DNA of 64,000 nt, taken from contig MU004231.1 in the NCBI GenBank assembly GCA_010405405.1, positions 546,153 to 610,152 on the forward strand. The letters run 5' to 3'. Of the stretch, positions 1-64,000 are shown one piece after another (position 1 is the stretch's first letter; every line of letters starts with the position of its first letter). The notes beneath the pieces were generated by a model. It was given only the letters and a program-made list of their open reading frames with translations, did not search any database and was not told the DNA's origin. The DNA is from Microthyrium microscopicum (lineage: Eukaryota). Position numbers and translations under genes: made by a program.

Positions 1-262
1 GACGTCGGTCCCAGCGCCGAGCCACTTCCGCTGTCACCCACTCCCCCGCTCCATCCGGCTTAGCGCTGTCGAACGGGATCTTCACTAGCCCCTGCAAGTG
101 CAAGCTGAGCGGGTTTATCGTGTCAGGCTTGGCAAGCGGAGTGGGTACTGGTAGGGGCTCGTTCCACGTCCCTCCTTCCAAAAACTGTAACCATTTTGAT
201 GCTTTATCTGTATTCGCAAACAACGCTTGCTCATCAGAGATTGTAAGCTCCAGTGGCTCCAT
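1..262 (-). CDS. 5' part of a hypothetical protein running off the left edge
   Basis: ATG at 262 opens a stop-free frame to the window edge (MEPLELTISDEQALFANTDKASKWLQFLEGGTWNEPLP...ARRWDRR). Divergent from the gene at 797. True start uncertain. Confidence 0.45.
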   Translation of the reverse strand, partial: MEPLELTISDEQALFANTDKASKWLQFLEGGTWNEPLPVPTPLAKPDTINPLSLHLQGLVKIPFDSAKPDGAGEWVTAEVARRWDRR

Positions 263-796
263 CTCGTGCTGTGTAATATCTGCTCCTGCCTTATTAGATA
301 AACAGTCCTACGCACTCATCTCCATTCGGCCGCAACTACTCCTCCAAGTAGAAGCACCGTAGGGGATTAACAGGATACAGCGGTGCAAACCAAAAGGTCT
401 TTCACAAGAGCCTTCGACAGGAAGACATCTTCAAGAGCTGGGCTTCATTCAAGGACTGAGAGAGAACGAACATGGAACTTACAATATAGTACAACGCTGA
501 CTTTTACTCTAAAGAAGAGTTCAATCGTGGATCAGTTGCGTAAGATCGCCGGCATTTTGAAAGCTACGCTGCAGTACTGTACAACTGGGCAGTGTCAATT
601 TTGAAGGCGGTGCGTGGACAGATTTATGGCCCAGACGACCAGAATATAAATACCTCAGCGGCCACTCTACATACAAGCCTGCAGTCTACCAAACTTTTCC
701 AACCCAGCACTGGCTGTATAGGTCTGGACTATCAAACTCCGGTACGACTGCACTGGACTGCCAAATTTCATTCTCCATCGGGATATTCCGTTCATC

Positions 797-2096
797 ATGG
801 CGCCAAAACTATTGAAAGCGAACTCCAAAGCAGAATCATCTATTGCGTCCAAGACCAAAGACGAGACAGTCGCTTGGCCAAAGCTACAGCCTATAATACC
901 ATCGACTTCTCTTGAGTTGACTGAGATCCTTCCTGATCAGATCTTCACCATCTCAAATCTCTGGTCTACGAAGCTTTGTAAACAATATGTCTCCTTTCTG
1001 TCCTCTCTGCCCCTTATGACCACTCCTGGCCGACCCAAGAAGGGTGAGGCTGTCCGAGTGAATGATCGGTTCCAAATAGACGACCCAGGATTCGCCGACC
1101 GGCTCTGGAATGAGACTGCTCTACAAGAGCTTGTTACTGGAAACGCTTCAGGGATGTCCAAAGAGCAGCAACAAGCTGTTTGGGGTGGACTAGTGGTAAG
1201 TCTTAAATAGTTCTGAGTTGCAGTGGGAGCAAATGAAGTGGACTGTGCCAGATGCTGGCTCTAGTTTGGGTGTCGCCAGGACCAGTGCAAATTACTGGAA
1301 AACCTAACCAGCACAAGGAGAAAAGGCGGTGTATAAAGAACACCTGTCTGGTCAGTTTCTGACTCTGTATGCCTCAGGCATTTGCTTGAAGCGAGATGCA
1401 ATACACATCAGTCTCAATGTGAGATGAGCAAAGCAGAAGAGGCTAATATGCTTTCATAGAGAATACTAATAACTTTACTACTGAGCGCGTTACACCAAGA
1501 GCATGGTTATGAACAGTTCACTTTTTTTGCTCTCTACTCTGATAACTGGCTCTGCGCTCTGACTGAGTGCCCTCGCAAGACTTTGGGACTAATGGCGAAA
1601 CCAGGTCGGACTGAACCCCAACATCCGCGTTTATCGGTATACGAAAGGACAGTTCTTTGGGCAGCATTGTAAGTCTATAGGATCTAATGCACCTCGCAGA
1701 CGAACACACAGTCCATACCCGCGCCGACCAGTCTTTCCACCTGCACTGCTGCACTACTTCGCCACCCTCTAGTTCGTTAGCTGACAGCTCCATCCAGATG
1801 ACGACAGCAATATCGTTACTATTGGCACTACTCGAGGCCATACTACCTGGACACTGTTACTCTACCTGACATCACCAGCTACCGGCTGCACCGGAGGCCA
1901 GACCGTCTTCTATCCGGAGGCAGATGAACCGAAAAAGGGGACCAAGACCAAAATCCAGCCGCAGCCGATAACAGTCGAGCTAGAAGTCGGCATGGCGTTA
2001 TTGCACAAGCATGGCTCAGATTGCCTACTTCATGAAGGCTTGGAAGTTACATCTGGCGAAAAATGGATCATCAGGAGTGATTTGGTCGTAATTTGA
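797..2096 (+). CDS. 2OG-Fe(II) oxygenase (prolyl-4-hydroxylase-like), 3 exons
   Basis: Exons 797-1195, 1605-1668, 1798-2096 splice in frame: ...RVNDRFQIDD...GLNPNIRVYRYTKGQFFGQHYDD...TLLLYL...GGQTVF...LLHEGLEVTSGEKWIIRSDL. This gives the HxD...H iron triad and the R-S 2OG-binding motif. Confidence 0.9.
1252..1410 (+). ncRNA. candidate intronic box H/ACA snoRNA
   Basis: Inside the 409-nt intron 1196-1604: a hairpin (tgctgg/ccagca, ttgggt/acctaa, ccagt/actgg), H-box-like AGAAAA at 1319-1324, further hairpins, then ACA at about 1403-1407. Confidence 0.45.
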
Positions 2097-2350
2097 GGAC
2101 TTGTACCACGGAGAAATGACCAGGAGAACTTTCAAGATTTGCAGAAATTGCGAGCCAGTCTTATTAGGCAAATTGTCAAGCAAATTGAGCGGCAAGGGAT
2201 AGAGTTTGCCTGGTTATTGATGTTTCCTGGAGTATACTCAAGTGCTCTATCAATTTACCGTCTCTCCTGCACTCAGGTGTAGCGTGGCCTCCCCCTAAGA
2301 AATTATACCTCCGCACCCGCGCTTTCCGACCTCCTGTTAGAACGAACCTC

Positions 2351-3174
2351 TCAAACACATATTCCCGGACATCCAAACTCTCCCTCCCTAATAACTCATT
2401 AGCGTTCATGCCCCGACGATGACCTACATCCAAACTCACCAAGGCTTGCACGAAGTCCGCGGATCATTCACACAGATCAAACCTATTATCCATTAGTCTA
2501 CCACTCAGCCAGCCAGTCCAGAAAAACTCACCGCCCGAGCACAGCTGATTCGACCGCCCACCACAAGCAACACGAGGCGGCACACAAATCGCATCTTGCG
2601 TCATCCCACGACTTCTCGGATCACCCACACAAACATTCCCGCCCATACAAGCGCCGTCCCAGCGATTTCCAGCACACTGGGCATACCGTGGTGAATTAGG
2701 ATTGTTTGCTGGTGCGCTGTTGACTGGTCTGTTACCACCTTGCTGTTGCTGTTGCTGGTTCGCTGGCTTGGGAGGTTGCTTATTTCCTTGCTGGGGCGGA
2801 AATCCGGCACCCCAGGTTAATGTAGCGCCCCAGGTTGCCAATGGTGGTCGCTCGCCTGATCGCGAAGGTGCGGGGGCTTGTGGTTGTTGTCTTTGCTGTT
2901 GTTGTTGTTGCTGTTGTTGTTCTTTGGGGGCTTGAGGGCCAGAATGGCCGCGTAGACTGTCGGTGACGCCGTGGACGATGCCGTTGGCGACACTGCCGAG
3001 GACTGCGCCGTTCACGAGACCACCGATCATGGCGGCGGGGCCGGCGAGGCCGAAGCGTTGGGGGTCGCGTTTTGAGATTGTGGGTTGGAGGTTGCTAGAG
3101 TCTTCTGTGGAGGCGGGGATGGAGGCCGTGGATGCGACGGACGCGAGGACGAGGAGAAGTTGGTGGGGATGCAT
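2351..3174 (-). CDS. secreted Gln/Pro/Asn-rich protein with Cys-rich C-terminal repeats
   Basis: Signal peptide MHPHQLLLVLASVASTA, Kex2-like KR, polyQ tracts. With introns 2483-2531 and 2388-2439 the C-terminus reads C.GG..CV.DPR....ICV twice and ends GEFGCPGICV*. Confidence 0.8.
2735..2921. repeat. CAA/CAG microsatellites encoding polyQ tracts
   Basis: tgttgttgc/tgctgttgc runs at about 2740-2760 and 2880-2920. Confidence 0.85.
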
Positions 3175-4557
3175 GATGGCGAAACGTTAGTTGGTTGCTG
3201 TGCTGTTAGTGAGATGGTGTTGACTCTCAAATCCAGAAACACATGTATGCAAAATCCAAACTCAAAGGAGTGTGTGTGTGATAATGATGTCTGAAAAAAG
3301 GAGGTATGCATTGTGATCTATCTATGGCTATAAGACTCATGTCGTAAAGCCCAGATTTCCAGGCTCTGTTGATCAAATACGATGCTCCTCTAGGCAATGC
3401 TTGCAAGCGTGCGTAGACTGATGTCAATCATAATAAACCATGTACCCGTTAGTGTTGACCTGCTTCATTTCAGGAACAGGCGAATGGCGCCCTGGCCATA
3501 TGTTTGCTCTCCACACCAGCGATGAGATGACTGGGCCACCCCTGATGTTACGATCTTCTTTTGATTGACTTGCCGATTTAATCTCGATCACTTTTCTGTA
3601 TATCTTCAAGTTGCTTTAACTGCTCGCTGCAGTTGACTGGTGTCAATAGACTGAACTTGCAACAATATACATGAGATCGTTTTGGATGTCAATGATCACC
3701 GAGCACTCTGCACTGCCGCCTCCATTGAATTTCTTTACTACCGCTGGAGTCTTTTTTCTTTACAAGCGATCTCAATTCCGATCGTCCACTTAGGTTTGCT
3801 ATCATCAAGTGAAGTTAGAAAGATGTGGGGCCGTGGTACGCCAATATAACAAGCATGAGCAAGGGCTTTTCCCGCTCTGGGGATATCTTGCGAATAGGTC
3901 TCCAGATCTCTATGAAAATTTGGATCCGTAAATCAAGTTCTAGATTACTATCAATTTAATGTTCGCTTCAGTATGTCGGTGATTCATGGAACTGATACGC
4001 TGGGCTTCACATGCATTGGTAAAACCGCTACCTTGGTCAGTCACAGGGAACTCATAACCTATCAGGCTATGGTTCGAGCTATAAATTGGTATGATTAGCT
4101 TCCTAAAAGGGTTCTATTGCTATCTCCTGATATTGACGAAACGAACGCCTTTGCCTATCAAGTTCTGGAACTATATCCAGGTTTGCCAGCTATCACAGGC
4201 AACGAACGATAGAGAATACCAAACCACTGGTGTTATACTACAATCCAACTATAGATATCAAACCGTCAAGCTTTAGGCTAATGCTAGATTTCAGCGGCCA
4301 AGACGTCGTAGCTTAGCTTACAACTAGAGTCTTGCCTTTCTGACGGTTCAGCAGAGCTGAAGCCATGATCGACTATTTCTGCGATCTAGTTGTTAATATC
4401 GGAAAAGGCCCTTGATCAATTATGCTACTTGTATTTTGTACTCGCAGTAGAGTAGATCAACCAATGGTCCATCGCCAATCGGCCCTTTTCCATACAAACA
4501 ATGCCTGTCAAACTATACTCTATACCGCAATCCCTGGCTCAAAATGCCTAGCACAGT

Positions 4558-6476
4558 TCAGACCTCTAGTTTCTCTCCCTTGGGCTCTATCACAACCGAT
4601 TGCTCCTCGTCATCCACCCGTTCTCTTGCAATCCTCCTAGCCTCCCGCGCCTCAGTGGCCTTTCTTCGGCCATCCAATTTGTCCTGATCTGCCTGCATCT
4701 GCGATATCAACGCACTACTCTTACGTATCCGTCCACCATACTTGTAAAACACAAACGGGATCGGAATCAGTGCAAACTCCAACGCACTCAACAGCGTACC
4801 CGCAATATTCGGCCCTAGCTTAGAGTACATCGCCGGCCCAGCCAGCGGCAACACACCGCCCAAGATGCTTCGTAGCACCGTGTTGCCAGCCAACGCACTC
4901 GCAGCATAGATCCCATAGCTGCGCGCAAGGTAGTTGCTGGCATATATGAATACAGCTGTGTTGCCAGCGCCAAATGGCACGCCGGCAATGATGGGCGCGA
5001 TCCAGTGCACGTTGGGCGTACATGTCCATGCAAAGATCATCTCGCCCACTGGCGCGCAGACGGCGGCGATGCAGACGACGGCGACCATGGCCTCGGGTGG
5101 AATGCGGCCGTTCTCGGGCTTGTGGGAGTTGATTAGGCGGCGGAAGAGAGGTTCGAGGGCGATGGTTAGGAAGGAACCGACGGCGATGCCTAGATAGGAG
5201 AGACCGACGAAGCCGGGGTTCCAGTGGCGGAGTTGGCCAAAGACGATGGGGTAGGCGACGAAGCAGAGATAGAGGATGGAGTAGATGACTGAGACGTAGA
5301 GGTTCCAGAAGATGCTGTTGACTTGAATTAGTACTGTGCTGATCAAGTATGCGATATCGTTTACCATATTGGCTCAGTGACGGCCATTATGAACGGTCGG
5401 CTGAGATTTATTTTCAGAAGTTGCCCAATTGACTTGCGGTCATCGTATCTTGACCACCATCTCGAGTCGCCAGTCTCCTTGCGCTTTTTGGCGGCTCTCT
5501 TACGCAAGAGGGTAGGTGCATATGTCTCTGGCAGACAACATACTGCTATGAGTGATATGCCTGCGAGGATAAGAACGACCCCTATGAAATTAGTATAAGC
5601 CATGTGAGAGTTGACTCAGACTCACAGTCGGTCCATCTCCATCCAAGATTCTCATACACAAATCCACCGATCAAAGGGCCAAAAGATGGAGCATTCAGTG
5701 GACCAATTGCAAACATACTGAATGCCAGTGCCCGATATTCCTCTATTCAAGTTAGAAATCAAGCATATTAAACCATAAATTGGCAGTGACTAACCTGGCA
5801 CAAGATCCGCAATTGTTCCCGGCGAGTTCGAAACCATAACACTACCAGCAAAAGCACCAAAGAATCGCGTAATTATGATGCCTTCCATATTATGGGCCAA
5901 CGCACAAGGAAGTATCAAAGCAGTGAACACAGCCATTGACGCAAGATATACCGGCCGCCGTCCATACATTTCACTCAGAGGAGCCAGAACAACGGCGCCA
6001 CAGGCCAGTCCGAGCAGATAGAAGGTGAGTCCAAGAACTGATATCGTCTGAGACACATGAAACTCTTTCATCATGCCAGGTATACCAGCGGTATATGAAG
6101 TCGAGTACAAAACGACTGTCAAGGTCGAAAATGTGATGATGAATATGGAAAGACATATTCTCCAAACTGGCCAATTCTTTGGATTACCTGGGTCATCATC
6201 ATCAAAGTCAACTTCAAAGTGGGGTTCTTGTGTATATGTTGTTCCAAGCGAAACTCCTGTGATTTGCTTGCTGAGACCAGCCTGATTGGCATGAGAAGTT
6301 CTGGACGCGACAACTTCAATCGGTTCGACGAATTCATCATATGTCTCGACCGCCACCCTTTCTGTCGAGTATTTTGAGCTTGTGGAGTTGGGCCGAGATG
6401 GTTTCTTGTCGTCCATGACTGGTGATCTTAACGAGGGAGTTGAAGGCGACGCGCCGATTTCTTTGCTTTCTATCAT
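4558..6476 (-). CDS. MFS transporter, DHA1 drug:H+ antiporter family
   Basis: DDPGNPKNWP motif, LSEMYGRRPVY loop, LPETYAPTLL, PPEAM and ASALAGNTVLRS across ORFs 5790-6557, 5361-5603 and 4558-5367, joined by short introns. Confidence 0.93.
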
Positions 6477-7536
6477 GATTGCGAATATTGAATCCGGGAA
6501 TAAGAACAGCAACACCAGATAAGTCCAGACTCCGAGCGAGGGAATAGAACTTGACAATTACCAAGGTTGTTCAGCGCATGGTTATGTTCTTTTCAAGATA
6601 TGAATTCTGTTTGCAAAGCAAAGCCCGAACGCTCAAATTGCGAATACAGCGAGCAGTCAAAGGAATACCGCCATTGTCATGTCTTATTGGAAGCTGAATA
6701 CAGTACTCGGTTTCCAACGGCGCAGAAAACCTCGAATCCACCTGCATCCAGGATAACACCGAATCAATTCCTTGCGGGGTTTCTGGTGGACTAGAGCAAC
6801 GCCACCGCCGGTTAGCCGCTTTAAGATCAAATGTCTGGCAGCTTTTGATGCATTTGATACTCCGAAGAAGGAAAAGGTTCTAATTACTAAACTGATAGCT
6901 AAAGATAGCTCTGATTTCACCATACTTATATCCATAAACTCTACATTGAAGACGCAACAACAGTCCAATCCAACGAAGCTTGTATGCTATGAATTCTGCG
7001 AGTGACTATAACTGGCAGGTATACGCGATTGATATGCGCTCAAGCTTGTACCAGCCGCCAACGCTTGATGCGTACGGGCCGTCTTTCCCGGGGAAACGTA
7101 TTAGACATATCTGACAAATGCTGCATGCATATCAGAAGGTTCAAAATGTGCCAGATGTCTTGGATGATGATAGGAATTGTTGGCTGCATTACCTTCAAGT
7201 GGCCAAGAAGAGTAATTGGTATAATTGATCGCTAGCAGTTAAAAAAATAGAGTTTCGATTAAGCAAGGTACAAACCATGCCGATCGAGGTGGATGTGAGA
7301 CAAGGGTAAGCCAATCAAAAACTCGTTCTTTCAAGGCTGAGATGAGTAAGATACAATATACATCGTGGGGTGCCCACTAGTACAACTGCTGACATCAGTC
7401 GTACACATCTGGGGAGGTATCGTCTTGAGTCGCTTAGGAAGAGTTCTAACCTTTCATTACTATTATACCACCATAAAACTGTCGTAGGAATCATTATACC
7501 CTCAAACCAAGTATGCTATGGCGCCTATCTATATTT

Positions 7537-8841
7537 CTACAATGCCTTTGTTGCTTTTGCAACCCATATACCACCAGTTTTATCTGGTTCCGCTTGCTCA
7601 CCAACGCAAGACGCCAAACGCTCAAATACGGGATCTTTGTCAAGTCGATCGAAATATCGTCGCGTCCACTCGCGTCCCTCTTCCTTCTCCCGCTTGCGTA
7701 GCTGTCGCTGGCTCTCTTCAATAATGGTCTTTTCGTGGCCAACCAAATCCATATCACCTTTCTTGACGCCTTCCGCAACTTTCTGCCATGCTCGTCTTGA
7801 TTCTAGAGGATCTTGTGAAGCAATATCTGCCACCACTGGCGTTGGATGTGGGACTGTTGCGGGGTCGTGGGAGGCCACTTCTTTCTTGTGAGAGTCAAGA
7901 ATGTGAAACGAGCCAGTCCATTGACCTTCAGCCGCATACAAAATCTTTTTGGGGCTATCTTTGTGCCAGGTGTTGGCAGTGAAGCTATTTTTGCTGCCCG
8001 AGAGCCAACCCTTGCCACTATAGCTGATCTTGGAGACGAAACCAGTAGACGAGACGACGTATGTGTGCTTGTCTAATTCAACATATGGAGAGCCAGATAC
8101 GAGACCTTCTATGTGTAAAGCCGGAAGAGTTATGAGGTATGATTCGTTTAGCTTGGGGAATTCCAATATTGCATGGCCAACTTGCTGTTGAAAATTAGCA
8201 GTGTTCTGGCAATATTTGTCATAAATTCATACCTTGATGGTAATGGCCAAAGTCTTCGAGACTGATGCTTTTTGTCCATTGTATCCAGTGAGTTTGACGG
8301 TTTTATCCGTATCCGTAATGTTGTAAGCTGTAACGGGAGGATGGTGGCTGAAAGCGTTAGAATTCATCGCATCGAAGAATTATTGGAGTCATACCTGACT
8401 TGCTCACTGGCCAATTCTAGCGCACTCTCTGTGCCTGCAATAGGCCACTTCGCCAAGAACAGCTCACCAAGGAAGGGATTCAATGGCTTCTTTTCGCTAC
8501 CCATCTTTTCATTGCGACTGCTGTACTGTTGCTTCAACGTACTTATGAACCATTTGAGAACCGCTACAGCTCTTTGCTCTGGATCTGATATCGACGCGGG
8601 CGCAACCAGGAGCGCTGGATCTGATACCCAGTATGCGGAGTACTCAGTTAATGACGTTGGGCTAAGTATGAACGGCGGGGCTGTAAGAGATGAGAGGTCC
8701 CCAGAGAATGATGATATCGACTGGAAGGAAGAGTTAGATCTGGTATGGCCAGGGCAATAATAGAGCTTTGCCAACCTTGATGAAGCCTGTCCAACTCGTA
8801 GATCCCGATTGAGGAGTGGTGGTACCTTCTCGACCGGCCAT
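7537..8841 (-). CDS. KES1: oxysterol-binding protein (Kes1/Osh4 family)
   Basis: [38 protein letters not shown] (split by an intron), [16 protein letters not shown] and ESRRAW motifs; 4 exons. Confidence 0.92.
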
Positions 8842-9431
8842 TGTGAAGCAAGTAATAAGTATGTTTTGGGGTCAATTGGTAAGACAGGGCGGTGTCGTAT
8901 TAGTCTGAGGGTAGTGATTTTTGAAAGCTGAGAAGATTTTAGAGACTTGATTTTAGGAGTTGGAAGAAATGGGGTTGAGATGAGGAACAAACAAACACGC
9001 GATGGGCGAAGCACATGGTGATCTCATCTGGGGAAAGCCTTGGCAGGGTCTACCCTTGACGTAACCTGTAGGCAATCCTGGAAGGATCCGATCGTACTTC
9101 GTTTCCGGATACCGTACTCTTGCAATCCGAGTCGGAAAAAGCACTGTGAGCATTTCTTCTTCGCTTCTTCATCATCATCTTCTTCTTCCGCTCAGTCCCT
9201 TGCCTTCTAATTCCCTGGGCTCCATTGGATCTGTTGACCGGTTTGCAAGGCCGGAAAACTTTCACAATATGCTCTAAAAGCAAGATACGCGCTTTAGCCG
9301 GACCTTTGGATCGTATTCTTTCTCAGCCTAGTGATCTAATGGCGAATAGTGCAGTGTCTTGTAGACTGCGCCTCTTCTCAACACGTAGCAATCACCTAGC
9401 AGATAAAGGCTAACGCGTCATAGCTCTATCA

Positions 9432-11409
9432 ATGTCTTCGCATTTGCTGTACACTCAACTAGATGAGTCGCGCTGCGAGATCCGCCTGCTACGAATCCTT
9501 TCCGACAGATTGGATAGCGCTGTAGAATGCAAGTGGGACATCGTATCACTTCAGGATAAGCCCAAGTTTACCGCTCTTTTTTTACGTATGGGGCGACGCT
9601 CAAGTTACAGAAGACATCCTCGCCAACGGTTGCACAGTATCCGTCACCAAGAATCTTGCGGCAGCACTTCGCTATGCCAGAGGGCACTGGCAGACCGCAT
9701 ACCCAGGCCGTGATCCTGGCGAGTTTCGAATTTGGGCCGATGCTTTATCCATAAATCAAGATAATTTGGACGAACGCAGCAGTCAGGTGCAACTCATGCG
9801 CTCAATATATTCCGATGCGGAGCTGATGATAGCCTGGTTGGGTAGTGGACTCGAAGGCATAGATAGCGCACTTGAGAAGCTCACTATTATCGCCGAGGAA
9901 ACGGAGCAACAAGTCAATCAAGTCAGCATTGGCTGGTTCTCAAAGTATCCTTCTTGGTTTATCAAAGATGATGACGCGGTTCGAATGTGGACTGCGTTTT
10001 GGAACTTCTCAGAATTGGATTATTGGAGGCGAATATGGATCTTTCAAGAATTGCTCCTGGGAACGAACATTCTTTTTGCTCATGGCACCACAAACGCACC
10101 CCACCGGAAACTTTTTCAGGCTTCCGACTGGCTTCGCAGAATGATCAAAGCTAATGATGCTGGACTACTCCGTGTGCCTGAAATTTATACCGATCTTTTC
10201 ACTCTGACAGGTTGGTTTCAGCTTGACAGAATTGCTGAAGCTCGCAAACGTATGCAACCGCTCAGAGTGCTTCCTACCAGCGATATTGAGTATTTGTATC
10301 AACGATTCGGTGATCTAGTCGCTACTGATCCTAGGGATCACGTTTATGCTCTTCTAGGATTCCTCGAAACTGATATCATACCAGACTACAAATTATCCGT
10401 TGAAGAAGTTCTTCGCAGCTACATCGATCTCTATGTACGAACCACAAAGTCGCTCGTGTTTCTGCATAGCGCGGGATTTGGTAGATTCGATAGTGTGCCG
10501 AATGATTCGCTTCCTAGTTGGGTACCAGACTTTGCGAAATGCTCTGAATATGCACGATCCTCACGAGGATCCCAATTTGGCGCAGCTCTGATATCATTCG
10601 ATCATGGACGCGCTGACAAAAACTTGTTCAACGATTGTCCAGATCTGCCACAAAAGCATGGGACCCGATTGCAATCTGCTGCGCTTTTCGTTGCCAGAAT
10701 TCAGACAATGCACCACTCTCTTCCGGAGATGTCATATCTAGACGGCACTTTGTACAAATTTGTCTGTGACATGGTCAAATGCTATAAGCTGGAACACAGT
10801 AACTCAACTCGCAGCGATTCGAATCCCAGCAAGGTGCATCATCCTCTTTCCCAAATCTTTTGGGCATTAGTGTCGAATCTGGTTACAGAATCGGAACATG
10901 GGGCTATCCCGCACGCCATTGCATTCTTGATGATTCTTCTTATTCACCCACGAGCCAATGGCCACTGCGAGACAGATGAAGACTTACTTCAAGTTTTGGA
11001 GCTGGATTTGGGACTGTCGACAGAAAATGGTGTACCATTGGCAATACTCAACGCCTTTAGCTTCCTTGATACACCAGGGAACGTTGAGTATGTTAAAAAG
11101 CTCGTAGATGAACAAGGATATCTTGGGCACCCGCATACGATGGTTCTGAAAGGACTCTGGGCAACTCAGGTCCTGTTTCGTTTTGCAAGTCTAAGCATCG
11201 GTCGCCTTGCTTTGGTTCCCCAATACTCGCAAGCAGGAGATATTCTCGCAATTTTGAAAGGGTGCGGTGTACCGATTATCCTTCGTGAGAAAGGAGATGA
11301 CTATTTTGTAGTCGGGATTTGTTTCATGTACGGGTTGATGTATGGTGAAGCTGGTTTGACGGATCTATCACAACGACAAGACTGCTTCAAGGTCATAGAT
11401 CTGGTATGA
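9432..11409 (+). pseudogene. HET-domain (heterokaryon incompatibility, HET-6-like) gene with a +1 frameshift
   Basis: EIRLLRI...KFTAL, then a T7 run at 9577-9583. The next frame reads YVWGD...TKNLAAALR...IWADALSINQDNLDERSSQVQLMRSIY...YWRRIWIFQE...ATDPRDHVYALLG...LPSWVPD...GDILAILKGCGVPIILR...VVGICFMYGLMYGE. Confidence 0.85.
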
Positions 11410-12197
11410 AGATGAACCACCGGACACAATAATGGAAGCGCCCTCACACTTTCTTGTTGCTGTTCCAAGCTATCTTTTTCCATCGCTTGAAGCATTATAC
11501 AGAGTTTTCGAGGAAGCCATTCGCGAATGATATCAGTCGAAGGAATTTACCTCCTGTGCATTTCGAGTCCGCACTGGTGCTTGCAGTCTCCTCAGCCTTA
11601 TACACACCCATCTAAGAATTTTGCCAGGCCAAACTCACTCCTTTTTACACAACAGTTCCTTGCTGATATTGCCCCAGAACCATTGACCAATCAATTGCTC
11701 GGGCTTTTATTCTTTATACATCGCCAACCGAAACCTAGCAGAATTTGATATTATTGGCCCTAACTTCATATAGATTTGACGTGCCTGATTCGCCACGTAT
11801 TCGAAGAATATTAGGAAAGAGCTGGGAAAGGGAAAGCCAAAGTAACACGCATCTCGTGAATGGGAGTAGTAACTGTATTGGTTACACATGGTGCTTTTCC
11901 TATGCCACGGCCGTAATCAATTTGAGCCCTTGCCCAGTTAACTGACTCGATGCGCGCGTATCATCTGCGACCGAGGTCGTGCTCTGGAGTTACTCCAGAT
12001 AAATCGCATAGGTAAAATTTCACATGACGGATCTACGATGATAATATCTTCAATTACTTTCCTGAATATTGGTTGAAGATCATTTGGTTTTCTTCTTGTC
12101 AAAGCATATGCATGTCATTCCCAGTTTTATTTGTCGCATAAGTTTCTTGGTACTTTCTGTTTGAACTACTCGTTCCCATACTTGAACTTTTCCAAAC

Positions 12198-14492
12198 ATG
12201 CCAAAGCTTCATTCTATCGCCGTGGACAAGGCCTTGGAGCTACAGCCTCCACCGCCTGTTGGCAGTCCATACGCAGTTCCATTGCCAGGTTCGAAAATCG
12301 AAGGAAGAAGTGAAATTTATAGGCATTGGCGTTTCCGAGATAGTCTGCTGGAAACTTTAGACCCAAATGTAAAGTCAAATCGTCCACTTGTCCAATATAT
12401 CTTACTGACTAAAGTTGTACAGCTCCCTACTAGCCATCATAGTTTCGAAGATGCAGCGAATAAAGTCCCTACAAATAATTGCTTGGGTTGGAGACCCTGG
12501 AATCCAGTTACAAAAACATTCGAGAAATACTCATGGATGAACTATGCGACAGTACAAAAGAGAAGAAAGGATTTTGGTGCAGGTCTTATGTACTTGATGG
12601 AGCAACATGGTCTTCCGGTAAAAGATCGCAAAGGCGTCGGATTATGGTGTCAGAATCGTCCAGAGTGGCAAATCACTGGTACAATATGGATTGGTGACCC
12701 TTCATCTTTGATACAAGCTAACATATCTGTTCAGATTTGGCAGCAATGTCTCAAGGTCTCTATACCGTATCTCTCTACGATACTCTCGGCCCAGACACCA
12801 CGGAATTCATCATCAATAATGCTCAGATCCACTGTGTTGTTGCCGGAATCAACCATCTACCAACGTTGATAGCACTGAAACCAAAATGTCCGGATCTGCA
12901 ACTGATCATATGTGTGGATGACATACCTGCCAACCTCAATGAATTACCTGGCACTTCAAAGGCTGAGCTTTTAAAGAAGTTTGCGGATGTTTCGGATGTT
13001 GCTCTTTACTACATGTCTGAAGTCGAAGCAGAAGGACAGTCCCATCCCAGATCGTATTCTCCTCCCGGTCCCGACGATCCGATCACCATCAATTATACCT
13101 CTGGTACAACTGGAAATCCTAAAGGAGTCGTTCTGTCCCATCGAAATGCAATGGCTGCCACAGCATCGTCTGCTACTTTAATGCAACAAGTCGAGGAGGA
13201 CGTTATCTGCTCTTTTTTGCCTTTGGCCCACATTTTTCAGCGTCTTACAGAGCACGTTGCATTATCAGCTGGTGCTGGCATAGGCTACTTCCATGGTGTT
13301 ATACCCGAGATCGTCGAAGATCTGAAAGTACTCCGACCAACAGCTTTCATGGCCGTACCTCGTCTTTTCAATCGTTTTGGTACTCGCATCAACGAAGCTA
13401 CCTACGGCAGTAGTCTACCATGGAGGCGCGCAATCACACGCAAGGTGGTTGATGTGAAGACTGCGGCCATCAACGTCAAAGATGCGAGGAAGGCAACCAA
13501 TGTTCACGCGTTCTGGGATCGACTCTGGTCAGGTCGTGTAGCTGCTCAAGTTGGACTTCAGAGGTGCCATACTGTCATATCGGGCTCAGCGCCACTCGAT
13601 CCAAAACTCCATCAGTTCTTGCGAATTTGCTTGTCAAACAATTTCGCCCAGGGATATGGTCTGACTGAGACCTATGCAGCTACATTCTGTCAACTTCAAG
13701 GTGACATGACTGCTGGTAGTTGTGGTGGACCAACTCCTAGCATTGAAGCTTGCATTCGGGATGTTCCTGATATGGGATATCTGGCAACAGATAAGCCGTA
13801 CCCACGCGGTGAAATCCTTGTTCGCGGAGCAACACTCTTCCAAGAGTATTGGCGTGATCCAGAGCAAACAAAAGCAACTATGACAGAAGATGGCTGGTTC
13901 TGCACAGGCGATATTGGATCCGTTGATGAAATGGGCCGATTTTCCATCATCGATCGCCGTAAGCAGCTTCTCAAGCTCGCACAAGGAGAATACATCTCTC
14001 CGGAACGAATTGAGAATATCATTCTTTCCAATCTTGGCTACCTTCAGAATGGCTACATTCACGGCGATTCCGACAAAGCCCATCTCGTTGGACTCTTTGG
14101 TATTGAACCTGAGGGTTTCGCTCCATGGGCAAGTAAAATTCTAGGAACGAAATTTGATATGTTCGATGTGGAGGCTATGAAGCAAGCTTGCATGCATCCC
14201 AAAGTGCGCAAAGAGGCTCTCAAGGATATCAATCAAATCTGCAAGAAGCATAAGTTGCAGCGATATGAGTATTGTCGTGCTCTGCGTTTGATCGTGGATC
14301 CTTTCACGGAGGATAATAACTTGATGACTCCAACGTAAGTTTTCCTGCCTCCCTGAGATTTCACAACTGTCGCTAATCAAAAAACCTAGTATGAAGCTCA
14401 AGCGTCCTCAAGTCGTTAAGTTCTATCGTCCCCATCTGGATGATTTGTACGCAGAGGTCGAAGCAGAGAGTAAACCTCGGGCTAGGTTGTAA
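12198..14492 (+). CDS. long-chain fatty acyl-CoA ligase, probably peroxisomal
   Basis: YTSGTTGNPKG (AMP-binding), GYGLTET, DGWFCTGDIG and IIDRRKQLLKLAQGEYISPE. The last exon ends ...KPRARL* (PTS1-type ARL). Confidence 0.93.
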
Positions 14493-14586
14493 TCATTTGT
14501 CATCTTTCTCCGAAAAAATGGTTAATGCAAATTTTAAGTTGTCGCAAGCTGAGCTTTCTAGTCAATGTATATCATTGTATTTCACT

Positions 14587-17060
14587 TCACTCAACTGAGT
14601 ATAAGTTGTTGGGTTGATGGGCAAGGAATTTATCATCAAGCAAGGCTTCATTCTTGCCCTCAGTGATCAGGATACTCAGCAGCAAGTTTGCGCGATCCTT
14701 GACAACACGATACCAGTTTTCCAGTAGCTCGGACTTGCTGAATCCCCTGGCGAGCTTGATTGTGCTGGATCTCGTACACCCCTTCCCCAAGGACTTGGAT
14801 GGCAAGCGGAAGATACACATACTAGTAGGCAACTTCAATGGTATGGTGATAAATTAGGAAGAACCCTGTCATAAGAATCCAATGACGGATACCCGTAATA
14901 GCTTTCTGTAATACAAAGGGAAATGCGAATCAAGTGTGACAAGCGATAGGACTCAGAGGGAGCAGTTAATCAGCTAGCATTTAAGGATTTGAAGACCGAG
15001 TCTTGAAATTACTTTTTGAACCATACATAATCACAAGAACATCCGGAAGGCCTGTCTGTTCGCCGTCATTCCAAGCAAGAGAACAGCCTGGGCCATCATG
15101 CATTGACACCCGACAGAGGTAAAACAAAATATGCTTTGCCACACACAATGCCAAATCAATCGACAAAAAGACCTCCGGGTGTTGTCTCAAGGTTGTTTGA
15201 ATCAGCCAGCCTTTTCCAGATTGTGGAAGATACTAGCCCACGCTGCTGTCATCTTTTTGCCGGGATATACCGAAATATGCTCTGGCATGACTCTATCAAC
15301 GCTGAGATTTAGCTATAGAGTTGTTAGAAACTTTGAGTAACAACGTCTGATTGAAAGCGAGAACTTACATCTCCGGGTACCTTGGCAGATGCCGTAGTGC
15401 GCGAATTGGGCGCAATCCGACCAGAAGAAGCTGAAGCAGGGACAATTCGACCTGGATGCTGGACGGCAAGACTTGGTGCAGCAGTAGCTTCGGCAAGCTG
15501 AATCTTTGCAGCACGAGCAGCTTCAGCAGCGCGAGTGGCTTTGGCGACACGGGCCTCTTCAGCGATACGGGCAGCTTCGGCAATCCGAGAAGCTTCACGT
15601 TCTTCAGCTGCTTTCTTTTCCACAAGAGCTTTTCTAACAGCAGCCGCTTTCTCTTCCTCAAGAGCTTTTCGAGCGGCCACTTTCTCTTCTTCCAAAGCTT
15701 TTCTAGCAGCAGCCGCTTTCTCCTCCTCGAGAGCTTTTCGAGCAGCCGCTTTCTCCTCTTCCGCGGCCTTGCGAGCAGCAGCAGCCTTTTGTTCGTCGGC
15801 GACCTTGCGAGCAGCAGCAGCCTTCTGTTCGTCGGCGGCCTTGCGAGCGGCAGCAGCCTTCTGTTCATCGTCGGCAGCTTTTCGAGCAGCAGCGGCAGCT
15901 TTTTGTTCTTCGGCAGCCTTACGAGTGAGAGCTGCTTCGCGCTCGGCAGCGAGCTTATTAGCAGTAGCAAATTCACGCTGGGCGGCTTCGCGCTGAAGAG
16001 CAGCACGAGCAGCAACATCACGAGGGCCAGTAGGTGCATGAGCTGGCACTCGCTGGCGGCCATGGTTGATCTACGAAAGTTAGTTGGCAGAATAAGTAGC
16101 AACTGTGATCGAGCTTACTGGAGCAATGGGAGGTGGACGACGGTTGTTCTGAGGAGGAGCCTGCGCAGGTTTCTTGTTATTACGAGGCTTCTTATTTGTA
16201 CCCTCTGCTGAGAGGTCCGAGTAGGGTGAAAGACGACCTGGCGAACGAGTAACTTGATTCGCTGCCACAGAGGAGATTTTGGGAGAGACTTTAGGAGAGC
16301 CTCCGGGAGAGTAATTGAAACTTTCTCGAGGGTTGTAATCGCCATCCTGGTGGATGAGAGCCAATTCCCGATTGCGCATTTTCTCTGCCACAAATTTATC
16401 GAAAGGATTGTTACTCTTGGCCAGAACCGTGTCCCGGAATACACGATTTGGTACCTCGTGATGTAGTAGTGGGGGAGGAAGGGGTGTCATTTGTAGTCTT
16501 GTTGGACCTGTTGGTTCCTGGCGGGCTGCCGTCTTCTTAGAGCGGGGAGCCTTGAAGTCGTTTTCCTTTTTTGCCGCTTTCTGTTAGACCGGACATTCCG
16601 GATCAGTATGAAGCTCAATCTCAGCTATAATAGCAATTCGATCATGGAAGGAAAGAACGCTAATAGCAGGTGGCAGAACAAGATCCCCGAAAGTTGTAAC
16701 ATACAAAGCTGATCGCGAGATACATGAGATGGTGTTGTGCTTCAAAAGCAGCGGTGAAAGGGCTGTTCAATTGCATTCACTCGGAAGACTTACCTGGTTG
16801 GTAGGACGAAAAGGCATGTTGTTGTTGAAGCTATGGGGAGCACGAGATGGTGGACCCTGTTGACCAAGAATCAAATTCATCGCATAATCCCGTGCAGCTG
16901 TCTTGGCTTCGTCGGGCGCCATTTGCGTGGCCGCGATCATTTGCGCTTCATCGCCGAGATCTGCAGCCATGAGGCTGACCTGAAAGGGTCAGTGATGGTT
17001 TCAACACATGATGGGCTCATGCAGTGAGCTTACCGGGCCTGGATTTTTGTTGCGACTCAT
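14587..17060 (-). CDS. multi-exon hypothetical protein with Ala/Glu/Lys coiled-coil repeat; 3' exon structure unresolved
   Basis: MSRNKNPGP, VSLMAADL...RPTNQ, KAAKKEND...IAP and INHGRQRVPAH...(AAARKA.xEExK)n splice in frame via canonical introns. The frame is not resolved beyond about 15200. Confidence 0.55.
15520..15960 (-). repeat. tandem 30-36-nt repeat encoding (K/E)AAAARKA(A/L/V)xEEx
   Basis: About 9 copies of AAARKAADEQK / AAARKALEEEK in ORF 15324-16049. Confidence 0.9.
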
Positions 17061-18350
17061 CTTGAGATTAGGCTGCCTCTTATCGGTAACGGCGAGGGAG
17101 TTGAGGATGAACTTGTCAAGTGAAGAGCAGCCTATGGATCTGAAACCAGCTGGATGAGGTGGTGAGATTGTCTAACGAGTAGCTTTGGGTTTTTGGGAGA
17201 GGATGACGAGCGCAAAACCCGCCTATCAAGGCCTTTTGGGACTTTGAAGATGTTGCGAATTGGGTGCGAAGTGCGTGAAGAAGTCGAAGTTGTTGAAGAA
17301 GCGGAAGAACAGAAGTAGAGGATGAAGTTAAATCGTTGGCATGGAGACAATGTGACGGTGGGTAGGTAGCGACTTCCTTAAGATCAAGGCACCAGGTCAG
17401 GGTTTGATTCACATGCAGAGGAACATTTGAAGCAAGAGCAGTGGGTGGGGTTGACACAGTGATGCTGACGAACGCAACCGACGATTATGACTGGCAAGTT
17501 GGGCTGCGAGTATGAAGACTGGAGCTCAGTTGCAATTACAAGACTCTTTGTTGGACGGGAAGGCACAAACATGAAATTATGTTTGGCATTGGCTCCACCT
17601 TTCCAATTGCCTGATCTCCAGCTGGGCCCGCTTTAAGAGTTCTGAGTTCTAACAGGCTTGGGTACAAAAGTTCACTTTGAACAAACAGTTAAAGAAGCTA
17701 ACGCGTACAAGTAAAATAAAAAATCAACTCGTAATGCAGGTGTTGATGTATGCTCAGGGCCCAACGGCTAATAGAACAGCCAGCGATGCGTTTGGGAGAG
17801 TATCTTCACCACTTCCGAGATCCAGTAGCAGAGAACTATTTCAAGAAATTCCAGTAGAGCGCAAGCCTGTCGCACACATCATCTGCGACAATACTAGCCG
17901 TTACAAGAATGATTCAGGCTAGGCAGCGTGTCTTCAGCGACTCTTCCATTCCTAGCTCTTGATCCATAGATTTAAAAATCGTGCAGGAGAAGCAAACATA
18001 GTCTTGAACTACTTTCAATTTTACAAGGTTATCTTCACGGCCGCACACCGATTGACGAGCATGTTGATCAGGATGAAGGGACAGATAGGATGTCGCAAGC
18101 TCTGATGAAGTTTGTTATTGTTCTTCAGACATGTGCAGATATTCAGGGGTAATTATGGCGGCTAACTGAGCGCCAATCCGGTAGCGCGTTCGGGCCGATC
18201 GGTGCCAAGGCAAGTCCCGAGATCGTTTCTATTCATGGCCTCTTTCGTCGCATGAGATATGTCCTTTCAAAGTTCTAGAGCTTCACCACACTCCGCAACA
18301 CACCGATTTCGCCTCTTATCCCGTAATATCTGCTCGCAGGCAACTATGCA

Positions 18351-20206
18351 ATGGCAGAGGGAGGTCCTTGGATCCCTCACAAGGAGCAAGATACTCGCTC
18401 CGACCCCGAAGAAGCTCGAGGCCTCTTAGACAGTAACACTGACGACCACCTTGCACACGAGTCTCACGATATCCTCGACTCGCCAAAATCCGATTCCCGG
18501 CCGCGGCCGAAAAGGCCTACCCTTTCAGAATCTCCATCCGACTTTGCAAGACGTCAGTCCTCGTTTGCGCAACCACGACCTGATGGCACACCCAGAACAC
18601 CGAACCGAGTTCGCTTCGAGTTGATGACAGCTGGATCTACACCTGAGCATGCCAATGGACAAGCACAACATCCCTCATGGATGGACGAAGAAGATCCGCT
18701 AGAAGGAGATGATAGCTATTCGATGCATCAGAATGGACAGGTTCAAAGAATACCGCTCTTGACCGACATTGAGGCACCAAGTGTCACGGTGGCTACGGAC
18801 TTTGAGTTCGACCCAGAAGATCATTTGGAAAGCGCAAGGCCAAGGAGTAATATGCGAAGCGCATTCATGAACATGGCAAATAGCATAATGTGAGTGCAGA
18901 AAGAGGACTGCTAGCTTCAATACTAATACTTTACAGAGGTGCTGGTATCATTGGCCAACCTTATGCTCTCAAACAAGCTGGATTAATTACTGGAGTCATA
19001 TTACTAGTGGGACTTACCTTTGTGGTCGACTGGACGATACAACTTATCGTAATCAATTCCAAGTTGAGCGGCGCCGACTCGTTTCAGGGAACTGTTCAAC
19101 ATTGTTTTGGTAGACCTGGTATGATTGCAATCTCGGTTGCTCAATGGGCATTGTACGTAGACAGCCTCGACCGCTTTTTCTTTTCACATGCTGACTCTAC
19201 CCAGTGCCTTTGGGGGAATGATAGCTTTCTGCATAATAGTAGGAGACAGCATTCCACATGTTATCTCCGCGCTGTTTCCCTCGATAAAAGACATGCACTT
19301 CCTCTGGCTACTTGCAGATAGGCGAGCCGTTATAGCGTTGTTCATTCTTTGCCTCTCATATCCACTTTCGCTCTACAAGGATATCGCAAAACTTGCCAAA
19401 GCCAGCACTCTCGCCTTGATATCCATGGGTATCATCATTTTCACAGTTCTCACCCAAGGCTTTACGGTTCCTTCCGAATCCCGAGGCGCCATTCGCGGAT
19501 CGATTTTCATCAACTCGGGCATATTCCAAGCTATCGGGGTCATATCATTTGCATTCGTCTGCCATCACAATTCGCTATTAATCTACGGCTCGTTGAAAAA
19601 GCCTACTCTGGACCGCTTCGCCACCGTTACGCATTACTCTACTGGCATCTCCATGATCGCATGTTTGTTACTCGCTTTGGCTGGCTTCCTGACTTTTGGA
19701 GACAAAACACAAGGCAATGTGCTCAACAATTTCCCTTCCGACAACATCTTTGTCAACATTGCGCGTCTCTGCTTTGGACTCAACATGCTTACCACCTTAC
19801 CTCTCGAATGCTTCGTTTGCCGCGAAGTCATGACAGTGTACTACTTTCCAGACGAGCCATTTAATCAGACTCGCCATATCATGTTCACTACTGCGCTGGT
19901 AGTGTCGGCCATGACTCTTTCGCTCTTCACCTGCGATCTGGGAGCCGTATTTGAATTGATTGGCGCTACGAGCGCTTGCGCCCTGGCTTACATTCTACCG
20001 CCGCTCTGTTATGTTAAGCTTTCGTCCGCGAAGGGACTGAAACTATGGGGTGCATATGCATGTGTCGCGTTTGGTTGCATTGTGATGGGAATTTCTTTGA
20101 TTCTTGCTGTTGCGAAAATCATAAACCGTAAGTTTCATGCTGAATTGGGTAGATTGCATATGCTAATTCGGGTACAGATGACGGAGAAGTCAAGACTTGT
20201 AGCTGA
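18351..20206 (+). CDS. AAAP-family (vacuolar, Avt2-like) amino-acid transporter
   Basis: SAFMNMANSIIGAGIIGQPYA (spliced), GVISFAFVCHHNS, TQGNVLNNFP and GATSACALAYILPP; ends DGEVKTCS*. Confidence 0.92.
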
Positions 20207-20519
20207 ACTCTGATGCCCGCATTTGTAGCATTTCAATCAAGCGTTTTGGGGAAAGCTGGGCGTTGTGGAGTGAAGGAACAAAAGATTGACGTAAGTCACT
20301 TTCCCTGGGATCAAAGTCCATACTAACCCATCGGCTTGTAGATCTAATGAGATATCAGAAGTGATAGAAGAAAGAGTCACAATACTACTTTAGACCAATA
20401 TACCCATTTTGGATTTCCATGGCAGCTTCATGCTTGTTGAGCGCTCTTTGGCAGCCTGTTATTTTATTGTTACATCTGATCAAAATCTGCCTTGAACGCG
20501 TAGTATCATCCAGCAGACA

Positions 20520-21506
20520 TCAACATGGCCCGTACGACTCATTCGTCGTGACAGGGTCTGCAATACCCATCGTCTTCCCTCCGCCTACCAGATATAACGT
20601 CTCGCCAACAACTGCCGCCGCTCCAAGCCCATGGCGTGGCGACTTCATCGCCGCCTCCGACGACCACTTATTGCTCGGCGCATCATATACATCCACATCC
20701 GGAAACACGCCAGTCTGCACCTTGGCATTTCCCTCCCCACCAAAGATATAAATCTTTTTACCAACGACTCCGCCCGCAACTCCACCTCTCGTCGTTGGCA
20801 TCGCCGCCCGTTCAACCCAGCCTGCCGACCGGTCTTTGAGATCCCATGCAAGCACCGTATTCCGGTTATTGTCTGGGCTCGCACGTCGGCCAGCTACTAC
20901 GTAGAACACGCCATCAATGATGGCTCCGCCAGCATGGTCGCGACCTTCTGGCAGATCGAGGTCAGGATAGATTGTCCATGTGTTGGTGTCCGTGTGGTAA
21001 GCTGTGAGCTTGACCATGGGCTGCATCTCCCTGCCACTGTGCATTTTTGGGTCAACAGGGTTCTTTGTTGAAAGACCGCCAGCGATATATACGACGTTGT
21101 CAATGACTCCGACGACACCGGCACCGCGTGCGTCGGGCATGTCGGCGAGGGCCTCCCATTTCTGGGTCGCTGGGTCGAAGCGGTAGGATTTGCCGGTGCT
21201 CGTCCAGCCAGTCGAGTGGCTGATGCCGCCAAGCACGTACAGTTTACCCGCGACAGTAGCAACATTAGCATGGTGCATGGCCTCTGGGAGGGGTGGCGCG
21301 GAGGACCATGTGTTGGTAGTAGTATGGTAGACGGCAACGGAATCCGTTATGTTATTGGCAAAGAGGCCGCTCACCGCGTAGACATCCGGACCGATGGCAG
21401 CAGTGGCATGTTCCTGGCGTGCTTGCGGCAGAGGCGCAAGGGTCTTCCAGCAATATGAGGCAGCGTTGGTGAGGGCCGGCAGGGCCAAGAACAGTGACGA
21501 TTTCAT
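20520..21506 (-). CDS. secreted Kelch-repeat beta-propeller protein
   Basis: Signal peptide and six Kelch-like repeats (YVLGG, YIAGG, YVVAG, YIFGG, YLVGG; W...A.MP..R); intronless. Confidence 0.9.
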   Translation of the reverse strand: MKSSLFLALPALTNAASYCWKTLAPLPQARQEHATAAIGPDVYAVSGLFANNITDSVAVYHTTTNTWSSAPPLPEAMHHANVATVAGKLYVLGGISHSTGWTSTGKSYRFDPATQKWEALADMPDARGAGVVGVIDNVVYIAGGLSTKNPVDPKMHSGREMQPMVKLTAYHTDTNTWTIYPDLDLPEGRDHAGGAIIDGVFYVVAGRRASPDNNRNTVLAWDLKDRSAGWVERAAMPTTRGGVAGGVVGKKIYIFGGEGNAKVQTGVFPDVDVYDAPSNKWSSEAAMKSPRHGLGAAAVVGETLYLVGGGKTMGIADPVTTNESYGPC

Positions 21507-22706
21507 CTTGAATCCTGGGCGCGGATGGCGAGTTCATGTGTTGGCGTGTTCACTGTTTTCATTCTGGCATACGCTAGTATTTATAGCATTAGAACACGGA
21601 AGATCCTCTAAAATTAGTTTTATGTCCAAATGAGTATAACGGTGAAAGTGTTAAGGCATATGAAAAGACAGAACTTTGTGATGGTTTGCAGCAAGATGTT
21701 ATAGTTGAAACATCGCCGTTCATTGGTCGTTGATGATCTGAAGTTCTAATACTGGAAAAGTCAAGCTTTGATCCGCTCATTAGTTGGGCTTGGACTTTTA
21801 TTACTCTATACTGTTGAGGAGATACATTGACCTTAAATGATACCGCCTTCTAAGAACTTGAAGTACTGTGTACTATGTAGTTGAGGGTGAGACAGAAAAG
21901 GTCCAATTGGAGGAAAATTGTGACCTTAGTTGGTACTCTAGGTTTATGTTAGCTCTATTATTATCCTTACTAGTTGAGGTAACATTATTACTTTGAAAGG
22001 TCTAATAAATCGGCGTAGAAATGAATGACAGGTTCAATTTTGGATTCTAACATTGTTAAAACAGGCACATCGAATGGCAATACCACATGGAAATGTTGAA
22101 TGAAGTCAACCACAACAGCTCAATTCGCACGATCAAACTATTGTATTTTATCAAAGAAGCCGAGTGCTCACAACTTTATGTGATGTATGCTCATCAACAA
22201 TTGTTCCTACGATCCTTCTTGGTACACATGCGTCTACACCATATGACATACTACGGATACATGAGTATTGGCTTTATTAAATTTTGCTTGAACCTGGTTT
22301 TGAATCAGAAAGCGCCAGAAATCTTTAGCTTAACACTTAGAAAGTAGTCTAGAACGACGGCTTCCAGAAATCCTGATCTTGGAACCTTGATTGAGCCCCA
22401 ATCGCCCTAGCAGTCTTCTCGAACCCTCTGATCACCAATGAGGATCACGAAACGCCAATGCCCCCTTTCGAACATTGCGATGCCTGGTTCTGCAACAACA
22501 CCAGACGGATCGTTTCCATTCGGGGCCATAGCCAGCTACTTAACTAGCTGTTTTCCTCAAATAATGTCTTTGCTCAACTCTCGACGATTGCGCGGGCACA
22601 CGATCCTTTCGTCGTGATTTTTGCCGCATTCTGGGCCTAAGTTGCTCCGGGGCTGACACCGTAAAAACATCTTTACGGGGCAGGCCCTGCACTTCGCTCA
22701 TCCAAG

Positions 22707-24173
22707 ATGATCTCTAAGCATCGTTCATTGTCAAGTTACTGTGGTTTGCTACCGGTTTGTATAGTATCCGCCGCTGGGTACGTTGCAGTCTCCGTCATCG
22801 CCGCTGCTTACTGTTGCTGACTGTGGTGGGGGATATAGACTTTTGCTTGTCGTCGCATTCATTGCAACAACTGCAGTTCAGAAAAACATGGCCGCGGTAT
22901 CATCAGCTCAAACTAAGGGAAAGGTCTATTTTGACTATGTAGTGCAAAATGGATTCTTCGCCCAGTCTGACAAGGCTACAGATGCATCATCCTTTGACTT
23001 CGTAGGTACCTACATAATAGATCTGGCAGATCGACAAAACTGATCAAATATCTAGACAAAGGCAGACATGGGTCTCCTGAACCGGACCTATGATACAGAT
23101 GCCTCATTCGACCCCAAAAAAGAGAAAACCCAGTGGCAGCGCTTCGAGTATTATGTACGCCATCTTAATCAAAGCGCCTCCGCTGGTGTTAGCTACAAGG
23201 TACTGTATTTGGGAAGGCATGGAGAAGGTTGGCATAACGTTGAAGAAGCGACAGTCGGCGGTAAACTCTGGGATGTAAGAATTTTTTGCACCCAATGCGT
23301 CTCACAAGCTAACAATCGAAAGTGTTACTGGTCACGATTGCCCGGAAACGGAACTGTCACCTGGCAAAACTCTAATCTAACACCTCTTGGGATTCGGCAG
23401 GCTTTGGCAGTGAACAGTTTTTGGAAGTCCGCTTTGGCAGATGCCAAAACTCCAGCACCGGAAACCTACTATGTTAGCCCACTAGAGCGAACCCTGCTGA
23501 CTGCTAATTACACGTTCAATGGTCTTCAGCTTCCAGCTCAGAAACCATTTCAACCAATCATCAAGGAATTACTTCGCGAGGCTCTTGGTGTTCACACCTG
23601 CGACCGGCGAGACACTAAGACCAAGATTCATTCTCTATGGCCTCAAGTCACATTTGAAGCTGGGTTTTCAGAAGATGATGTAAGTTGTTCGCAAAAAGTC
23701 ATTCCTATGCTGCAGTTAACGATATACTCAATTTGTGTTTTGCCGAGACTAGACGAATTGTGTCTCCCTAAGTTATTCGATTTTTGTTTCATATATCAGA
23801 CACACGTGCCGCATTCGAGTTGAGCTGACTTTATTTTTAGCTACTATGGGATCCAGATTTCCGAGAATCAGGAGGTCATCAAGTGAATCGCATGTTACAT
23901 TTCATCGACGACATATACGCCAATGACACCAACATATTCATATCTTGCACGAGTCACTCTGGATCGATCTCCTCCATACAACAGGGATTAGGCCATCGCC
24001 AATTTCAGCTACAAACTGGCGGCATGATGCCCATTTTTTTGAAAGCCCAGCAACGCTCAGGACCAAGACCGGACGGCAAAATTGATCCACCATCGAAACC
24101 TGCGATTTGCTCTCCCCCACCTGGTGCTAATATCACTCTTACAACTGGTCTTGCAACAGCGACTTCTACATAG
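22707..24173 (+). CDS. histidine phosphatase / phosphoglycerate-mutase family protein (Pmu1-like) with N-terminal hydrophobic leader
   Basis: LGRHGEGWHN, LTPLGIRQA, VSPLERTLLTA, LREALGVHTCDRR and SCTSHSGSI. ATG 22707 plus a short intron ending at 22838 gives the leader ...CIVSAAGLLLVVAFIATTA. Confidence 0.85.
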
Positions 24174-25004
24174 TATTCTGATATTGCTGTTGCAATCCAG
24201 CAATATATATCCGCCAGTCGCTAGTGAAATCCATCAACATTTTTGCCTGTACATGTTTTCCAATTCTTGACGAACCATCAAGGATCTATTTTTACTCACG
24301 GAGCTGGCCGAAGCGGGGACTTTTGACCTTTTCTATGGATGATTCCTTGAAGTTCAACCGACTTTATTTTGGAATATTGCGGGACCGGCACTTTAGTGTG
24401 AAAGCTTTTCCCAACTCCACTCCATCAATGATACATCAAAGCTTAGCATCTGTTGGAGACCGAGGGCGATGTCAGCATGCACGTTGGAATGGTCTCCACA
24501 GCAGCCGCACCTGGCAATCAGCTGTGTCCCGAGGTCTCATCAAATCTCTATGATGGGTCTACTGCTGAAGATGGCTCTCAAGATAGCAGCTCCTGGGACC
24601 CATGTCAGACCTAACGATACACCTGGCTAGTGCCATCTCGGTTGTCTGGGCGGCCATTTCAATAAGACCCGAATCAGCAACACATCTACAATGATCGATT
24701 CACTACGACGAGCAATATCAAGAGTTGTAACAAGCACTCAACATGCCTTCACGTGTATTGATCAAGTCTCATCCATTCTTGCTGGACTTGAGGTAAGCTT
24801 GTTGTATTTCGATCAAGACAACAGACATACCCTTACATCTCTTTGGCCTAGCTGCCATTGCGTGCCAAAGCTGAATCTTAGGTCCAAGGAAATATATCTC
24901 CAGAACGATGGCCTTATGTGAAACAGATGTCACGCTGTTTGTTCATGCCTTGTGGTCGTAAGTTGTTCAATTTATTTTCGTTGCATTCTTTGGTGACTGA
25001 AATT

Positions 25005-26732
25005 ATGTTTGTCAAGTATGCTTCTGGTTGGCTTGTAGCCAGTGTGGCTTTCCAAGGTTCGAGCCTCATTGCGGATTGATCTTTGAGAAGTACTAACTTA
25101 TCAAAAAGCTCTCGCCGTTCCCGCAGAATCTACCTTCGCTCAAGTTTCGGACAGCGGAATCGAATTGACTAGCCAGAATGAGTTGCACAATGAGATGCTT
25201 CAAGGCAAGTTTGCCGCGCAAGTTGAAAGAATGAGAGATAGCGCACACGGTCTTCAGCGTGCTGGCCATCTTGAGAAGGAGCTGCGTAGACAGACAGTTG
25301 CTTGGGATGTTGTAAAGCGACAGGTTACAATTCCTACTATCTCTACAACTTTGTCTCAATTCACTGCCACTGTCTCCCAAATCTTGGCACAAGGCAATAG
25401 CGGCATCAACAATGCATTGAATCAGATCAGTAGGCATTCCATTCTGAGCTAAGACATGGTACTAAGACATTCTACAGATCCAGCGCTCGCGAACCTCAAC
25501 ACCATGATTGCACAGCTAGGTACGAACGCTACTGGGACGGTCAACAATGTCACCAATGCAGTTACCAATCCAAATGCATACAGTCAACTGCTCGTGCCTA
25601 TTGCCAATAACCTTCAAAATGCTGCCAACACTTTGCAGGGTCTTTACAACGCTCTTGACGTAAGCAGCTTGAGCTTGTCAGTCCCACTACCAGTCTGCGA
25701 TGTTACCATCATCAATACCGCCGCCACGACACTCCTTGGTTCCCTTACCCAGCTTTCAAACACGGTTACCATTCTGGGAAATACTCTTAGTAAGCCAATC
25801 TGAACCATTTGTCCCTGTAACTGCATCTAACTATATGCATTAGAGCAAGTCAATGCTCTCTCAGCACTTTCAGGTGTTCTCGACGATATTCAGGATCGTG
25901 TCACCCAGATTGTGAACTTGAACCAAGGCCTTGTTCTAGCTACCAACAACCTCGTCAACAAGATTCAACTTAGCTGCAGTGCAGCTAATGTCACCGGTTT
26001 GACCAACCTTCAAGCTGGCCTGAACACAGCACTGGCCTCCCTAGGAGTAAGTAACCGTCTCCGTGATAGCATGAGCTTTCCGCTAACCTGAGCCAGACTG
26101 CTTTGGCGACCATCACAGGATTGTTACATAACCTTGACATTCCTGGTCAGATAGTTGGAAGCGTAGGAGGAGTCAGTGACGTTGTTGGACAACTTATCGG
26201 CGCCATTACCGGAGTCGTTGGCAACCTAACTGGCGCTCTCGGAAACGGAACCACCGCCATTGGTGGTGCAGTAGGAGGCACACTGACTAACATCACTGCC
26301 GCGCTTGGTAGCGGCATCGCCGCTCTCGGAGCCCAGCCAGCCACAGCTGTTCCACAGTTGACTGCAGCGCTGACCACGGCACTTACTGGTATCCAGAATG
26401 GCACCATTAGTGCAACAACAATTGCGCAGACCATAGCTACATCTCTCGCTGCTCTTGCGCCTGCCACGCCAGCTATCTCCACAACGGGCCTAACTTCAAC
26501 GCTTACTTCTGTACTCAGTGTGCTCTCTGGCCTGGTTGGTGGCGTAGCAAGCCCAGCTGCCGCTGCAACGGCTCTAACTACAGCCCTAACTTCAGCTGTG
26601 ACTGGCGCTACTGCTGGTACTAACCCAGTGCTTGCTCTAACTGCATCTTTGAATACAGCATTTGCTAGCATTAGTGCCAACGGAACTGCGAATCCAGTGT
26701 CAGGTCTTACTGGATTGCTCGGTGGCCTCTAG
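25005..26732 (+). CDS. secreted Ala/Thr/Gly/Leu-rich amphipathic-helical (cell-wall/surface) protein
   Basis: MFVKYASGWLVASVAFQALAVP signal after splicing the first short intron, KR processing site, and a very A/T/G/L/V-rich nearly uncharged C-terminal half; several short introns. Confidence 0.75.
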
Positions 26733-26998
26733 ATAGCACTACCTTTACAAGCATGATGTTCACTACGACTGCCTGATGAGGCGCCATGCTTGGTTGCTGG
26801 CACGACGCGGGTGGGGGACATGGATAAAAGTGTTGACAGAAGGTTTGATTAGTTTTGCATGAGCTAGTGTTCATATATTGCATTCATTATTTCGTTACCT
26901 GTTACGATCTTAAGGCTCCTCCAAAACATGCATGTAACAGGCCTATCAATCCAGCTGTCCTGGTCCAGCTCTCCAGACCCTCAAAAAGTTCTAGACGT

Positions 26999-28293
26999 TC
27001 AACTCTTATTACGCTGTGCAAACCCCGACAGCTCACAAGTCCCCGTTTCCCACCCCAAGACCCTTCCTTGCGCCATGATATTGCTATGCTTCCTCTCATG
27101 CTCGCGTTCCCGCCATCTCCACGCCCAATAAGTCTGATACTGCCTCGGCGGAGGCCCACTAACCAGCGTAAGCTGGATTTTCATATCATGTCTCGTCTGA
27201 TCTTCTTGATTCTTGACCTGTAGCCCATGCATCAACCCCCACAAATCAACATGCGTCAAATCTTTGCTGAACCAGCACCCATTTCTGGGCGTCAGCGCCT
27301 TGCGAAACTTCCACTTCTCATCTTCTCGTACGACCAACCGATTTGGCAAGGCCCAGTCTGATTTCATCACCAGCTCGAGACGGGCTAGATTCTGGCATGT
27401 GTGTAGCCAGATACACGATCGCATTATAGCGCGCGACATGATTCCCTCTGCGCGCTGGAAGAGATGCGTCAATTGTGCGTTTAGATATTCGTTGTGGCGC
27501 GCTTGCTGGGCATATGGCAGTGCCTCGATGACTACTTGTCCCTTTATCAGTCCAACCATATATTTCTGGTTGACGCATCTAATACACTCCATCTGCGAGC
27601 ACCATGGCGCAGGTAGAGATATATAGCGGATATGTTTGCGGTTGGCTGCGCCAATCTTTGCCAGAAAACAAAAAAGTACGACCCAGCCGGCCGGTGTGGT
27701 GAAATCAAACGTGTTGTTGCCATAGAAGACCTGAGAAGCTTCGCGATTGATGGTCTTGCATGTGCGGAGAAGACGTAGTAGTGGTGCAATTTCTTGGACA
27801 TATAACTTGTGACCACCTAGAAACTTGTAGGGGTAGTGGTTTACTGGACGAACGTCGGCTGAGTAGTAGGTCTCTTCTACCGTGGGACATAAACTGATGG
27901 GCTTTGGAGAAAGTAAGAGTTCCTTGTATATCATCATTCGTACGTCCACATCCAGGTCAAGAAAGCTTAGTTTGCCCTTGTACTCGGGCTCAGCGCTCTT
28001 AGTACAGAGTAGATATACCAGAAGAATGTAGGGAAGCTTACATAGTCGATAGCGAATAGCTCTTCTTCCAACAAGATTGGATGTTTGAATAGCCGTTTCT
28101 GAATGGCTCTCCGCTTGAATGCTTCTGGAACTTCCCGTCTCTTTGGCGACTGGCTCACGAATCCAGACTCTTTTGATCCAGACACTGGCTTTTTTGGCGT
28201 TGTCTTCTTCGAGGTAAATTCACTTGTTTTCGACTGACTTAGAGTTGGAGAAACCCATTGCTTCTTTTCTTTTGTTCTCGTCAACATAGGCAT
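26999..28293 (-). CDS. fungal hypothetical protein with F-box-like 'FLDL..DVRMMIYKELL' region
   Basis: FLDLDVDVRMMIYKELL...LLRTCKTINREASQVFYGNNTFDF...FLAKIG..N...IRYISL is a common Pezizomycotina motif set; one short intron near 27965-28020. Confidence 0.75.
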
Positions 28294-28759
28294 TTTCAGG
28301 GTGGAATAATAGATTGACGGTAGTGGAGGTTATAGCTATGAAGGAGTAACAGGTCAAACGTTTTATATCTGGACTGGCAAAGGCTGAAATAGGGGCAATA
28401 AAATATTCCGGGGGTCAATGGTGGCTGGCGATCGTCCATCTCAATCCTTATTTCTGCCAAAGCTAGGCTGACATCGCCATAACGCCCCCCTGTCGATATA
28501 TGAACCTCCTCGTCAAACAATCGATTTTCACATGCAATATCAGTCTGCAAATGTTGACAAAGCGGCGTTACTATACATCTGTATGAATTCAAGAACCCAT
28601 TATATACTACGCCGAGCATTCCATCATGCTTGAAATTTGCCCCCAAGGCTGCTAGAACATTTGCACAAAAATCCCAAGACAACCAACAACGCCTTTCTAT
28701 GCAATCAAGATAATAAAACAGTATGGAAGGCTCAAGTTTTCGGAAAGACGGCATCTTCT

Positions 28760-30874
28760 CTAGTCTTCATCATCAGTGTCTGTGTTGGTGTCGCTGGTAT
28801 CATCAGCAACATCTCCATCGGTGTCACTATCATCGCTATCGTCATGAACTGCTTCACGCAAGCCCTTCAGTTGTCCTGCAATAGTATCTGCAAGTGGAAT
28901 TAGTTTTTGATGCTCTGTGTGGGACTGAGATGGGGACGTACCTTCACCGGGTTCGCTGATTTCACCTTCGTCCTCCATGTCTTCAGCTTTGTCGCCATCT
29001 TCAACAGTGAGTGTGATGAACTCCTTGATGTCGAAACCCACATAGCTGTCGTTGATGATGTGCATAGCAAAGGTATAGTTGCCAGGGCCTGGTGGAGCAC
29101 CGAATTGCATCTTGAGGGTTTGCACGTTGTATGTTGGTTCCCCATCAGCTGTGAGAATGGGCTTGTCGAAAGTCGAGTAGGTGAATGGAGGGACAGCAAT
29201 GCGACCCATCTTTGGCTCGCCTAGGAAAATGTGATAGACTGGAGAGTGATCGCGTGCAAAGTATGGCGCATGGGCGATTGGCGGTGCGAAACGTTCCTTC
29301 TCTTCAGATGATTCTGCAGCTTCTTCTTCATCGAAATCTTCCTCCTTAAGTGGAGGAAGATTGGTGGCACCAGGAGGAACAAATCGGAACTTGACAACAA
29401 GTTGGACCAAGCTGTTCGGTGTCACAAAGCGCTCGCCAGTAACTCTGAAGTACACCCGTTCTAGATTAATAGCTGGAAGTTGAAGAGCAGTTTTTATCGC
29501 GACCTGGTATTGTTGTTCGCTCAGTAAACCGGAACCAACTGTGAGCTTCTTCCGCTGCGCGGCTGGCATAGACATATACTCGCCGACTGTGAGATGGTTG
29601 CGTGCTTTAGGTCCTTCAATCGCACTGACGATCTTAGGTGAGAAAAAGGGTAGTTGTAGAAGCGGAGAGCCCGTTGGAGGAATTGCTTGGATGAGATCTT
29701 GGGAAACGTGGAGAGATGCACACAATGGTCGAGTCGTAGAGAAAGCTTGTGTAATAACAGCTAGAGCATCGGTGAGTTGCCATGCGATTGGCGCGACACC
29801 GAATTTTTCCTTGTTCAGCGTGTCATCACCAAGATCTACACGACCAAGATGAGCCCAAAGGAGGGATAGAACCTTTCGTCGGCCAGCATCGTTGAGTTCT
29901 ATCAGTTTTTGCTTGTCCGCCAAGGTTAGACCTCCAGCAAGATGAGAGAGTTCTCCCTCTGTGAGGATTGATGTTTCCACTTTCGAAAGGCCGACTTCTG
30001 ATCGATCAGCGCCTATTATAGTCTCGTATTCTTCGCCGCCGCTGAGAGATGTTATCACATCGCCTTCCGTCATATCCTCGTCGTATTCTTTGACAAGTGT
30101 GGCAGCCGAGTTGACAAGGATACCGTCCTTGGTGACCTTCTGGGTTCCGTACCACCACTTTCCAACAACATAGGGAAGGAATATTCCGAGTAGCCCAAGA
30201 TAAAAGATTAAAGTGTATTTGCCGTATCCGTCTGCCACAAGGAAAGTTGGCAGAGCAATACCCATACTGAAGCTTTGCTTGCCATCGGGATGTCCATACT
30301 GGAGAAAGTTATTCCTAATCTCCTCATCGGTCAGAGCTTTAAAGGCCTTTGTGATTTCGACCCAATGTTCATTGACAGATTCCACGGTTTGGTTTTTGGC
30401 GGCATCTATTTGTACTTTATCGGGATGCTGTGTAAGGGAGAGTTTTCGGTAATGACGCTTGATCTCTTTTTCGGATGCAGACTGAAGAAAGCGTTAGACT
30501 GAATATGCAGCATACCGAGCGAGACTTACCATGGAGACACCTAGAACATCATATGGATCCCAGATTTTGGGAATGGTACGTGCCGTCACGATGATCAAAT
30601 ACACCATAGACGACATCAGAACCCATCCCAAGCCACTGAGTATCATGCGCTTCAACTTGCGCTCTCTCCGCCGTTGTAGCTTCTTTTGCTCATCGATAAG
30701 CTCGACATCTCGAGGTTTGTATTCGGACCGAATTCTAGGGGCAGTATTTTCGAGTTCTTTGTTTGGTTTGAAGGCGGAATATGTGAGAGGGAGAGTAATT
30801 AGGCCAGTGATTGTGAGGATGAAATATGGGAAGAATTGGCCTTCAACGTCGTAGTTGTAGTCAGTACCAGACAT
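28760..30874 (-). CDS. SEC63: Sec63 translocon J-protein
   Basis: YNYDVEGQFFPYF, WDPYDVLG, J-domain HPD, GHPDGKQSFSMGIALP, QLPF and acidic tail DTNTDTDDED. Confidence 0.96.
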
Positions 30875-31572
30875 GATGGCGATGGCCTATAGTTTCGTGC
30901 GCAGAGCAAGGCGGTGATTAGAATTCCAAAAGTCAGATGAGCATGACTATGCGGTGGTGTTGGATGAAAGAATAGGAGAAAGTGTCAAAGTTGACTGCAA
31001 AGGTGTCTGTATGAGTGGATGAGGACAAAGAGGTCTCATGTGCAATTTGTTTGAGGAAAGTTCCACCTGGCTTCTCCAGTCACTTTCGCCCTGTCAACCC
31101 TGGTTGGTCCTCCCAATTTTGCCGATATTCTGCCGATCTTTTTTGGTAGAACCCTGGTCCCTGCTAGCGTATATCATTGCCCTGCCAAGACTTTTCATCT
31201 CAACTTCACTATTTCCTCTTTCGGACCACGATCCTGGTATCAACCTCCATAACACTTTAGGTCTGTGTTATGAGATCTATCATGGTCAATAGAATTCGGC
31301 CTGTACTGTCAGAGTGCAATATGTCTTGGATTCATGCGCTGCTTCTTCAGCAAACGTGAGATCGACTTCACCTGGAGCTGTTTTCTATCACTAAATTCTG
31401 GGAGCATGATGCAGGACAGTATGTATCACGACATCTTGAGTGTCATTATGGTACCCTCTAGGTAAAAGCTTGTAGCTCAGCCACTATGGTGTTATATATT
31501 CTGCTGGCACAGGATCGATCTCCTGCTTCTCTGCCTTACCACACCTTCTGAACCATAGGATTAGAAGTTTAC

Positions 31573-32502
31573 ATGCCCCCAGTTCATGGTCATGGTTCTA
31601 CAAACCATCATGCTCATAGAACCCCGACATCAGAGATACAGTCTACGTCTACAATGGGTCCCAGGTCTTCGTGGAAAAGAGAAGTAGGCTCTACAACCTC
31701 TGCCAATAATTCCGGTCCCTCTACTGAAGATGGAGCAATTGCTGCCGGTACCACTGATCAGGGATCCGTTGCTCCACTTGTTATCGTCATTTTCCAGTTC
31801 ATCTTCTTTGTGTTCTTCTTTTTCTGGTGCGTGTTCAGGTTCATGTACATGGCATTGAAGCACCCTTCAGAGGAAAAGAAGAAATCGAAGCCTCCGGATC
31901 TAGAAGCACAAGCAACAATTACGAAGCGGACCGAACCAGATATTCCAGTCCGAGCTGGGCCATCTCAGCACTCTATCACTACGGTCGCGTCGAATGCCAC
32001 CCGAGATCCAACGGGAAAACATGGCTTCATCCAAATTGGTAGAGATCCATCCGTCGTTACCAATAGGAAAGGTCACGAGAGGAGGCTTGACACAGTGGAG
32101 GAACGTGCCTACTCCAAATCATCTTCAGTACATCTGCCGTTGAACAGGCCAGATCCGCAAACTTCTCGTTGGAACTTTCACCATAATCGATACACCCGCG
32201 ACGAACCAGAACAGCTTACTACTTTGACAAGCGCTGTCTATCAACCAAGAGCTGTTCTTCCCGTGCGGCAGCTTCTCCCTGCGGCTACCTCCTCGAATTC
32301 GCAAGGCAGATTCCGCGAGGAATTTGAAATGACTTCTTTCAAATCACAGGACGACGCCATGAGTACAAATGGTACGGTCAGTACGAGAGGCAAACAGAGG
32401 GCTCATGCATTTTATATGCTTACCGAAGGGCCGGCGCCTGATCCTCAGAACGTCCCGAAGGATTGGAAAAAGATTATCCAGGAGAGAATCTGGACATCGT
32501 AG
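31573..32502 (+). CDS. hypothetical single-pass membrane protein
   Basis: 309-aa ORF with one Phe-rich transmembrane segment (LVIVIFQFIFFVFFFFWCVF) followed by a basic patch and DLEAQ motif. Confidence 0.7.
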   Translation: MPPVHGHGSTNHHAHRTPTSEIQSTSTMGPRSSWKREVGSTTSANNSGPSTEDGAIAAGTTDQGSVAPLVIVIFQFIFFVFFFFWCVFRFMYMALKHPSEEKKKSKPPDLEAQATITKRTEPDIPVRAGPSQHSITTVASNATRDPTGKHGFIQIGRDPSVVTNRKGHERRLDTVEERAYSKSSSVHLPLNRPDPQTSRWNFHHNRYTRDEPEQLTTLTSAVYQPRAVLPVRQLLPAATSSNSQGRFREEFEMTSFKSQDDAMSTNGTVSTRGKQRAHAFYMLTEGPAPDPQNVPKDWKKIIQERIWTS

Positions 32503-32999
32503 ATACATTTGCCAGTTATTGGTACCAGATAAGACGAACGGTCGTCAATGAACAGTACTCAGTTCACCATTTGTATGGCGTGTGGCATCACGAAGTGTAG
32601 AATAGTCAAGAGATCGCACCACAGAATTTGAAAGATTGAAATGTATCTACTGTTCTTTTCTGCTGAAACAATACTACCTCCCAGATTTTGGACAACTGTG
32701 GGAGATGTGTAGGTCAATCGCTTCATAAACTGGGCACTATCTCGTGAAGCTCACTTTTTGAGGTAACCAAGCACAATGCTTTCACTGACATCTGAATTGC
32801 CCTACAGATTCACCCATATCAAACTTACCTCATTGCTAGTGACAAACATGCATCTTATACAAAATATATCTACTTCATCATTGTTCAGTCTTTTTCAGTC
32901 TTCTTCTTCATGTTTTACCCCCCTTGATACTCCACCACTTGATTGCCATCTACGGCGATGGAGTCAACTTACTACTCTTTTCCAGATTTTGGTGAATCC

Positions 33000-34278
33000 A
33001 TGCATCAACAAAAGGATAAAATTCACCGGGCCCGCTTCTTTCGTCGGTTTGGCGCCCATATGAATCGATCGATGCCCAAAGAGTTGCGTAAAAAGCTCTA
33101 CGCATTACCTCAGTACAATCTACAACCTTTGAGCGCCAATCAAAGCAGCCTGTCTATTCGTCCACGAGAACTAGATATTGACAATTGGCTTCCAATCGAT
33201 TGGAGTTATCTTGCATTTCATAGTACTCGCAAACGCTCGTTAGACCAAAAGAAAGATTCTGCTATACAATATCGCAATGGTAACGAACCAGATCCTGTTG
33301 TTGATGCGGCCTGTCGGAATACTCTTGAGCTTGTCATTGAGCATCTGACGACGTTATACCCCCAGTTTTTCAAGCTGAGTGGTAATATCATTTCAAATCT
33401 CCTGACGGGCGAGAGCTTCGACATCGACAACGGGGCGATGCGTCCTCTTGAGATAGCCGCTCGGCTAGCAAATGAAGACTTTAACATTTTGCTGCCAATC
33501 GAGAAGGAAGAATCGGAGGTTGTTCATCAGCTCGCAGCAACCGCGACCCTGTTTCCTGTATATCAAGCCATGTACCGTTAATCATGACTTCTACTAACTA
33601 AGATCAAGGCCGGCTGGAAAATCAAAGAGCGTATTGGATGGCATACTGCTCAACTCCACGGCCCAGTCCCTGGCTGGGACGTAAAATTAAGAGTCGGAGT
33701 CGAGCGCTCATGCTACCGCATTTCTCACGGCGTCGATTCTCGAGATCAACCCGATACATTACCAGATGGCGATTCCAAACGCCGCTTCGAGCGACTCGCA
33801 GTGTTCCCACAAATTGATCGCCCTAATTCCTCTTTAGAGCTCTTGTTTGTAGATGATGGTGACCAGTTTTATCCTAAAGAATTGAGTCCTCCCGACCCAT
33901 CAAACTTCATAATACGACGAGAACGGCAAGTCAATTTCTTTCTTCACTATGAGCTACTTGGTTCTAATTAAATACAGACAAACCTTCCGACGTTTACCAA
34001 AAGTCAATGGGTTGTTATTTACTGTGCGCACATACGTCTATTTCCTCGACGAGGTCGACGCCGAAGAAACTAAGGGTTTGACAGAGCAGATTATGGCTCT
34101 CAAGCCTGACCATGCGGCGTACAAACAACGAGATGGTTGGATTGACTGTTTGCTCAAACGATGTAAAGAGCTTGGAGTGACGCCAGACGTAAGAAAAGAC
34201 AGTGAAGTTGCTGTGTTTGAGCCTAAGCCGGGGTTTTTGAGTCGGGTTGTTACTTGGGCGTTTCCTAAGAAGTCTTGA
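33000..34278 (+). CDS. DUF3445 / heme-dependent oxidative N-demethylase alpha-subunit-like protein (paralogue 1)
   Basis: NWLPIDWSY, PLEIAARLANEDFNIL, LFP|AGWKIKERIG...QLHGPVPGW and RRER|QTFRRLP...LFTVRTY; two introns, the second GC-AG (33926-33977). Confidence 0.85.
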
Positions 34279-35130
34279 TGGGCAGCTTGATTGTAATATA
34301 AGTACTTAGATACGTTGGTGATGCGCAAGGAAAGGTCACTGTCCGCAAATGTCTGCAGGAACGGAATCGTTTTCCTTTGAGAATGTAGCATTTTCTGCAA
34401 TGATGTTGCTCTCATGCAAGCGGCCACAATGTCGACAGGATAGATGGCAGGCGCCCATGAAGAGCCTAAGTCGCCATAAGCTATAAATTAGTAGTACTTG
34501 CGTCTGCCCACATAAAAAGTCAGTACCATGGCAATTAGAGAGGTAACTTGTTTTGTAGCTCTAATAGTAGCCATCGTCGCGGATGGAAGTGTGCCAGTCA
34601 TTTCTAACCCAAGTCACTTGGCCGCCAACGATTATGATCATATGAGATTTTACTTGTAAAGTCATTAATCGGCCCTGCTTTAGTAGTTTTTGGTTTGCTA
34701 AGAAGACGATGTCAGAACCAAACCCACTGATTTGAGCAATATCCAATTCATGAGCTGTGTCGTGTGAGTGTCTGAGCTGGACTTCCGGGCGTTCCATGCT
34801 GTCTACTCTAGCGACTCGTGTAAACGCAGTACAGACCGCCATTCAATCACTCACAAAATGCTTGAAGGTATTCACATCTAACTTCAAACCGGCTTTGGCA
34901 GTTAATCAAAAGAGGGTTTGCAATACGGTTTGCGAGAGTAGAATCAATGGCTACTTATACTTGTCTTTGGACAGTAGTTCCCTATCATCACAAACTTCAT
35001 TCATTAGCTTTGATAGCTATCCAGCATATACAGTCTTCTACAACTTCTAATCATACTATCTTCTGCTCGAGAACTGTTGATCAGATCTCCCTCATCACAA
35101 CATCAGTACTACAACTCGTCAGCTTGCGTC

Positions 35131-36429
35131 ATGAAGCCCACTGAGAAAACACACGTCAAGTTGGGACCATCTGGATACTGGTTCACGCACAAGCAAGCTG
35201 AATGGTATAATCGATGGTTCGAAGACCAAGTCAATAATTATGAGCTCTTCCCCAAGGGCGAAGCAAACCCAAGCCTAGTGAGGAAACTGGAAAATCTCAC
35301 ACTGATGACATTGCCATCGTTTGCACAAGACCAAATCACACCACGAGTTCGACTACAGACACTCAAACGTGGAAACGAGGTGCCAGAAGACTGGCTCCCG
35401 ATCGACTGGCAACATGCCGGTTTCTTGCTTGCCAAAAAGAGTCTCTATGAAGCCCGGCCGGGAGAGGTCGTTGCGTATGACTTATCAGGCAAAAACTTCA
35501 AGCCTGCGTTCCTGAAGGAGGCTTGCAAGAAGCTTCTCGACTCTATCATTGATTTTTATACCACCAATTATCCCAACTTCTACACGGAGAATCTGAAAGA
35601 CAAGACCGTCACCGACCAACTAATGCTTTCAACCTACAAGCGGAAGGACTACAACGACAGACCACTTGAGCTTGCTACTCTGCTGGCACCTGCCGACTTT
35701 ACAATTTTGCTGCCTGGGACAGAAGTAGATGCAGCAGGAAATCGGGATTTCTATCTCGCCGCGACAACCACAAGTTGGGCAGCTGGCTGGAAGGTAGAGG
35801 AACGTACTGGCTGGAGCATGGCACGAGTCCATGAGCTAGTTCCCGACTGGAAGAACCAACCTGGAACAGGTGTAAAGGCTCTATTCAACAGACTCGCCAA
35901 TGATCCAACCCGAATCTTCGCAAGATATTCCTTGTTTCCACAATTTCATACTAACCACAAATCGCTTGACAGCTTTCTCAACGTACGAGACGGGGAGGAC
36001 TTTTTTCCCAACCACGAGACAGCTACAGCATATGATTTGACAATCAGACGAGAGTATCAGCAGCTACACTCCATTACTGGAATCAATGGAAAGCCAGGCA
36101 TTGACGGGACAGCCATAGTCTTCACTGTTAGAACGTACATGGTCCCCCTCATGGACTTGCCGAAGGAAGAACTGGAGCTTTTTGCTAGACAGCTGCTCAA
36201 GATAGAGTCCAAGCATCCTGCTCAAGTCGACTACAAGAACATGGCAGCATGGAAACCCTGCGTGGTGGATGCGCTCTACAAGGCTGGCTCCACCCGAAAC
36301 GATACGCTCATAGAGCAACTGGAGGGGTTCGTTCCGGCAGCTGACAAAGTTGATCAAGCTATTTGGACCTCTGACAATGGTAAGCCGGCTGAGCGGATAG
36401 CAATCGAGACGCAATGGCATCTTTACTGA
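35131..36429 (+). CDS. DUF3445 family protein (paralogue 2), intronless
   Basis: DWLPIDWQH, PLELATLLAPADFTIL, WAAGWKVEERTGWSMARVHELVPDW, IRREYQQL and VFTVRTY. Confidence 0.85.
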   Translation: MKPTEKTHVKLGPSGYWFTHKQAEWYNRWFEDQVNNYELFPKGEANPSLVRKLENLTLMTLPSFAQDQITPRVRLQTLKRGNEVPEDWLPIDWQHAGFLLAKKSLYEARPGEVVAYDLSGKNFKPAFLKEACKKLLDSIIDFYTTNYPNFYTENLKDKTVTDQLMLSTYKRKDYNDRPLELATLLAPADFTILLPGTEVDAAGNRDFYLAATTTSWAAGWKVEERTGWSMARVHELVPDWKNQPGTGVKALFNRLANDPTRIFARYSLFPQFHTNHKSLDSFLNVRDGEDFFPNHETATAYDLTIRREYQQLHSITGINGKPGIDGTAIVFTVRTYMVPLMDLPKEELELFARQLLKIESKHPAQVDYKNMAAWKPCVVDALYKAGSTRNDTLIEQLEGFVPAADKVDQAIWTSDNGKPAERIAIETQWHLY

Positions 36430-36773
36430 GATGAGGCGCAAGGAGGAAGTGGTGAGTGAATTGTTATAAGTCAAGTGGATGAGAATGGTGTAGCTGAAGC
36501 TTTAACCCTGATACTGTAAATCGCTCTTTGGACACACACTTGGTCCGTATTGGCAGAAGGAGTGTTGGTATATCGTACATGAAACGGATGCAAGAGGTTA
36601 GATACTAGCATTTTATGCCAAATCCAAGACTCTTATTCCACATTATGACGTATATGAATTTCGTAGTATACAAATTCATCAGCTGAATCATAATTCTTCA
36701 AATGTCTTTCTTTCTAGTGTTGAAGCGGTTTAATATAGCATCTCACTCGCCCATGCTAAGTCCTTGACATACC

Positions 36774-38187
36774 GGCCCACGCCGGTGTACTAACTCACGG
36801 CGCAGGGACTAGGTAGCCCCTTTTCCCCTATCACCAAAATATTTGTATTATCTTCAAACATTAATTACTTAACTAAAATAGGTCGCAATAACTCTAAAAA
36901 ATAAGAATACGATACTCTTTAAAAAGCTCGTTTTATTAAAGCTTTAAAAAATAAAAAAAACTTCCCTTCTTTTAACGTTCTTTGCAAATCTAATAGAATT
37001 AATATATCTATATCTATAGGTTGCTATTAGGCTTTAGAATTTAAACAATACGATAAAGAAGCCTACTAAAGTATAAGGAAACAATCTACGAAGCTAGGAG
37101 CACCTAAATAAGTCTATAATAATAAGCTATAGGCTACTCTTAATTTATTATATCCTCTTTATTAAACACTCTACAAAGCAATACCCTTCTCCCTTAAAAA
37201 ACGAGCCCTTTAAAAGCAATTCTTAGCAATTAGAGCCTATAGGTATAAATGTTAAACTATAAAGAAGATATCTCCTAAAAATAAGCTACTTCATATTACC
37301 TATAAGGAGAGATATAAGGACGAAACTATTATAAGGTTCTAAAGAAACGTTTACTTTATAGATAAAGCCTATTTTAACTCTCTAAACCTAGTAAACTATT
37401 AGGATTATAAGATATTAAGGCTAGGCTATTCTAAGGATTAATTACCGCCTTAAGAACTTAACTAATCCTCTTTAAATATAACTCTTTACGTTATAGAGAG
37501 GGTATCCTATAGAAGGAAGGAATTCTTTAGCTTTTATAACGATTCTACTAAACTAACTCTTCTAAAGCCTTAAGTACTATTAAAACTATAACGAAGAAAG
37601 GTAGAAATAGAGGAATAGTTTAAATAATAATATTTAGATTACGAAGTAAGGAAACTACTAAAGATAAAGATAAAGCTAAAGGGCAACTTAATAACGTAGA
37701 AATTTTATATTAAGGAAATCCTACCAAAGCATATTAAAGAAATAAAAGCCTTTAAAGAGAAGTATAAGTACAAAATATAGTTTTAAGAGGACAATAATCT
37801 AAGTTATAGAATAAGGTCTAAAAAGAATATAGTAATTACCTACAAAACATAGGTAGGACTCTAAATTATTACTTATCCTACTTAATTACTAGATCTTAAT
37901 CCTATAGAAGCAGTTTAGAATATTATAAAGGGCAGATTATAAGGTAAATAGTTCTTAAATATTAATAATTTCAAAGTAGTAATTTAGGCTAAATAGCGAC
38001 AAGTAATAATTATAGAAATTTAGTAACGAATCTCTAAAATGCCTCAAAGGTGTATTAATATAATAAAGCAAGAAGGAGAGCGTTTAAAGTCTTTATTGTG
38101 GTAATAATCGATTTTATGTAGAATATAATATATTGATTTTTGATGTTGTGGCCCCTGCGCCATGAGTTAGTACACCGGCTGTGGGCC
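36774..38187 (+). mobile_element. RIP-inactivated Tc1/mariner (IS630-Tc1) DNA transposon
   Basis: About 35-bp terminal inverted repeats ggcccac(a)gccggtgtactaactca(c/t)ggcgcaggg at 36774-36807 and 38153-38187. The interior is extremely AT/TpA-rich with decayed transposase motifs F*EDNN (FQEDND) near 37785 and DLNPIEAV*NIIK (SPDLNPIE.VW) near 37892. Confidence 0.93.
36888..38104 (+). pseudogene. transposase remnant, multiple TAA/TAG stops
   Basis: EYDTL*KARF, YFIDKAYF, F*EDNN, DLNPIEAV* and EGERLKSLLW*. Stops sit where CAA/CAG/TGG codons are expected. Confidence 0.85.
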
Positions 38188-38200
38188 TCCTCAACAGCCC

Positions 38201-39124
38201 CTATTTCGCCTGTCCCAAATACTTACTCTGCATCGCCAACAAAACCGCCACCGCCATCGAATTCAAAGGCGTTGGCACACCTGCCCTCTTACCTGCGCGA
38301 ATAACAGCCCCATTCCTCGCCTCAACCTCCATCTCCTTCTCAGCCACCCGATCCGTCGCCATACTATTCAGCCCATCGCCCGGCTGCGTCTTCAACCTCA
38401 CCATAACCTCTTCCAAATAACCCGGCTCAATCTTCGCCCCAGCAGCATTACCAGCCGCGATAGTCTCCTGCACAATCCCATAGCTCACCTCCTCCATGCC
38501 CGGCAACTTAATCACGCTATTCGGCATTCCCGTCAACGCAGAAATGGCACCGGCCGCATTAATACACAATTTCTTCCACGCCGTCGTCAACCAATCGGCG
38601 CTAAGTTGTACATTTGCACCACTGTTCTCGAAGAGGGCTTTGAATTCTGCGCCCAGTGGTGTATCAGGAACAGCGAAAAGACCCCATTTCCACTGATGAA
38701 CACTCCCATCCTCCCTCTTCTCCGCCGGCAAATCAACCATCACCGGCAGTAAATTCTTCTGCTGCTCGGCGCTCAGGTACGGTGCAAAGCGCTCTGCCTG
38801 CTCCACGCCATTTTGGATTACGGCGATGCGTGTGTTGGGCCCGAGGAGGGAGGGGAACCAGGTGGATGCGCCCTCTACGTGGTAGGCTTTGGTGCTGATT
38901 AGTAGCCAGTCGACTGGTCGTGGTTCACATGGTGGAGCAGTGAGGTTTTCGCCCTCAACGTGGACTGGGCCGGTTGGTGTGTTTACGAGAATTGGCGTTT
39001 GAATTGGGCGTCGAGTGCAAAAAAGGACTTTGGTGTCGTTTGGAGTGGCATTTTTCATGATTTGGAAGGACGCTGCGGTCGCGGAGCCGATTGCGCCGAC
39101 GCCGACTACTGCTATTGTTGGCAT
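38201..39124 (-). CDS. 2-dehydropantoate 2-reductase (ApbA/PanE family), bacterial-like
   Basis: GVGAIG Rossmann motif, STKAY, IQNGVE, WKKLCINA, SMATD, EVEARNG and GVPTPLN; intronless 307 aa. Confidence 0.92.
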   Translation of the reverse strand: MPTIAVVGVGAIGSATAASFQIMKNATPNDTKVLFCTRRPIQTPILVNTPTGPVHVEGENLTAPPCEPRPVDWLLISTKAYHVEGASTWFPSLLGPNTRIAVIQNGVEQAERFAPYLSAEQQKNLLPVMVDLPAEKREDGSVHQWKWGLFAVPDTPLGAEFKALFENSGANVQLSADWLTTAWKKLCINAAGAISALTGMPNSVIKLPGMEEVSYGIVQETIAAGNAAGAKIEPGYLEEVMVRLKTQPGDGLNSMATDRVAEKEMEVEARNGAVIRAGKRAGVPTPLNSMAVAVLLAMQSKYLGQAK

Positions 39125-40334
39125 TTTGAGTTTTGATATCCCGAGTCGATGGAGCTTGGCAGAGAGAAGTCGTTCGTTCCGGGTCTGCGATGCTGAAGTG
39201 AAGTTACCGGCTGAGATGGATAAGTCGATGGTGACTCAGGCGATCATCCCCGCGATTACCTTACCTCGTTAGTAGCTCTGTAGATGGCCGAGGTAATTCG
39301 GTTCATCAGCAGCTCCCTGATCAGGAAGAAAGATTATTGTTGATGGTGTCCATGTGGTATTCGAAGACCTACCCCTTCTCTACGCGGTCATGAACACGTA
39401 CAATGCATGATTTGGATAGACTGTTCTGAAATAGAAGACGTCGGGACCTAGGTAGCGTCTCCAAAGATGCATACCATATGTCGACGGATTTCGTTTCCTC
39501 GAGCTCAAAAAGTGTCAGTGTACACTTTTCAGGTCTTGACAACAACCTGGCAACCATGGTTCTCAGGTAAACAAATAATTCAGCAGGGAAAAGACCAGTA
39601 GCATGGGCTGCACGACTGGATTCTGGTGTTGTGTAACGGTTTACAGCCTCGGACAGCGAGTGTCCAGCCATGGCAATTCTGATGTTAAATGAATAGCATG
39701 CTGCAAAATCATACTGGTCTGCACTGATGGAACTGTACAGTCAGAAGAAGTTATGCTTGGAGGCAAATTACCCCTGAATTGAATGTTGTCCAGCCTCCAC
39801 GTTTTTCAGAAAAGCAGGAACGGCTGCAAAAGCACTCGACCAATCGGGCCGTGCCATGAGATCCCGGTTTAGCCGCCTTAACGCGGTTAGTGTCAGTTTC
39901 CAGGCTGGGAAGCTGCAAGCCACCTTTGGGACCTTTGGCAAGCACGAGCCAGCAAGCACCCACTGCTCCTGCCTCTAACCACGGAAACACCTTTCGCACC
40001 TCCTTCGTCGACATCCGCATCTTGCAATTTTTGGTATACTCTTCTGCATGTATCGGACTGCATACGTCTTCTCTGTCTCACCAATTCTTCCGCTTCTTGA
40101 AGACCACATATACCCTCATTATTGACTAGGCACACGTCTGTCCCCTCTTAGCCGCGCAATTAATCTCGAGGCTGCTGCCCAGCGCAACGTTGTGGAGTCT
40201 CACTCTCCAGCCGCCACCAAACCTCATCTCCAGCCATCGCAAATCATCCGGACCAACCACCTTAGCTGCCCCTGCTGTCCCATAAATCCCAACCAAGCAT
40301 TCCTCCCATCTTCAGCTTCTCTCCTCTTTCCAAA

Positions 40335-41461
40335 ATGTTCTTCAAACGCTTGTCTCGAAGCTCAAGAACGAATTCCTACGCTGACGACGAGTACGACCAT
40401 CGGCCCCGCTCTGAAGAGAAGTTCTTGCAAGACCACTATCCACAACACCACAACAACTCTCCTCGCCAATCCTCTCTTCAACATAACATCGCTCCTCCTT
40501 CGCCTACAACTGGAAAAGAAGGCACTCGCGACATGTATCCTCGACAACACTCACACGTACCCCAGGAGCCTTACAGCTCCCGCGGTGTTGCGATGAACGG
40601 CGGTTCGAGACAAAACTCGGCGGCCTTTGAGACAGCACCGCCACCATCATCTGGCGGCAAGATCGAGGCAGCTCCTGATAGCCTCATGAGAGCCTTCAAC
40701 GATGCCATTCGACCTCACCAAGATAAAATCGAAAATCTCGAGGCTGAACTGGCCGATCTGCGAGTATGGGTCGACCAATTAGAGCAGCAGCGAGCTGAGA
40801 TGTACGCATGGATAGATAAGAGAGGTCTCCGACCAGGTATCTGCAAATCCTCGATTTCAATGCGAAATCCCAAACTAACAAACTCCCAGATGTCCCACCA
40901 TCAATTGCAAAAGTCATGGACGCCCAGCCCGAGTCCGCTGCCGCCCTAAATGCCCAACTCGACCGCAAAATCACCATCGTCAACTTTGACCTCCACCGTC
41001 TCCAAGACGATCTCAACGACAGCATCTCCAGCTCACACTTCGCCTCCGCCATGTCGAAATTCCTCCCTGACATTTCTCGCCTCTCTGCGCTTCCTAGTGG
41101 CGCTCGCTGTGCTTTTGATCTCATCCTCAAACTCGGCGGCAACCTCAACTCACACGGCGGCGTCGACCCGGCCACAAACACACCCGAAGCTCAAGCTGAT
41201 CTCGCAGCACGCCGCGAGTTTTACGCCAAGCTCGACACAGCCATGGTCGATGTCGTACGGCGCCGCTTCCAGGATGGCGAAGACTGGCCTGTGCAACGCG
41301 AGATCAAGCGCATCGAAAAGACAGCCGCATATCTCAAGAACTTTGGCATCGAGCCATACTTCCCAGGCACACTAGACGCCATGCGTCGAGAAGTCGAATT
41401 TAGACACGCAGCGCCGCAGGGCGGACCTCCACCACCGGCTGGTTCGCCGCCAAAGTATTAA
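40335..41461 (+). CDS. fungal hypothetical protein with coiled coil
   Basis: Two ORFs joined by intron 40837-40889 (...WIDKRGLRP|DVPPSIAK...AQLDRKITIVNFDLHRLQDDL); strongly biased codon usage. Confidence 0.85.
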
Positions 41462-42540
41462 AACTCATCTTCTTTTCTTCTCGCAGTGACACAGAAAAGC
41501 TTCGAGTCTCTTTTTCAGTAGAACTTTAATCCATGATGGAGTTTTGGGTGTTGCTTGGCATTAGCTGAGTTGGGCATTGGTTCACTCTTGAGAGGGAGGT
41601 TGATTTGTATATTGGGATCAAAAATCTTTGTGTTGGCAATTGCATATCACGGCAGTTGTGAAAGGGACTTTTTGGTAATTAAACACACTCCTGTAATAGC
41701 GAGGTAATTCTACCGTTGTATGTATATAGCTTATTCATGATGTCGAAATTCAAGATATATCATAATCATTTCTCTTTCATGGCTATCTATTGTGGTTGCT
41801 GAGATGTCATCGTGCTTCATCACGGTCACTGAGCGAGCGGGACCTATACAGCTATGAAATTGTCGTTTCGAAGGCATTTGAGAGAGACATTCGAGAAAGA
41901 CAGTTCTATATCACGGCACCACTGAAAAATTGTATATGCAAAACTATTTATTGATGAACTTTTAGAGTGTCTAAGGCTAGTACAGACTCTCTGTGGTGGA
42001 GAAAGGGGCAAAGCAAAACTGGTATGAGAAAAGTGTAAACAAACCCCTTTTTTCGGTGACCAGGGTTATAACAAGCAACAGGTGGACAAAATCAATGGTA
42101 CACCCCCCGAGTGCTTCATTTCTTGTGGAGTTCGTGAAACCCTCAATTGCCTCAAAACAATATGAGAATGGAAGGGTATTTTCATCATGAAGAGCAATGG
42201 GAGACATTCCGCTTGATTAAACGAGGGCCATTCAGCTCGCTGGGTGGTGATAGGCAGGACAAGCCTAGCTCAACGTGGGCGAATGTTTTTTTTGTGCTTT
42301 CTCCTGTTTTCCTGGTGTAGGTGATTGTTGGGTGGGTGAGTTGAAGGGGCTGCTGCTTTGTATGGAAGATGAAGGTATTCCAATGTTGTGCTGAGAGTGT
42401 TGTGGTGGTGTGGGAAGTTGAAGGGACGAACTGGAAGGGGCTTCCTTCGGGTTGCTGAGACTTGACAATTTGTTCACAAGACGGAGAGTGCTCGAAAGGT
42501 ATGTTAATATAGCCGGTCGAAGTGCTTCCCTGGAAGCATT

Positions 42541-43765
42541 TCATTTCCTCTTTGGCTCGTGAAGTCTCCAGCGCTGCTCGGACTCCATCCATCGATAATG
42601 CGACTTTTGAAATTTCCCGCAGAGTCTCTTGCCCTTCACTATCTGTAGAAGGCGGTACGCAGTAGGGTACGCCTCAATCGCTGGATTTTTTTCGAAGCCG
42701 TCTATAGGTTTACCATTCGCATCGATGAAGCATGCGTCTTCCAATTGACTCTGCAGTGTCTTCATGAACTGACCATCAGGTGACTCGCTACGGTCTATGA
42801 TGCTTTCGCGAATCTCTTCGGACTTGGCTTGGAACACCTTCGCTTGTTTCTGTCTCTCGTTCACGAATGCTTGACCCTCAGCTCCGAACTCTATAGGTCT
42901 GAAGAGATAAGAATTGGCCATTTTTTTGAACTGCTTTTTGGTGCGCAATGCGTTATCGGCCGTTCGCTGATAGGCGCATGAATCAAGTCGAGCATGCAGG
43001 CATGCAAGTACATCATACCAAGGAGTTGCCATTGGTGTCAAGCCAGTGGCTTCTGACAGTATCTCTTCCAGCTCCGTCTCAGCAACATCGCCATCTTCAA
43101 TGCATTCATTGTTGTCGACCAAATATCGCACGTCTCGCCTAAGAAAGGGCCCATGAGAAATAGACTGTAGATAAATATCTTTAACAACCATTTCTTTCAG
43201 CGACGGAAACAATTTGCGCAGCTTTGAGAAGGGCGGTTGAGCAAAGCCAGCACTTGGTGGTCGTCTAAGCAAAAGCTTTGTAACCTTTCGAGCAAATCCT
43301 AGATCAAACCCATGCTTATGACATGGCTGGTTGATGCTCAGGTGTCGGCCGTCGATTTCATCTTTTGCCTCAAGTCTTTCAATGAGCTCATTACTTTGTC
43401 CCCACGCATTATTGCAACGAGCATAAGGAGCGTAAACCGCCAAGTTCTGCGACTTTACGGAGAAGTACCGATTGGTAAAGCATTCGTTGTTGACTTCATC
43501 ACGCATTCGGTGGTTGGTGTTCCGAAGATTGCGAATAGTCTTGCCATCGCATTGGTCATATATCATGAATCGAAGCTCTGCACAAATTTTGAAGAAGTCC
43601 CAGTTGGGATCCACTACTATAACGATTAGGTTTGCATGAAGATGGACAGTGAATTGGTCACTCACCTGATGAGGCTGCAGGCTCAGTAGTCTTGATCTTG
43701 TGGGCTTTCATCATAAGTCTCTGGACTGCGTGACTTCTTGTTTGCTTTCGAACAGCCATGTTCAT
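42541..43765 (-). CDS. F-box-like tandem family, copy 1
   Basis: FFKICAELRFMIYDQCDGKTIRNLRNT...EVNNECF..RYF, FDLGFA, LFPSLKE, LTPMATPWYD, LQSQLEDACF, YPTA and YRWMESEQRWRL; one short intron near 43617-43665. Confidence 0.8.
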
Positions 43766-44447
43766 GTCAGATTGTTCAATTTCAAGCTCAAAGCTGGTGG
43801 AACCAAGCAAATGTGATGTCCAGTGAGGACTTCGAGAGCTCAAGTACTTCCGTGGAGTGTGATAGAGAAGCCACTGGCTGTAGACAATCGAGATGGGTTG
43901 CAGGGAAGAGACTCGTGTTATGGGAGATATGTAGAAACAAAATCGAAGGCAGCAGAGGGTGTGGAAGAGTGTGTGATGGAGACAAACTGGTGGGAGGATA
44001 GACTTTATAGGCTCATAGTCTTCCTCAGTCACTTCTCGAATTCAGTGGAAGTGATGCTCAATATTCATACCCTGAGCTGACTTTGTGATGATCTTCAGCT
44101 CTCACAGAATCGCAAGTCCCAGTTGGAATGATCTCCCTCAGTACCTCAAGTCAGGTTGCCTATTGAGGAAGGCGCTGGAGCAAATCGATGGACAGTACGA
44201 TGGACTGAGAAAATGATTGACGTGCTGAAGCGGTGCCATGTTAGCCATGATTTAGTTAGAAGAACAACGTATCAACAGAATTTTTGGGGATTGGAGTCTT
44301 GATACTGGAGTGAGATAGATCGGCCACATGCGGATAACTGGATTTACGTCAAATATTTAGTCTAGCAGATAAGCGGCTCAAAGTCGTTGCAGGTGACTTC
44401 GCAATGTAGAAAGAGGCATTCATTCGCTATCAAGTCTAGAAGATCAT

Positions 44448-45710
44448 CTACGGACGAGGTATTTCTTGGCTAGCAGATTTCGAATCTTTGCCATTGCTGG
44501 GAAGCCTCCACCGCTGTTCGGATTCCACCCACGTATATGGTGATGCTGAGAAATCTCGAAATACTTCTTTTTTCATCATCATATCAACCAAGCCCTCAGC
44601 AGTAGGAAACCCAGTGATGGCTGGGTAGTGAGTCAGATTGTCGATAGGCTGTCCGTGTTCGTCAAGAAAGCAAGCGTCTTCAAGCTGCTTCTGCAGCTTC
44701 TGAACACATTCCGGGTCTGTCTGCAATGAATTTTGTAGTGCTTGCACCAACTTCTGGAGTCTACCCTCAAGGAAGGGCTCGGAGAATCGTATGCTTTTGA
44801 GTCTCGATGCAACTTTCCTTCTTGTCCCGTCAGAACGTAGACCTGACAGGTTGGACTGAGCCCGTCCGGTGACATATCCTGTTAAGATAGACATGGTAGC
44901 ATCATCCATGGGTCCTTGGGACTCTTTCAACAAAGCATCTTTGACCCTGTTGTGGTTGAGTCGTTCTAATCCAAAGTAGTCAAAGATGAAAAGGCTTTCA
45001 GTTGGGTGGGATATCTCTTCTCTGAGGGCATTCATCCAGGATGTCCATTCCAGCTTGTTTTCCTGCAGCCTTTCGTTGAGACGACGGAATTGCCAGATAC
45101 CATACAGAAGGCTTCCCATCACAGGCAGATTGACCGCCGCACTGACAGAGCATGCCATGAACCCATTCCATTCTGCAGTAGACTTCGAACGAATGGTGTA
45201 CCAGTCAACTGACGGACTCTGAGCTGACATGACGCATGTCTTCCGAGTTTCTGAAATCCAAAAGATCGCCTCTTTTAGGTTGGGAAATAATCGTTGCAAG
45301 AATGGCCAACTGTAGGAATGTTCGTGAGTTTGGAGCCTTACCATCAACTTGGTGACATCCTTGGCGAACGTGAGGTCGAATGGTTTCAAGCAATTCATTT
45401 TCTTTTCAACAGACCAAAATTCAAGGAAATGTGCTCCCGGTCCATTCAGGATGTGTTCAGTCATTGCTGTCTTGCCGCTCCACAACATATGGTTGCCAGT
45501 GTATACGTTCAAGGTTGTATCTGTAACTTTGAAATATCGATATGCGACACAGTACTCGTTGATCTCTGCTCGCATGTCCTTCCCCGTGTTTCGCAGATGC
45601 CGCAAAGATTTGCCGTCACATTCGTCATATATCATATAGCGTACACATCTGCTGAGAGAGGAGAGAGTGCAGCCTACGTCTAAAAATTGAGATTTGTTAG
45701 TCTCTGGCAT
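44448..45710 (-). CDS. F-box-like tandem family, copy 2
   Basis: VRYMIYDECDGKSLRHLRNTG...EINEYC..RYF, FDLTFA, LFPNLKE, LQKQLEDACF, FPTAEG and YTWVESEQRWRL. Confidence 0.82.
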   Translation of the reverse strand: MPETNKSQFLDVGCTLSSLSRCVRYMIYDECDGKSLRHLRNTGKDMRAEINEYCVAYRYFKVTDTTLNVYTGNHMLWSGKTAMTEHILNGPGAHFLEFWSVEKKMNCLKPFDLTFAKDVTKLMVRLQTHEHSYSWPFLQRLFPNLKEAIFWISETRKTCVMSAQSPSVDWYTIRSKSTAEWNGFMACSVSAAVNLPVMGSLLYGIWQFRRLNERLQENKLEWTSWMNALREEISHPTESLFIFDYFGLERLNHNRVKDALLKESQGPMDDATMSILTGYVTGRAQSNLSGLRSDGTRRKVASRLKSIRFSEPFLEGRLQKLVQALQNSLQTDPECVQKLQKQLEDACFLDEHGQPIDNLTHYPAITGFPTAEGLVDMMMKKEVFRDFSASPYTWVESEQRWRLPSNGKDSKSASQEIPRP

Positions 45711-46569
45711 TAAGAAAAGTAGAGGGTTCTATCTTACTGCGTGGGAAGACGGGCGCACCATCTTTAATCCGACTTGCAAATCCAAGATCCGTATGATGAG
45801 TATGATGAGTAGCCATTCTGGTGAGGGGGGCGAGTTAGAAGATGGCGAAGATTTAGAGATTGGGAATGGAATTTGATACGGGAGTGTTATTAAAAGTTAA
45901 ATAGTGGATAGTATCGCTCTCCTATTTACGATTTCTGACGAAGTGAAGTTTCGAGTCTGAACGGAATTGTCGTTGAGCTTCAGCTTCAGAGGCACTCTTG
46001 CTCCATTTAGAAGTAGCTCCGTCATTCTTCCAAGTGACAAAGTTTGATACCGTGGCAGCTGAGAGTACTAAAATTTGACTTTCATTAGTTTAGATCAATT
46101 TGAAATAATTTGAAATAAGTCAGTACAAACTCAGTGACTGAACTGTTATCGGACCGGGCAACGGGAGAAGAAAACCATCGGATTATATTCACCCACAGTG
46201 TACGATGTCCTTTATCAATTGCCATGTTCAACTGAGTCTTTCATTTGCCATGAAAGGCATTTGAGCTTAGAACTCATATCAAGTGCAACGGGAAATCTCG
46301 CATTATCTAACTAAAAGAGATGGTGGTAGCCATCGAATTGCACAGGAGTATGCCGTTGATTTCGCCAGTCATATGCCTGTCTAAACGTTCCAACCAGTAT
46401 TTCACAAAGTAGCTCGATAAATGGAGCTGAGGACTTTCTATCTGAGCAGCGAGCTTGAGCAGCACAATTGGTTGCTTTCCAATGCTGGTTTCATCCATGT
46501 CAACGCGAAAGAATTGATTTCTAACTTATATCATCGAAGTTGATGCTTCTCTGAGCAGCTGAAGGAACA

Positions 46570-48210
46570 TCACCCGGGTCTGCTGCCGTACAGGACCCGC
46601 CGTTTTGCAGCCCTGCGCTTTGGAGTGACTTAGTTCCTTCTGACGATCGTAGGCCGTGGACGAGGTAATTTCTAGCGTAATAAGGATGGGTACCAAACGT
46701 AATGACTATTGGGGAACCGACGACGAGACCACTGGCGTCTATTGATCATGTTCATGAATCCTTCGGCCGTGGGATATGTCTTAACAGAAGGCCCACCCGA
46801 GAACGGGGGGTTATTACCTGTGTCAGGGTCATTGAAAAGACTTCCGCCCCAACCTCCAAAGAAGGCGTCTTCAAGTTGGCTCTGAAGCTTATCCCTAAAC
46901 AATTGAGCATCTCTCTCAATATCATCTTCTAAGTGTATATGAGTGCGGTCCGCACTGCGTCGCAGGCTCTCTTTGGCTCTTTCTAGTCTTCCAAGAGCTT
47001 CGTCGTATCTTCCATCTAGGACTTTATTCTTTTTCTGTAAATGCTTTCGTCTCTTCGTTACAAAGTTGATAGCCGCTTGATGTTGCATTTTCTTAATTTG
47101 ATACTTGCTTTCCAGTTTGCAGTAAGCCATGAAATCATACCAAGGACTTGCGAGGGGCGTCAGCTTAACCGCGTCGTTCCATATGAATCTGACCTCCCTC
47201 TCCGTAAGCCATTTAGAGGGCTGAAGAGTGCCTTCATCGAATTCGTCATAGAAATTGACCAAAGAATAATAATGCGCAGAGCTTTCGAAAAATGCGAACT
47301 CTCTCAGATTAGGGAACATCCGTCTGAGCCAGATCAATTGTCGCATATCTCCGGTTAAGCTATGATTTATGCCATAAAGCTGCCAGGGGACCACGGGTCG
47401 ATTCCTGATCTGGCTGTACCTACGATCAACGTAAAAGACAAGTTTTCTCACATGACTCGCAAAAGCCAGGTCAAAGGCATGTTTCCAATCTTCGTCTACT
47501 GGCTCTTCAACGGTAGATCTTTGTGGTCTCAGGTCGCTAGTTGGAAACCAAAAGTTGAAGTCCTGATCGGATTCTGTATTTTGTCAGTCAAAGTCAACGA
47601 ATATCAGCAGTACATTGTATAGTCGTCGTCAAATTTCAAGTGTCAGAAGACCGCCATGACCTCCTATGCCATGGAGACTGTACCAACGAAGGACCTACGA
47701 GTGCCTTGGTGGTTTCAGCAGTAGGTGAAGTAGAGGTTGCAAAATGTTTGCTAGGGGAAGATTTCATATGGCTTTTGTAAAGATCACTCACCTGCCTCAT
47801 AGTTGTTGAGAATATTTACAGCCTCCTCGTTGCAACATCTATGTACATCTACGTTCTTCAAGTCGTCACCGGACATTGACCAGCCTCCTTTATAGATGTC
47901 AGTGTGCCGAAAATATGGCTCAAGCATTTTTTCATCAAGGATAAAGAAGCGATTTCGAAAGCAGTATTCGTTGATTTCCTTGCGAAGGACACCACTGCCC
48001 GCATTGCGAAGTTTGCATCTCAATGGGCAGTCGAGGCAAGGGTCGAAACATGGCTCCACGATTCTTATGAATGTCCTCTGATTCGACAGGAGAATCATTT
48101 GAATTGTTAGGACCACTAGACTCGGATGGACCAATCGTGTGGGTCGCAGAGTCAGCATCGTTTGACTCAGAAGAGCCGACCGGGCTGGTGGTGGCGTTTG
48201 ACTCGCTCAT
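46570..48210 (-). pseudogene. F-box-like tandem family, copy 3 (frameshift plus two premature stops)
   Basis: Frameshift/deletion near 48020 removes the MIWD segment. An intron of about 215 nt follows. TAG at 46672-46674 replaces the conserved W (LR*KLPR vs ERWRLPPR) and a TAA lies at 46630-46632. Confidence 0.75.
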
Positions 48211-49083
48211 GTGGCGTCTAGATCCTCGAAATATATCACTGGCTTGAATCCAAGATATGAGAGACTTTAAAAAGAAGGATCGAAGTGGGGATCGATGCAC
48301 CAATCTAAATCGTGGAAACAAATACTCATAAAAAGGACATTGACGCATCAGGACTTCAAATAGCGCAGAAGAAGAACAAAGAACTAGTCTAAATGGTCCA
48401 TAACCAGTCATTGTACTTCTACAAACGAGTATCTAGTACACATACTGTTTGATATTGAACCTGCGGAGATTAGAACTAGAATACTCTTTAGAATGAAGAC
48501 AACGCGATTGTCCCGGTAGCGCAGCATGTTCGCCGGATTGCCCAGGAGCTTTTATGTAGCATATACCCCAAACTTTGGCTAGTCTAGTCTTTGTTGTTTG
48601 ATTTGATAAACAGTTTTAGTAATTCGATAGAGCTTGGTAAACGATTAACTACCTATTCGTAAAGTGATTTGATTCAGCCATGCGTTCCAACGTCAGATCT
48701 GATCGAAGCTATATTGATGAAATATCAGAACGAATATGTAGCCCTTTCCGGCTTTTGCTACCTTCCACGCAGATAAATACTAAATGCAGTTTCTATAAAT
48801 CGATATTACGTCCTTGGACGCTTTTCGTTCCCCACCGCCTTGTGAGGTGCAAGTGATCCATAAATTGGCCCTAGTGAAGTACAAGCCCATGTTCCGGTGG
48901 TATCGTGGATATATCCCGTAGAATAGCAGATAGGTTATCCTTTTGTGAGAAGGTTCCCGCCAATATGTGCCTACATACCTACCTCCTGTTAGGCTAATGA
49001 ACATACACGTTGGACCACCTAGGTACCTGCGCGCAGTATCAAAGTTGATACCACTAGATCTAAAGTCACATCATTCGACACTT

Positions 49084-50661
49084 CTATTTTTTACGACCCC
49101 TTGTTTTTTTAGGTTTGCGCTTGATGGAAACTCGGCTTTCCGGGGTAATAGACCGTGGAGGGAGTCTCCAGCGCTCCTCAGTTGGATGCCATACGTAATG
49201 TGCATTTGGAAATCGACGGCGGGACCATTGTCGTCTGTTAATCATGTTTATAAAGCCTTCTGCTGTAGGATATGTTCTAATAGATGGGACACCTGCAAGA
49301 CCCCGGGGTAATTGGGTGATTCTGCTAGGCGACGCGTAGAGATTACCATGCTGGTCGCGAAAACATGCGTCTTCGAGTTGAGCTTGAAGTCTATCCCGAA
49401 ACTGAGTAGGATTCTGTAGCATAAGAGTTTGTAACTGTTCGTGATGAAAATCCGCGTTAATTCTTCGCAAGGTCGTTCGGTTTTGTAAACACCATACAGC
49501 GTTATCATATCGTCCGTCCAATACTTGACCCCCATTTCTCATCAACTCTCTTCTTCTTTTCTCTACATAGTTGACGGCTATTTGGTGTTGCAGTTTAGAC
49601 ATCTGATATTGGCATTCAGCTTTGATATAAGTCATGAAATCATACCAAGGATTTGATATTGGCGTTAGGCGAACGGCTTTTCTATTCATTTCGTACCTTT
49701 CTGCCGTAGTGACCTGTGTGGGCTCCAAAAGCCTTCTCTTCGGCGGGTGATCTTGATGTTCAATCTGGACCTTATAATACCCGCCAGTGGTTGAAAAGGT
49801 AGAGGCTGAAAATATCGCCAGCTCCCTTAGTTTCGGAAACAGCCTCATAAGCCAAACGTACTCTTTGGGCATGGGTATGCGTGGCGGAACTTGACGCAGG
49901 AAATAGGATATACCATGGAAATCCAATCCAACTGCATTCCCGACGTCCAAAATGAGCTTTTCTACATTACTTGCAAAATGCAGATCAAAGCCACGCTCCC
50001 AATCGATATTTATTGGCCGACCGAGTTGACGTGTTGCTAGACCCACGTCGTGAGTCGGAAACCAAAAGTCGAATTCCCTCCCTCCTAGAAGGAGTTAGTC
50101 AAGATACTTCTGATAAGTTAACACCCGCAAAATTTAAATTCGAAAGCCTCAGTACGACAAAGCCTAACAGCTTTGGTTGCCATAGACTTTATCGGCATGT
50201 GGCTTGTGAGAGTGGTTCAGCAGGTGCATAAGAATAAGGTCTTGCCACTTCTTGCGACGCAAAGGCAAATACTAGCATGCTCATGGATAACCATTTCTGG
50301 TGAAGAACCTACCATTGAAGACTGCAGCAGTTGAATTCGTGCCTCGTTCGTTGCAACAATCATGTATATCAACGTTCTGGAAGTCGTTCCTGCAGTAATG
50401 ACCACCTTTCTTTTTATCCCAGCCTCCTTTATAAATGTCTTCATGCTCAAGGTAAACCTCAAGCTCGCGTTTCTTGACATTAAACCATCGGTAACGAAAG
50501 CAATAATTATTGACAGCCTGACGAAGCTCTGGACCGCCGGAGTTGCGGAGATTCAGCAAGTCAGAACCACTGAGATGATCCCAGATCATATACCACAAAT
50601 CTAGGGGCGTTTTTTCTAAGATCGGGTTGGCAGGCACGGCAGGTTGGGCCGGTTCACTCAT
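49084..50661 (-). CDS. F-box-like tandem family, copy 4
   Basis: LEKTPLDLWYMIWDHLSGSDLLNLRNSG...VNNYCFRYRWF; intron at about 50086-50312; FDLHFA, LFPKLRE, LTPISNPWYD, LQAQLEDACF, YPTAEG and basic tail KRKPKKTRGRKK. Confidence 0.82.
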
Positions 50662-51231
50662 TTTGCGAGATGGGAAGGAAAATTTGAACCACTTGGGTAC
50701 CAGTACGTAGATACTTTACAAACATAGCGAAATCATGGTTATATTGGATTGTTAAGAGCATTATTCAAAGAAAGAAACTACGCATTCGGAAATGAAAAAG
50801 CGTAGACAGTGAACAAAGAACGGATGCAATACCCCCTTTGCAGAGCAAAAGAGAAGAGCGCTGAACATGATGTTTAGGATATCAGTAATACCAGAGCATT
50901 TAACCTCCACAAAATACAGACATTTCAACCTCAATTATAGTACTGGTCTCTATGAGTCTATTCTAAGAAATGTATTAATTTTCACTTGGTAGGGTAGTAA
51001 TCTTGTGATTGTACGAAGCTCAATCCTCGTTATCTGTTTGTTCTTTGTTCGCCTTTAGAAATATCATGTTCAGTGTATGAACATCAAGGATACAGAGCTC
51101 ATGATGGCGACCATTCATCTAAAGCAGCAAATGCAAGATCACGTCAGCTTCGAAAGCTGATCATGACACGTCAAGCTCAGAGTTGACTCCAACCCCTTGT
51201 CATGCAAAACAATACCCAATTCCTCAACAAT

Positions 51232-52995
51232 TCAATCTCTAATATCATCCTCCACAATCGCCATAATCTTCAACAACTCCTCATCCCTCATCGGCCTCGC
51301 CAAAAACTGCAACCCCGTCGGCATCCCCTCCACCTTCTCCGGCAAATCTAAACAAACTCATTAGCAACCACTCACCCCAATTCATACAAACGCAAACTTA
51401 CATTCTGGCTCATACACCACCCCCTCTCTAACAAACCCCTCCTCCCTCTCCCTCCCCATCTCCGCCTTCCCAAACGGCAGCACCCCCGCCGGCCAATCCA
51501 AATAATTCGCCAGCGCCGTATAAACCGGAAAACCATACGTATCATGCGGCACCGCAGTCGTTTGATACGGCGGCATCATTATCGTATCCAACCGATATTC
51601 ACGCATAAGATCATGGAATTCTTTGACAACTTTCTTGCGCTCCACGTTCATTTCGAATAGGGCGTCAAGATCAGGTGAGAAATGTGCAAATTCGGGCTGC
51701 ATTGTTGCGGCTATGGACGGGACCCACGGTTCGCTGGAGGCGGCGATGTGTTTCAGGGGGGTCTTTTGTGGGTCGAGGCGGAAGAACTTCCAGGTGTTTA
51801 GGGAGAGGGTCCAGAGGGAGGTGGGGAGGGTGGTTATGTCGATTATGGAGTGGCCTTTGGACTTGAGGCGTGTGAGGGCGGTTTTCATGGTGCGGAGCAT
51901 GTTTGGGTGGAGGGGGCGTTTTGGGTCTTCGAGGATTAGACCGATTCGTAGTGGGCCGTGGATGGTTACGGAGCGCCAGGGGACGGTGAGGCATGTTTCG
52001 TCCATATCCCATGGTTCGGCGCGGATGACGGTGCTCATGAAAAGTTCGAGGTCGCGGATTGAATGGGCTTCTGGGCCGATGGAGGCGATGATGGGACTGG
52101 GTGAGCCGAGACGCCCGGGGGGTGTTTTGCCGCTGAATGGGACGCGGCTGCTGGTGGGTTTGAAGCCGTAAATGCCGTTGCAGAGGGCTGGTATACGTAG
52201 GGAGCCGGCGATATCTGTTCCTGCGCCCATGAGGGAGCCTCGGAGGGCAATGAGGGCGCCTTCACCGCCAGTGGAGCCGCCTGCAGTCAGGGAGAGGTTG
52301 AGAGGGTTGAGTGTGCGGCCGAATAGGGGGTTATCGCTGTCTGCTGTCATCATTGTTTGGGGGATATTGGTTTTGACGTAGACTACGGCGCCTTGAGAAA
52401 GGAGGAGGTCGACGAGGACGGAATTGCTTTCTTGGGGTGGGTGTGATGCAAATGAGACATATGCAACTGTCGATTGAACGCCTTTGATGTTGAAGGAATC
52501 TTTCAAGCTGATAGGCAATCCGTGAAGAGGACCGATGGTCTTCTTGTTCTTTTCGTAGTATTCATCTAGTTCCTTTGCTCTTTCAAGTGCTTGGTCGAAG
52601 AATATTTCCGTCAAACAGTTCACCTAGAAAATGTCAAACTATCGTCGAAGATCACTACTGTCAAATTCACTAGTTGATGGGCAATAGCTGCTCTCTTACA
52701 AAATGCCACCGCGACATCATAAGAGCTATTACACATCAGTCATACATCCATATAGCATTACTTCCACATACCTAAGTTCCCCAGCAGCAATCCTCTCAAG
52801 CAATCCAGATGCATCATAAGCCTCCGTAATCTCAACCTCCTTACTACTCAGCACACCTGAGGTTTTCGGCACGTCCAATACATTTGCTGAATCCGAATAT
52901 TTTGCTCTGATATCTGCAGAAAGCCGCCATTCATTAGGAATCTTTTCAAGATTAGACTTCTTTTTGCGAGCTGAGACCTCTCTCCAGTCTTCCAT
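51232..52995 (-). CDS. amidase-signature family protein (acetamidase-like)
   Basis: GPLHGLPISLKD, KTNIPQT, GGSTGGEG and GTDIAGSLRIPA (Ser-cisSer-Lys triad motifs); multi-exon. Confidence 0.93.
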
Positions 52996-53628
52996 GATGG
53001 GAATTTATATTTGGATGATTATGTTGCTTCAAGAGAATTGATTGTTTGTTTTTGTGTATGGTATGAAGTTAAGTTCTGTAGCCGGATACGGAGAGGGGGG
53101 CCGATCTGCATGAGGTACCAGGGCGCTGAAGAGATCGATTGTCCGGCTTACTGATTTTGATATTTATTATGTAGCGGACAACGTAAATGTTGTTATCGCA
53201 GGTCGTGAAGTAGAGGGTAGGAGGTGCTAATGAGGCAGTAGCTAAAATAGGGGTTCTGTATCATAACATTGCACGACACTAGACGTGTTCATACGCCGGA
53301 AAGAAGTAGAGACGAAACCACTGGTCAGCTTTTGCAATCGAAATCGAACACAGCGAAACGTTGTAACAAGATCAATGAATGTCAGGTGTTTACTACTGAA
53401 GAGATAATGTACAATAGCGATATGCTGGTCCCCCCATGCTTTTATTCACCAGAGTAAGAGTAATTGACAGCAATGAAAGACCCCCATGACCATCACGCAG
53501 ATGGCTGACATTGATCATTCCCATCAAAACCCCAAGACAGCATCAAGTCCATAATCCATTCGCCATAAAGCCATCAACGACTGAAGGATCAGTAGTGTCG
53601 CATCGCAGGACCTAGACATTTCGGAAAA

Positions 53629-54522
53629 CTAGGCATTTCGCGCACTGCGTCGTGGCTTGCCATCGGCAGTAGCAGCTGGCTTTGGCTCTCTCTTCTTTGC
53701 TGGAGCCTTCTTCTCTGAAGGAGCTTTCTTCTCGGTAGAGCCCGCGGCCTTCTTAGGGCGACCGCGTCCCTTCTTGGCCGCTGGTTCGTCGGTCTTTTGT
53801 TTCTTGGAAGCTGGCTCTTCTTCAGCAGCCTCGACCTCCTCTTCCTTGTCGTCCTTGGAGTCTTCCTTGTCGCCGTTCTTGTCGGCTACCTCGACATCGA
53901 GGGCGCGTTTCTCGCCAACACTGGTCTCGCCATTGGCTTTTTTGGAGTTAGTTTCTTCTTCAGCCTCATCATCATCCTCGGATTTCTTCTTCTCAGTCTC
54001 CTTCTTCGCGCCATTAGAGGCACCATTGGTAGCACCATTGGAGGAGGCTTTCTCTTCAACATCAAGTTCATGCGCACGCTTGACAACATCGTTGCCCTTG
54101 CGCCCAACATGCACAGCAGGATCTTCAGGGTCTGCCTTTCTTTTGATGGTATTGCCCTTGTTTGACTGGATCGATATTTCGCCTTCTGTGGCTACTTCAA
54201 CGACCTCTCCAGACGGACGAGCACCAGACCATTTCCAAGAGACTGGAATAGCGGGAAAACACCCGGAGTTAGCTCGGACTTTGTAAACAAGGTACTGAGC
54301 CAGCTCGACGCGCGCGCGGGGGGTGGGAATAACAATAAAGGGGAAGATTTGTTTTGTGCAACATTGAAAAGGTGGGCGGTTCGATGCATGATGCAATTGA
54401 GACAATGAGGATTGCGGTCGCCGAAGAACAATCGGGCGATGTGGGAAGAAATTCGCAAATCAATAACACACAGCAGAGAAAGACTTACCTTGGTCGCCCT
54501 TCTCAATGCTCTGTTCAGCCAT
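53629..54522 (-). CDS. Hva1/Tudor-like (DUF2945) domain protein with charged tail and AT-hook-like motif
   Basis: MAEQSIEKGDQ|VSWKWSG..PSGEVVEV...GNTIKRKADPEDPAVHV...DVVKRAHEL; KKGRGRPKK near the C-terminus; intron at about 54248-54488. Confidence 0.8.
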
Positions 54523-56569
54523 AGTAATGACGTATGAGGGGAATTGGGTGGTTGAGTAGAGGAATGCGGTTTGGTGTGTAAATAGATGGTTGATGGTCGC
54601 GTAAGGGCGTGCAATGGATTGAGAAGAATGGAATGTATGCGCAATGGAAAGGTGAGGTTGGAGATGTCGATGACAGAGATGCGCGAGTTGCTGTGGACCG
54701 TCTGGAAGGAAAGGGAAGCTACACGGTCACGGCGGATGAATTGGGGGCAACTGAGTAAGCTTCAGTTTAGGGGGCTCTGGGCTCAAGTGGTCGGTGATTC
54801 GTGCAACTGTCCCCCGTCCTCCCCCAGATCAAGATGAGGAGAAGCTGTTCAAGGGGCGCTCTAGCCGCCTTCTTATTATTTGACCCACTTTCACGACGTC
54901 ACGAAAAAAGCTGACGATTTAATTGCTTGGTAAATGTCTAGAAGTCTGGATAAATAATACCTGGGCCTGGCAGTGTCTATGATTACTGCGCCGGCTGACC
55001 CGTTTTGCTGCAAGAGCCCGCGCGACTGTTGAGGTGGTTGGGGACTTTAGATCTACAGACAAGACTGCATCTCGAGCTGTTGAGCAACTTGTAACTTGGG
55101 CCAGAAAGCAAGCAAGCTTCCGAGGCGAGTCAGTTCTGTGCTGAATCCCGATGAGACCTTCCAAGTTACCAAACTCCTTGTACCTCCATGTGGAGACACT
55201 GGTACATCCACCGACGTAAAGAAGGTGCCCTGTTCAATGCTGCTACTTGCCAGTTAACTTTGACTTGTTTATCTGAGCAGAGGCTGTCTGGGGATCTATT
55301 GCTTAAGCTGTTATTGCTCGAGCTCAGTCCATCAGGGGAAGCTTCTTAAATGGACCCCAACTACCGACATCACTATTTTGATAACACGAAAACAGTCATT
55401 GGCTTGAGTAGAAGCTGGTAAGGACTTAGTAAGGACCGTAGAACGTGCGCTATGTAGCAACTAGCTAGCAAGCGAGGCAAGCGCAGGCAAATGTTGTCAT
55501 TTATATTGCCTCTTAGCAGATCCAAGCAGCATAACAGCTCAACCTTCCCATACTCGGCCAGATCTGTTGTACTCAATCACGTTCAAACGCTGGCCGAAAC
55601 CCGTGGAAAGAAGCCGCACAAGCGCGTATTGAGATCAATGATCCTTTTGCAAACAGATAAATAGTTTAAAGATTGGCTTGAACAAGCAATACTCCAGAAA
55701 GTCAATCTGGCAAGCTCCTCAGACGGCGTGCTGTGCCTCTGGCTGTGTGGCCACATCAAACTCACCACCCAGGCCAAGCAAACCCAAACGGGAAACAACA
55801 AGACCAATAACAATCTCCAGGTAGCCGGAGGAATTGAACACATGCAGTGCAGGCGTGCGTTGCTTGGTGCTTTTCGTCAAAGCAGGCCTTGCCCGTCTTG
55901 CCCGTATCAAAAGATGCCAGTGCTTTGGGATGGATATTATTAACAAGATCAGACAAGATTTGGCTGGGCTTTGGGGATTGCCCTGGGCCTTTTTGCTTGC
56001 TTGTGCAAACTGAGAGGGCTGGCACTGGGCAGGCAAGGCAGGCTGGGATGATAACAGTAGAGTAGGTGGGCATTTTAACCGATTGTCAGTTAGCAGGCTA
56101 GATTGGGGCTAGGCCGGCTGGGTGCGAGTTTAATGTCACCAATCAATCTTCAGATAGCCATTTGGGATGATGCGGTGGGTCGATTGTTGCGTACGCGATT
56201 AAGAGCTGAAGCCAAATGCGAACAGTCGATTTGGACACACTTGGGAGACAAGTATGGGCAAAATGGGGCTCAAACGATAGCCAGTTCTCGGGCGGTCAGT
56301 TTGAGCAACTAGAATAGAATTATTATCGAAAAGTGCGGTATTGCAGCGCTTGTAAAGAAGCACAAAGTAAGGGCGGCAGGGCGCTGTATGGAGAGTCTGA
56401 GCAGGAAAACTGACACAGGAAGAGGCAGCGCAATGTTTGGGCAAGAGCTGTTGGGGCAGGTCTGTGCTTCCTAACAGTAACAGCAAGACGGGCAGGTACG
56501 GCGGTGTTGCCGGTGTGGAGGGGAAGGAACTGGGCAAGGAAGGGGGAAGGCGCGTTGGAAGAGTTTGGG

Positions 56570-56650
56570 AGCTGCCCTCTCCCCTCTCCCATACTTTGGC
56601 TCTGCTCTGCTCTGCTCTCTCTACCATTTCTCTCTCCTCTGCACAGTTCT
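56570..56650 (+). promoter_or_regulatory. pyrimidine-rich (CT-box) promoter element upstream of NHP6
   Basis: Long C/T tract (ctctgctctgctctgctctctct) before a 5'UTR containing a GTATGT..CTAAC..TAG intron at about 56970-57235. Confidence 0.5.
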
Positions 56651-57257
56651 CACTCCGTACCAATCCTCACATACAAATCGCAGCCTACAGTAAGTCTCCC
56701 ATATTTTTGCCTACAGCCTTGTCCATACTATTCTGGTGCCTATTACAACTATTCAACCACAACTTCGATATTTGTATTTGTCAACCTCCAATTGACCCAA
56801 ATGTCTTCATCTACAACCCTTCTCGTCTGCTTTTTGAGAAAGACTCGCATTTCGGTCTTTCCCATCTTGCCCATCATACATTGCATCAGCATGCAACGTC
56901 AACACTACTAACTCGCTACTCTTCAGTCTGCGATTCTTATCAAAAGAACCAGCATATCTTCCGTGACAGGTATGTTCTGATTCTTTCGCTGCTTTGTATT
57001 GTTTCTACGCGTCTGTCTTGACTTTGGTGTTGTTGTGCTTCGCGCGTTCTTCAGCCTCAAAGCAAAGAACTACGAAGCTCAATCGCAACTCCAATGTTGC
57101 AACAGTATTCTTCTTACCACATGAGAGTTCTCGTTGGCTATCATCAGGCTGAATCGCGTCACGCTTCCTGTCACTGTTCAACCTCTCCGCATTCTCTCCG
57201 CTTTCTCCACTGTATTCTAACTAACCTTCCAATAGTCAACTCCAGCAAAACACCAAC

Positions 57258-57785
57258 ATGCCAAAGGAAGCCACCAAACGTAAGGCCAAGGAGACCAAGG
57301 TCAAGCGCAAGAAGGGTCAGTTTCCTTGTGAATCTTCAATTTTCATCTAGCTAACTTTTGCAGACCCCAATGCACCAAAGCGTGGCTTGTCCGCCTACAT
57401 GTTCTTTGCCAACGACAACCGTGACAAGGTTCGCGAAGAGAACCCCGGTATCAAGTTCGGTAAGTTTAACCACCATCTCACTGCATTATGTCTGCGTGGC
57501 AATTTGACACGTGAATGATGTATATCCATTGTTCCCATTACTAACTAGTTATACAGGCGAGGTCGGCAAGATCCTCGGTGAGAAGTGGAAGGCCTTGACA
57601 GACAAGGAGAAGATCCCATACGACAAGAAGGCCGCTGATGACAAGATTCGCTATGAGAATGCGAAGGCCGCCTACCAAGCCGTAAGTTTTGTTCCCAATT
57701 CCCTTTATTACTATCATAGACCGTGTTCTAAACGCTAACAAGGGTGATGAATAAGGGCGGTGATGAAGATGAGGATGAGGAATGA
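57258..57785 (+). CDS. NHP6: HMG-box non-histone chromosomal protein 6
   Basis: [68 protein letters not shown], acidic tail; 4 coding exons. Confidence 0.96.
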
Positions 57786-58168
57786 TTGTTTCTTCTTTCA
57801 TGAGCTCCGCTGATGTGACTTGCGGTCTCTCTTTCGTCTTTTGATGGGCTGAATGGATTGATGGCGATGAAGGAGCTTCCGGTTTAGGGGGGTCCAGTTT
57901 AATTGTTCCTTCTTCTTAGTTCCATTAATGGATTGGTGATATCCAGTAACTGCCGTTGTATGATTTGTATTGCCCGTTTCTTCTTTCGCTTCCAATGGTG
58001 TATGTTCGTTGTTACTCTACATCATCATCCATGATGTACTCTCCTATCGTTGCTGCCAGGTTGTGGATTTCCCACATCCCTCTTTCTTCTTGTATCCTAT
58101 ATATCTCCCGTTGTGTTCTGTTGTTGTTTCTCATGTTAGCAAATCTTGTTCCTCAACCTTCATGTCCG

Positions 58169-58272
58169 TATCCGCAAGAGCTTGGAATCAGATGTCATGG
58201 TCCACAACGGCAAGGTTTGTCTCTACAATACCCGCAAGAGCTAGGAAACACCAATATGCCATGGTCCACAAC
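58169..58272. repeat. imperfect direct repeat, 60-nt period
   Basis: ta(t/c)ccgcaagagct(t/a)ggaa(t/a)ca...atg(t/c)catggtccacaac at 58169-58208 and 58229-58272. Confidence 0.85.
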
Positions 58273-59931
58273 ACCTGCTCTCCGCGCAGCACTCCGGATT
58301 CATACGATATACACTTACCTAACAATCCCCACAATCCCCTCTCTAGCCATCACCAGCATCCAACCCACCTCCCTCAAACAAGCACCCCCCAGGCCAACCG
58401 CCGCGCCTTCTGGCCCCAGCAGCGCCGTGAGCGCTGCCTCGGCGCAGAAGCTGGCTGTTCCCCGGATGAGCTGGAAGAGGAAGAGGGTGGGTGCTGGGCT
58501 GGTGGTGAAGAGCCAGAGCAGCTCGGAGGCGGTTGGTGGTTGCGTGTTTTGGGCGTGCACGCGCACGATGTGGATGTTGCGGCGGTGGTGGTGGTGGTGC
58601 TGGGCGTTCATTGCGGCGGGTTGGTGTTGGTGTTGGTGATGATGGTGGTGGTGGTGTTTGGGAGGGAGAGATGGCTTTGTTTGGTGGTTTGTTGGGGGTG
58701 TTGATGTCGTCGTTTTTGGGACGAAATGAGTAGGTGAGCTTTGAATTTTGATATTATTACCTGCGAGGGTGCCCTCGCGGCAAGGCTGCTGGCCAGTCAG
58801 GCTGGCTTCGTGCCAGTTGGTCAATGTCGTGAAAAGTTCTTCTCCATTGCGAAAGTATGATTGCGTTTGCTATTGCTTGTTGCTACTATGTTTGCCATGT
58901 TCTTCTCACTCTTTTGAACCATATAATGTACCCTTTTTGAGAATAGTTACCCGTTGTCTGATAGCTTCAGAATCGACCTTTTTTGGCGAAAATTCCTTCT
59001 TCTCCCGGCCATAGTGCTATCTTGTTCATTTCATTGCACTTACTATCTTTTATCATGTTCTCCTTACCTTGTTATACCTTATTCAGTTCCTTTTTGGCCC
59101 ATTACCGGTTTCCTCCTCCTTTTCAGCCTTTTTGCCGGCGCGGACCGTTTTCCTCCCAACCGCTCCTACACCTCAATTCGCTATCCAATGCCCGCATCAC
59201 TCTACAGATAATACCAAAAGACGCACCAGCTCTTTCTTACCCAGCGCTACTTGATTTTGAGATGATCTTGCTCCTCTACGACATTCGCCATGCAAACGCA
59301 ACATCACCTCTAACGGACCCTCCCACCCCGATTCACGCGAGCTATACTTTATACTGGACATACTTTGAACTTGGACGTGGACTGGAAAGGATCTGGAAAC
59401 AAATCTATGAACTTAGGACGCGAGGCTGATGCGGAGTGGTTGACGGAGAATCCAGTCCGGGACGGCAAATGACGCTCAAATCTGCTGCCTTTGCGGACCA
59501 TTCGTAGGATAACTTAGATCGACTTGGAATGTCAATGGACTTGGTTTAAACTATCTCATAACGCTATTCTATGGTTTCTTATTCTTGGATTGGATGTCTG
59601 GAGCTTCCTGGCGTGAATCTTGTCCCTGACGCATACCGTTTTTGACCCACAACAACGAGGAAATTGCTTCAAAAGGACACAGGTTATGGACTATTCTAGA
59701 TACTATCCCTTCCGTAGACTACATGCCGTCCTTCCGGACCTTTTATATGCCTTCCTGGCCTTCTAGAGTCCCAATTTCCAGTCTTGTCGGCACCAATCGG
59801 AATTTCAGTGGCTCCGAGCATATCAGGCAACTCCCGTGACCCGAACATTGGCACTGCTGGCTCAAAACTCATAGCAAAAACTCCCCTCCGCTGCTTCTTC
59901 TTCTCTCCCAAGTCACCAACAAACCACCAAG

Positions 59932-60318
59932 ATGGCATCTCACATTGCCCTCCGCACCGCCACCACCACCACTCACCGCTGGGACGAAACGTCCATCACC
60001 ATGGACCATGAGGGCGTCCACACCTTCCTGCGCCTCAGGCGCTTCTCCTACTGGAACAGTAGCTCTGGCCAGTTCCACCACCAAACCGTACGTTCCAAGC
60101 GAGTGATTCCCATACAAAACAGGAGGGAGTACTAATGGATATACCAGGTGGCATACTTCTTTGTCACCCACCCACTCTTTCCTGCGTCGAGGACGCGGTC
60201 GGCGTGGACAGACGATCCAACCTTCGTCGTCACGCCCGACGTGGGCCTCGACGTATGGCCTTTCTTGATGGTTCCGCCCATCTTCATTGAGCAACCCTTT
60301 TCCCCATTCTTTACTTAA
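59932..60318 (+). CDS. small orphan protein (about 108 aa), 2 coding exons
   Basis: caagATGG start; canonical intron 60088-60147 joins ...QFHHQT|VAYFFVTHP...PFFT*; two more canonical introns follow the stop. Confidence 0.55.
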
Positions 60319-63300
60319 TTCCGACATGTAAGTACCGCTCGAAACGGCGGTTGGAATGGCTACTAATGGACATCAGACATCAATTTCTTCATTCCGACCC
60401 ATCCGTAAGTTGTCACCCGTCAAGCCAATGGGAATTACTGCTAACAGTAAACAGACATCAACATCTCTTCTCTTTTCAGCAGCATTCGATACCCCTATAG
60501 TTTTATTTATTTTGTACAATTAATGTACCCAGGATGGACTTATCCTCCTGCTGTTTCTGTACTTTCCTTCTCTACTACTTTTTTGGACTGTTTGTGATTA
60601 CATCTTTCTGTTCTTTGTGTTTGCTTCATATCAAAGGAGAAGATCGGACTACAAGGAAAGTTACGTACCCCATTTACTTCTGTTATTTGCAACTGCTAAC
60701 TGCATATTCGGTAGCGGCGCCAACCGCGCAACGGTCGCCTTGCTGGCAGTCGCAGCTTCGGGAATTGGCAATTCGGTATCTCAAAATCAAGCACTTCCAG
60801 AGCATCACTCCATACGATGGCGCTTCAAATGGTAAGCTTCGCATGATAGTTTTCAACTCTTTATGACTTGAAAGCTAACATTGACTCAACCTCAAATTGA
60901 AGCGCTTTCGAAGAAAATCTCACTCGGTCAGCCAGTCAACCCTTGGATGATTTGTCGCGCATCAATGCAAAGGTCTTCGTTATGTCCTTTCAGCTTCAGA
61001 ATTTGGCTATTCAACAAAATCTCGCCGCTAAAGCATGAAAATACGTTGCTGCGCGGAATATAACTGGCACTGGGGGAACATGACAAGAAAAATATCTCCT
61101 CGACCAGCAATTTCAGACTGTCCCTCACCGCCATTTGACACAAAACCAACAGCTTGCCATGTAATTCGGCTCCGCTTACACTGAGGAACCTTTGAAAACA
61201 CCTGCAGCGTGTGCCGTGGTGCGTAATCGAAGAAGTGATGGCACAATCCAGGGATTCGAAAAAGTACTCCTTCCCACTCCCATCACAACTCACCGTGCAG
61301 AATCAAAAGCATCATATCCCACTGTCAGATGGCTTTGACTCTTGTTGCATAAGATTTGAAGCCTCGGTGCTGTTAATGACAGCGCATCCTACGTTCAGAA
61401 ATCGATCCAATGTCACAGCGAGCAGCAACCGCCTACAAAGACCGGACCTCATCGCATTCATACGAGCAAACATTATTTCCTCCATCAAACAAGATATTAT
61501 GCAGAGACAAAAAAGAGCTGGGATATTTCATGCTACTGCTGAGCAGCGTTGAGGTGGTCGTTGGTGATGCACGGTACTCTACCTGCAGCCTCCACGTGCC
61601 CCTTTTCCGGTCTATTTGTTACCCCTGAACGTGCATTGGTACCGTTTTCTCCAACTACAACTCTACTTTTGCAGTGGCTGATGAAATTTTCAAGAGAATT
61701 ACAAGACAATTCTATTCGTTGCAAACTCTCAGGATTCATCGTTCTGGATCTTCTTGTCAAAATGGCAGCATTTTGCCCCTGAACAGCAGCGTGGACACTG
61801 ATCCGCTGGATCATACACCAAAATCTGGCCTCCGATAACCGCTCACGAAGATCAAGTGGTCAAAATAGTTCCTCCTTTTTTTCTACAATTTACGAGTATG
61901 TAATTGTATAGGAGACCTTATTGGAAGTCGAAAGAACATAATTCAAGAGCATGGGAGCCCACGATTTCGAAATTGGATGGATTTGGCAAATTGGGCGTGT
62001 ACTATATGTACAAAAGTTCTGAAATTTCAGCTTAACTTTGCGGCCCATGCAACAAGAATTTCTTCGGATTTTCAAACGCGACCTAACCCTTCTTGATGTC
62101 TCTGATTCGGCGAACCCCCACGGCGATCAGGAAGGACGTAAGAACTACCTATCTAAGAAGACTGCGGTCTGGCTGGGATGGCTGTTGCTTCATCTGACTG
62201 TTTTCTAGCAGTTGGCCGTTGCTAAAGCCTAGAGTTGCATGGGGAGGGCGCTCCGCAGGGTCAAATTTTGGAACCAGCAGTGACTAGCATAGCTTTCACA
62301 GCAAAAACACTTTACACTTTTTTTTTGCTAGCTATTGGTTCAATCCTGGATGGCGACAGAAGTTTGCGGCCCCTTTTTTTGCGTAAAGGAGAGGGAGATG
62401 CTCTTTTGCTACGATGGAAGAGGAGGTGTCTATATCATACATTCTCTTGGTGGAGGAGTTGTGTATTGATGGCGCTGACAAATGACTGAGTGGAGCGTAT
62501 AGTTCCCCATCAATTGGAAGGTCAACAGATCGATTCCTAGCAAGGGCTGAAAGTCAAGAAATTCCTTTTTTTACGCTGAAAAGGGTATCAGGATGCTCTC
62601 TGGCCAAAAACGACGACGATGGATTTTTTGAAGACGATATCTTGGTGAAAGAGTTGTTTTCAGAGGATAGGGTCGGCGGTGATGCTTCATTGAGGCAGTT
62701 TGGTGGAGTTCGCTGTGCCCCTGAGCTTCCGGCGGTTTCATTGAGAGCAACGGAGCAGAAAGAATTGTTCGGATTTTGCATTTCCAGAGCAGGGAGATAT
62801 AGGCTGGAGAAGATCTAAGTCCAGGGACTTTTCGCAACTCTATTCTACGAGGAGCACTGGTATGGATGTACGATAAGGCTGACCGAGTTCTGCTCCGTGG
62901 TATCATGAAACTATACCAGCAGCAGTCACGAATGGTATAGTATCAAGGCTTGGATCTTTGGCAGAAGCTTCAAAACCACTGGAACACTGTATCCATAAGC
63001 AATTGGGCATCTTGGAATTTGGTTTATCTGACATATGTCGGAATTGAACATACCATCATACAATCGGTAAACCACTACACGATCAACGCGATTCTAGAGG
63101 CACATTCGGTAAGAGGCAAAAACATACTGAAAGGTTTCTTTTGTTGACTTCTACAGTACTGAGGCATTTATGTTTCATGTCCAGAAGCATTTGGTGTGGC
63201 ATTCAATTGGATTTTATACGGAGAACTTGCCTTGTTCTCTCGAGCGGAAGAGTCTCCAAAAGCCGCAGAGCTCATGGTGTTTTGGCCGACACACCCCCCG

Positions 63301-63709
63301 AAAACACGCTCCACCACCATTAAATAAATATTCGAAACGATGAGGCCCCTATAATGCCTCTTGTGAGTCTCCGAAAAATACTTTTAGAAAGTGCAGCATC
63401 TTGTGTGGGTGCTGGTGGCTCAAAAGCAGACGGTGATGCCCATTTTCGAGCACTTTTGCGCTATCACCAAAAGCTTTACGGCACCACTCCCAGCACTTAT
63501 GCCTCACAACACAACTGTTTCCTGCTGAAATACTGTAGATACTACGGCAGTCAGTTGTCTAATAGCCGCTACAAAATTTTCATTACATACATTGCCAACA
63601 TACATCCAGGAAACACACGCAGCCCAACAGCAATTCCACGAACACCAAACAAGGACTCTGGAATTGCACTATATGATTCAAAGTTTGGAATTTCTCTTCA
63701 AAATGTTCA

Positions 63710-63895
63710 GGCGGGTTAGCTCAGTTGGTAGAGCATGGCACCATTAGCGCGTTTGTTGGGTGGGTATATATCCCGGTAATATGTTTTAGCAGTATTGTCA
63801 TACAGTATTGTTATACATGTTACCCGTCGAATAATACATGTTGGATAATCGCGATGGGACTGCTAGGGTCAGGAGTTCAAACCTCTTACCCGCCA
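63710..63895 (+). tRNA. atypical intron-containing tRNA(-like) gene, nominal anticodon ATT (Asn), 113-nt intron 63747-63859
   Basis: Acceptor GGCGGGT/ACCCGCC plus A73; D arm GCTC-AGTTGGTA-GAGC; anticodon stem TGGCA/TGCTA; T arm AGGAG-TTCAAAC-CTCTT; A and B boxes intact. Confidence 0.85.
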
Positions 63896-63900
63896 AATTC

Positions 63901-63907
63901 TTTTTTT
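63901..63907 (+). terminator. RNA polymerase III terminator
   Basis: T7 run beginning 6 nt after the tRNA discriminator base. Confidence 0.8.
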
Positions 63908-64000
63908 GCTGGTGGTTGGTGTGGTATCGTGCCTTTTTTGGGCTCGTTGGATAGCTGTGGCCTCGAATTGGTACAGCATGATTTTTTGGAGACGATCGAG

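Follow-up and report, generated by a model that had tools for sequence, protein, structure and literature searches.

Anticodon-mutant or orphan tRNA genes are flagged, together with pseudogenes, in many eukaryotic tRNA gene sets, and typical pseudogenes among them have broken stems or lost promoter boxes. For the tRNA splicing endonuclease of eukaryotes, the ruler provided by the mature domain and the anticodon-intron pair suffice. Introns of archaeal tRNA genes follow the strict hBHBh' form, with two 3-nt bulges, exactly 4 bp between them and helices on either side. The best-known tricRNA intron of flies is reportedly about as long as the 113-nt intron described in this study. In A. niger, the Lys(TTT) genes have an intron of 12 nt, a standard U33 loop and G73 (PMC6108506). 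Citing its reference 63, the same study states that no fungal tRNA intron of more than 100 nt had been found, and 14 ARAGORN models with such introns were removed as implausible. Fungi ligate tRNA exons via Trl1 and, according to the available excerpt of PMC4090602, are reported to have no RtcB-type ligase. In yeast, free tRNA introns (fitRNAs) are regulators of mRNAs to which they are complementary, and a Trl1-dependent circular form of the Trp(CCA) intron is known as well (PMC13079951, accessible part). Metazoan tricRNAs derive from long structured introns of tRNA genes with a BHB-like motif (PMC6614914, accessible part). In Neurospora, the major milRNAs are products of Pol III, and one of them, milR-4, is released from a tRNA precursor by cleavage (PMC3547838, accessible part).

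Here, we analyzed a split class I tRNA gene at positions 63710-63895 (+) of a window of 64 kb, by which we mean the whole stretch of DNA under analysis. The gene consists of a 73-nt body and a 113-nt intron. With the Lys(TTT) genes of A. niger it shares the Pol III type 2 layout, the intron one base 3' of the anticodon (after A37), the oligo-T run, the general form of the D arm, the 73-nt class I body and the pairing between loop and intron, in which C32 lies on the intron -3 base. It differs from them in the length of the intron (113 nt instead of 12 nt), the loop (CCAUUAC instead of the standard U33 loop) and the base at position 73 (A instead of G). The splice motif has the two 3-nt bulges, the exactly 4 bp between them and the flanking helices of the archaeal introns, with 8 of 8 pairs being Watson-Crick, although the host looks fungal (HET domain) and shows no sign of archaeal origin. 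This is more than the eukaryotic endonuclease needs. As for the yeast fitRNAs and the circular Trp(CCA) intron, an excised ascomycete intron could persist and act here; the fitRNAs described in the accessible part of PMC13079951, however, are short introns of normally decoding hosts, whereas the present one is a long and structured candidate. The metazoan tricRNAs are similar in being long, structured and equipped with a BHB-like motif but, as far as the accessible part of PMC6614914 goes, they are circularized by RtcB, the enzyme reported absent from fungi (PMC4090602, excerpt), and they come from host tRNAs whose anticodon loops are normal. Neurospora milR-4 is likewise a Pol III transcript of a filamentous fungus in which a tRNA moiety directs the processing of a hairpin. 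According to the accessible part of PMC3547838, it adjoins tRNAs and is freed by RNase Z, whereas the hairpin of the present gene is intronic and its release would fall to the splicing endonuclease. The features of the locus are listed in the following.

63670..63675, + strand: TATATG, a TATA-like word 35-40 nt upstream of the first tRNA base, read directly; putative role in Pol III initiation
63710..63746, + strand: 5' exon, tRNA positions 1-37, with the acceptor 5' strand, the D arm, the anticodon stem 5' strand and the loop C32 C33 A34 T35 T36 A37 (63741-63746)
63717..63728, + strand: A box, positions 8-19, TAGCTCAGTTGG, read by standard numbering against the consensus
63741..63744, + strand: CCAT, loop positions 32-35, 5' strand of the central 4-bp BHB helix, 4/4 Watson-Crick with ATGG at 63854-63857
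63747..63859, + strand: intron of 113 nt at the canonical 37/38 position, BHB register
63748..63751, + strand: CGCG, outer helix h' of the BHB, 4/4 Watson-Crick with CGCG at 63850-63853
63775..63824, + strand: intron hairpin of 50 nt with 22 bp including G.U and a 3-nt loop, recurring in whole-gene folds
63790..63815, + strand: tandem 13-nt duplication CAGTATTGTCATA / CAGTATTGTTATA, copies at 63790-63802 and 63803-63815 with 92% identity, forming the hairpin tip
63850..63857, + strand: CGCG-ATGG, intron 3' strand of both BHB helices, from the pairing score
63858..63860, + strand: GAC, 3-nt 3' bulge, with the cut predicted between A 63859 and C 63860 by the established BHB rule
63860..63895, + strand: 3' exon, positions 38-73, with C38 (63860), the anticodon stem 3' strand, the variable loop GGGTC, the T arm, the acceptor 3' strand and A73 (63895)
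63874..63884, + strand: B box, positions 52-62, AGTTCAAACCT, read by standard numbering against the consensus
63901..63907, + strand: T7 run, Pol III terminator-like, starting 5 nt past A73, read directly

The window resembles nuclear DNA from a filamentous ascomycete; its ORFs encode HET, AMP-binding, amidase and Sec63 domains, and its GC content is 43-49%. An ORF at 9766-11409 (+) encodes the C-terminal portion of a HET (heterokaryon incompatibility) domain, another at 35077-36429 (+) a haem-dependent oxidative N-demethylase alpha-like domain; both genes are of accessory type and served only to assign the window to the filamentous fungi. There is no ORF of at least 250 aa in the last 9.6 kb (54406-64000) and none longer than 121 aa in the last 3.5 kb (60500-64000). 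The tRNA gene sits in this ORF-poor stretch, which is without a RIP signature.

Read against standard tRNA numbering, all 21 stem pairs of the tRNA form (19 Watson-Crick, 2 G.U). Universal or semi-universal bases are present at 17 of the 18 positions scored, which include U8, A14, G18, G19, A21, U33, G53, U54, U55, C56 and A58; the sole failure is U33, which is a C. A box and B box are intact and an oligo-T terminator lies downstream. With respect to the hallmarks of pseudogenes, no stem is broken and neither box is lost, unlike in typical pseudogenes. The single locus, the non-standard anticodon and the loss of a universal base are shared with the anticodon-mutant, orphan and pseudogene tRNAs of other gene sets. 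All features that an earlier, sequence-only reading of this DNA had listed were recovered in place. The locus is a structurally intact fungal tRNA gene with an intron that is unusually long but of textbook shape.

ARAGORN with introns allowed detects one gene in the 64-kb window, which is this locus, and default ARAGORN detects no tRNA at it. Rfam gives no match at the locus at gathering thresholds. The Rfam tRNA model does not match positions 63500-64000 even at E up to 10, as expected because the gene is split by 113 nt in the unspliced sequence that was scanned. In tRNAscan-SE 2, intron and variable region together are reportedly limited to about 116 nt by default, a length that this gene (113 + 5) would exceed. 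ARAGORN itself reports a tRNA-Pro(GGG) with the 113-nt intron at the non-canonical position 32/33 (63742-63854), by which T33 is restored. The T33-G-G string of this model is the mere complement of the paired C-C-A, and GGG is not the preferred Pro anticodon of eukaryotes. In the 32/33 register only 2 of the 8 BHB pairs form (1+1), compared with 8 of 8 Watson-Crick pairs at 37/38, which supports the latter register and a spliced loop CCAUUAC. Some tRNA genes in the S1 Table for A. niger appear by eye to carry inserts at non-canonical sites, but the body of the present gene differs from the A. niger Pro genes (PMC6108506), and we regard the Pro(GGG) assignment as hardly credible.

At 37/38 the locus forms an exact hBHBh' motif, in which the helices are separated by the 3-nt bulges TAG (63745-63747) and GAC (63858-63860) and C32 (63741) is paired with the intron -3 G (63857). 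The sequence-only reading had proposed a canonical splice geometry that is complementary to the odd bases C33 and A34. This is borne out by the BHB pairing score, and the pairing of the intron is slightly better than was described there (4+4 Watson-Crick pairs, two 3-nt bulges). Mononucleotide shuffling of the intron gave 4+4 pairs in the 37/38 register, with G.U allowed, in 70 of 200,000 cases; the anticodon-intron pair alone was obtained in 51,360 of 200,000. A fold constrained to the cloverleaf and the BHB reaches -64.2 kcal/mol, compared with -65.8 kcal/mol for the unconstrained fold, i.e., the constraint costs 1.6 kcal/mol.

A tRNA-like fold could also arise by chance and be called falsely with a long intron, like the models discarded by the authors of the A. 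niger study as implausible (14 ARAGORN models, introns >100 nt, PMC6108506). ARAGORN with introns allowed does yield chance calls, namely 2 in 60 dinucleotide-shuffled windows, but the introns of these calls measure only 37 and 16 nt. Moreover, the present locus combines 17 of 18 universal positions, 21 of 21 stem pairs, the exact BHB (70/200,000), both boxes and the T7 run. A chance origin of the tRNA-like locus is therefore very unlikely, and the probability that we would assign to such a false call is close to negligible.

The gene region was compared with contigs from independent data sets and showed no difference in contigs of three studies (X3, X5 and X6). X3 is possibly derived from the source's own reads and X5 carries another organism label and belongs to another study; their contigs of 10,090 nt and 3,215 nt, respectively, extend over the whole 701-nt stretch compared. 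X6, from a third study, contributes a 274-nt contig over 63613-63886, which stops short of the gene end, with a depth of 3.9. In a further data set (X7) the gene is not covered. The identity across the three studies indicates that the odd bases C33 and A34 are not assembly errors, and the unusual loop noticed in the sequence-only reading has thus withstood this objection. X5 is a putative RNA data set, but its 3,215-nt contig spans ORF-poor sequence and was not counted as expression. All data sets compared consisted of contigs, and no splice joints were reported among them. X5 holds 0.87 of the words sampled from a 4-kb stretch, corresponding to an estimated divergence of about 0.5%, which is too little to gauge the conservation of a gene of 186 nt.

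No second copy of either exon core was found in the 64-kb window at up to 3 mismatches, and blastn within the window gave nothing that resembles the intron or the flanks. A de Bruijn assembly with 31-letter words usually ends a contig wherever one of these words is repeated. Since the 10,090-nt contig of X3 and the 3,215-nt contig of X5 cross the gene unbroken, the genomes of X3 and X5 are probably without a paralogue sharing the exon halves. A probable single copy also means that the gene is not a very recent copy from a multi-copy isoacceptor family. The sequence-only reading had suggested a family of genes with the same body and variable anticodons; the unbroken contigs and the missing second copy in the window disfavour this idea.

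In the prokaryote genomes, a 22-nt word comprising the D arm and the anticodon stem was found at 46 loci, 16 of which were analyzed by ARAGORN. Their loops assign 31 of them to Phe(GAA), 13 to Lys and one each to Leu and Thr, and every one has T33 and A38. The word is generic and uninformative on isotype. When metagenome contigs were searched for the same word together with a base other than A at position 38, 15 loci were obtained; all belong to one unrelated repeat family, and no fungal orthologue was among them. This tRNA-derived family (L047-L061) comprises 16 copies in the 15 loci, with two copies 254 nt apart in L055. In the copies, a degenerate anticodon arm is followed by a T arm and a T run, after which comes a conserved tail of about 60 nt. 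The family has the look of a SINE from a eukaryote present in these samples.

The occurrence of the D-arm and anticodon-stem word in these 15 repeat loci could be taken to mean that the present gene is itself a member of a SINE-like tRNA-derived repeat or of a family with a common body and variable anticodons. However, the metagenome repeats have no intron, their stems are broken, and their shared 3' tail is missing at this gene. The hallmarks of SINEs are dispersed copies and a 3' tail unrelated to tRNA, but the gene is single in the window and its terminator starts 5 nt past A73. The 10,090-nt and 3,215-nt contigs, which recurring exon 31-mers would be expected to break, point in the same direction. 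We consider membership in such a family highly improbable.

In viral contigs the 3' half of the gene had no match, and its first 26 nt had three, two of which are phage Met(CAT) tRNAs and one a locus without a tRNA detected by ARAGORN, so that this word is generic as well. At the latter locus, in a phage contig of IMG/VR (L064:220-330), the sequence downstream of the same 26 nt is not alignable to a tRNA; it may represent a split or degenerate phage tRNA. A 24-nt word of the gene does not occur in the full texts of published papers, and a 17-nt word of the D arm occurs in 11 papers, of which the 10 listed ones are, judging by title, bacterial or phage studies. Three further papers (PMC12530127, PMC10275265, PMC8216456) contained no useful facts on intron length or on tRNAs of Pezizomycotina.

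For comparison with fungal tRNAs we used those of A. niger, taken from all four parts of the S1 Table of PMC6108506. None of these tRNAs has the acceptor or anticodon-stem words of the present gene. The nearest body type by eye is Lys(TTT), which also has its intron at 37/38. A simple ancestor with T33-GTT (Asn) was considered as well. The Asn(GTT) genes of A. niger, read by eye, have a very different body and G73 (PMC6108506), so that we do not favour such an ancestor. Whichever parent is assumed, the loop must have undergone two or more changes; for Lys-, Ile- and Met-type parents the number is two or three, and none is preferable.

Several models in the same S1 Table look mislabelled when read by eye (PMC6108506). 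Those filed as tRNAPhe1/4, SeC1-3 and some of the 'Pseudo' entries read as Asn(GTT) with a D-loop insert of 55-64 nt, tRNAAla18/19 and other 'Pseudo' entries as Trp(CCA) whose anticodon stem contains an insert, and tRNAPhe3 and Asp6 as Pro(TGG) with a D-loop insert. These inserts start with GTAAG, contain words similar to CTAAC or ACTAAT and end with AG; judging from these words they look spliceosomal. No paper on spliceosomal-looking tRNA inserts in A. niger was found among the matches listed in the literature search.

U33 makes the turn of the anticodon loop, and to our knowledge A34 is not used in the two-codon boxes of eukaryotes. In the register supported by the BHB, the anticodon of the present gene is A34-T35-T36, which lies outside the standard eukaryotic set. 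The modification t6A37 is carried by ANN-reading tRNAs; as described in the accessible part of PMC8887486, yeast KEOPS does not form it on U33C or A38C mutants, and natural C33 is confined to initiator tRNAs of multicellular eukaryotes. The loop CCAUUAC contains both C33 and C38, i.e., both of these anti-determinants for an enzyme of the yeast type. The initiator tRNA of A. niger has T33 (S1 Table of PMC6108506), which suggests that fungi of this group follow the yeast-type rule. The view of the sequence-only reading that the loop has left the norms of decoding is thus strengthened, as U33 fails, A34-U35-U36 is non-standard and C33 and C38 would block t6A37 by the yeast rules. That reading also took the splicing structure to be maintained and decoding not, which would imply selection; the copies of the gene found in other data sets were all identical to it. 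The spliced RNA is expected to decode poorly or not at all.

Nevertheless, a working decoder has to be considered, in which the spliced and charged tRNA would read AAU (with A34) or AAU/AAC/AAA (with I34), possibly after base editing that restores U33. The body is flawless except for U33, and A73 in combination with U35-U36 could presumably suit a Lys-type identity. Cytosolic C-to-U editing at position 33 is not known from fungi, which together with the unused A34 counts against this proposal. C33 is tolerated in the initiator tRNAs mentioned above, but the block of t6A37 by C33 and C38 (PMC8887486, accessible part) and the T33 of the A. niger initiator (PMC6108506) again argue in the other direction. 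Altogether, we judge a functional decoder to be distinctly unlikely.

The intron alone folds at -35.7 kcal/mol (z -2.53), and 1 of 200 shuffles was as good. The fold is a rod closed by the CGCG helix, which carries the 50-nt hairpin. Because the tip of this hairpin is formed by the tandem duplication, the intron may have grown in length by slippage. The word ATACATGTT is present twice in the intron (63813-63821 and 63834-63842). An intron-borne snoRNA or other known RNA was rejected, as the only hit in an Rfam search was at chance level (mir-1000, E 3.3, 14.7 bits compared with a gathering score of 50). A likeness of 63815-63832 to the 3' end of the gene (14/18) was discarded as well, since about one such pair is estimated to occur by chance in 400 nt.

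These properties of the intron raise the question of whether it is the selected product of the locus, with the tRNA body supplying a promoter for Pol III and a handle to the endonuclease. The released intron could act through complementarity in its free linear form, serve Dicer as a milRNA-like substrate or be closed into a circle by Trl1. In favour of this proposal, the intron is self-structured (1 of 200 shuffles, 50-nt hairpin), and the loop is released from the norms of decoding and yet perfectly matched to the intron. The regulatory free introns and the Trl1-dependent Trp(CCA) circle of yeast (PMC13079951, accessible part) and the Pol III-made milRNAs of Neurospora with the tRNA-derived milR-4 (PMC3547838, accessible part) provide precedents. 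The metazoan route to circles is unlikely because the RtcB-type ligase is reported absent from fungi (PMC4090602, excerpt). The chance-level Rfam hairpin does not speak for a dedicated product, and within the 64-kb window there is no antisense match to the intron of more than 10 nt. A hairpin made of a tandem duplication also fits neutral growth by slippage. We therefore regard selection for the intron as unlikely. The same holds for the more specific idea of a dedicated intron-RNA gene, whose non-decoding loop would be tuned to pair with the intron for precise release of a rod-and-hairpin product by the endonuclease; we treat it as doubtful.

The most likely identity of the locus is that of an orphan tRNA copy, not of an RNA gene of a new kind. 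Our best explanation in full, to which we give about even chances, is a single-copy nuclear tRNA gene that can be transcribed and spliced and whose anticodon loop has departed from the decoding norm. Transcription by Pol III would be directed by the A and B boxes and end at the T7 run. Cuts by the tRNA splicing endonuclease would follow in both 3-nt bulges, after A37 and before C38, and a Trl1-type ligase would then join the exons. The predicted product is a 73-nt tRNA with the loop CCAUUAC, in which C33 would remove the uridine of the U-turn, and which may be a near-inert orphan. For the history of the gene, we infer that the anticodon loop drifted away from decoding, whereas the helix between loop and intron stayed, or became, fully paired. 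Isolated tRNA genes with odd loops do occur in another filamentous ascomycete. The A. niger model tRNAIle6, read by eye, has a Lys(TTT)-like D arm, the loop TTAATT, a 9-nt insert followed by A, and C73 (PMC6108506).

Several observations stand against plain drift. Long neutral drift to a body that is unlike any paralogue should also break stems, and none is broken. C33 and A34 are both Watson-Crick paired to the intron, which looks like upkeep of the splice structure and not like random decay. RIP was rejected as a source of the odd bases. The TpA/ApT ratio is 0.85 locally and 0.72 in the window, and (CpA+TpG)/(ApC+GpT) amounts to 1.21 locally, so that no RIP-type signature accounts for the damage; moreover, RIP does not produce T-to-C changes. 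In addition, no parent isotype can be named for an orphan copy, the 5' words of the gene being common to bacterial Phe, Lys, Thr and Leu tRNAs and to phage Met tRNAs. The undamaged body and the pairing of both odd bases with the intron count against plain decay and keep the idea of a scaffold for the intron alive.

If the gene were indeed dedicated to its intron, it would be a natural case of a tRNA body serving only as promoter and cutting guide for an intron-borne RNA, and it would link the free-intron regulators of yeast, the circular intron RNAs of flies and the small RNAs made by Pol III in fungi. The value of an orphan tRNA copy, our preferred explanation, is practical. The gene is missed by default ARAGORN, by the Rfam gathering thresholds and by the published filter for introns of more than 100 nt (PMC6108506). 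Judged from its sequence, the locus indicates that a well-formed fungal tRNA intron of 113 nt can exist, and a filter of this kind can therefore lose real genes.
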